From positions 1-34,859 of the IMG/VR virus record IMGVR_UViG_3300042342_000059: 34,859 bases of DNA, one strand, 5' to 3'. Position 1 is the stretch's first letter. Every line of letters begins with the position of its first letter. Positions 1-34,859 of the stretch are shown here, piece after piece. This DNA is from a virus. Taxonomy: Duplodnaviria; Caudoviricetes. Both the position numbers and the translations under genes were made by a program. The notes below the pieces were generated by a model. It had not been told where the DNA came from and ran no database searches. It saw nothing but the letters and a program-made list of their open reading frames with translations.

Positions 1-127
1 AAATGATGTCGCAGTTAGGGTTGTTAGGCTTAGAAGACAACGAGCCTTTAGGTGCGGATATAGGTGCGAGAAGCATCGTTAAATTAGTTGAAGAGGTATT
101 TGAATGCGATATATCAAGAAGGGATAG
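1..127. repeat. Terminal direct repeat, copy 1 (circular assembly overlap)
   Basis: 1-127 is identical to 34733-34859; 127 is a common assembler k-mer size and the repeat falls inside a gene. Confidence 0.95.
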
Positions 128-344
128 ATCATTACGAACTACCTTTGGTCGCAAGGCTGCTGCTTATTTACTCAGAAGGTATACTAAATTGAACCTCAAA
201 GAGATAAGCGCATATACTGGCACTAAAGACCATACCACCGCAATTCACAATATCAAACAAGCAAACAACCTAATTGACACGGAAGATTGGTTTAAGGACA
301 AATTAAAAAGAATTTGCCAAAAGATTGAAATTACCGAAAATTAG
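3..344 (+). CDS. DnaA C-terminal (domain IV) HTH-like protein, 3' part; starts at 34648 across the junction (142 aa total)
   Basis: RKAAAYLLRRYTKLNLKEISAYTGTKDHTTAIHNIK resembles the DnaA domain IV signature RQIAMYL..LSLPEIG..FGGRDHTTVLHA; no AAA+ domain. Confidence 0.8.
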   Translation: MMSQLGLLGLEDNEPLGADIGARSIVKLVEEVFECDISRRDRSLRTTFGRKAAAYLLRRYTKLNLKEISAYTGTKDHTTAIHNIKQANNLIDTEDWFKDKLKRICQKIEITEN

Positions 345-354
345 TTTATATTTG
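325..354 (+). promoter_or_regulatory. Bacteroidota-type housekeeping promoter for the replication operon
   Basis: TTG(325-327)-N19-TATATTTG(347-354) matches the -33/-7 consensus TTG-N19-TAnnTTTG. Confidence 0.7.
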
Positions 355-365
355 CAAATATATAA

Positions 366-456
366 AAATACATTAACGGAAGTCCAGACGATAATGTGTT
401 TAGTGGTTAAATAATAGCCCCTGGTAGCTGGACTCTATTGGGGGCTTTTTTATTTT
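366..456 (+). promoter_or_regulatory. Two-hairpin leader with complementary loops; hairpin 2 is an intrinsic-terminator-like attenuator
   Basis: Hairpin 366-401 has loop GAAGTCCAGA. Hairpin 416-446 has a 12-bp stem with loop CTGGACT and is followed by a T-tract, just before ATG 460. Confidence 0.7.
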
Positions 457-459
457 ATT

Positions 460-1185
460 ATGGCAAAAGACCCTGCATTCCTATTTTATAGCAGTGATTT
501 CTTAAACGGAGTAGCTGACTTAACAATGGAAGAGAGAGGACAATTTATTACTCTCTTATGTTTACAACATCAAAAAGGTACACTTACAGACAAAACCATT
601 AGGTTATCTTTAGGTTCGGTTTCGGTTGATGTTTTGAGCAAGTTTTTAAAAGACAAAGACGGAAATTTTTACAACGAACGGCTAAGTGAAGAGATTGAAA
701 AACGCATTCAATTTACTGAAAGCCGTAGAAACAATGGCTCTAAAGGTGGTAGACCTAAAAATAACACAAAACCATTAGGTTTAGCTAAACATAACCTTAT
801 GGAAGATGAAAATGAAAATGAAAATGAAGATATAAATATTAATAAAAGTAAATGTACTTTTGAACAAGTTTACGAATATATGTCAATTCGGATAGGAACA
901 GATCAAGCAAAGATTGAAGCTGAAAAATTTGTAAATTACTATGAAAGTAATGGTTGGAAAGTAGGGAAAAACCCTATGAAAAGTTGGGGAGCAGCCGCAA
1001 ATAATTGGATAACAAACTCTAAACAATATGCAAAAGGAACTAAAAACAATCAACGAAAGCTTGATAAAAACGAACTCGAAAACCTTAAAAACTACAACTA
1101 TATCCATTCTACTTCCTATGGAGCAGGAGATTATGACCGCCTTTTCGGGGGAACGAATGAGGAACATAAACTCTACCATATTTAA
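460..1185 (+). CDS. Phage replication initiator / replisome organiser (YdaU/DUF1376-like N-terminus)
   Basis: N-terminal PAFLFYSSDFL..LTMEERGQFITLL; RRNNGSKGGRP linker; ENENENED tract; C-terminal KFVNYYESNGWKVGKNPMKSW domain. Confidence 0.75.
   Translation: MAKDPAFLFYSSDFLNGVADLTMEERGQFITLLCLQHQKGTLTDKTIRLSLGSVSVDVLSKFLKDKDGNFYNERLSEEIEKRIQFTESRRNNGSKGGRPKNNTKPLGLAKHNLMEDENENENEDININKSKCTFEQVYEYMSIRIGTDQAKIEAEKFVNYYESNGWKVGKNPMKSWGAAANNWITNSKQYAKGTKNNQRKLDKNELENLKNYNYIHSTSYGAGDYDRLFGGTNEEHKLYHI
590..837. repeat. Putative replication origin iterons inside the initiator gene
   Basis: Exact 16-mer ACAAAACCATTAGGTT at 590-605 and 766-781 in different codon phases; GAARAT tandem run and AT-rich tract at about 802-850. 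Confidence 0.5.
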
Positions 1186-1786
1186 GCAGAACCTTATTTA
1201 CCTTATGCAGCTTGTAGGTATCAACAATCCTGGAGATGTTAAGTTAGCAATTTTAGAGGATTGGATAAGAACAGAGTATGGTAACTTTACAATAAACGAA
1301 GTTAAAGTAGCGTTTAAGCAAATGGTAGCCAATGACTTTATAGATCACTACCAAAACTTTAGCCCTGCATACTTTAGTCAGGTTATGGATAGGTACAAGA
1401 AAAAAGCAAACGAAGTAAGAAAAATGATGCCACAGGAACGAGTTGAAGCAATACCACACTTAACCGATTTAGAGATAATTGATTACAGTTACCAGGAATA
1501 TAAGGTTCTGGAAAATAGAACTTTTGACAGGTTGTTTAACCCTTTATCCGTATTTACAAAGCTTAATAGTTCAGGCATCAAGGTATGGACAAAAGAAGAT
1601 GGAGCAGTTGCTAAAAAGAAACTAATGGAAATTATTACCTACAAGGCTAATAAAATGGACATCATAAGTGCAAAGCAGTACCGGGACGAATGGACTGAAC
1701 AATGGTTAAAGAACCAGGCTCGAGCAGTTGCAGTAGCTTTATTTTTTGAGGAACAAATTTTACAAAACAAAACAACGTTTAAATGA
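1028..1786 (+). CDS. Putative helicase loader / replication protein (lambda P-like position)
   Basis: Directly follows and overlaps the initiator; YGNFTINEVKVAF..HYQNFSPAYFSQVMDRY helical domain; start uncertain. Confidence 0.45.
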   Translation: MQKELKTINESLIKTNSKTLKTTTISILLPMEQEIMTAFSGERMRNINSTIFKQNLIYLMQLVGINNPGDVKLAILEDWIRTEYGNFTINEVKVAFKQMVANDFIDHYQNFSPAYFSQVMDRYKKKANEVRKMMPQERVEAIPHLTDLEIIDYSYQEYKVLENRTFDRLFNPLSVFTKLNSSGIKVWTKEDGAVAKKKLMEIITYKANKMDIISAKQYRDEWTEQWLKNQARAVAVALFFEEQILQNKTTFK

Positions 1787-3060
1787 GACACGGCAGTTTA
1801 TTTAGCGGAATAGGTGGCTTTGATTTAGCAGCAGAATGGTGCGGTTGGGAAAACGTATTTCATTGCGAATGGAATACCTTTGGTCAAAAAGTTTTAAAAC
1901 ATCACTTCCCAAATTCAATATCTTACAATGACATCACAAAAACAGATTTCACTATTCACAGAGGAACAATCGACATCATTAGTGGTGGCTTCCCTTGCCA
2001 ACCCTACTCAAGTGCAGGAAAGCGACTTGGCAAAGAAGATGAGAGACATCTCTGGCCGGAAATGCTTAGAGCAATTCGGGAAATTCAACCGAGTTGGGTT
2101 GTGGGCGAGAACGTTCGCGGACTTACTAATTGGAACGGGGGATTGGTATTCGACGAGGTGCAAACTGAGTTGGAAGCTGAAGGCTACGAAGTCCTCCCGT
2201 TTTTACTTCCAGCTTGTGCCGTTAACGCACCACACCGAAGAGACCGCATTTGGTTTATTGCCTACTCCAACAGCTTCAGACAATCCGGAGAAAAATACAG
2301 GCAAAATGAAACAAGACGGACTTCAAAAGAGAGCGAGAACCGGATTGCTACCAACACCAACTTGTATGGACAGCAGCAAGAACGGGGATATGACTGGAGC
2401 AGCCAAATTGTTAATGGGAGCAACAACCAGAAGTTCAGGTCAGCAAATACAAAGGACTTTGACAGATGCAGTACAAATGGAGATATTAAAGGAGAACCCT
2501 GCTCTTGCAATGGAACTTGCATCAAAAGAATTTATGAAAAGAACCAAACTTCCTACACAAATAGAGTTTGTAGAATGGATCAAAACAATAGGAACGCAGA
2601 AGGAACTATCGGAAAAACTAAATTTGAAATTAACGAAAGTAGAGCATTGGTTCAGGAAGGACAAGATAGGTTTCAGTTATCCATCAATAGAGGATTGGAC
2701 TTTAATCAAGAGCCATTATCAAGTACCAATGGAGTTAGACAACAAGATGTCTTATCAAGAGTCAATAGAATGGAAGGGTCTTTTGCCAACACCGACATTA
2801 CAAGAATACACGAACAGCACATTACCCCCATCACAAATAAAAAGAAACAATATAGCAGGAGTTCTTTTGAGGAAAGGTGTTTCAGCACATTCCCAACTGA
2901 ACCCCCTATTTGTGGAGGAGATGATGGGCTTCCCAAAGAATTGGACAACATTACCTTTTCAAAATGGAGAAACGAAAGCATCAAAGCCTACGGGAACGCA
3001 ATAGTTCCACAAGTAGCTTATCAAATATTTAAAAGTATTTGTCAATATCAAAAACTTTAG
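1783..3060 (+). CDS. DNA cytosine-C5 methyltransferase, large (alpha-like) chain with motifs I-VIII and X
   Basis: SLFSGIGG (I), GGFPCQPYS (IV), ENV (VI), PHRRDRIW (VIII), YGNAIVPQVA (X); no motif IX in this frame. Confidence 0.92.
   Translation: MRHGSLFSGIGGFDLAAEWCGWENVFHCEWNTFGQKVLKHHFPNSISYNDITKTDFTIHRGTIDIISGGFPCQPYSSAGKRLGKEDERHLWPEMLRAIREIQPSWVVGENVRGLTNWNGGLVFDEVQTELEAEGYEVLPFLLPACAVNAPHRRDRIWFIAYSNSFRQSGEKYRQNETRRTSKESENRIATNTNLYGQQQERGYDWSSQIVNGSNNQKFRSANTKDFDRCSTNGDIKGEPCSCNGTCIKRIYEKNQTSYTNRVCRMDQNNRNAEGTIGKTKFEINESRALVQEGQDRFQLSINRGLDFNQEPLSSTNGVRQQDVLSRVNRMEGSFANTDITRIHEQHITPITNKKKQYSRSSFEERCFSTFPTEPPICGGDDGLPKELDNITFSKWRNESIKAYGNAIVPQVAYQIFKSICQYQKL
1928..3004 (+). CDS. Overprinted methyltransferase second (beta-like) chain with motif IX, TRD-like repeats and an HTH
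   Basis: 358 codons open in the +1 frame wholly inside the MTase; LNPLFVEEMMGFPKNWT resembles motif IX; three GLLPTPT units. Confidence 0.8.
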   Translation: MTSQKQISLFTEEQSTSLVVASLANPTQVQESDLAKKMRDISGRKCLEQFGKFNRVGLWARTFADLLIGTGDWYSTRCKLSWKLKATKSSRFYFQLVPLTHHTEETAFGLLPTPTASDNPEKNTGKMKQDGLQKRARTGLLPTPTCMDSSKNGDMTGAAKLLMGATTRSSGQQIQRTLTDAVQMEILKENPALAMELASKEFMKRTKLPTQIEFVEWIKTIGTQKELSEKLNLKLTKVEHWFRKDKIGFSYPSIEDWTLIKSHYQVPMELDNKMSYQESIEWKGLLPTPTLQEYTNSTLPPSQIKRNNIAGVLLRKGVSAHSQLNPLFVEEMMGFPKNWTTLPFQNGETKASKPTGTQ

Positions 3061-3070
3061 TATATTTTTG
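3038..3070 (+). promoter_or_regulatory. Possible Bacteroidota-type promoter giving a near-leaderless transcript
   Basis: TTTG(3038-3041)-N21-TATTTTTG(3063-3070), 4 nt before ATG 3075. Confidence 0.4.
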
Positions 3071-3074
3071 TAAT

Positions 3075-3380
3075 ATGACCGCAAACGAATTAACCAAACA
3101 AGCAATCCAAACTCTAAATAAAAACGGGTGCTTTGTATGGCGCAATAACAATCTTGCGGTTCGAGGGCGCACCTTCATAGGTCTTAAAGGAGTTCCAGAT
3201 GTTGTAGGTTTTCACACCCAAAGCGGAGTAGCGGTATATTGCGAAACGAAAGCCATTGGCGATAAACTTAGCAGCTATCAAATTGCATTCTTAAACTTGG
3301 CAAAAACGGCAAATTGTTTCTGCTACATAGCAACCGAAGATAACGGCAAACTAACCTTAAAAGAATATGAACAAGAATAG
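3075..3380 (+). CDS. VRR-NUC (PD-(D/E)XK) nuclease / Holliday junction resolvase-like
   Basis: KGVPDVVG...YCETKAIGDKLSSYQIAFL motif; ATG 3075 preferred over 3039. Confidence 0.8.
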   Translation: MTANELTKQAIQTLNKNGCFVWRNNNLAVRGRTFIGLKGVPDVVGFHTQSGVAVYCETKAIGDKLSSYQIAFLNLAKTANCFCYIATEDNGKLTLKEYEQE

Positions 3381-3843
3381 CATCATATTAGAACTTTGGG
3401 AGAGCCGAGAACTAAAGGAAGCAATAGACAAAATGCAGCCTGAAGATTTACGAGAAGATTTAAGAAGCGAAATATTTAAGGTGCTATGCGAAATGGACGA
3501 GGAACGTTTAATTGATATGCGCACCCGGAACGTATTAAAGTTCTACTTGGTTAGAACTATGATTAATATGATGCAAAGTAATACAAGCCAATTTTATAGG
3601 ACATACCGCAAACCTTTAGAGGTTGAATTAATAGTACACGATAGGGACGAAGATTTATTAAACAAAGTAGAAGACGAGTTGTCAAAGATGCACTGGTACA
3701 AAGCGGAACTTTTAAGAGTGTACGCTATCAAGCATAATTGCAACGCTAAAGAACTAAGCAGGGTAACAGGAATACCTTATATGTCAATACATAGGGAACT
3801 TAAATTAACTAAACGAGAACTTAAAAAACAATTACGAAAATGA
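3367..3843 (+). CDS. ECF/sigma-70-like transcription factor (late regulator)
   Basis: Region-2-like EDLREDLRSEIFKVLCE..KFYLVRTMIN; region-4-like HTH NAKELSRVTGIPYMSIHRELK. Confidence 0.65.
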   Translation: MNKNSIILELWESRELKEAIDKMQPEDLREDLRSEIFKVLCEMDEERLIDMRTRNVLKFYLVRTMINMMQSNTSQFYRTYRKPLEVELIVHDRDEDLLNKVEDELSKMHWYKAELLRVYAIKHNCNAKELSRVTGIPYMSIHRELKLTKRELKKQLRK

Positions 3844-4073
3844 TAATTATAGCAGCGATATGCTTTGCAATATTCTTTGTAGAGATACACCAATTTCATA
3901 GGAAGTGGTATTTAGATTTTAAGCCATTCAGTTGCACAAGTTGTTTAGCAGCTTGGACAGGTTTAGTTTTATATTTACTACCTGCAATATGTACTGACAT
4001 CATAGCGTTTGTATTTATTCCCGGAGTGTTAGCACCTTTACTTTCAAAACTAATGTGGAACTTATGGAAATAG
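3840..4073 (+). CDS. Small membrane protein with CxxC (DUF1360-like)
   Basis: Hydrophobic segments flanking KPFSCTSCLAAW; ATGA-coupled to the upstream gene. Confidence 0.55.
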   Translation: MIIIAAICFAIFFVEIHQFHRKWYLDFKPFSCTSCLAAWTGLVLYLLPAICTDIIAFVFIPGVLAPLLSKLMWNLWK

Positions 4074-4300
4074 AACACCGCAATTATTTAGACCTGCATA
4101 GACCTAACTACGAAATGGTGCAGAATGGTTATGTGCGTAATATAGATTTAAACATCTTAAAAATGTACGAGCATATTTATCGCAAGTATATGAGTCCAGA
4201 TTTCATATTAACAGTATGGTGCAGCCATTGTATATTTGATATGATTAAAAGGCTTTACGAATGGTACGATTTACAACCTAAAAATAAAAAGAATGGCTAA
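4055..4300 (+). CDS. Hypothetical protein with CxxC
   Basis: WCSHC motif; overlaps both neighbours in operon fashion. Confidence 0.55.
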   Translation: MELMEIEHRNYLDLHRPNYEMVQNGYVRNIDLNILKMYEHIYRKYMSPDFILTVWCSHCIFDMIKRLYEWYDLQPKNKKNG

Positions 4301-4772
4301 CTTTATCCACCCCACCGCTATCATTGGCGATAACGTAATTATCGGAGACGGAAACTACATTGGTGCTTATTGTATTATCGGAGACAAAGCAGAGCATAAA
4401 AAGTTCTGGAATAAAGAAAAAGGAAAAGTATACATAGGCGATAACAATGTTATTACAGGACTTGTAACAATAGACGCAGGAACTGAGATTGATACTTTTA
4501 TTGGCAATAATTGTTTTATAATGAAACACGCACACATCGGACACGATTGCACAATCTTAGACAATGTAACAATTAGCTGCGGAGCAAAAATAGGTGGGCA
4601 TTCTATTGTAGATCAAGGTGCTAATATAGGACTTAACGCAGTTTTACACCAGTTTGCAAACATCGGAGAGAATTGTATGGTGGGCGCAAGTGCTTTTGTA
4701 AAGGGAGATGCAAAACCAAATACTAAATATGCAGGAGTACCGGCAAGGGAAATCGGCTCAAACATAAGATAA
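4293..4772 (+). CDS. LpxA-like hexapeptide-repeat acyltransferase lacking the C-terminal helical domain
   Basis: IHPTAIIG, HAHIGHDC, IGGH, LHQF and GVPAREIG correspond to LpxA left-handed beta-helix motifs. Confidence 0.8.
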   Translation: MANFIHPTAIIGDNVIIGDGNYIGAYCIIGDKAEHKKFWNKEKGKVYIGDNNVITGLVTIDAGTEIDTFIGNNCFIMKHAHIGHDCTILDNVTISCGAKIGGHSIVDQGANIGLNAVLHQFANIGENCMVGASAFVKGDAKPNTKYAGVPAREIGSNIR

Positions 4773-5455
4773 TGAAAGTAGCTATTTTATTACTTGCACA
4801 AAACAGACACGATTTAACTCAGCGTGTAATTAACCAAAACTTTTTTAACTCTGGTTATAATGCGGACTGCTTCTTAATAGACAACGGAAGCGACACGCAA
4901 GAAACGTTTAACTACCCGTTTGCCGGTTATGACTTATCAAAAGAAAAGCGAGGCATAGCAGCCGGGGTTAATGCAGGGTTACGCATAACCCAAAACTATG
5001 ATGCGGTTTGTTTGTTAGCTAATGATATTTTACTTCCTGAGAATTGGTTGTCAAAATGGGTTATGTTTTCTCAACGTGTGTCAAAAACTGGCATTATTGG
5101 TATACATTGTGTAGAAGATTTGCCCCCAATAGTAGACGGAGTACATAAAACGCATACACCTTTTGGCGATAACTTTATTACCCGTGAACTTATAGATGCA
5201 GTTGGCGGTTACAATGAAGCCTATGACCCTTATGGAATGCAAGACAGAGATTATGGGGAACGTGCAACTATTACAGGCTTTACTAATTACTACTTACCAG
5301 ATATGCGCTCAGAACATATAGGACACGATGTCGGTAATGGAACAGATTACAGACGAATGAAAGACGAAAGCTTGGCACGGGCGCAAAGTGTATGGGAAAA
5401 ATACCAAGACATCTATCACAACCAAAAGAATATAAGATGCGAATACTTTGTATAA
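4772..5455 (+). CDS. Glycosyltransferase, GT2/GT-A fold
   Basis: LIDNGSD, GIAAGVNAGL, LLANDI, VGGYNEAYDPYGMQDRDYGERA, HIGH. Confidence 0.85.
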   Translation: MKVAILLLAQNRHDLTQRVINQNFFNSGYNADCFLIDNGSDTQETFNYPFAGYDLSKEKRGIAAGVNAGLRITQNYDAVCLLANDILLPENWLSKWVMFSQRVSKTGIIGIHCVEDLPPIVDGVHKTHTPFGDNFITRELIDAVGGYNEAYDPYGMQDRDYGERATITGFTNYYLPDMRSEHIGHDVGNGTDYRRMKDESLARAQSVWEKYQDIYHNQKNIRCEYFV

Positions 5456-6432
5456 CTTCTGCCAACTCAGGTGTAGGACTGCATAGAATTATGATGCCGA
5501 TAGTACACTTAGAAAAAGAGTACGCACTTATAACAGATGTACTTAATGACGAGTTATTAGAGCAGGGTTGGGACATTGTCTTAATGAATAGAATGCTTAA
5601 CGAAATAGATGCAAAGCAAATGGACACCTGGCGCACTAAGTACGGCTTTAAATTAGTAGTCGATAACGATGACCATTGGGAACTAAACGAAAGCCATTTA
5701 TTGTATTTAAGATATAAGCTTAACAATATACCTAAACTAATTACCGACTACTTAAAGATAGCAGACCTTTGCACCTGCACACACGAAAGGTTAGCAGGAG
5801 AGATAAGCCCATTTAATAAGAACGTTCACATCTTACCAAACGCATTACCTTACGGGCAAGAGCAGTTCCAGGATAACAAGACCGAAGATTACAAGGTTAG
5901 ATTATTCTGGAGCGGAAGCGGAACGCACGAAAGGGATATTGAAATACTAAGGCAACCTTTTAAAAGGTTACAAGGTATGAATATTAGAACTGTTATAGCA
6001 GGTTACAATGACGGGGAGAAACCTATATGGGATAAAATGATTGATGCTTTTACTTGCGGACTAAAGCTTAATCCCACGATCTATAACTATGCAAGGGTTA
6101 CAGAATATATGGGTGCTTATACGGACTCAGACATTTCAGTTATCCCACTTGTAGATAACAAGTTCAACGCTATGAAGTCAAATTTAAAGGTATTAGAAAC
6201 GGCTGCTAAAAAGAACCCTGCCATAGTTAGCTATGTCAATCCGTACTTAGATATGCCAGTACATTACGTTAAAAGTCAGAAGGATTGGTATAAACATATA
6301 AGAGATTTAGTAAGTGATGCGGATATGCGAAAGGAAAGCGGACAAAAGTTATTTGAGTTCTGCCAAAAGAAGTATAACTTTGACGAGATAAATTTAGACC
6401 GAAAGTATATTTATAGTAAACTATGCCAGTAA
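5437..6432 (+). CDS. Glycosyltransferase, GT-B (GT4-like)
   Basis: SGVGLHRIMMP, VVDNDDHW, ILPNAL, WSGSGTH, DISVIPLVDNKFNAMKSNLKVLE; start taken at ATG 5437. Confidence 0.82.
   Translation: MRILCITSANSGVGLHRIMMPIVHLEKEYALITDVLNDELLEQGWDIVLMNRMLNEIDAKQMDTWRTKYGFKLVVDNDDHWELNESHLLYLRYKLNNIPKLITDYLKIADLCTCTHERLAGEISPFNKNVHILPNALPYGQEQFQDNKTEDYKVRLFWSGSGTHERDIEILRQPFKRLQGMNIRTVIAGYNDGEKPIWDKMIDAFTCGLKLNPTIYNYARVTEYMGAYTDSDISVIPLVDNKFNAMKSNLKVLETAAKKNPAIVSYVNPYLDMPVHYVKSQKDWYKHIRDLVSDADMRKESGQKLFEFCQKKYNFDEINLDRKYIYSKLCQ
6406..6414 (+). promoter_or_regulatory. Putative late promoter core WATATTTAW, copy 1 of 5
   Basis: TATATTTAT 8 nt before ATG 6423; similar cores at 11503, 17706, 18322 and 20556. 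Confidence 0.55.
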
Positions 6433-6845
6433 CACAATGCAGTTCAGGAAAATGGAAAATAGGTAACGGCGGTTGCATCTACGATACCGAAGAGAAGGCA
6501 ATGCAAGTTTGGAAAGCTATCCTTGCAGGTGGTAAATTTGCTGAAAGTTACACCGACTATCCGGAGTCAGCTACTAACAACGCAAAGAGGGCAATAGAAT
6601 GGGCTGAGAAAAATGGTTGGGGTTCGTGCGGAGAAGCAACTGGTAAGGCAAGGGCAAGACAGTTGGCAAATCGTGAGCCGATTAGTAGAGATACTATTGC
6701 TCGTATGGCTTCGTTTAAAAGACACCAACAACATAAAGACGTGCCTTATAGCGAAGGTTGTGGCGGTTTAATGTGGGACGCTTGGGGTGGTACGAGTGGG
6801 ATTGAGTGGAGTATTAATAAGCTAAAAGAAATAAACGGAAAATAA
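6423..6845 (+). CDS. Conserved-looking phage head-associated hypothetical protein
   Basis: ESYTDYP..NNAKRA..GKARARQLA..TIARMASF.RH..GCGGLMWDAWGG; I recall this domain fused to prohead protease/portal proteins in other phages. Confidence 0.5.
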   Translation: MPVTQCSSGKWKIGNGGCIYDTEEKAMQVWKAILAGGKFAESYTDYPESATNNAKRAIEWAEKNGWGSCGEATGKARARQLANREPISRDTIARMASFKRHQQHKDVPYSEGCGGLMWDAWGGTSGIEWSINKLKEINGK

Positions 6846-6900
6846 TTTGCATACTTAAATTTTTTAATTATTAATCAACGGAAAATTTAATGGGGAAAGT

Positions 6901-7155
6901 ATGCAGAAACACACGCAAATCTACTTACAAGGAATGGGCTATGACGCTACATCGTTTGTTCCTTGTGAGGTTTGTGGTGGTGTAGGAACTGACATACATC
7001 ACATAGAAGCGAGGGGAATGGGGGGAACTAAAAAGGCAGACGTAATAGAAAACCTAATGTGTTGTTGTAGAGAATGCCATATTAAGTACGGAGACAAGAA
7101 ACAATATAAAGAGTTTTTAAAAGACATACACGCAAAGAATTATGGCAAAAGGTAA
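6901..7155 (+). CDS. HNH endonuclease (packaging-associated type)
   Basis: CEVC..DIHHI..RGMGG..NLMCCCRECH, upstream of the terminase genes. Confidence 0.85.
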   Translation: MQKHTQIYLQGMGYDATSFVPCEVCGGVGTDIHHIEARGMGGTKKADVIENLMCCCRECHIKYGDKKQYKEFLKDIHAKNYGKR

Positions 7156-7264
7156 CGAGAATAAGAACAAAATTTCATTCGGCAAAAGGAAGCGAGGCTC
7201 TGCAAAGAAGTCCTTTAATAAGCACACCCCCAGAGAAAAAGCATATAGAGGTCAAGGACGATGA
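7142..7264 (+). CDS. 40-aa basic microprotein ending in YRGQGR (absent from the ORF track)
   Basis: MAKGNENKNKISFGKRKRGSAKKSFNKHTPREKAYRGQGR; fills the gap, with ATGA coupling to 7261. Confidence 0.7.
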   Translation: MAKGNENKNKISFGKRKRGSAKKSFNKHTPREKAYRGQGR

Positions 7265-7482
7265 GAAAACTAAATGCTATATGGCTTCTCCTAACACATA
7301 AGGCTTACTTCGTAGCAGTATGTAAGACGGGTAAAAACGGAGACGATATGACTACCATAGGACACTACACCTATGCTATGGCAGAAACTTTGATTAACAA
7401 ACATATAGCAGACGTAGACACTTACTTAGATCAAGAAGACGCAATAGACGAAGCAAACGATATAATTAACGGAATACTATGA
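7261..7482 (+). CDS. Hypothetical protein
   Basis: ATGA-coupled at both ends. Confidence 0.6.
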   Translation: MRKLNAIWLLLTHKAYFVAVCKTGKNGDDMTTIGHYTYAMAETLINKHIADVDTYLDQEDAIDEANDIINGIL

Positions 7483-7832
7483 TATTATTATCAAGTCAAA
7501 TAGAGAGCATAGCCTCACGCAAAGACAAAACAATAAAGCTAACTTTAGCAACCCAAGAACTAAGTCCTAAAGATGCAGCTAATTTATTCCAACTTAACCA
7601 ACAGTTCTGCTACTTAGCAATTAAAGAAGAGCCATTTAGTAAAGAAGAGCAAGACATCGTAGAAAACCTTAAAGCAGACCCGGACACCTTTAAGACACCA
7701 AGCCAAAGATTAAGGGGCATCTTATACAGAACATACGAACAAGACAACGAAGGGTATAAAGATTTTAACACATATTACTTGTCAGTAATGGACAGGATAT
7801 GTCAGCACTATAAAACAAAAATAGATGGGTAG
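7479..7832 (+). CDS. Hypothetical phage protein
   Basis: KTPSQRLRGILY motif; coupled to neighbours. Confidence 0.65.
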   Translation: MILLSSQIESIASRKDKTIKLTLATQELSPKDAANLFQLNQQFCYLAIKEEPFSKEEQDIVENLKADPDTFKTPSQRLRGILYRTYEQDNEGYKDFNTYYLSVMDRICQHYKTKIDG

Positions 7833-8235
7833 GCATAAAGCAATAGAAACACCAGAGTTAATGCTTCAATACTTTACTGAGTATTGCGAGTATTGTAAAA
7901 GCAATCCTATTAAAGTTCACGATTTCGTAGGTAAAGACGGAGACGAAGTTTACAGATTAAGGGAGCGACCTTTGACAATAGAAGGCTTTGAAAACTATTG
8001 TTACAATCAAGGAATTATAAGCGATTTAGGAAGATACTTTGCCAATTTAGATAATGCTTATGAGGATTTTCGTACCATCTGTTCGCGTATTAGGAAAACA
8101 ATTAGACAAGACCAAATCGAAGGGGGTATGGCAGGGGTTTACAATCCAAGCATTACTCAGCGTTTGAATAGCTTAGTAGAGAAGTCAGAAAACAAACACG
8201 AAGTAAGTGAGATCAAAATAACTTACGATAGATAA
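7825..8235 (+). CDS. terS: Terminase small subunit (P22 gp3-like DNA-packaging protein)
   Basis: MGRHKAIETPELM..RPLTIEGF..QIEGGMAGVYNPSITQRL; immediately before TerL. Confidence 0.8.
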   Translation: MGRHKAIETPELMLQYFTEYCEYCKSNPIKVHDFVGKDGDEVYRLRERPLTIEGFENYCYNQGIISDLGRYFANLDNAYEDFRTICSRIRKTIRQDQIEGGMAGVYNPSITQRLNSLVEKSENKHEVSEIKITYDR

Positions 8236-9401
8236 TGCAGACAGTAGGCTTGAAGTTACATAACCCACACCCAGCGCAAAAGCAAGTAATTGAATGCGAT
8301 AGTAGGTTTATTGTAATGATGGCAGGGAGAAGATTTGGCAAGTCCTTGATTAGTCAAACGATTAGCATAGACACGGCAGTTAATAAAAAGCGAGTAGCTT
8401 ACATTACACCTACTTACCAATTAGGCAAAATATTCTTTAAGGAAATAGTAGACCTGTTGCCATTAGAGATATACTCTAAGAACGAAAGCGACCTGGTTAT
8501 TACTTTCATAACGGGTGGCTCAATTCGTTTCTTTACAGGGGAAAGGTTAGACAATCTTCGTGGTTTAAAGTTTCACTTAGCCGTAATAGACGAGGCTTCC
8601 TTTATACCTAACTTGGAAGACGGGTGGCTCAACTCGATAAGACCTACCTTAACTGACTATAAGGGTAAAGCTATATTTTTAAGCACCCCTAAAGGTAAAA
8701 ACTACTTCTTTAGTTTGTTTAGCAAAGCCGAACCCGATTGGCAAAGCTTTAAGTTTACGACATACGATAACCCTTACATTGATCCAAACGAAATAGACGA
8801 TGCTCGTAAGCAACTGCCAGAGGTTGTATTTGAGCAGGAGTATATGGCAAACCCTGCGGAGAACGCAGCAAACCCTTTCGGCACTCAACATATACGCAAG
8901 TGCTTACACCCGGTAACTACAATGCCGGTAGTAGCTTATGGAATTGATCTGGCGAAGTCGGTCGATTGGACTGTAATAGTAGGTTTAGACGAAGACGGGA
9001 ATGTGGCTTATTTTGACCGCTTCCAAATGGATTGGCACAATACCAAGCAAACTATCCTTAGGCTGCCTAAATGCCCTATCCTAGTCGATTCTACGGGGGT
9101 TGGAGACCCGATACTCGAAGACCTGCAAAGAGAAGGGGTAATGATACAAGGATTAAAGTTTACAAGTTCAAGTAAGCAGCAGCTAATGGAAGGGCTACAA
9201 GCTGCGATACATCAAGGTAAAATAGGCTATCCTGAGGGGATAATAAGCCAGGAGTTAGAAGTATTTGAGTATCAATACACGGCAACCGGAGTAAAGTACT
9301 CAGCACCTTCAGGCTTTCACGATGATGCGGTTGTAGGCTTGGCTTTGGCTTGGCAGAACTTCAGCCTTAAACGTGGCACGGGTAGGTATGCCTTTCTATA
9401 A
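8235..9401 (+). CDS. terL: Terminase large subunit
   Basis: Walker A AGRRFGKS, LRG..AVIDEA Walker B, STPKG, nuclease GIDLA..D and HDDAV. Confidence 0.95.
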   Translation: MQTVGLKLHNPHPAQKQVIECDSRFIVMMAGRRFGKSLISQTISIDTAVNKKRVAYITPTYQLGKIFFKEIVDLLPLEIYSKNESDLVITFITGGSIRFFTGERLDNLRGLKFHLAVIDEASFIPNLEDGWLNSIRPTLTDYKGKAIFLSTPKGKNYFFSLFSKAEPDWQSFKFTTYDNPYIDPNEIDDARKQLPEVVFEQEYMANPAENAANPFGTQHIRKCLHPVTTMPVVAYGIDLAKSVDWTVIVGLDEDGNVAYFDRFQMDWHNTKQTILRLPKCPILVDSTGVGDPILEDLQREGVMIQGLKFTSSSKQQLMEGLQAAIHQGKIGYPEGIISQELEVFEYQYTATGVKYSAPSGFHDDAVVGLALAWQNFSLKRGTGRYAFL

Positions 9402-9402
9402 A

Positions 9403-9456
9403 TGCAACAAGGTTACAAAAATAAATTTGGTGGATTGTGTAGAACTTGTATATTTG
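9403..9456 (+). promoter_or_regulatory. Bacteroidota-type promoter with upstream dyad operator
   Basis: TTTG(9426-9429)-N19-TATATTTG(9449-9456); TGCAAC-AAG-GTTACA at 9403-9417. Confidence 0.75.
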
Positions 9457-9484
9457 GTTATTATTTAATCAAAACACAAACACA

Positions 9485-9571
9485 ATGAAAAAAGAAACCG
9501 CACAACTTTTAGCCGTATTTTTAGTAGCTTGTTACCTTATTGGACAATTACAAGACATCTACTCAAAATGA
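9485..9571 (+). CDS. 28-aa hydrophobic microprotein
   Basis: MKKETAQLLAVFLVACYLIGQLQDIYSK; A/C-rich leader; ATGA-coupled to the next ORF. Confidence 0.55.
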   Translation: MKKETAQLLAVFLVACYLIGQLQDIYSK

Positions 9572-9693
9572 TCTACGCTATCTGCCTTCTGCTAATTGCG
9601 ACAGGTTTTGTAATGGCAGCATTAACTGACTATTTAATTAAACACAATGACACAAAGCGCAAAAGAATACATAGACAAGTATTACGCAAGTGA
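9568..9693 (+). CDS. 41-aa single-TM microprotein with basic tail
   Basis: MIYAICLLLIATGFVMAALTDYLIKHNDTKRKRIHRQVLRK. Confidence 0.5.
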   Translation: MIYAICLLLIATGFVMAALTDYLIKHNDTKRKRIHRQVLRK

Positions 9694-9859
9694 GCCAATT
9701 AGTATAATGATGTCTAACATTGATGCTACCTATCTGGAGATACTTACCTACTGCAACGATAAGGGTTACGAACCTGCAAAGCGTAGATTAAGGAAACCAG
9801 AACATAAGTCACAAATTGGCTTTTTTGACATTGAGAATTACAAACCCGAAACAATATGA
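9647..9859 (+). CDS. Hypothetical protein (possible small HTH)
   Basis: A-rich start context; ATGA overlap with the next ORF. Confidence 0.55.
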   Translation: MTQSAKEYIDKYYASEPISIMMSNIDATYLEILTYCNDKGYEPAKRRLRKPEHKSQIGFFDIENYKPETI

Positions 9860-10413
9860 GTTTTTATTTTGATGATGATGGATATTTTGGTATTCCAAGA
9901 ATATCAGTTAATAGAACAGAACCATATAAACTACAAATAAACAAACCAATGGAACTACAACAAATCTTCGAAACAACAAAAGAGCAAAGGAATGAGTTTA
10001 CCTATCAATTAATTGAACGCTTAAACGCGGGGGAACTTGATCCGTTAAAAACACATCTACAAGTTAAAGCCTTAGAGGATATGCTCGAAACCCTAAAGGC
10101 AAACAAGGACTACAAAGATGCGGTATTACAAGCAGCCGTTCTTAATGGCAAGGACTTTGAGTATATGAGTGCAAAGTTTAACATTCGCGAGGTCGGAGTT
10201 AAGTACGATTATAGCAAATGCGAAAGCCCACAATACGAGGAAATTATGGCCGAGTACAATAGCGCAGCCAAAGCCAAAAAGGATATGGAAGAGTTCCTTA
10301 AGAAAGTGCCACATCAAGGACTTGATATTATAAACGGAGTTACTGGCGAGGTTACCAAAGTTTACCCCCCTGCCAAGAGTAGCACAACAAGTGTAGCCGT
10401 ATCTCTAAAGTAA
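9856..10413 (+). CDS. Hypothetical coiled-coil phage protein (Gp157/Gam-like architecture); alternative start at 9949
   Basis: Helical N-terminus, VGVKYDYSKC, C-terminal TGEVTKVYPPAKSSTTSVAVSLK. Confidence 0.55.
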   Translation: MSFYFDDDGYFGIPRISVNRTEPYKLQINKPMELQQIFETTKEQRNEFTYQLIERLNAGELDPLKTHLQVKALEDMLETLKANKDYKDAVLQAAVLNGKDFEYMSAKFNIREVGVKYDYSKCESPQYEEIMAEYNSAAKAKKDMEEFLKKVPHQGLDIINGVTGEVTKVYPPAKSSTTSVAVSLK

Positions 10414-10508
10414 TAAAAATATTATACTTCTTTACAATTTGCTTACCTTTGTTTGCAGTAGCTTACATCGGTGGGCATCTTGTATATATTATAAAACAAT
10501 TAAAATGA
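10413..10508 (+). CDS. 31-codon hydrophobic micro-ORF with ATA start (non-canonical start or pseudogene)
   Basis: IKILYFFTICLPLFAVAYIGGHLVYIIKQLK; TAATA junction where TAATG is expected; ATGA-coupled downstream. Confidence 0.35.
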   Translation: MKILYFFTICLPLFAVAYIGGHLVYIIKQLK

Positions 10509-10585
10509 TACTTTTACCATTCGCAATAATTATAGTAATTTTAGCTATAATTGAAGTTAGGGATATGTACAACCAAACGAAATGA
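10505..10585 (+). CDS. 26-aa single-TM microprotein
   Basis: MILLPFAIIIVILAIIEVRDMYNQTK; ATGA overlaps on both sides. Confidence 0.55.
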   Translation: MILLPFAIIIVILAIIEVRDMYNQTK

Positions 10586-10698
10586 TAGTAGCAATAATAT
10601 GTTCTTTAATCTCAGCAACCATTATATCAATAGTATGGGTTCGATTAATAGATCAAAGCAATAAGATACTTGAACAAGACAAAAAAGAAAACAAATGA
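10582..10698 (+). CDS. 38-aa single-TM microprotein
   Basis: MIVAIICSLISATIISIVWVRLIDQSNKILEQDKKENK; ATGA overlaps on both sides. Confidence 0.55.
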   Translation: MIVAIICSLISATIISIVWVRLIDQSNKILEQDKKENK

Positions 10699-11387
10699 CT
10701 TGGAACGAATTAACGATTTGGCAGTACCAACAGATTTATCCAATAGTTACTAAGCCTGAAAAGGATTGGACTAACTTAGACGTGGAAAGTAAGTTAGTAG
10801 GTATAATCTACAATCTAACCGACACCCAGGTCGATAGCCTATCTATTCAGCAATTCAATAATCTAAGGGCAACACTTAGCTTTTTAGACGATAAGATTGA
10901 AGGTAAGCCGGTTAAGTACACGGAAGTAAACGGCAAACGATACCGGTTTGTTTATGATGTGCAGCAAATCAAAGCAGCCAGATATATCGAAAGCAAGGTA
11001 TTTAGCACCGACTTAATTAACAACTTGCATAAGTTAGCAGCCTCAATGGTTATGCCTCAGCGCAAAACTTGGTATGGCAGATGGGTAGACGATACCTATG
11101 ATGCAGCAAAGCATAGCGAGTATGCAGCCGACCTACAAGCCTCGAACTTTGTTCACGTTTATCATTCGGTTGTTTTTTTTTATCAAGTATACAGAAACTG
11201 GATCGAGGTTTCTCAGGCTTATTTGATACAGGAAATGATGTCGAAGGGAATGAGTCCGGAGTCAGCGCAAGAGGCGGTTCAAATTTTATGCAGCACTTTG
11301 GATGGCAATATTGCGCCAAATCTGTTGCCGACCACGAAAATATCACAGTTGACCAAAGCTATGAACTTTCAACAATCCAGTTCCTAA
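10695..11387 (+). CDS. Putative tail assembly chaperone, unshifted product
   Basis: MTWNELTIWQYQQ start; T9 slippery run at 11173-11181 (VVFFY). Confidence 0.6.
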   Translation: MTWNELTIWQYQQIYPIVTKPEKDWTNLDVESKLVGIIYNLTDTQVDSLSIQQFNNLRATLSFLDDKIEGKPVKYTEVNGKRYRFVYDVQQIKAARYIESKVFSTDLINNLHKLAASMVMPQRKTWYGRWVDDTYDAAKHSEYAADLQASNFVHVYHSVVFFYQVYRNWIEVSQAYLIQEMMSKGMSPESAQEAVQILCSTLDGNIAPNLLPTTKISQLTKAMNFQQSSS

Positions 11388-11452
11388 ATACACTTAGTTA
11401 CCTGAAGGCTAAAGCCGATTACGATAAAGAGCAACATAGGAAACTTAAATAA
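10695..11452 (+). CDS. Putative -1 frameshift product (about 252 aa, gpGT-like)
   Basis: The -1 frame after T-TTT-TTT reads FFLSSIQKLDRGFSGLF..FMQHFGWQY..LSTIQFLNTLSYLKAKADYDKEQHRKLK and stops at 11450-11452, just before a terminator hairpin. Confidence 0.65.
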
Positions 11453-11458
11453 TAGACA

Positions 11459-11492
11459 AGCCCTGCCAATTTTGGTGGGGTTAGTTATTTTT
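11459..11492 (+). terminator. Putative intrinsic terminator
   Basis: AGCCCTGCCAA/TTGGTGGGGTT hairpin with G-U pairs, then an interrupted T-rich tract. Confidence 0.5.
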
Positions 11493-11515
11493 AGACCTTC
11501 CTTATATTTATTAGC

Positions 11516-12196
11516 GTGAGTATATCAAAGGCGCAAATACAAGCATTAAGGGAAGGCTTTTTAAAAAGCATAGGCGATACGGGCTTTGGAAAGGTTAAGG
11601 AAGGCGATTTACCTGTATTAGAGGAAACATTGTCTTTATACGGACAAGCCTTTAATGATGCCCTAATCAATATATTAGATCAAGAAAATATAACAAGTTC
11701 TGGTAAGTTAGCAGAACCGGCAATCGGTATTGTAACTAAATTTGGAAACAGTTACGTTTTAAGTTTAGGTTACGAACCAGGAAGCGAACAAGACAAATAC
11801 TTTAGGTTTGTCAATAAAGGGGTTAAGGGTACAAACAATACAAAGGCAGATGCTAAAACGCCTTATTCGTTCAAGACAAGTAGCAAGTCAATTCCGGTTA
11901 ATGTAATAGAAAAATGGCTTAGTTATAATAAGCTAAAATCGGTAGCCGTTAAGAAGTACACAAAACTTGGAGCGGAAAGCAAAGCAATACAAGGCAAAAA
12001 ATCTTTAGCTTGGGCGATAGCAAAAAGCATACATACTAAAGGACTTAGGTCTACACACTATTTTGACAGAGCAGTAGCCCAAATATTTAATAAAGAATTT
12101 ATTGAAAATATAGCAGTCGCAGTAGGTGGCGATGTATTAATTCAAATAAAGCAAACAGTAAACGAAAGCAAGAATGGCAATAACAATAACAAGTAG
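11516..12196 (+). CDS. Tail completion / virion morphogenesis protein (HK97 gp10-like)
   Basis: SSGKL..YFRFVNKGVKG..LAWAIAKSIHTKGLRSTHYF; GTG start after the late-promoter motif. Confidence 0.55.
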   Translation: MSISKAQIQALREGFLKSIGDTGFGKVKEGDLPVLEETLSLYGQAFNDALINILDQENITSSGKLAEPAIGIVTKFGNSYVLSLGYEPGSEQDKYFRFVNKGVKGTNNTKADAKTPYSFKTSSKSIPVNVIEKWLSYNKLKSVAVKKYTKLGAESKAIQGKKSLAWAIAKSIHTKGLRSTHYFDRAVAQIFNKEFIENIAVAVGGDVLIQIKQTVNESKNGNNNNK

Positions 12197-13388
12197 CCCT
12201 GCACCTTATTCGTCAATGCACGATAACCTTTGGTTTGTTTCAAGTTCTACTAATAGCGGAACTACAAACTTTAAATTCGTGTATGATGTATACATTAACG
12301 GAAGCCAAGTAATTAGATCAAAGGTATTCCCTGCGCCAAGTGCAGAAGGTAGCTATGGCGTGTTTAACGCATCTCCAATGGTAAGAAGTTTTGTAACTAA
12401 CTATTTCGAGCCTTCAGGGAACTCAATACTTGTAGCTTCAAACGATAAGATTAAAGTAGATTACCAAGTAAGGATAGGCGAAGAGGTTAGCGGTGTTACT
12501 ACTACCAACTTAGCATCTGGCAGCTACTCAGCTTACAACTTTGTACCGCCATTGTTTGCCGATGTATTCTTAACAAAGAACAATACACCTTTAGTGTTAT
12601 CGGACTATTACGATAATTTACTATTGGAAAACTTTACGGACGATTTTTTAACGGAGCGTGATACGGATAACATAACGCTTGAATACGGAGATAACTTTTA
12701 CATTACCTTCCTACGCATAGCAACGGGCGGTTACTCTGCTTGGGTTGAAGTATTAGGCGAAGGCGACGTGGTTACTAATACAGTAAGCGGAGACATCACG
12801 TTAAGCGGACAATTCAATATGTTTAACCTACAAGCAGGACACATAAACGATTGGGCATCGGGAACTATAATTACCGAGAATACATACGGCTACAACTTCT
12901 ATTTAAAAAGAGGTGGCGCACAAACAAGGGTAATAAAATTAAGACATAAGTGCTACCCTAAATACCAACAATTTAACTTAGAGTTTCTAAATAGATTAGG
13001 CGGTTGGGACACTAAAAAATTCGCTTTAGTAAATAGAAGGTCAAGCGAGTATCAAAGGGCATCATACAGGCGAAGCGACTGGCAACTTGTAGGTGGGCAA
13101 ATGACAAATATAGATGGATATAACAGATATAACGAAACAACTTTCAACTATGCTATTCAGCATAAAGATAAATATAGGCTTACTTCTGATTGGGTTAGCG
13201 AACAAGATTATTCGTGGTTGGCTCAACTTGTATCGAGTCCTATTGTGTATATGGAAGTACTTGGTGCTTACTTCCCTGTTACCATAAGCACGAGCAATTA
13301 TGAGTACAAGTTAGAGAGCGCGGACAAACTATTTAACTTTGAGATTGAAATAGAAGTAGGCAAATACTTAACAAGCCAATTCAGATAA
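12174..13388 (+). CDS. Structural tail tip protein (distal-tail-like)
   Basis: Beta-rich; C-terminal FLNRLGGWDT..LTSDWVSE..LVSSPIVY; position before the hub-like gene. Confidence 0.5.
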   Translation: MAITITSSPAPYSSMHDNLWFVSSSTNSGTTNFKFVYDVYINGSQVIRSKVFPAPSAEGSYGVFNASPMVRSFVTNYFEPSGNSILVASNDKIKVDYQVRIGEEVSGVTTTNLASGSYSAYNFVPPLFADVFLTKNNTPLVLSDYYDNLLLENFTDDFLTERDTDNITLEYGDNFYITFLRIATGGYSAWVEVLGEGDVVTNTVSGDITLSGQFNMFNLQAGHINDWASGTIITENTYGYNFYLKRGGAQTRVIKLRHKCYPKYQQFNLEFLNRLGGWDTKKFALVNRRSSEYQRASYRRSDWQLVGGQMTNIDGYNRYNETTFNYAIQHKDKYRLTSDWVSEQDYSWLAQLVSSPIVYMEVLGAYFPVTISTSNYEYKLESADKLFNFEIEIEVGKYLTSQFR

Positions 13389-15469
13389 TGATTAGTACAG
13401 AGATATACATCGAGGAACAAAAGATTGATCTATTGCAGGATATATCTACAGAGTTCACTTATGCGATTGACGATGTGAGTGAGTTTGGTAGTCGCAATAC
13501 TTCTTTTAGTAAGACAATAAGCATACCAGGAACGGCAAACAACAACCTAATCTTTGGTTACATCTTTGAACTTAACAACGCAAACGTTACTGTTAATTCT
13601 TTACCAAACGTAGGTTATAACTACAACGTAACTAAACAAGCTAACTGCAAAATTTTTATTGATAAGGTGCAGATATTCAAAGGCACCTTAAGAATATTGG
13701 AGATAGTAATAGACAAAGAAACTATTGAATACCAGTGCAGCGTGTTTGGGGAATTAGGTGGGTTTATTAACCAATTAGGCAATAGGCGTTTAGAAGATTT
13801 AAACTTTGATGCTTATGACCATACTTATAGCGTAGCCAATATTAGTGCGAGTTGGGATAACCCTGGCGGTTCTGGATATTACTATCCGCTTATTGATTAC
13901 GGAAGTGTTAGCACGGGTACAGGTTCAACAGGACCAGGAGCATACGGAGTTGCTAAAAAGGACTTTCAATACACAACGTTTCGACCTGCTTTGTATGTTA
14001 AGGAATATATAGATAAGATATTTGCAGGAACAGATTATACTTTTGATTGCTCGTTCTTTGATACGCCTTTATTTAAAAGGCTTATCATACCTAATAACCA
14101 AACAAACATTACTGCGTTAAATAATACCAGTATGAGTGCAAGTGCTATTAATAGAACTATGCTATTAACAAGCGACCCTTACGTTCAATATACTTTAGTA
14201 ACAATAGGTAGCTTTGCTATTGACGGCACTAATACTTTATTTACTTATTCTGGCGCAACGCTAACTACTAATATACAGATTACCTTAACAGGCTTTGTAA
14301 ACATATTTGACCCACCGCAGCCTACATATACTGTAATACTTAGAAAAAACGGAGTACAAATCGGCTCACAAGATTTTGATGCGAGTGTTACAAGAATGCT
14401 TAATTGTAATTTTACTGTTCAAGGTATTACTTTTAATAGTGCAGATACTATGCAAGTAGAAATACTTGGTACGTTAATGCAGATTGAAATATTTACGGGT
14501 AATGTAGGAGTTACTACAAGCACACCAACACAAGTACAAATTAACTTAGGCGAAACTATTAAGGTAAGCCAAACAATCCCTAAAGGTATATTTCAAAGAG
14601 ATTTCTTTTTGAGCATTGTTAAGATGTTTAACCTTTATGTTTATGAGAATAAGTTTAATGACAAGGAACTTGTTATTAGTCCGTATGTGGACTTTTATCC
14701 TGAGAAGTCGGCTGAAGCATTGGATTGGACTAACAAAGTAGACAGGGCAAAGCCTATAAGTATTAAGCCAATGAGTGAGGTTAATGCTCGTTACTATAAC
14801 TATAAGTTCAAGCAAGACAATGACTTCTATAACGAAAACTATCGTAAGAAGTATACAGAAGGTTATGGCGATTTAATATACGATACTGAGTTTGACTTTG
14901 TAAAAGAAACCGATGTTTTAGAAGTTATCTTTGCAGCATCTGTACTTTATCAAGCAACAGGACAAGACAAAGTATTCCCTGCAATATATAAGAAGTCGAA
15001 TACAAATAGTGCAGAGGACAGAATGGATAGCATCATTCGTATAATGCAGACAAAGAAGATTTCAAGCGTAACAAGTTGGGACATTATGAATACTACAACT
15101 GTGTTAGGTAGCTTTACAAGTTATGGTTATGCAGGACATTTAGACGATCCAATTAATTCTAATACTGACATTAATTTTGGTGCGCCTAAAGAGATACAAT
15201 TTGCACCTTCTAATTTTACGGAGTTTAATTTATTTGCTGACTTCCATAGCCCATACCTTGCTGAGATTACAAACAAGGATAGTAAGCTATTAACTTGCTT
15301 TGGACTTTTAGACATAGTAGACATTTTCAATTTAGATTTTAGCAAGTATGTTTATATAGACGGGGTTTTGTTTAGGCTTAACAAAGTCGAAAACTTTAAC
15401 CCAATGGAATACAACACAACTAAACTATCGTTTTTAAAAGTAATTAATACACGATACCCAATAATTTAA
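13388..15469 (+). CDS. Tail hub / baseplate-like structural protein
   Basis: SFSKTISIPGTANNNLIF, YYYPLIDYG, FRPALYVK, DFFLSIVKMFNL; 693 aa next to the tape measure. Confidence 0.55.
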   Translation: MISTEIYIEEQKIDLLQDISTEFTYAIDDVSEFGSRNTSFSKTISIPGTANNNLIFGYIFELNNANVTVNSLPNVGYNYNVTKQANCKIFIDKVQIFKGTLRILEIVIDKETIEYQCSVFGELGGFINQLGNRRLEDLNFDAYDHTYSVANISASWDNPGGSGYYYPLIDYGSVSTGTGSTGPGAYGVAKKDFQYTTFRPALYVKEYIDKIFAGTDYTFDCSFFDTPLFKRLIIPNNQTNITALNNTSMSASAINRTMLLTSDPYVQYTLVTIGSFAIDGTNTLFTYSGATLTTNIQITLTGFVNIFDPPQPTYTVILRKNGVQIGSQDFDASVTRMLNCNFTVQGITFNSADTMQVEILGTLMQIEIFTGNVGVTTSTPTQVQINLGETIKVSQTIPKGIFQRDFFLSIVKMFNLYVYENKFNDKELVISPYVDFYPEKSAEALDWTNKVDRAKPISIKPMSEVNARYYNYKFKQDNDFYNENYRKKYTEGYGDLIYDTEFDFVKETDVLEVIFAASVLYQATGQDKVFPAIYKKSNTNSAEDRMDSIIRIMQTKKISSVTSWDIMNTTTVLGSFTSYGYAGHLDDPINSNTDINFGAPKEIQFAPSNFTEFNLFADFHSPYLAEITNKDSKLLTCFGLLDIVDIFNLDFSKYVYIDGVLFRLNKVENFNPMEYNTTKLSFLKVINTRYPII

Positions 15470-15472
15470 GAT

Positions 15473-17683
15473 ATGGCAGAAAGTAATCAACTCTCGTTTG
15501 ATATAAAGGTAGGCGGCAACGCAGAGCAATCAATAGGTAATGTTAAAAAAGCATTAAAGGAAGCAAATGCTGAATTAATAAACGCACAATCTAACTTTGG
15601 CGATTACTCAAAAGAAGCTATTGAAGCTGCTAAAAGAGTTGCAGAACTAAAGGACAAGATTAGTGAAGCAAGGGAAACGGCTGATTTGTTTGACCCTGGA
15701 AAAAAGTTTCAGGCTCTTGCTGGTGCTGCTACTGCGGTTGCTGGTGGCTTTACTGCGGTACAAGGTGCGCTTGGTTTAATAGGAGTTGAAAGCGAGGAAG
15801 TAGAAAAATCTTTATTAAAGGTACAATCTGCTTTAGCATTATCTCAAGGCTTATCTACTATTACTGACTCAGTAAAAGATTTTGAAAGGTTAGGCAAGGT
15901 TATTCAAAATACAACTGCGTTTCAAACTGCCTACAATTTTGTAATGGGCAAAAAGGTTGCAATACAAGCGCAAGACACGGCAACAACTGTAGCATCAACT
16001 GTAGCAACTAAGGCACAGGCTGCTGCAACTAATACGGCAACTGTAGCAACAACCGCTTCAAGTGTAGCTATGAAGGTATTGCGTGGAGCGATACTTGCAA
16101 CGGGAATAGGGGCTTTAGTAATTGGACTTATAGCCGTAGTTCAAAACTTTGGCAAAATAAAAACTGCGATACTTAATGCTATCCCAGGACTTGGCAAATT
16201 TGCATCTACTGTTGGTAATGTTATTAATGCCTTTACTGACTTGATAGGCGTAACAAATGCAGCATCAAGGGCAGAGCAACAAAGACAAGCAATCTTTACA
16301 AAAGCTGCTGCAGGTACTAAGATAATTAATGAAGGGATTGACAGACAAATTAAACTACTTCAAGCGCAGGGTGCGGAGCAGGGAAAATTAGATGCACTTA
16401 GAAAGCAACAAATCAATAATGAATTAAACGATTTAAAAAAATTAGCAGATCAAAAAGGTATTTTAAGAGGCGAAGATGCTAAAAAATTCAAAGACCTTCA
16501 AAATGACTTGCAGGTAATTGATGCGACGGCACAAAAAACAAGAGAAGATGCAGCTAAACAAGCAGCACAAAGAGGTACAGCCAATGCAAATAAATACGGG
16601 GAAAGCCAAAAGAAACAAGACGAGCAACTTGCAAAGGAAAGGTTAGAAGCACAAAAAGAAGCTTTATTAAAACTAAGCGAATTAAATAATGAAATATTCT
16701 TATCTACTTTTAAAGACGAAAATGATAGAAAAAGAGCAGAATTAAATATTGCATTTGATAAAGAAAAAGCAGAGATTTTAGCTAATACTAAAATAACAGA
16801 AGAGACAAAAAATCAATTAATAGTTGCTTTAAGAACTAAACTTAATTCAGATTTAGATGCTATAGCAGCAGCAGAAAAAGAAAAGAAAGCGGTCGCAGAT
16901 GCAAAGATGCTTGAAGATGCAGCAGCACAAATGGCTAAAGAAGATGATTTAGAGTTTGCTAATTTACAAAAAAAGTTTTCTAAAACACAAGAGGACGAAA
17001 AGAAACAAGCAGCTAAAGACCTTGCTGACTTAGATAAAAAGATTGCAAAAAATACTACTGATTTAGAATTAGAAAGGAGTTTATTAGACGAAAAGCAAAT
17101 AGCAGTTGAAGAGGCTTTTGCTAATAGTTTAATAACAGAAGAACAATACAATGCAGCTTTAGAGGCAAATGCAAAAGCAAGGGCTGACATAGATAAGTTA
17201 GAAGCCGAGGCAAAAGTTAAAAACGCTGAAGTTGCTTCTCAGTTATTAGGAACTATCTCAGATATAGTTGGTAAAAATACGGCAGCAGGTAAAGCGGCTG
17301 CTATTGCTTCAGCTACAATAGATACTTATTTAAGTGCGCAAAAAGCCTATGCTTCGCAGTTATTACCAGGAGACCCAACCTCTCCTATTAGAGCGGCTAT
17401 CGCTGCTGGTATTGCAGTTGTAGGTGGTATTAAAAATGTTAAATCTATTTTAGCAGTTAAAACACCGAATGGTGGTGGTGGTGGCGCAGCTAACATTTCG
17501 GCTCCAAGTTTATCTGGCGCACCAATAGCCCCACCTCAACCACAAGCAGCTACTACCAATATTAGCGCACAATCAATAAACGCTTTAGGCAATCAAGCAA
17601 CGAGAGCCTATGTTGTAGAAAGCGATGTAACAAGCAGCCAAGAACGTATCGCAGCTATTCAGCAACGAGCAAGGTTTGGTTAA
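15473..17683 (+). CDS. Tail tape measure protein
   Basis: 736 aa, Ala/Lys/Glu-rich helical with hydrophobic stretches (ATGIGALVIGL); C-terminal RAYVVESDVTSSQ. Confidence 0.85.
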   Translation: MAESNQLSFDIKVGGNAEQSIGNVKKALKEANAELINAQSNFGDYSKEAIEAAKRVAELKDKISEARETADLFDPGKKFQALAGAATAVAGGFTAVQGALGLIGVESEEVEKSLLKVQSALALSQGLSTITDSVKDFERLGKVIQNTTAFQTAYNFVMGKKVAIQAQDTATTVASTVATKAQAAATNTATVATTASSVAMKVLRGAILATGIGALVIGLIAVVQNFGKIKTAILNAIPGLGKFASTVGNVINAFTDLIGVTNAASRAEQQRQAIFTKAAAGTKIINEGIDRQIKLLQAQGAEQGKLDALRKQQINNELNDLKKLADQKGILRGEDAKKFKDLQNDLQVIDATAQKTREDAAKQAAQRGTANANKYGESQKKQDEQLAKERLEAQKEALLKLSELNNEIFLSTFKDENDRKRAELNIAFDKEKAEILANTKITEETKNQLIVALRTKLNSDLDAIAAAEKEKKAVADAKMLEDAAAQMAKEDDLEFANLQKKFSKTQEDEKKQAAKDLADLDKKIAKNTTDLELERSLLDEKQIAVEEAFANSLITEEQYNAALEANAKARADIDKLEAEAKVKNAEVASQLLGTISDIVGKNTAAGKAAAIASATIDTYLSAQKAYASQLLPGDPTSPIRAAIAAGIAVVGGIKNVKSILAVKTPNGGGGGAANISAPSLSGAPIAPPQPQAATTNISAQSINALGNQATRAYVVESDVTSSQERIAAIQQRARFG

Positions 17684-17718
17684 ATGATAACAATTTAAAA
17701 CACTTAATATTTAAAGAT

Positions 17719-18303
17719 ATGGACTTACCTGTTTATTTATTAGACATTAGCGAGGATATGAATGACGATGCCGAGGTCGATTATGTGGCACTCGTAGACA
17801 AACCTGCTATTCAAAAGAATTGGAATGCCTTTAAAAATCAACAACGCTTTGAAGTGGTTAGCGAAGATAAGCGTATTATCTCTGGTCCTCTTATGTTGGC
17901 TGATATGCCTATTTTTAGGAGTGATGCTACTTATGGCGATTACTATGTGGTCTTTTCTAAAGACACTATATTCAAGATTGCGCAAAAGTTTTTTAAAAGA
18001 GGCTACCAATCAAACGTAAACTTAATGCACTCTCCTGACCAACAAGTAGAAGGTGTAACAATGTTTGAGAGTTTTATTACAGATCAAAGCAGAGGTATAC
18101 AACCAATGAAAGGGTTTGAAGATGCACCGGACGGCTCGTGGTTTGGCTCGTTTAAAGTAGATAACGAAGGCGTTTGGAATGATGTAAAGGAAGGCAAATT
18201 TAAAGGCTTTAGCGTAGAAGGGTTGTTTACTTACAAGACAAAGCCAACTAAAGAACAAGAACTTATGAATGCAATAAAGGAAATATTGCAACGGGTTAAA
18301 TGA
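17719..18303 (+). CDS. Prohead serine protease (XkdF-like)
   Basis: VALVDKPAI, KRIISGPLM, NLMH, GSWF..KV, VKEGKFKGFSVEG. Confidence 0.85.
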   Translation: MDLPVYLLDISEDMNDDAEVDYVALVDKPAIQKNWNAFKNQQRFEVVSEDKRIISGPLMLADMPIFRSDATYGDYYVVFSKDTIFKIAQKFFKRGYQSNVNLMHSPDQQVEGVTMFESFITDQSRGIQPMKGFEDAPDGSWFGSFKVDNEGVWNDVKEGKFKGFSVEGLFTYKTKPTKEQELMNAIKEILQRVK

Positions 18304-18339
18304 TAAACAAAATCTTTTATTAATATTTAAACAAAAAGA

Positions 18340-18930
18340 ATGATGAACGCAAAAGATGCAATTATGCAAATTAGGGCTTTATTCGAAGATATGCCACAAG
18401 TAGAGGCTCCGGCTCCTATTGAAGCACCTATCGAAGAGGTACCTGTTACATTCGCGGAATATAGCCTTATGGACGGAACGAAGGTTATGATTAGCGAATT
18501 AGCTATCGGTGGCGAAGTTACTTTAGCAGACGGAAGTCCTGCTCCTGTTGGCGAACACCAATTAGCAGACGGCACTAAAATTGTTTTAGACGAAGCCGCT
18601 AAAATCTTATCTATTGAAACTCCAGAAGCAGAAGCTAAAGAAGCTGACGAAACACCTGCTGAAATGGGTAAAAAGATGGACGAGAAAATGGCAGACGAAA
18701 TCGCTGCTTTAGTTTCTGAAAACGAAAATCTTAAAACACAAGTAGCGCAATTAGAGGCAAAAGTTAAGAATGGCTTTAGTCAAGTAGCTGAATTAATAGA
18801 AGCACTTACAAAGACACCTAACGCTGAACCTATTGCGCAACCAAAAAACAACTTTAGTTCTAATGTTACTACTCATAATATGAAGTTAGAAAAATTAGAA
18901 AAATTTAGAAACGCTTTATTAAACAAATAA
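18340..18930 (+). CDS. Capsid scaffolding protein
   Basis: Acidic, PAPVGEHQLADGT repeat and coiled coil; lies between the protease and MCP. Confidence 0.7.
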   Translation: MMNAKDAIMQIRALFEDMPQVEAPAPIEAPIEEVPVTFAEYSLMDGTKVMISELAIGGEVTLADGSPAPVGEHQLADGTKIVLDEAAKILSIETPEAEAKEADETPAEMGKKMDEKMADEIAALVSENENLKTQVAQLEAKVKNGFSQVAELIEALTKTPNAEPIAQPKNNFSSNVTTHNMKLEKLEKFRNALLNK

Positions 18931-18942
18931 AAATAAAATAAA

Positions 18943-19896
18943 ATGGGATTTGATGTATCTGCATTAGCAAACTATACAAAAGAAAACGAGGCTCTACTTG
19001 TAACTTCATCTGTATTGGGTGCAAAAACTGCTTCTCTTATTAAGAGCGCAGGTAACGTTATGGTTGGCGTAAAGTCAAGCGAAAAGATTAACATTATGGA
19101 AACTGACGCTATCTTCCAAGATGGTGCTTCTTGCGGGTTCAACGCAAGCGGATCGACGACCTTCACTCAGCGCACGGTTAGCCCTGGAAAAATTAAGCTA
19201 AATGAAGCTTTATGCCCGAAGGATTTAGAGTCAAAGTACCTTCAAAAATCTTTGCCAACAGGGTCTTATTATGATTCTATTCCTTTTGAGCAAGAGTATT
19301 CTGAAAAGAAAGCTAAGACAATCGCTGCACAATTAGAAACTGCTTTATGGCAAGGTGACACTACAAGTGTAAACGTAAACTTAAACAAGTTCGATGGTCT
19401 TGTTAAGTTAATCGGTGCTGCTTCAGGTGTTGTAGCTGCAAACGCTTCTACTTTTATTAGTGGTGCGCCTTTAAGCTCTATTACTGCTGCTAACGTAATT
19501 AGCATCTTTGATGGTGTTTACCAAGCAATTCCTGCAAAAGTTGTAGCTGCTGACGATATGACTATCTTCTGCGGTCAAGATTTATTCAGAACTTACACTG
19601 TTGCTCTTAAGAATAGCAATGCTTTCTCTTATGCAGTAGATGTAAAGGCTGATAGCGAATTTGTACTTCCGGGAACTACAATCAAAGTTATTGCAGTTGC
19701 AGGTCTTAACGGAACAAACAAAGTTTACGCTATGCGTTTAAGCAATATGTTCTTAGGAACTGACTTATTGAACGAAGAAGAAAAATTCGAAATCTTCTAC
19801 GCAAAAGAGGCAGACCAGGTTCGCTTTGTATCTGAGTTTAAGATGGGTGTAAACATTGCATTCCCTGACGAAGTAGTGAAGTTTATCCTTGCATAA
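18943..19896 (+). CDS. Major capsid protein
   Basis: 317 aa after the scaffold, LETALWQGD..FDGLVKL, biased codon use, followed by a terminator. Confidence 0.8.
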   Translation: MGFDVSALANYTKENEALLVTSSVLGAKTASLIKSAGNVMVGVKSSEKINIMETDAIFQDGASCGFNASGSTTFTQRTVSPGKIKLNEALCPKDLESKYLQKSLPTGSYYDSIPFEQEYSEKKAKTIAAQLETALWQGDTTSVNVNLNKFDGLVKLIGAASGVVAANASTFISGAPLSSITAANVISIFDGVYQAIPAKVVAADDMTIFCGQDLFRTYTVALKNSNAFSYAVDVKADSEFVLPGTTIKVIAVAGLNGTNKVYAMRLSNMFLGTDLLNEEEKFEIFYAKEADQVRFVSEFKMGVNIAFPDEVVKFILA

Positions 19897-19902
19897 TTTA
19901 TC

Positions 19903-19933
19903 GGGTAGGTTGAAATATACCTACCCATTTTTT
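19903..19933 (+). terminator. Intrinsic terminator after the major capsid gene
   Basis: GGGTAGGT-N8-ACCTACCC then ATTTTTT. Confidence 0.8.
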
Positions 19934-19954
19934 AAACTAATTAATTTCTAAAAT

Positions 19955-20476
19955 ATGCCTTGCGCTTTAACTCAAAATTATACCTTAGATTGTAAAGACA
20001 GTTTAGGTGGTATAACCGAAGTTTATTTTGCAGCAGCAGCAGACGTTACCTCAACTACCGAAGCAAGTGGTGTTATTACCGCACTTGTTAAGGCAGCAGG
20101 TAAAAGGTTCTTTAAGTACGAACTTGTAAAAGGTACTTCTCAAATCGTTGAGAACATCAATGCAAACGTACAGAACGGAACTGTTTTCTATGCTCCAGAA
20201 TTAACAGTAGTATTAAACAAATTACAAGCTAATACAAGAAACGAAATCTTGTTGTTAGCTCAAAACACTTTAGTAGCAGTTGCCAAAGATAACAATGGCA
20301 AATACTGGTACTTAGGTAAAACAAGAGGCTTAGACCTTACCGCAGGTAATGCTGGTACAGGAACGGCTGAAGGCGACAGAAGTGGTTACACTTTAACTTT
20401 CACAGGTGCAGAAGCGGCTATGGCTCCAGAGGTTAACTCTACAGTTGCAGCAGCTTTAACTACTCCTGGTTCTTAG
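19955..20476 (+). CDS. Major tail tube protein
   Basis: MPCALTQ..CKDSLGGI, DNNGKYWYLG, GTGTAEGDRSGYTLTFTGAE; followed by a terminator. Confidence 0.7.
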   Translation: MPCALTQNYTLDCKDSLGGITEVYFAAAADVTSTTEASGVITALVKAAGKRFFKYELVKGTSQIVENINANVQNGTVFYAPELTVVLNKLQANTRNEILLLAQNTLVAVAKDNNGKYWYLGKTRGLDLTAGNAGTGTAEGDRSGYTLTFTGAEAAMAPEVNSTVAAALTTPGS

Positions 20477-20500
20477 GTTGTTTTGGTTTTGTATATAGAT

Positions 20501-20536
20501 GCCCTCGGACTTAATTGTTCGGGGGTTTTTTATTTT
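20501..20536 (+). terminator. Intrinsic terminator
   Basis: GCCCTCGGAC-TTAATT-GTTCGGGGGT then a T-tract. Confidence 0.8.
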
Positions 20537-20568
20537 GCAAACAATCGTGATAGTTTATATTTATAGTT

Positions 20569-20943
20569 GTGATAAGATTAATTAAGGGGCAAACCCAAAA
20601 CATAATACTTACCTTGACTGAGAAGCAGCTTTTAACAAGCCCGAACTATCTATTTATATTTGAGAATAGATCAACAAATACGGACATCAAATTTGTAAGG
20701 CTTAACAATACAGATATAAGCGCATACAAGGAAAGGTACAATGAGTTCACTATTGTAGTTAATAGCTTCTTTAATACGGCTTTAAACGGGCAATACACCT
20801 ACACAATCTACGAACAGACAAGTACTACCAACACAAACCCGACGGGCTTAAACTTGCTTGAAACAGGCATAATGGAACTTGAGGGTACAACTATATCATT
20901 CACAGAATACGAAACAACAAGCACATTCACAATAAGACAATAA
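20569..20943 (+). CDS. Small beta-rich structural protein
   Basis: GTG start after the late motif; GQYTYTIYEQ..LLETG; coupled to the portal gene. Confidence 0.55.
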   Translation: MIRLIKGQTQNIILTLTEKQLLTSPNYLFIFENRSTNTDIKFVRLNNTDISAYKERYNEFTIVVNSFFNTALNGQYTYTIYEQTSTTNTNPTGLNLLETGIMELEGTTISFTEYETTSTFTIRQ

Positions 20944-22934
20944 TGGAAATACAAGTATTGACATTTGCCGAGGCAAAGCAACCGGAATATAAAGAGAAAA
21001 AAGGCGAAGGGTATATGCAGTATGGTCAAAATAATGACTATCCGCAATACCTATTAGACCTTTTTAACAAGTCAGCAAAGCACAATGCTATCGTAAGAGG
21101 CAAAGTGAACTACATTGTTGGTAATGGTTGGGCAGGAGAGCAGCCTATTGTTAAGCAAGTTAATAGAGAGGAAACTTTAAATGATCTAACTAAAAAGGTA
21201 GCTTTAGATATTGAACTATTTGGCGGTGCTTATATCCAAGTTATTTGGTCTGTAATGGGCGAACAAATCGCTGAGTTATGGCATTGTGATTATACAAAGA
21301 TTAGAACTAACAAAGACAACACTCAATTTTGGTATAAAGAAGATTGGAAGGCTACACGCAATCAAGAAAAAGCTGAGATATACAATGCGTTCAATCCTAA
21401 AAACCCTGTAGGTGTTCAAATACTTTATGTAAAAGAATACAGACCGGGTATGAATGTTTATAGCCTTCCGGGTTATTTTGGTGCGCTTAACTACATTGAA
21501 AGTGATGTTGAAGTAAGTAAGCACGTTTTAGGTAATGCTCAAACAGGGTTTTCTGCAAGTAAACTTATTACTTTACCAAACGGAGAGCCAAGCCCTGACG
21601 AGAAACGTGCAGTAAGCAGACAGTTCGACAATATGTACACGGGTGCAGACGGCAAAAAGTATTTACTTGCTTTTGTAAATGATGCAACAAGAAAGCCTAT
21701 TGTAGACGATTTGGGTGCGAGTGATTTAACTAAAGAAGATTTTGGACGTGTAGATGAGTTAATACAGAATAACATTTTTAGCGGCCACCAGATTACAAGC
21801 CCTGACCTTTTTGGTATTGCCGTTCCTGGTCAATTAGGGAATAGACAACAGATGCGTGATAGCTACGAAATCTTTAACAACACTTATATTCGTTATAAGC
21901 AAATGCAATTAGAAGGTGTATTTAATATGCTTGGACAATATGCAGGTGTAACAGAGGAATTAATGCTACAACCTACCGACCCAATCGGTATTGATTTTAG
22001 CGAAAGCATTATAAAAGAAGTAGCACCAAAAGAGTGGATATTAGAAAAGCTTGGTATTGATCCAACTAAATACGGAATGCCTATTGAAAGTGAGCAACCA
22101 ATGGCAGCAAGTCCTTTAAGTGTGAACGAGCATATTAAAGGTTTGAAAGGTCGCGAGTGGCAAAATATGCAGCGCATCATTCGTGATTTTAACAAGGGTA
22201 AGATTACCAGAGAACAAGCAAGTTCAATGTTAAAAGGCGGTTATGCTTTAAGCGACGAAGAGGTTGCTACTTGGTTAGGTGCTGAAGATTTAGAATTTAG
22301 CGAACAAGATTTTCAAGTTTTCTTTGAGTTCGGAGAAGACAGAAACAACTACGAGGTTCTTAAAAGCAAAACAAGATTTAGCGACGATGCTGACTTTGAA
22401 ATGTTTGCAGATGTAACACAATTACAAAGCAATATCTTGGACTTAATTGTTAAGGATAAAAGAATTACCCCTGAAGTAATAGCTGACACTTTAAAAGAAG
22501 ATGTGGGTGCGGTTAAGCGTGTAATTGATTTATTAATTGAGAAGGGCTTTATTAAGACAAGCGAAGTAAAGCAAGGCAAAGGGATTGATAGTAACGTTAT
22601 TATCGAAAGGGAATTAACTGCGCCTATTGGTAAAATTGTTGAAGCTATTAAGCCACAAACAACGCAGATTTTAATTCGTTACACATACGAGTGGATACCT
22701 AAATTGAATAGAGGTGGAGAGCCTGAAAACAATCCTTTGATTGCAACAAGCAGACCATTTTGTAAATATTTATTAGAAGCTAATAAGTTTTATACTCGTA
22801 GCGATATAGAGCAAATGAGTGCAAGGCTTGGTTATTCTGTATGGGATAGGCGAGGCGGTTGGTGGAATGACAATGGTAAAATTTCAGAAAGTTGCCGTCA
22901 CAGATGGGTATCAAACATAGTTAAAAGAAAATAA
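20943..22934 (+). CDS. Portal protein with long C-terminal extension (wHTH and MuF-like Cys/His domain)
   Basis: YGQNNDYPQYLLDLFNKSAKHNAIV, DIELFGGAY, YSLPGY, IFSGHQITSPDLFGI; extension with SRPFC and CRHRW. Confidence 0.8.
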   Translation: MEIQVLTFAEAKQPEYKEKKGEGYMQYGQNNDYPQYLLDLFNKSAKHNAIVRGKVNYIVGNGWAGEQPIVKQVNREETLNDLTKKVALDIELFGGAYIQVIWSVMGEQIAELWHCDYTKIRTNKDNTQFWYKEDWKATRNQEKAEIYNAFNPKNPVGVQILYVKEYRPGMNVYSLPGYFGALNYIESDVEVSKHVLGNAQTGFSASKLITLPNGEPSPDEKRAVSRQFDNMYTGADGKKYLLAFVNDATRKPIVDDLGASDLTKEDFGRVDELIQNNIFSGHQITSPDLFGIAVPGQLGNRQQMRDSYEIFNNTYIRYKQMQLEGVFNMLGQYAGVTEELMLQPTDPIGIDFSESIIKEVAPKEWILEKLGIDPTKYGMPIESEQPMAASPLSVNEHIKGLKGREWQNMQRIIRDFNKGKITREQASSMLKGGYALSDEEVATWLGAEDLEFSEQDFQVFFEFGEDRNNYEVLKSKTRFSDDADFEMFADVTQLQSNILDLIVKDKRITPEVIADTLKEDVGAVKRVIDLLIEKGFIKTSEVKQGKGIDSNVIIERELTAPIGKIVEAIKPQTTQILIRYTYEWIPKLNRGGEPENNPLIATSRPFCKYLLEANKFYTRSDIEQMSARLGYSVWDRRGGWWNDNGKISESCRHRWVSNIVKRK

Positions 22935-22936
22935 AG

Positions 22937-23518
22937 ATGAGTTTAAACACATTATTCATAAGCGTACAGAATATTAAAGACCGCTCTGGCTTACACGCAA
23001 ACGTAGACGAGAAACTTGTATTACCTGAGATTAAAACGGCTCAAGATATGTATATCTTACCTGCGCTTGGTAGTGCTTTATACAACAGGCTTCAAGCAGG
23101 TATTACGGCAAACAACTTAAATGCTAACGAGGTAATTTTATTAGACCAATACATAGCAGATACTTTGGTACACTATGTACTTAGTGAATTACCAATGGGC
23201 TTATCTTATCAATTCTATAACAAAGGCTTGTTAAGGAAAGGTGGGGAAAATACCGAGAACCCTTCGATGCAGGATATGATTGATGTGGCGAATAGATATA
23301 AGACCCGTGCTGAGTTCTACAAGCAGAGAATGATTAAATACCTAAAAGAATATTCTACACTTTATCCTGAGTACTTGAACCCTGGAAGTGGCATTGATGC
23401 AATACACCCTGAGAATGATGCTTACACAACGAGCGTTTGGTTAGGCGATTTTGATTGCTGCGCAGGTAAAAGCTTCGAGGAACTGTATCAAGGGAATAGA
23501 GGTTGTAGTGATTGCTAA
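22937..23518 (+). CDS. Putative head-tail adaptor
   Basis: IKTAQDMYILPALGSALYNRL helical protein directly after the portal. Confidence 0.55.
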   Translation: MSLNTLFISVQNIKDRSGLHANVDEKLVLPEIKTAQDMYILPALGSALYNRLQAGITANNLNANEVILLDQYIADTLVHYVLSELPMGLSYQFYNKGLLRKGGENTENPSMQDMIDVANRYKTRAEFYKQRMIKYLKEYSTLYPEYLNPGSGIDAIHPENDAYTTSVWLGDFDCCAGKSFEELYQGNRGCSDC

Positions 23519-23520
23519 TT

Positions 23521-23652
23521 ATGAGTAAAGTAACAACAATAAAAAACCAAAATAAACTGCGTGTTTATTTAGAAAAAATTAAGAATGAGCCTGAGCCTAA
23601 ACCAAATCACAAAGCAGATAACAACACTCGGAAGCGACCACGAACAAATTAA
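23521..23652 (+). CDS. 43-aa basic microprotein (absent from the ORF track)
   Basis: MSKVTTIKNQNKLRVYLEKIKNEPEPKPNHKADNNTRKRPRTN; starts 2 nt after the adaptor stop. Confidence 0.45.
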   Translation: MSKVTTIKNQNKLRVYLEKIKNEPEPKPNHKADNNTRKRPRTN

Positions 23653-24034
23653 CTTTGTTTATTTCGGTGATGTGTGGGAACGTTTGTCTAATGGCGAGGT
23701 TACTTACCCTGCTATGTTCTACACTTTAACAGGTGCAACTATAAACGCTAAAAATATTACTTATAATTTTAGCCTTTATTTTATGGATCGTATGTTAATG
23801 GAAGAAACAAACGAAACCGAGGTTTTATCGGATATGACTTTAGTAGGTCAAGACATAGTTGCGCAATTACGTTATCCTAAAGCGATTTGGGATATTGGTG
23901 ATACTGCTCCTTTGACTTATTTTACCGAGAGCGACCCCGACTATCTTGCCGGAGTTAAGATTGATATTACAATGGAATTACCTTACTTAAATGACAGATG
24001 CCAGGTTCCGAGCATCTATAACTATACAGAATGA
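23585..24034 (+). CDS. Putative tail terminator protein
   Basis: HEQINFVYFGD..TYPAMF..YNFSLYFMD..EVLSD; acidic, 149 aa. Confidence 0.55.
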   Translation: MSLSLNQITKQITTLGSDHEQINFVYFGDVWERLSNGEVTYPAMFYTLTGATINAKNITYNFSLYFMDRMLMEETNETEVLSDMTLVGQDIVAQLRYPKAIWDIGDTAPLTYFTESDPDYLAGVKIDITMELPYLNDRCQVPSIYNYTE

Positions 24035-27000
24035 TAGGCAAAAAAATTAACCAATTAGCTACCGAGTTAGCGCCAGTTAGTACCGATTTAACTATTATAG
24101 GAGACCCGATTAGTGGAGTAAGTAAGAAGATTACACTTGCACAATTAGGGGCTATATTTAGCGGTGCAGTTTCGTTTTATACTGACTTAGCTTCGTTCCC
24201 TGCAACGGGCGATATTAACGTTATCTATTGCGCTAAAGACACGCAGAAACTATACTTATGGAGTGGTTCGGCTTATGTAGAAGTATTCCCTTCACAAGCA
24301 CTTTTAGATACTTATCAATTAAGAAGTGAGAAGGGCAACGCTAATGGTTATGCTTCTTTAGATAGTGGCGGTAAGGTTCCTATAAGTCAGTTGCCGAGTT
24401 CTATTATGGAATACAAAGGAACTTGGAACGCATCTACTAACACCCCTACACTTGCAAACGGAACAGGAGACACGGGAGATGTTTATATTTGTAATGTAGC
24501 AGGAACAGTAAACTTTGGAGCTGGTGCGATTACTTTTGCGGTTGGCGATTATGTGATCTATTCAGGAAGTATTTGGCAGCGTTCAAGCGGTGCGGTTGGT
24601 ACAGTAACAAGCGTAGCATTAACAGTTGGTGGCGATGCGATAAGCGTATCTGGTAGCCCTTTAACAACATCGGGAACTTTAGCTTTAGCATTTAGCGGTA
24701 CTACATCACAATACATTCGTGGTAATGGTACACTTGCTAACTTTCCTACTTCTTTAGTTTCAGGTAGCGGAACTGCAAACAGGCTTACTAAATGGAGTTC
24801 TACAAGTGGCGAAATTGTTAATAGTAATATTTTAGATACAGGAATTACTATTACAAACCTTAACGCAACTGCGGACTTTTTCTCTTGTCAATTTAACGGA
24901 AATCCAACAACAGGTCGCTCTTATGGAGTTTTAATTGCCGCAGGTAGTAATGCAAGCGATATTGCTTTTAGAATTGAAGACGTAAGTAGTTCAAGCGTTT
25001 ACTTTTATGTGTGGGGAGATGGGCGAGTACAGATTAACAACATACCAAACGCTACTACTGACACAGATAGATTTTTAGTAAGTGATAGCGGAGTTATTAA
25101 ATACAGAACGGGTGCTGAGTTATTAAGCGACATTGGTGGTGCAAGTGCAACTGGTTACGTTCCGTACACGGGCGCAACTGCTAACTTAGATTTAGGAACG
25201 CATACTTTAATTGCTGCTAAAGGTACTTTTTCAAGTTCTGGTAGTGGCGATACTGTTGGTATAACACATTCAAGCGGTAGTGGTATTGCTTTAAATATTA
25301 CAAAGGGTGGTAATGGCGAAGGCTTATACATAAACAAGACAAGCGGTTCGGGTAACGCTGCGACAATCATAGGCACTTTAAACGCAACTACTTTAGTTAA
25401 GTCGGGCGGTACATCTTCGGAGTTTTTAAAAGCCGATGGTAGTGTAGATAGCACATCATACGGCACGGGTTCGGTAACCTCGGTAGGCTTATCTTCTGCA
25501 ACAAGCGGAGTAACTATTGGCTCTACACCAATTACAACAAGTGGAACTATTACTTTAGCTATTGCTACTGCAAGTGGTTCTCAGCAAGGTTTATTATCAA
25601 GCACCGATTGGACTACGTTTAATTCAAAGCAAAACGCTTTAACCAATCCGGTAACAGGTACAGGTACTACTAACTACCTACCTAAGTTTACAGGTACAAG
25701 TACAATAGGCAATAGTATTGTACAAGACAATGGTTCTGCAATTACTATTGCAGGAAATGTTGGTGTAAATGGAAGTCCGGGAACATCATTCCCATTAGAA
25801 GCATATATCAATAGTTCAACGGCATATACAACATCTTCAAGAGGTAATGTTATGCGTGTATATAATTCTAATACAGGTGCTAATATTTTTGCAGGTATTG
25901 AATTAGGTGGAGCGGGAACTGCTAACGATGGACTTGCAGGATTAAACGGAGTTGTAACAGGTAGCGGAAGTGCAGCACTTACATTTTATACAAGAAACTC
26001 AAATACGTTTGCTGAGAAAATGCGTCTTGACGCTTCAGGCAATTTAGGGCTTGGAGTAACCCCAAGTGCGTGGGCGAGTGGTTATAAAGTAGCACAATAT
26101 CAAGGAGGATTTTTAGGCTCTGATGGAACTTCATATATCTATTTTGGGCAAAATGCTTATAGTGATGGAACTTTTAAGTATTTAGCAAATGGGTTAGCTA
26201 CAATATACGCCCAAGATGCAGGTAAATATATTTGGTATCAAGCTCCTTCAGGAACGGCAGGTAACGCTATATCCTTTACCCAAGCAATGACGTTAGATGC
26301 GAGTGGGAATTTAATGGTGGGAACAACAAGTCCTGTAACCTTTAGCGGATATAAAACATTATCTGTAAATGGTTCAAGTGGTGCTTCTTTTGTTACAATG
26401 GCAAATGGTACTTCTGCTATTAGGCTTATTAGTAGTACTACCGATAGTGCAGTATGGGAGCCGAGAAACGTAGATATGTTATTTGCTACTAACAACACTA
26501 CACGTCTTACAATAGCCTCTACAGGAGCAGCTACATTTAGTGGGAATCTTAATGTAACAGTACCTAATACACCGGAAGTATTTTTAACTCACTCTAATAC
26601 AAGTAGAACGTTCTTAATGGCAGTTGATGGTAGCAATGCTTTTTTTAGAGCAAATTCTACCAATAATATTTTGTTTCAAGTAGCAGGTGGTACAAATGTT
26701 ATGGCATTAACATCGGCAGGTAACGTAGGTATAGGTAACACAAATCCAGATAGTTATAGTTCTGCTGCAAATACATTAGTAATTGGAACAACAAGTGGTA
26801 ATAAAGGAATGACTATTGCTTCTGGAAATACATCTTATGGGGGAATATATTTTGCAGATGGTACAACTGGTAATGAGGCATATAGAGGATTTGTAGAATA
26901 TGGACATAGTGCTGATTCTTTAAATTTTGGTACAGCCGCAGCCGAACGTATGCGCATAACCTCGGGGGGTTCGGTTTGTATTGGTGTAACAAGTCCAACC

Positions 27001-27423
27001 AATAGCCAAGGTCTTTTTGTGTATCGTTCTAATTTTGCTGCTGCATTTCAAACCGATGCTGGTACTGGTCAAGAAGCAATAAGATTTTTTAATGGCTCAA
27101 CCGCAGTTGGAACTATTGCTACAACATCATCTTCAACCGCTTACAATACATCTTCTGACTATCGTCTAAAACAAGACCTTAAGGACTTCAACGGACTTGA
27201 TTTATTATCTAAGATTAAGACATACGATTACGAATGGAAGGCAGACAAAACCCGTTCTTATGGTGTTATTGCTCACGAATTACAATCAGTAATTAACTAT
27301 GCAGTAACAGGAGTAAAAGACGGAAAGGAAATGCAAGGTGTAGATTATAGCAAAATAGTTCCCGTACTTATTAAAGCAATTCAAGAGCAACAAACACAAA
27401 TTGAACAATTAAAAAACAAATAA
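24031..27423 (+). CDS. Tail fibre/spike with C-terminal intramolecular chaperone (peptidase S74)
   Basis: G/S/T-rich modular repeats; YNTSSDYRLK..GVIAHEL..VDYSKIVPVLIKAIQE. Confidence 0.9.
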   Translation: MIGKKINQLATELAPVSTDLTIIGDPISGVSKKITLAQLGAIFSGAVSFYTDLASFPATGDINVIYCAKDTQKLYLWSGSAYVEVFPSQALLDTYQLRSEKGNANGYASLDSGGKVPISQLPSSIMEYKGTWNASTNTPTLANGTGDTGDVYICNVAGTVNFGAGAITFAVGDYVIYSGSIWQRSSGAVGTVTSVALTVGGDAISVSGSPLTTSGTLALAFSGTTSQYIRGNGTLANFPTSLVSGSGTANRLTKWSSTSGEIVNSNILDTGITITNLNATADFFSCQFNGNPTTGRSYGVLIAAGSNASDIAFRIEDVSSSSVYFYVWGDGRVQINNIPNATTDTDRFLVSDSGVIKYRTGAELLSDIGGASATGYVPYTGATANLDLGTHTLIAAKGTFSSSGSGDTVGITHSSGSGIALNITKGGNGEGLYINKTSGSGNAATIIGTLNATTLVKSGGTSSEFLKADGSVDSTSYGTGSVTSVGLSSATSGVTIGSTPITTSGTITLAIATASGSQQGLLSSTDWTTFNSKQNALTNPVTGTGTTNYLPKFTGTSTIGNSIVQDNGSAITIAGNVGVNGSPGTSFPLEAYINSSTAYTTSSRGNVMRVYNSNTGANIFAGIELGGAGTANDGLAGLNGVVTGSGSAALTFYTRNSNTFAEKMRLDASGNLGLGVTPSAWASGYKVAQYQGGFLGSDGTSYIYFGQNAYSDGTFKYLANGLATIYAQDAGKYIWYQAPSGTAGNAISFTQAMTLDASGNLMVGTTSPVTFSGYKTLSVNGSSGASFVTMANGTSAIRLISSTTDSAVWEPRNVDMLFATNNTTRLTIASTGAATFSGNLNVTVPNTPEVFLTHSNTSRTFLMAVDGSNAFFRANSTNNILFQVAGGTNVMALTSAGNVGIGNTNPDSYSSAANTLVIGTTSGNKGMTIASGNTSYGGIYFADGTTGNEAYRGFVEYGHSADSLNFGTAAAERMRITSGGSVCIGVTSPTNSQGLFVYRSNFAAAFQTDAGTGQEAIRFFNGSTAVGTIATTSSSTAYNTSSDYRLKQDLKDFNGLDLLSKIKTYDYEWKADKTRSYGVIAHELQSVINYAVTGVKDGKEMQGVDYSKIVPVLIKAIQEQQTQIEQLKNK

Positions 27424-27424
27424 T

Positions 27425-27742
27425 ATGACAACTTTTAAATGGGTAGTATCACAAATGGACACCGCACCAAGCGAAGATGGTTTAACCGATGTAGTAAAAG
27501 TAATACATTGGAGATACGAAGGCAAAGACGGAGAGTACACCGCAGAAGTGTACGGGGCAATGGCTTGTGCTACACCTTCGGAAACTGACTTTACTGCTTA
27601 CGAAGATTTGACTTATGAGCAAGTATGCGAATGGTTAGTTGCAGGTAACAATGTAGAAGCTATGGAGTTAAACTTAGATACTCAAATCGAGAACCTTAAG
27701 AACCCACCCATTGTAAATTTGCCACTACCTTGGATTAACTAA
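27425..27742 (+). CDS. Tail-fibre-associated acidic protein
   Basis: VVKVIHWR..DFTAYEDLTYEQVCEW..LPLPW, directly after the fibre gene. Confidence 0.55.
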   Translation: MTTFKWVVSQMDTAPSEDGLTDVVKVIHWRYEGKDGEYTAEVYGAMACATPSETDFTAYEDLTYEQVCEWLVAGNNVEAMELNLDTQIENLKNPPIVNLPLPWIN

Positions 27743-27771
27743 AACTATATATCTTTACCAAAATTTAAACA

Positions 27772-28266
27772 ATGAAAGCAATTCCAGGTTATCCAAACTA
27801 TTCCATAAGTAAAGAAGGGATAGTATATAATACCAAAAAGAATAAACAATTAAAGCCTGTTTTATCTAATGTAGGCTATCTAAAAGTTACTCTTTGTAAT
27901 AATGGATCAACAAAAGATTTTAGTTTACATAGGCTTATTGGAATTGCATTTATAGAAAACCCTAACAACTATCCTATGATTAATCATAAAAATGGGGTAA
28001 AATCTGATAATAGATTAGAGAATTTAGAATGGTGTTCTGCAAGTCAAAACATACAACACGCATTTGATAATGGATTAAAGAAGTCAACAGAAAGACATAA
28101 ATTGAAAACTATTGAGAAACTTTCTAAACCTGTTATCGATACACAAACAGGCATTTTTTATAGTTCTGCAAGAGAGGCTGCAAAGTTATTAGGGTTAAAT
28201 AGAAATACATTATACGGATATTTATTAGGGAACAATCCAAACAAAACATCATTAATTTACGCTTAA
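27772..28266 (+). mobile_element. Free-standing NUMOD4-HNH homing endonuclease with NUMOD1-like C-terminus
   Basis: IPGYPNYSISKEG, LHRLIGIAFIENP..INHKNGVKSDNRLENLEWC..NIQHA, FYSSAREAAKLLG. Confidence 0.88.
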
Positions 28267-28276
28267 AACAACAAAA

Positions 28277-28663
28277 ATGAAGTACAAGCAACTATTACAA
28301 CTTGTCGGTAACTTAAACGCAGTTATTGGCAGTCAGGAAACGAAAACGGCTAAAAAGCTATTTCAAATTTACAACAAGGTAAAATCTTATCACGAAGATT
28401 ATCAAGCTGAAGTAGAAACTTTGCGTTTAGATGCAGCACAGACAGACGATAAGGACTGCTTACTACTTGATGAGAAAGGAAATTATCGCTACTCAAAAGA
28501 AGGCATCAAGAAACTTACTAAAGATATTGAAGCCTTAAATGATAAAGAATTTGATTTTCAAATAATTAACGTAGTGAACCCAGCAAACCTTGAGGACTTT
28601 ACATTCTTACAAGATTGGGTAACTGGCGTAGAATTTAACAAACAAGAAGAAGAAGAACTATAA
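28277..28663 (+). CDS. Hypothetical helical protein
   Basis: A-rich start; lies between the tail and lysis genes. Confidence 0.6.
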   Translation: MKYKQLLQLVGNLNAVIGSQETKTAKKLFQIYNKVKSYHEDYQAEVETLRLDAAQTDDKDCLLLDEKGNYRYSKEGIKKLTKDIEALNDKEFDFQIINVVNPANLEDFTFLQDWVTGVEFNKQEEEEL

Positions 28664-28834
28664 ATGGAAAATAACCACCAAGCAGACCAATCAACAATCG
28701 TATCTTTAGTTAGTGCTACTATTAGCATTACAAGTATTCAACCACTATTCACATTGATTGCGAGTTTGGTGGCTATTGTTTCTGGTGGTATGGCTATTAG
28801 ATACTATTACAAAATGACCAAAAAGCTTAAATGA
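28664..28834 (+). CDS. 56-aa holin/antiholin-like membrane protein (absent from the ORF track)
   Basis: MENNHQADQSTIVSLVSATISITSIQPLFTLIASLVAIVSGGMAIRYYYKMTKKLK; hydrophobic with basic tail; ATGA-coupled. Confidence 0.6.
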   Translation: MENNHQADQSTIVSLVSATISITSIQPLFTLIASLVAIVSGGMAIRYYYKMTKKLK

Positions 28835-29262
28835 GATTAATACTTTTAGCCTTATTACTTACTTCGTGCGCCTCAGTTAAGAAGGCTACCGATAAATTAG
28901 ATAGCACTGTTGTTAAAACTTTTGACTCGGTGCGTGTTATCGTTTTAGATAGCGTAACTAAAATAGTAGAAAAGGAAGAGTATTTTACCAAAACCATTAC
29001 TTACTACGATACTTTGTGGGTTACTAAGGATAGTATGATAACAATTCCTAAGTACACGGAAACCTACACAAGAGGCACAAAAGAGAAACAAACGGATAGT
29101 AAGCAGACCAAGACGGACTCAATGGCTCTAAATCGCACAGAAAGTACTCAAATTTCGAAGATAACTAAAACTAAGGATAAGTCCTTTAGCGAATTTTATA
29201 AGGCTCTAATCGCGCTTATATTGATAATTACGCTAATCTTATTCTTTTGGAAAAGAAAATAA
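28831..29262 (+). CDS. Lipoprotein with C-terminal TM helix (unimolecular-spanin architecture)
   Basis: MRLILLALLLTS-C lipobox, Thr/Val-rich middle, ALIALILIITLILFFWKRK. Confidence 0.65.
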   Translation: MRLILLALLLTSCASVKKATDKLDSTVVKTFDSVRVIVLDSVTKIVEKEEYFTKTITYYDTLWVTKDSMITIPKYTETYTRGTKEKQTDSKQTKTDSMALNRTESTQISKITKTKDKSFSEFYKALIALILIITLILFFWKRK

Positions 29263-29263
29263 T

Positions 29264-29536
29264 ATGGCAAAAGCAGCAAGAAGCGTAAACGTATCGACTA
29301 ACCCGTTACCGATTTCATTCAAAGAGTTCAGCAAAAACCCTGTTGTCGGTATGCTATTTTTATGTATCTGCGGTATTAGTTACCTCTATATTGACAACGC
29401 AAAGAACAACAATAAGCAGGACGAAAAGATAGGTGCTTTGTATGAAATGGTGCGTAAGAGTGATAGCAGCAACGCAGCAAGTACGGCTCGTTTGGAAATG
29501 GCAGTAGACCTAAAGGCACTTAAAAGCTTTAAGTAA
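29264..29536 (+). CDS. Single-TM membrane protein of the lysis cassette
   Basis: PVVGMLFLCICGISYLYI followed by a short helical domain. Confidence 0.55.
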   Translation: MAKAARSVNVSTNPLPISFKEFSKNPVVGMLFLCICGISYLYIDNAKNNNKQDEKIGALYEMVRKSDSSNAASTARLEMAVDLKALKSFK

Positions 29537-29826
29537 TGCGTTATTTATTACTGGTTGCTTTGATAGGTTGCGGAACTAAAACCGATAATAAAATCAAAGA
29601 GTTGCAAGACAAAGTAAAAGAAAGCCAGGTGCAAAGTGAAGCGGTGCAGGGTGTGGCATCTGAGGATAACAAGAAGGTAATTACTAAGACAGTAAAAACT
29701 ATTGTTACTTTAAAGCAAGAAGTAAAAGAATTAAAAACGGAACTAAATGAAGTTAAGGCTAAATTGGACTCCGCTAATTCTGTTGATACTAATAGCACCA
29801 AGTTTCAGCTTCGCCCAATACGTTAA
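29536..29826 (+). CDS. Coiled-coil lipoprotein (spanin-like)
   Basis: MRYLLLVALIG-C lipobox; heptads LKQEVKELKTELNEVKAKL. Confidence 0.55.
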   Translation: MRYLLLVALIGCGTKTDNKIKELQDKVKESQVQSEAVQGVASEDNKKVITKTVKTIVTLKQEVKELKTELNEVKAKLDSANSVDTNSTKFQLRPIR

Positions 29827-30187
29827 GAAGATAGGTGGCGAAGATAAGATTGTTATTAGTAAAGCAGAAGGCGAAAAGATAAACGCTGCGTTTGATAGCG
29901 TGAGCAATTTAGTTACATTAAGAGAAGCCCGTATTGATAGCTTACTAAGGGCAAACATCAAAACAAGGGATAGCTTTCGCATTGACTTACTTACTTTAAA
30001 AGACACCCTTACCCAACGCAATAAAATAGTAAACGATACGTTAAACGACTATCGTAATAGGTATTATAAAAACATAGCTATTTACGAGAAGTACGAGAAG
30101 GCAGTAGATTTTGAAATAAAACTTCATAGGCTTAACTCAGTTTTGTTTGCTATGCTAACATTATTTCTTTACTCACAAATAAATTAA
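29747..30187 (+). CDS. Exported helical protein with C-terminal hydrophobic anchor (spanin-like)
   Basis: Signal-like LILLILIAPSFSFA-Q; C-terminal SVLFAMLTLFLY; overlaps the lipoprotein gene by 80 nt. Confidence 0.5.
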   Translation: MKLRLNWTPLILLILIAPSFSFAQYVKKIGGEDKIVISKAEGEKINAAFDSVSNLVTLREARIDSLLRANIKTRDSFRIDLLTLKDTLTQRNKIVNDTLNDYRNRYYKNIAIYEKYEKAVDFEIKLHRLNSVLFAMLTLFLYSQIN

Positions 30188-30188
30188 A

Positions 30189-30788
30189 ATGAATTTAGAA
30201 GCACTATCAACAAAGATACCTGCAAATGTATTAGAGCAGATACCTCAAATTACTGAAAAGTTTGGCTTAAATAGTAATATTAGGTTAGCACATTTTTTAT
30301 CTCAATGTGCACACGAAAGCGGTAACTTCAAAGCCGTTACTGAAAATCTTAACTATGGTGCTAAAGGACTTAGGTCTATTTTTGGAAAATACTTTAAAGA
30401 TGATGCTATTGCAAATGCTTATGAAAGGAAGCCTGAGAAGATAGCCAATAGGGTTTACAGTTCAAGAATGGGTAACGGAGACGAAGCAAGTGGGGACGGC
30501 TGGAAATTTAGAGGTCGTGGCTATATTCAATTAACAGGCAAAGATAATTACACCCAGTTTGACAAATCGGTTGAAGATGATATTTTAGCTAACCCAGATT
30601 TAGTGGCTACAAAATTCCCTTTGATGTCTGCTGCTTTCTTTTTTGAGAGAAACAACCTATGGAAAATTTGCGATGGCGGTGCTGACAAAGAAGATGTTAT
30701 TGCTCTTACAAAGCGCATCAATGGGGGAACTCACGGACTTGAAGACAGATTAACAAAATTCGCTTTATTCAATTCTTTACTAAAATAA
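30189..30788 (+). CDS. Endolysin, glycoside hydrolase family 19
   Basis: RLAHFLSQCAHESG, ENLNY, GDGWKFRGRGYIQLTGKDNY, TKRINGGTHGLEDR. Confidence 0.92.
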   Translation: MNLEALSTKIPANVLEQIPQITEKFGLNSNIRLAHFLSQCAHESGNFKAVTENLNYGAKGLRSIFGKYFKDDAIANAYERKPEKIANRVYSSRMGNGDEASGDGWKFRGRGYIQLTGKDNYTQFDKSVEDDILANPDLVATKFPLMSAAFFFERNNLWKICDGGADKEDVIALTKRINGGTHGLEDRLTKFALFNSLLK

Positions 30789-30798
30789 AATATATACT

Positions 30799-31017
30799 AT
30801 GAAATGGTTAGCCAATTTATTAGCAGACGAAAGGGGTTCGGTATCTACAAAGCGAGTAATTGCTTTGCTATCGGCTTTATTTATCTGCATCACCTTATTA
30901 GCTAATAGCTTTACACATCAAGAGATTGCCCCTTCGGATAAGCTTGTAGATGCCGTAATGGTTATTTGCATAGCTGCTATGGGTACTACAACTATAGATA
31001 AATTCAGCCAAAAATAA
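30799..31017 (+). CDS. Putative holin (2 TM)
   Basis: SVSTKRVIALLSALFICITLL..AVMVICIAAMGTTTIDKF, after the endolysin. Confidence 0.6.
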   Translation: MKWLANLLADERGSVSTKRVIALLSALFICITLLANSFTHQEIAPSDKLVDAVMVICIAAMGTTTIDKFSQK

Positions 31018-31020
31018 ACA

Positions 31021-31755
31021 ATGCTAAAATCAAAACGCAAACGACTATTCTTTGACATCGAAACCTCTCCGAACGTTGGCTTTTTCTGGAGTGCCGGATA
31101 TAAGTTAAACATCACACCGGATAGCATAATTCAAGAACGTGCAATTATTTGCATCTGCTATAAGTGGGAAGACGAAAAAGAAGTTTACCATTTGGAATGG
31201 GATAGTAAACAGAATGACAAACGTATGCTGCAGAAGTTTATTGAAGTAGCAAACACGGCATCGGAGTTAGTAGGACACAATGGCGATAAGTTCGACTTAG
31301 CGTGGATAAGAACCCGGTGCCTATTTCACAAAATAGAAATGTTCCCTTCTTACGTTACTATCGACACGCTAAAGGTAGCAAGACAAAAGTTTAGATTTAA
31401 TAGCAACAAGCTTAACTACATAGCTGACTATTTAGGCATTGGCACTAAGATCAAAACAGAATATAGTTTATGGAAAGACATTGTTCTGCATAAGGACAAA
31501 GTAGCTATGGCTAAAATGATTAAGTACTGCCAGAAGGACGTTGTTTTATTAGAGCAAGTATTTAACGCACTTAAAAATCACATAGAACCTAAAACACATT
31601 ACGGAGTAATATTCGGACAAGACCGAGGCTCTTGCCCTGAATGTGGGAGCGATGATCTAATTATTTCACTTCGTAGAACAACCGCAACCGGAGTAAAGAA
31701 AATATCGTACAAGTGCAAAACTTGTTTTAAAATGCATAGCAAAACCGACAAATAA
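31021..31755 (+). CDS. DEDD/RNase H-like 3'-5' exonuclease with C-terminal zinc ribbon
   Basis: FFDIETSP, GHNGDKFD, IDTLK, YCQKDV; CPECGS..CKTC. Confidence 0.85.
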   Translation: MLKSKRKRLFFDIETSPNVGFFWSAGYKLNITPDSIIQERAIICICYKWEDEKEVYHLEWDSKQNDKRMLQKFIEVANTASELVGHNGDKFDLAWIRTRCLFHKIEMFPSYVTIDTLKVARQKFRFNSNKLNYIADYLGIGTKIKTEYSLWKDIVLHKDKVAMAKMIKYCQKDVVLLEQVFNALKNHIEPKTHYGVIFGQDRGSCPECGSDDLIISLRRTTATGVKKISYKCKTCFKMHSKTDK

Positions 31756-31959
31756 ATGGATAGTAAAATTCTTAGCTTAGTAATTGAAGATATGCGCAGC
31801 CGTGAGCAAGTAGGTAAAAAAAAGTACGGAACTACAATGGATCGTGAAGATTTATCGACAGGTCAATGGATAACGCATTTAAAAGAAGAACTGCAAGATG
31901 CTATCCTGTATTTGACTAAACTTGAAACTATACACAATGCGCCTCAAAAAGATATTTAG
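31756..31959 (+). CDS. Small all-alpha NTP pyrophosphohydrolase-like protein
   Basis: GKKKYGTTMDR..WITHLKEELQDAILYL (EExxD). Confidence 0.55.
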   Translation: MDSKILSLVIEDMRSREQVGKKKYGTTMDREDLSTGQWITHLKEELQDAILYLTKLETIHNAPQKDI

Positions 31960-32365
31960 CTTCGGCAATATATTAGATCGTGAAACCTACGAGCAACTTA
32001 GGGAATTAGATTATACTAACCCAAACTTTAAGGGTTGCGGAGACGAGTTCCAGTTTAACCGGGAGTGGTGGGTTATCTTAGATCAAGGGGAAATTGTATC
32101 TTATTGCGGCTCTATTTATTCCAAAGGCATTTGCATATTTAATAGAGCGTGGGTTAAAAAATCACATAGAGGTCAGGGCATACAAAGACGAATGATTAAG
32201 ACCAGGTTAAAGGCTGCATCTACTTTTTGCCATATAGCTATTACTTATACTACCTTAGACAACTTCCCTTCAGCTAATAACCTTATAGATTGCGGGTTCA
32301 AGCTATACCTACCGGAGTATTCATACGGGGGTTCTGATAAACTTTACTTTCAAAAGCTACTATAA
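31937..32365 (+). CDS. GNAT acetyltransferase
   Basis: RAWVKKSHRGQGIQRRMI acetyl-CoA motif A; NFPSANNLIDCGF motif B. Confidence 0.8.
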   Translation: MRLKKIFSFGNILDRETYEQLRELDYTNPNFKGCGDEFQFNREWWVILDQGEIVSYCGSIYSKGICIFNRAWVKKSHRGQGIQRRMIKTRLKAASTFCHIAITYTTLDNFPSANNLIDCGFKLYLPEYSYGGSDKLYFQKLL

Positions 32366-32621
32366 AGTTTCACTTTAGTACAACAAAAGGTAGTAAAACT
32401 ACTACTTTTGGCTGCATTTTACTTCCGACTTTGGCAACTTTTACCCTCACTTTTGTACGTATTTAAGTACAACTATACGTATAAATAGCACAATCTAAAG
32501 TGCAATTAAGTCGGTAATTACCATCATTACATACTATTTTTTGACATAATGTGCTATAAAATGCACATTAACTCGTGTATTTATCCTATATAAAACCCAT
32601 TATTTGCATCATTGTTGCAAA
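32363..32621. other. Non-coding array of tiled heterogeneous palindromes
   Basis: At least eight distinct dyads in about 260 bp; the largest intergenic gap in the genome. Confidence 0.7.
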
Positions 32622-32670
32622 AATAATTTATATAATTTTACACTTTGTATTGTTAATTGTAGTATATTTG
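32605..32670 (+). promoter_or_regulatory. Early promoter (-7 TATATTTG) with upstream dyad shared with 9403
   Basis: TATATTTG at 32663-32670; TGCATC-ATT-GTTGCA-AAAATAA from 32605; -33 spacing imperfect. Confidence 0.6.
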
Positions 32671-32686
32671 TTGAAACAAAACACAA

Positions 32687-32893
32687 ATGACACATTTAAC
32701 CAACTACCAGAAGTTCCAATTCGAGAGATTTGGCACTATCTTACTGCAAGACGGGAGCAGTACACAAAACCCGTATGATCCAAAATTACTGCCTAAAAAC
32801 TACGATTACGAAGATGATGATTACACCTTCACTCGTTGGGTTGAAAACAATGCAGAACTTGAACTTTTAAAAAACGAATTATATGAAGATTGA
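32687..32893 (+). CDS. Hypothetical acidic early protein
   Basis: First ORF after the promoter; AAACAAAACACAAATG leader. Confidence 0.65.
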   Translation: MTHLTNYQKFQFERFGTILLQDGSSTQNPYDPKLLPKNYDYEDDDYTFTRWVENNAELELLKNELYED

Positions 32894-33080
32894 ATTTGTA
32901 AAAGAAACTAAGCCAGACGGCACTATTTTCTACTACACTTTAGTAGATAACAAATACGATAGCGCAAGTATGTACTTAGAATACTCACAGGCTTACGAGT
33001 ATTTTTTAAGCCTAAAGAAAAGACAAGAACCTATTATCGAAATTTTAGAACACTATTCAATAGACACTCAAAACAAATAA
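32883..33080 (+). CDS. Hypothetical early protein
   Basis: Operon-style overlap with the upstream ORF. Confidence 0.6.
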   Translation: MKIEFVKETKPDGTIFYYTLVDNKYDSASMYLEYSQAYEYFLSLKKRQEPIIEILEHYSIDTQNK

Positions 33081-33082
33081 CA

Positions 33083-33304
33083 ATGGATAATCAAATACAA
33101 AACTTATTAAACTTAGGTATAAATTTAAACAAATTTTATTCTATTGAAGTTCGATCTTGCGACATAATACTACAAGGGTGGGTAACAAGTACCTTAATGA
33201 ATGATCTAAATGTATTAGGTTATGAGTTCGATTATATCAAAGAAAATAATTGGTTTCATTGTAAAAAAGGAAACGTAAGAATTGTCTTAACTTTAAACTA
33301 TTAA
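33083..33304 (+). CDS. Hypothetical early protein (AT-rich)
   Basis: Fills the gap with 2-nt spacing on both sides. Confidence 0.55.
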   Translation: MDNQIQNLLNLGINLNKFYSIEVRSCDIILQGWVTSTLMNDLNVLGYEFDYIKENNWFHCKKGNVRIVLTLNY

Positions 33305-33306
33305 TT

Positions 33307-33840
33307 ATGAGCCTAATTAAAATTCAACAAGAATTAAAAGCACCTAAAAATCAATTTAACGCTTTTGCTAAATACAAGTACCGAAGTGCAGAAGATATAA
33401 TCGAAGCTGCAAAACCTATCTGCCATAAGTACGGCTACGCTTTAATGTTAAGCGACGAGGTAATAGAAGTAGGCGGTCGAGTTTATGTAAAGGCTACGGC
33501 TTGTCTAAATAACGGAGAGGACAACATAACTTGTACTGGGTTAGCGCGTGAAGAGGAAAACAAAAAGGGAATGGACGCTTCACAAATTACCGGAGCAGCA
33601 AGTAGCTACGCCAGGAAGTACGCACTTAACGGACTATTTGCAATAGACGATACAAAAGATGCAGACGCTACTAACGAACATAAGGACGAAGTAAGCGAAG
33701 GGCAAAAGGCATTCTTGATTGAAGCACTTGATAAGACAAAGTTTACTGAAGATCAAAAAGTAAAGGCTGCTTTGAAAATCAATGCCATCAAGACCTTAGA
33801 AGAGTTTAACAAGATTAAAGAAACAATTAAAAAAAGCTAA
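33307..33840 (+). CDS. erf: ERF-family single-strand annealing recombinase
   Basis: IQQELKAPKNQFN..YKYRSAEDI, SQITGAASSYARKYALNGLFAIDD. Confidence 0.9.
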   Translation: MSLIKIQQELKAPKNQFNAFAKYKYRSAEDIIEAAKPICHKYGYALMLSDEVIEVGGRVYVKATACLNNGEDNITCTGLAREEENKKGMDASQITGAASSYARKYALNGLFAIDDTKDADATNEHKDEVSEGQKAFLIEALDKTKFTEDQKVKAALKINAIKTLEEFNKIKETIKKS

Positions 33841-33841
33841 T

Positions 33842-34081
33842 ATGAAAACCGCAATGCAAGATTTTATTGATAATAACTTTTATATAGATGGAGATGGAGA
33901 ATACATTTTAAAATGGGTTGAAGATACACCTCTAACTGACGAAATAAATAAAGCACTTAAAAAAGAAAAAGCGCAATTTGTAGATTTTTTAGAATGGATT
34001 GAAGTAGCAGATATAAAATATCAATTAAATAATAAAAAAATAGTAGAACAATATTACACAGACCCAATTAAAAAAAGCTAA
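33842..34081 (+). CDS. Hypothetical protein in a direct-repeat-flanked cassette
   Basis: MKTAMQ..ALKKEKAQ; flanked by the 18-bp repeat CAATTAAAAAAAGCTAAT. Confidence 0.65.
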   Translation: MKTAMQDFIDNNFYIDGDGEYILKWVEDTPLTDEINKALKKEKAQFVDFLEWIEVADIKYQLNNKKIVEQYYTDPIKKS

Positions 34082-34317
34082 TGAAAGAATTGCTACCATT
34101 TGAAAGGCAGATATTACTTGCAGAAGTTTACCACTACGCTTGGTATAACGAAGAGGCTTACTCAGACCTTTTAGCGTTTATAGATAAGTATCAAACCATT
34201 TTAGATAAACCAGTATTTTTAACCCAAATCCCAAACAATGACACAGAAACAACAAATCTTGAACCACTTGCTTTCGGGCAAAACATTGACACCAATCCAG
34301 GCTCTAACGAAATTTAA
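34081..34317 (+). CDS. Hypothetical protein
   Basis: TAATG-coupled to the upstream ORF. Confidence 0.55.
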   Translation: MKELLPFERQILLAEVYHYAWYNEEAYSDLLAFIDKYQTILDKPVFLTQIPNNDTETTNLEPLAFGQNIDTNPGSNEI

Positions 34318-34447
34318 TAGCCTGAGATTATCGGCAGTTATCTTTGAATTAAAACGCAAAGGATATAAGATACAGTCCGACTTAATTAACGTAGGTAATA
34401 AGAAACAACCTAAATTTGTAAGTAAATATTCACTAATAAAAAAGTAA
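34238..34447 (+). CDS. Winged HTH DNA-binding protein (HTH_39-like)
   Basis: TQKQQILNHLLSGKTLTPIQAL..RLSAVIFELKRKGYKI. Confidence 0.75.
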   Translation: MTQKQQILNHLLSGKTLTPIQALTKFNSLRLSAVIFELKRKGYKIQSDLINVGNKKQPKFVSKYSLIKK

Positions 34448-34450
34448 AAA

Positions 34451-34645
34451 ATGGAACAAAAAAAATGGAGTGCAGGTGCTTGGAAAAAGCAAACCGCTAA
34501 AGGAGAAGTAATTAATTTTACAATCAATGATGTTAAGTATTCAATGTGGGTTAATGCTTACAAGACAGAGGATAAGCAACCAGATTACAAGATTTATGTA
34601 AATGATTTCAAACCTAAAGAAGACACGGAAGGATTGCCGTTTTAA
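34451..34645 (+). CDS. 64-aa SSB-like protein (DUF736-like) with acidic LPF tail
   Basis: GAWKKQTAKG..NAYKTEDKQPDYKI..EDTEGLPF. Confidence 0.6.
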   Translation: MEQKKWSAGAWKKQTAKGEVINFTINDVKYSMWVNAYKTEDKQPDYKIYVNDFKPKEDTEGLPF

Positions 34646-34647
34646 TT

Positions 34648-34859
34648 ATGCTAACTAAAAATAGAGATGTTTCAATAAGACAACTAAAGGAGTTGTACTA
34701 TGCTCAACGTAATACCCACGTTAAATTGCACGAAATGATGTCGCAGTTAGGGTTGTTAGGCTTAGAAGACAACGAGCCTTTAGGTGCGGATATAGGTGCG
34801 AGAAGCATCGTTAAATTAGTTGAAGAGGTATTTGAATGCGATATATCAAGAAGGGATAG
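34648..34859 (+). CDS. 5' part of the DnaA domain IV-like gene (continues through the junction to 344)
   Basis: ATG 34648 MLTKNRDVSIRQLKELYYAQRNTHVKLHE is in frame with MMSQLG at 34735. Confidence 0.75.
   Translation, partial: MLTKNRDVSIRQLKELYYAQRNTHVKLHEMMSQLGLLGLEDNEPLGADIGARSIVKLVEEVFECDISRRD
34733..34859. repeat. Terminal direct repeat, copy 2
   Basis: Identical to 1-127. Confidence 0.95.

What the first reader, a model, noticed from the sequence alone, without database searches (positions are those of the whole stretch)
360..459. Kissing-loop two-hairpin RNA leader gating the replication initiator
Seen: the ~100-nt leader between a consensus promoter (347-354) and the initiator ATG (460) holds two hairpins. 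Hairpin 1 (366-378/389-401) has loop GAAGTCCAGA. Hairpin 2 (416-427/435-446) has 12 bp with three G-U pairs and a U-tract. Its whole 7-nt loop, CTGGACT (428-434), is the exact reverse complement of AGTCCAG (381-387) in loop 1. The G-U pairs work only on the + strand transcript. Known analogies: the IncI/ColIb-P9 repZ loop-loop pseudoknot and P1 C4/P4 CI RNA control. Inference: a cis riboregulator sets termination versus read-through into replication genes. The short terminated RNA might also act in trans as an immunity or copy-control RNA in a phage with no obvious repressor.
Basis: partly seen in the sequence, partly recalled or inferred. Interest (0 to 1): 0.78.

Follow-up and report, generated by a model that had tools for sequence, protein, structure and literature searches.

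The report
Kissing-loop attenuator before phage replication genes
Ahead of this freshwater-type phage's likely replication genes lies a roughly 95-base leader whose two hairpin tips stay exactly complementary while their letters change between relatives; it likely sets how much transcription passes a predicted stop signal, and the stopped RNA may silence only phages with the same tip sequence.

Summary
Confirmed. Hairpins, loops and U-tract are where stated. The 7-base loop pairing covaries: six sequence types, 5 of 7 pairs changed on both sides, 132 of 134 contexts matched against 20% expected. Loop types reassort with six kinds of first gene. Leaders of unrelated sequence in other phages share the design (24 of 67).

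Best reading: a terminator attenuator built like the guanidine-IV riboswitch but without its conserved loops or gene context. Loop pairing probably holds the terminator open, since the 14-base linker barely spans both stems. The stopped RNA would then have a free loop able to shut off new transcripts of its own type.

Main rival: an invariant six-codon leader ORF (394-414) ends at the terminator, and loop 1 lies just before its start. No third target site, antisense promoter or Rfam match was found. Direction of control, termination and trans action are untested.

This scan found the same architecture before on other DNA; one hairpin may be an unannotated candidate in PMC10690425.

The parts
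347..354 (+). Promoter-like -7 box TATATTTG (Bacteroidota consensus recalled), just after the stop of the upstream gene
   Evidence: kept as TATATT(T/C)G in relatives
366..401 (+). Hairpin 1 (P1): 10 pairs, one mismatch, 2 pairs, 10-base loop; -8.5 kcal/mol
   Evidence: 3 of 12 pairs change on both sides
381..387 (+). Loop-1 7-mer; lies at -13 to -7 of the leader AUG at 394
394..414 (+). Six-codon leader ORF (MCLVVK, stop 412-414), start buried in the 3' arm of P1; translation untested
   Evidence: 54 of 57 distinct protein-selected leaders keep it
402..422 (+). Invariant linker; predicted weak helix (about -3.3 kcal/mol) with the G-C-rich base of the terminator's 5' arm
   Evidence: at least 5 pairs in 66 of 67 distinct leaders
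416..446 (+). Hairpin 2 (P2), intrinsic-terminator-like, with a weak top (top 3-6 pairs +0.7 to +2.6 kcal/mol) and a strong base
428..434 (+). Loop-2 7-mer, complement of 381-387; starts with a YUNR motif in all six main types
447..456 (+). U-tract; predicted 3' end of a roughly 93-base terminated RNA near 453
   Evidence: end site inferred
460..1185 (+). First gene: DUF1376-like, likely replication initiator
   Evidence: fold search weak
3..344 (+). Upstream gene: stand-alone DnaA domain IV protein (probably starts at 34648 across the terminal repeat)
   Evidence: followed by the leader in 77 of 80 relatives, the other 3 cut short

Best explanation
The leader is a conserved two-hairpin RNA element whose loops are kept complementary, and it likely works as a transcription attenuator: pairing of loop 1 with the terminator's loop would hold the terminator open and let transcription enter the likely replication genes. 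Shown: the folds, the covarying 7-base pairing, the U-tract and the gene context. Inferred order of events: P1 folds; the linker holds the terminator's G-C base weakly; loop 2 emerges while the terminator top is still unstable and can pair with loop 1; with the loops paired the 14-base linker is nearly taut, so the terminator base would not close and polymerase reads on. If the terminator wins, a roughly 93-base RNA is released in which the same strain would leave loop 2 free. As this RNA builds up it would bind loop 1 of new transcripts before their own loop 2 exists and tip them to termination: a self-limiting burst of replication proteins, specific to the loop type.
For: Covariation: 517 of 518 loop cells pair, 5 of 7 pairs change on both sides, slid controls 37-40% paired. 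Loops match in 132 of 134 contexts although loop type reassorts with promoter allele and with six kinds of first gene. Weak terminator top and competing linker helix; in two distant families the linker and arm have the opposite polarity and still pair (L448, L488). Geometry: in 17 of 20 hand-picked leaders the two stems sum to 23-28 steps with 12-17-base linkers, span/reach 0.82-1.28, although P1 ranges from 4 to 16 steps; two others give 1.7-1.8, and the one slack case (0.46) has a further hairpin in its linker. Precedent: in guanidine-IV a kissing loop hinders the terminator, P2 growth shortens the linker, and the kiss is weak in the terminated RNA (PMC11611296, passages and Discussion). For types: loop columns vary 2-3 times more than stems (0.86 against 0.27-0.39 bits), and all 14 datasets with two or more contigs hold two or more types; cross-type duplexes are mostly much weaker than cognate ones.
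Against: No expression data: termination, read-through and the short RNA are not shown. The geometry is a ruler estimate; fraying three weak pairs at the base of P1 drops the ratio to 0.66-0.76, so kiss and full terminator could coexist. The 20 leaders stand for about seven designs. The linker helix is weak (shuffle p 0.03-0.12 each, not independent) and absent from the commonest distant family. Kissing helices over 6 pairs are rare in solved structures (PMC10798244, passages). The invariant leader ORF is not explained by this model. A 7-8-pair trans contact has about 33 bases of transcription time to form; by recalled rate constants that needs a pause or a very abundant RNA. Some cross-type pairs are only 2-3 kcal/mol weaker than cognate. 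One distant leader keeps the terminator loop but has lost its partner (L507).
Confidence: 0.42

Rival explanations
1. Leader-ORF attenuation with a built-in antisense loop. A ribosome on the six-codon ORF, stopping 2 bases before the terminator, would cover its 5' arm and allow read-through; loop 2, mainly from terminated RNA in trans, would bind just upstream of the AUG, block initiation and so cause termination. Here the kiss is the OFF signal.
For: 54 of 57 protein-selected leaders keep MCLVVK plus stop (52 TAA, 2 TGA); 2 run on through the terminator, one fusing to the first gene; 16 variants of the P1 5' strand face one 3' sequence. In 14 of 26 hand-picked designs an ATG lies in or within 7 bases after the target (6.2 to 8.9 expected), and several ORFs stop at the terminator's edge (L448, L439, L461, L200). 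In L506/L509/L512 a 13-codon ORF keeps frame and stop position while target and antisense change. P4 and IncI use antisense-controlled leaders (PMC4825925, PMC8383071, passages); the role of leader ORFs there is recalled.
Against: The AUG is buried in P1 (unpaired probability 0.002 or less). One family member has only M-F-stop (L287). The commonest distant family has at most start-stop codons near the 5' end, and L488, L213, L453 and L490 have no ATG near the target. Invariance can also come from P1 and the linker helix. The designs were picked after I had seen ATGs in some of them.
Confidence: 0.27
2. The kiss promotes termination in cis: it stabilises the weak terminator top and pulls the linker helix apart, giving a fixed low read-through or a compact, stable small RNA (possibly pairing between copies) with no feedback.
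For: The terminator top is unstable alone; the kiss is feasible if the base of P1 frays; the full terminator fold is about 11-12 kcal/mol below the early alternatives.
Against: No slack single-stranded linker among 20 leaders; does not explain why loops vary more than stems.
Confidence: 0.15
3. A riboswitch or protein-bound switch: a metabolite or a phage protein, such as the upstream DnaA domain IV protein, decides whether the kiss forms.
For: Same architecture as guanidine-IV; invariant linker, whose reverse complement matches a recalled DnaA box at 7 of 9 positions; the DnaA-IV gene is always upstream in this family.
Against: 5 of 7 loop pairs vary; unrelated sequences share the design; the box is absent after DnaA-IV genes in L448, L451, L488 and L467 and is not enriched in the window.
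Confidence: 0.12
4. An ordinary leaky terminator with a chance or DNA-level inverted repeat.
For: One earlier scan note reached this verdict for another phage (e1-6174041; not tested here).
Against: G-U pairs favour the + strand.
Confidence: 0.03

Closest known systems
Guanidine-IV riboswitch (GGAM-1 / mepA motif; PMC7736828 passages and section 12 part 1; PMC11611296 passages and Discussion)
   Same: A 5' hairpin whose loop pairs with the loop of an intrinsic terminator hairpin; competition between kiss and terminator through a linker; about 90-100 bases.
   Different: Loops here vary in six or more types instead of holding highly conserved ligand-binding bases; genes are phage replication-type and homing-nuclease genes, not sugE-type exporters; no ligand known; a leader ORF is present.
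Satellite phage P4 immunity: CI RNA with seqA and seqC (PMC4825925, one passage); P1/P7 C4 RNA (Rfam RF01695 listed in PMC2864571; mechanism recalled)
   Same: An RNA made from the leader of replication genes carries a sequence complementary to an upstream part of the same leader; premature termination is the proposed output; possible trans action.
   Different: Only one target, upstream; no downstream copy tracks loop type; the antisense is the loop of the terminator itself; one 7-base seed; no Rfam match.
IncI/ColIb-P9 repZ pseudoknot with Inc antisense RNA, and pT181/pIP501 attenuators (PMC8383071, passages)
   Same: Intramolecular loop pairing ahead of a replication initiator that a trans RNA could block; sequence types recall incompatibility groups.
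   Different: No conserved counter-transcript promoter; partner is a terminator loop, not a strand next to the ribosome site; found in phages.
Candidate DNAVirus_187 of Fremin et al. 2023 (PMC10690425, supplementary table rows)
   Same: 49 bases, 122 sequences, 105 freshwater, directly upstream of DUF1376 (54) and DUF4373 (36) genes.
   Different: Too short to hold both hairpins; no function or pseudoknot given in the rows seen; its alignment could not be read, so identity with this family is untested.

Membership tests
Guanidine-IV riboswitch | Loop of a 5' hairpin pairs with the loop of a terminator hairpin | tested here: met
Guanidine-IV riboswitch | Highly conserved loop nucleotides | tested here: not met
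   5 of 7 pairs vary; further types in L448 and L488
Guanidine-IV riboswitch | Upstream of sugE-type or guanidine-related genes | tested here: not met
   first genes are DUF1376-like, Lin1244_N, HNH, GIY-YIG or unassigned
Guanidine-IV riboswitch | Match to the family model | tested here: inconclusive
   no Rfam match at gathering score, none so named at E up to 10; I did not check that the model is in that library
Guanidine-IV riboswitch | Binds guanidine and raises read-through | not testable with these tools
   needs in-line probing and transcription assays
P4 CI / P1 C4 immunity RNA | Lies in the leader ahead of replication genes | tested here: met
   initiator label likely, not proven
P4 CI / P1 C4 immunity RNA | Complementary targets both upstream and downstream of the RNA | tested here: not met
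   in 11 genomes, extra copies of the own 7-mer (0-6) are no commoner than those of other types
P4 CI / P1 C4 immunity RNA | Match to Rfam C4 | tested here: not met
P4 CI / P1 C4 immunity RNA | Stable processed RNA acting in trans and giving immunity in lysogens | not testable with these tools
   no usable RNA data; no tyrosine integrase in 5 of 5 relatives, so lysogeny is not shown
IncI repZ pseudoknot / plasmid attenuators | Counter-transcribed antisense RNA | tested here: inconclusive
   no - strand TAnnTTTG between 363 and 4044; 21 of 53 leaders have one within 440 bases, near chance; other promoter types not covered
IncI repZ pseudoknot / plasmid attenuators | Leader ORF ahead of the initiator (recalled feature) | tested here: met
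   394-414 in 54 of 57 leaders; translation not shown, and it stops 45 bases before the initiator
IncI repZ pseudoknot / plasmid attenuators | Pseudoknot needed for translation of the initiator | not testable with these tools
   needs reporters; hairpin 2 ends 13 bases before the ATG

The most novel reading that the evidence does not exclude
A protein-free immunity and timing switch: the phage's own terminated leader RNA is the repressor of its replication genes, and seven loop letters define exclusion groups, so that co-existing phages diversify the kiss to escape each other's shut-off. The same logic recurs in unrelated sequences across phages of likely Bacteroidota hosts.
Probability: 0.35. 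Interest if true: 0.86.

Novelty: new variant of a known kind. Interest (0 to 1): 0.67.

Why it matters
A kiss between a 5' hairpin and a terminator loop is known from a ligand-sensing riboswitch with conserved loops. Here it has freely exchangeable loop letters and heads replication-type genes in many uncultured phages that show no integrase. If the terminated RNA acts in trans, these phages time replication and exclude kin by RNA alone. The natural matched types, and three natural mismatched records, give a ready panel for testing whether loop pairing against a short linker stops a terminator, and possible orthogonal 95-base switches for Bacteroidota.

Tried and rejected
RNA data: three runs held 5-18% of the words, all as contigs of relatives, none covering 401-500; uninformative. 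Rfam: nothing at gathering score; best E 1.6-2.4, far below the cut-offs. GenBank phages: no match to 1-1800. DnaA-box idea for the linker: dropped. Third target site: none. An apparent link between kiss strength and terminator strength came from truncated stems and vanished (-15 to -17 kcal/mol in all types). The covariance model from this family found only its own members among 93 sources, so the distant designs are not detectable homologues. A looser linker pattern added one true variant (L429, apparently the same as L287) and seven stretches that look like chance matches. Fold search of the initiator model (mean pLDDT 61): best Z 6.7, best Foldseek E 0.04 to a DnaD-containing model; inconclusive. 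The palindrome at 347-362 is not kept in most relatives. The loop test used a wrong offset and was redone. Literature: ten full-text searches listed no paper describing this element; most subscription papers are not in the library. The alignments and diagrams of PMC10690425 could not be read and may hold part of it. The 'tug-of-war' preprint (10.64898/2026.06.17.733018, abstract and first two of six parts) concerns structures 0-4 bases before a terminator and fits only the linker helix loosely.

Full report
Setting. The window is a complete virus record with direct terminal repeats (34733-34859 repeats 1-127). The listed long ORFs with Pfam hits all lie on the + strand and include terminase, portal and a C5 methylase; no integrase was hit among 54 ORFs scanned, nor a tyrosine integrase in 5 of 5 near-complete relatives. 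A Bacteroidota host is inferred from the promoter motif (recalled consensus) and from the record titles of many of the 35 genome loci with related first genes.

Observation. The fold is better than all 200 shuffles, favours the + strand, and the loop match is the only one of 7 bases among 451 neighbouring hairpin pairs in the window.

Conservation. Of 80 relatives chosen by the initiator protein alone, 79 include the leader and 78 have complementary loops. In 74 distinct leaders (partly chosen by a pattern that fixes the linker and the 3' arm of P1) 517 of 518 loop cells pair, 5 of 7 pairs change on both sides, and slid controls give 37-40%. Six loop types occur. In 134 distinct 280-base contexts 132 match, against 20% if the loops assorted freely; loop type reassorts with promoter allele and with six kinds of first gene: two DUF1376-like alleles, Lin1244_N, an unassigned protein, and HNH or GIY-YIG nucleases; the HNH gene precedes such a gene in the three cases read. 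Three records are mismatched (L044, L554, L579) and look like crossovers in the linker or assembly chimeras. The loops are 40 bases apart, so tight linkage explains part of the match, but not the paired substitutions. Loop columns vary more than stems, and types co-occur in all 14 datasets with two or more contigs (assembly merges near-identical genomes, which biases this).

The design is wider than the sequence family. Among 67 distinct regions upstream of distant DUF1376-like genes, 39 had a promoter-like box in range and 24 had a perfect complement of 7 or more bases between the last hairpin loop and the upstream leader (shuffle p at most 0.025 each); 22 of these are one second family with 7-base loops. 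L448 and L488 keep this phage's gene order and 10-base loop with new loop letters. Others carry the antisense inside a long terminator (L233, L439, L509). A model built from the window's family does not detect them. L507 has lost the partner loop.

Mechanistic anatomy. (a) The terminator's top six pairs are not stable alone; stability comes from the G-C base, which would delay its folding. (b) The invariant linker can pair with that base (at least 5 pairs in 66 of 67 leaders, about -3.3 kcal/mol), with reversed polarity in L448 and L488; the second family lacks this helix. (c) By a ruler estimate the kissed stems span about 90 A and the 14-base linker reaches about 88 A; 17 of 20 hand-picked leaders give ratios of 0.82-1.28 despite very different P1 and P2 heights. 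Fraying the base of P1 would relieve this. (d) Loop 2 begins with YUNR in all six main types but not in L448 or L488; the motif promotes first contact in CopA-CopT (PMC10798244, passages). (e) 394-414 is a six-codon ORF kept in 54 of 57 protein-selected leaders; loop 1 lies at -13 to -7 of its AUG, and ATGs next to the target recur in 14 of 26 designs, but this AUG is buried in P1.

How it likely works. I put the pairing itself at about 0.97 and control of passage through the terminator at about 0.85. The direction is open. The best reading follows guanidine-IV, where the kiss hinders the terminator and is weak once the terminator is complete (PMC11611296): kiss gives read-through. The main rival is that a ribosome on the leader ORF gives read-through and the kiss blocks it. 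Both predict a terminated RNA with a free loop 2 that could act on new transcripts, so I put some trans feedback at about 0.5, and type-specific exclusion between phages at about 0.35. None of these steps was measured; the RNA runs available were uninformative.

Comparison. It works like guanidine-IV in architecture and possibly like P4 CI or IncI control in logic, but fails tested defining features of the first two: variable loops and other genes; no downstream target in 11 genomes; no Rfam match. No conserved antisense promoter was seen.

Novelty. Ten full-text searches listed no description. Fremin et al. 2023 list unannotated candidates directly upstream of DUF1376 genes, among them the 49-base freshwater DNAVirus_187; their alignments were unreadable, so one hairpin may already be catalogued. 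Papers seen: PMC11611296 (passages, Discussion), PMC7736828 (passages, section 12 part 1), PMC4825925 (one passage), PMC10798244, PMC8383071, PMC2864571 (passages), PMC10690425 (passages, supplementary rows), 10.64898/2026.06.17.733018 (abstract, parts 1-2 of 6). Earlier notes of this scan report the same architecture in other genomes and gave me the guanidine-IV lead; none shared sequence words with this leader. They are not counted as evidence. Verdict: a real, apparently undescribed RNA element; new variant of a known kind; interest 0.67.

Noticed in passing
window 1783-3060 and 1928-3004 (+): The C5 methylase gene has a second long open frame (358 aa) nested on the same strand; earlier scan notes describe this layout as M.EcoHK31I-like.
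   Followed up: no
window 34648-34859 and 3-344 (+): Stand-alone DnaA domain IV protein with a DHTT motif, kept directly before the leader; similar genes precede kissing leaders in L213, L448 and L488. Its target is unknown.
   Followed up: partly
L259, L265, L269, L287, L525 against window 460-1786: Unrelated N-terminal types of first gene are exchanged behind the same leader and before the same unassigned second gene.
   Followed up: partly
L256, L270, L274, L292 (first gene after the leader): HNH or GIY-YIG nuclease genes are inserted directly behind the terminator.
   Followed up: partly
L506, L509, L512, L439, L233, L228 (leaders): Long terminators carry antisense to the bases just before a short leader ORF; in L506/L509/L512 a 13-codon ORF keeps its frame and stop while the target changes.
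   Followed up: partly
L044, L554, L579: Natural leaders with hairpin 1 of one type and hairpin 2 of another; recombinants or assembly chimeras.
   Followed up: partly
window 590-605 and 766-781: A perfect 16-base direct repeat inside the initiator gene, 176 bases apart; possible origin element.
   Followed up: no
window 32365-32690: Long intergenic region ending in a promoter-like box at 32663; no + strand terminator-like site was found between it and the leader, so early transcripts may also reach hairpin 2.
   Followed up: partly
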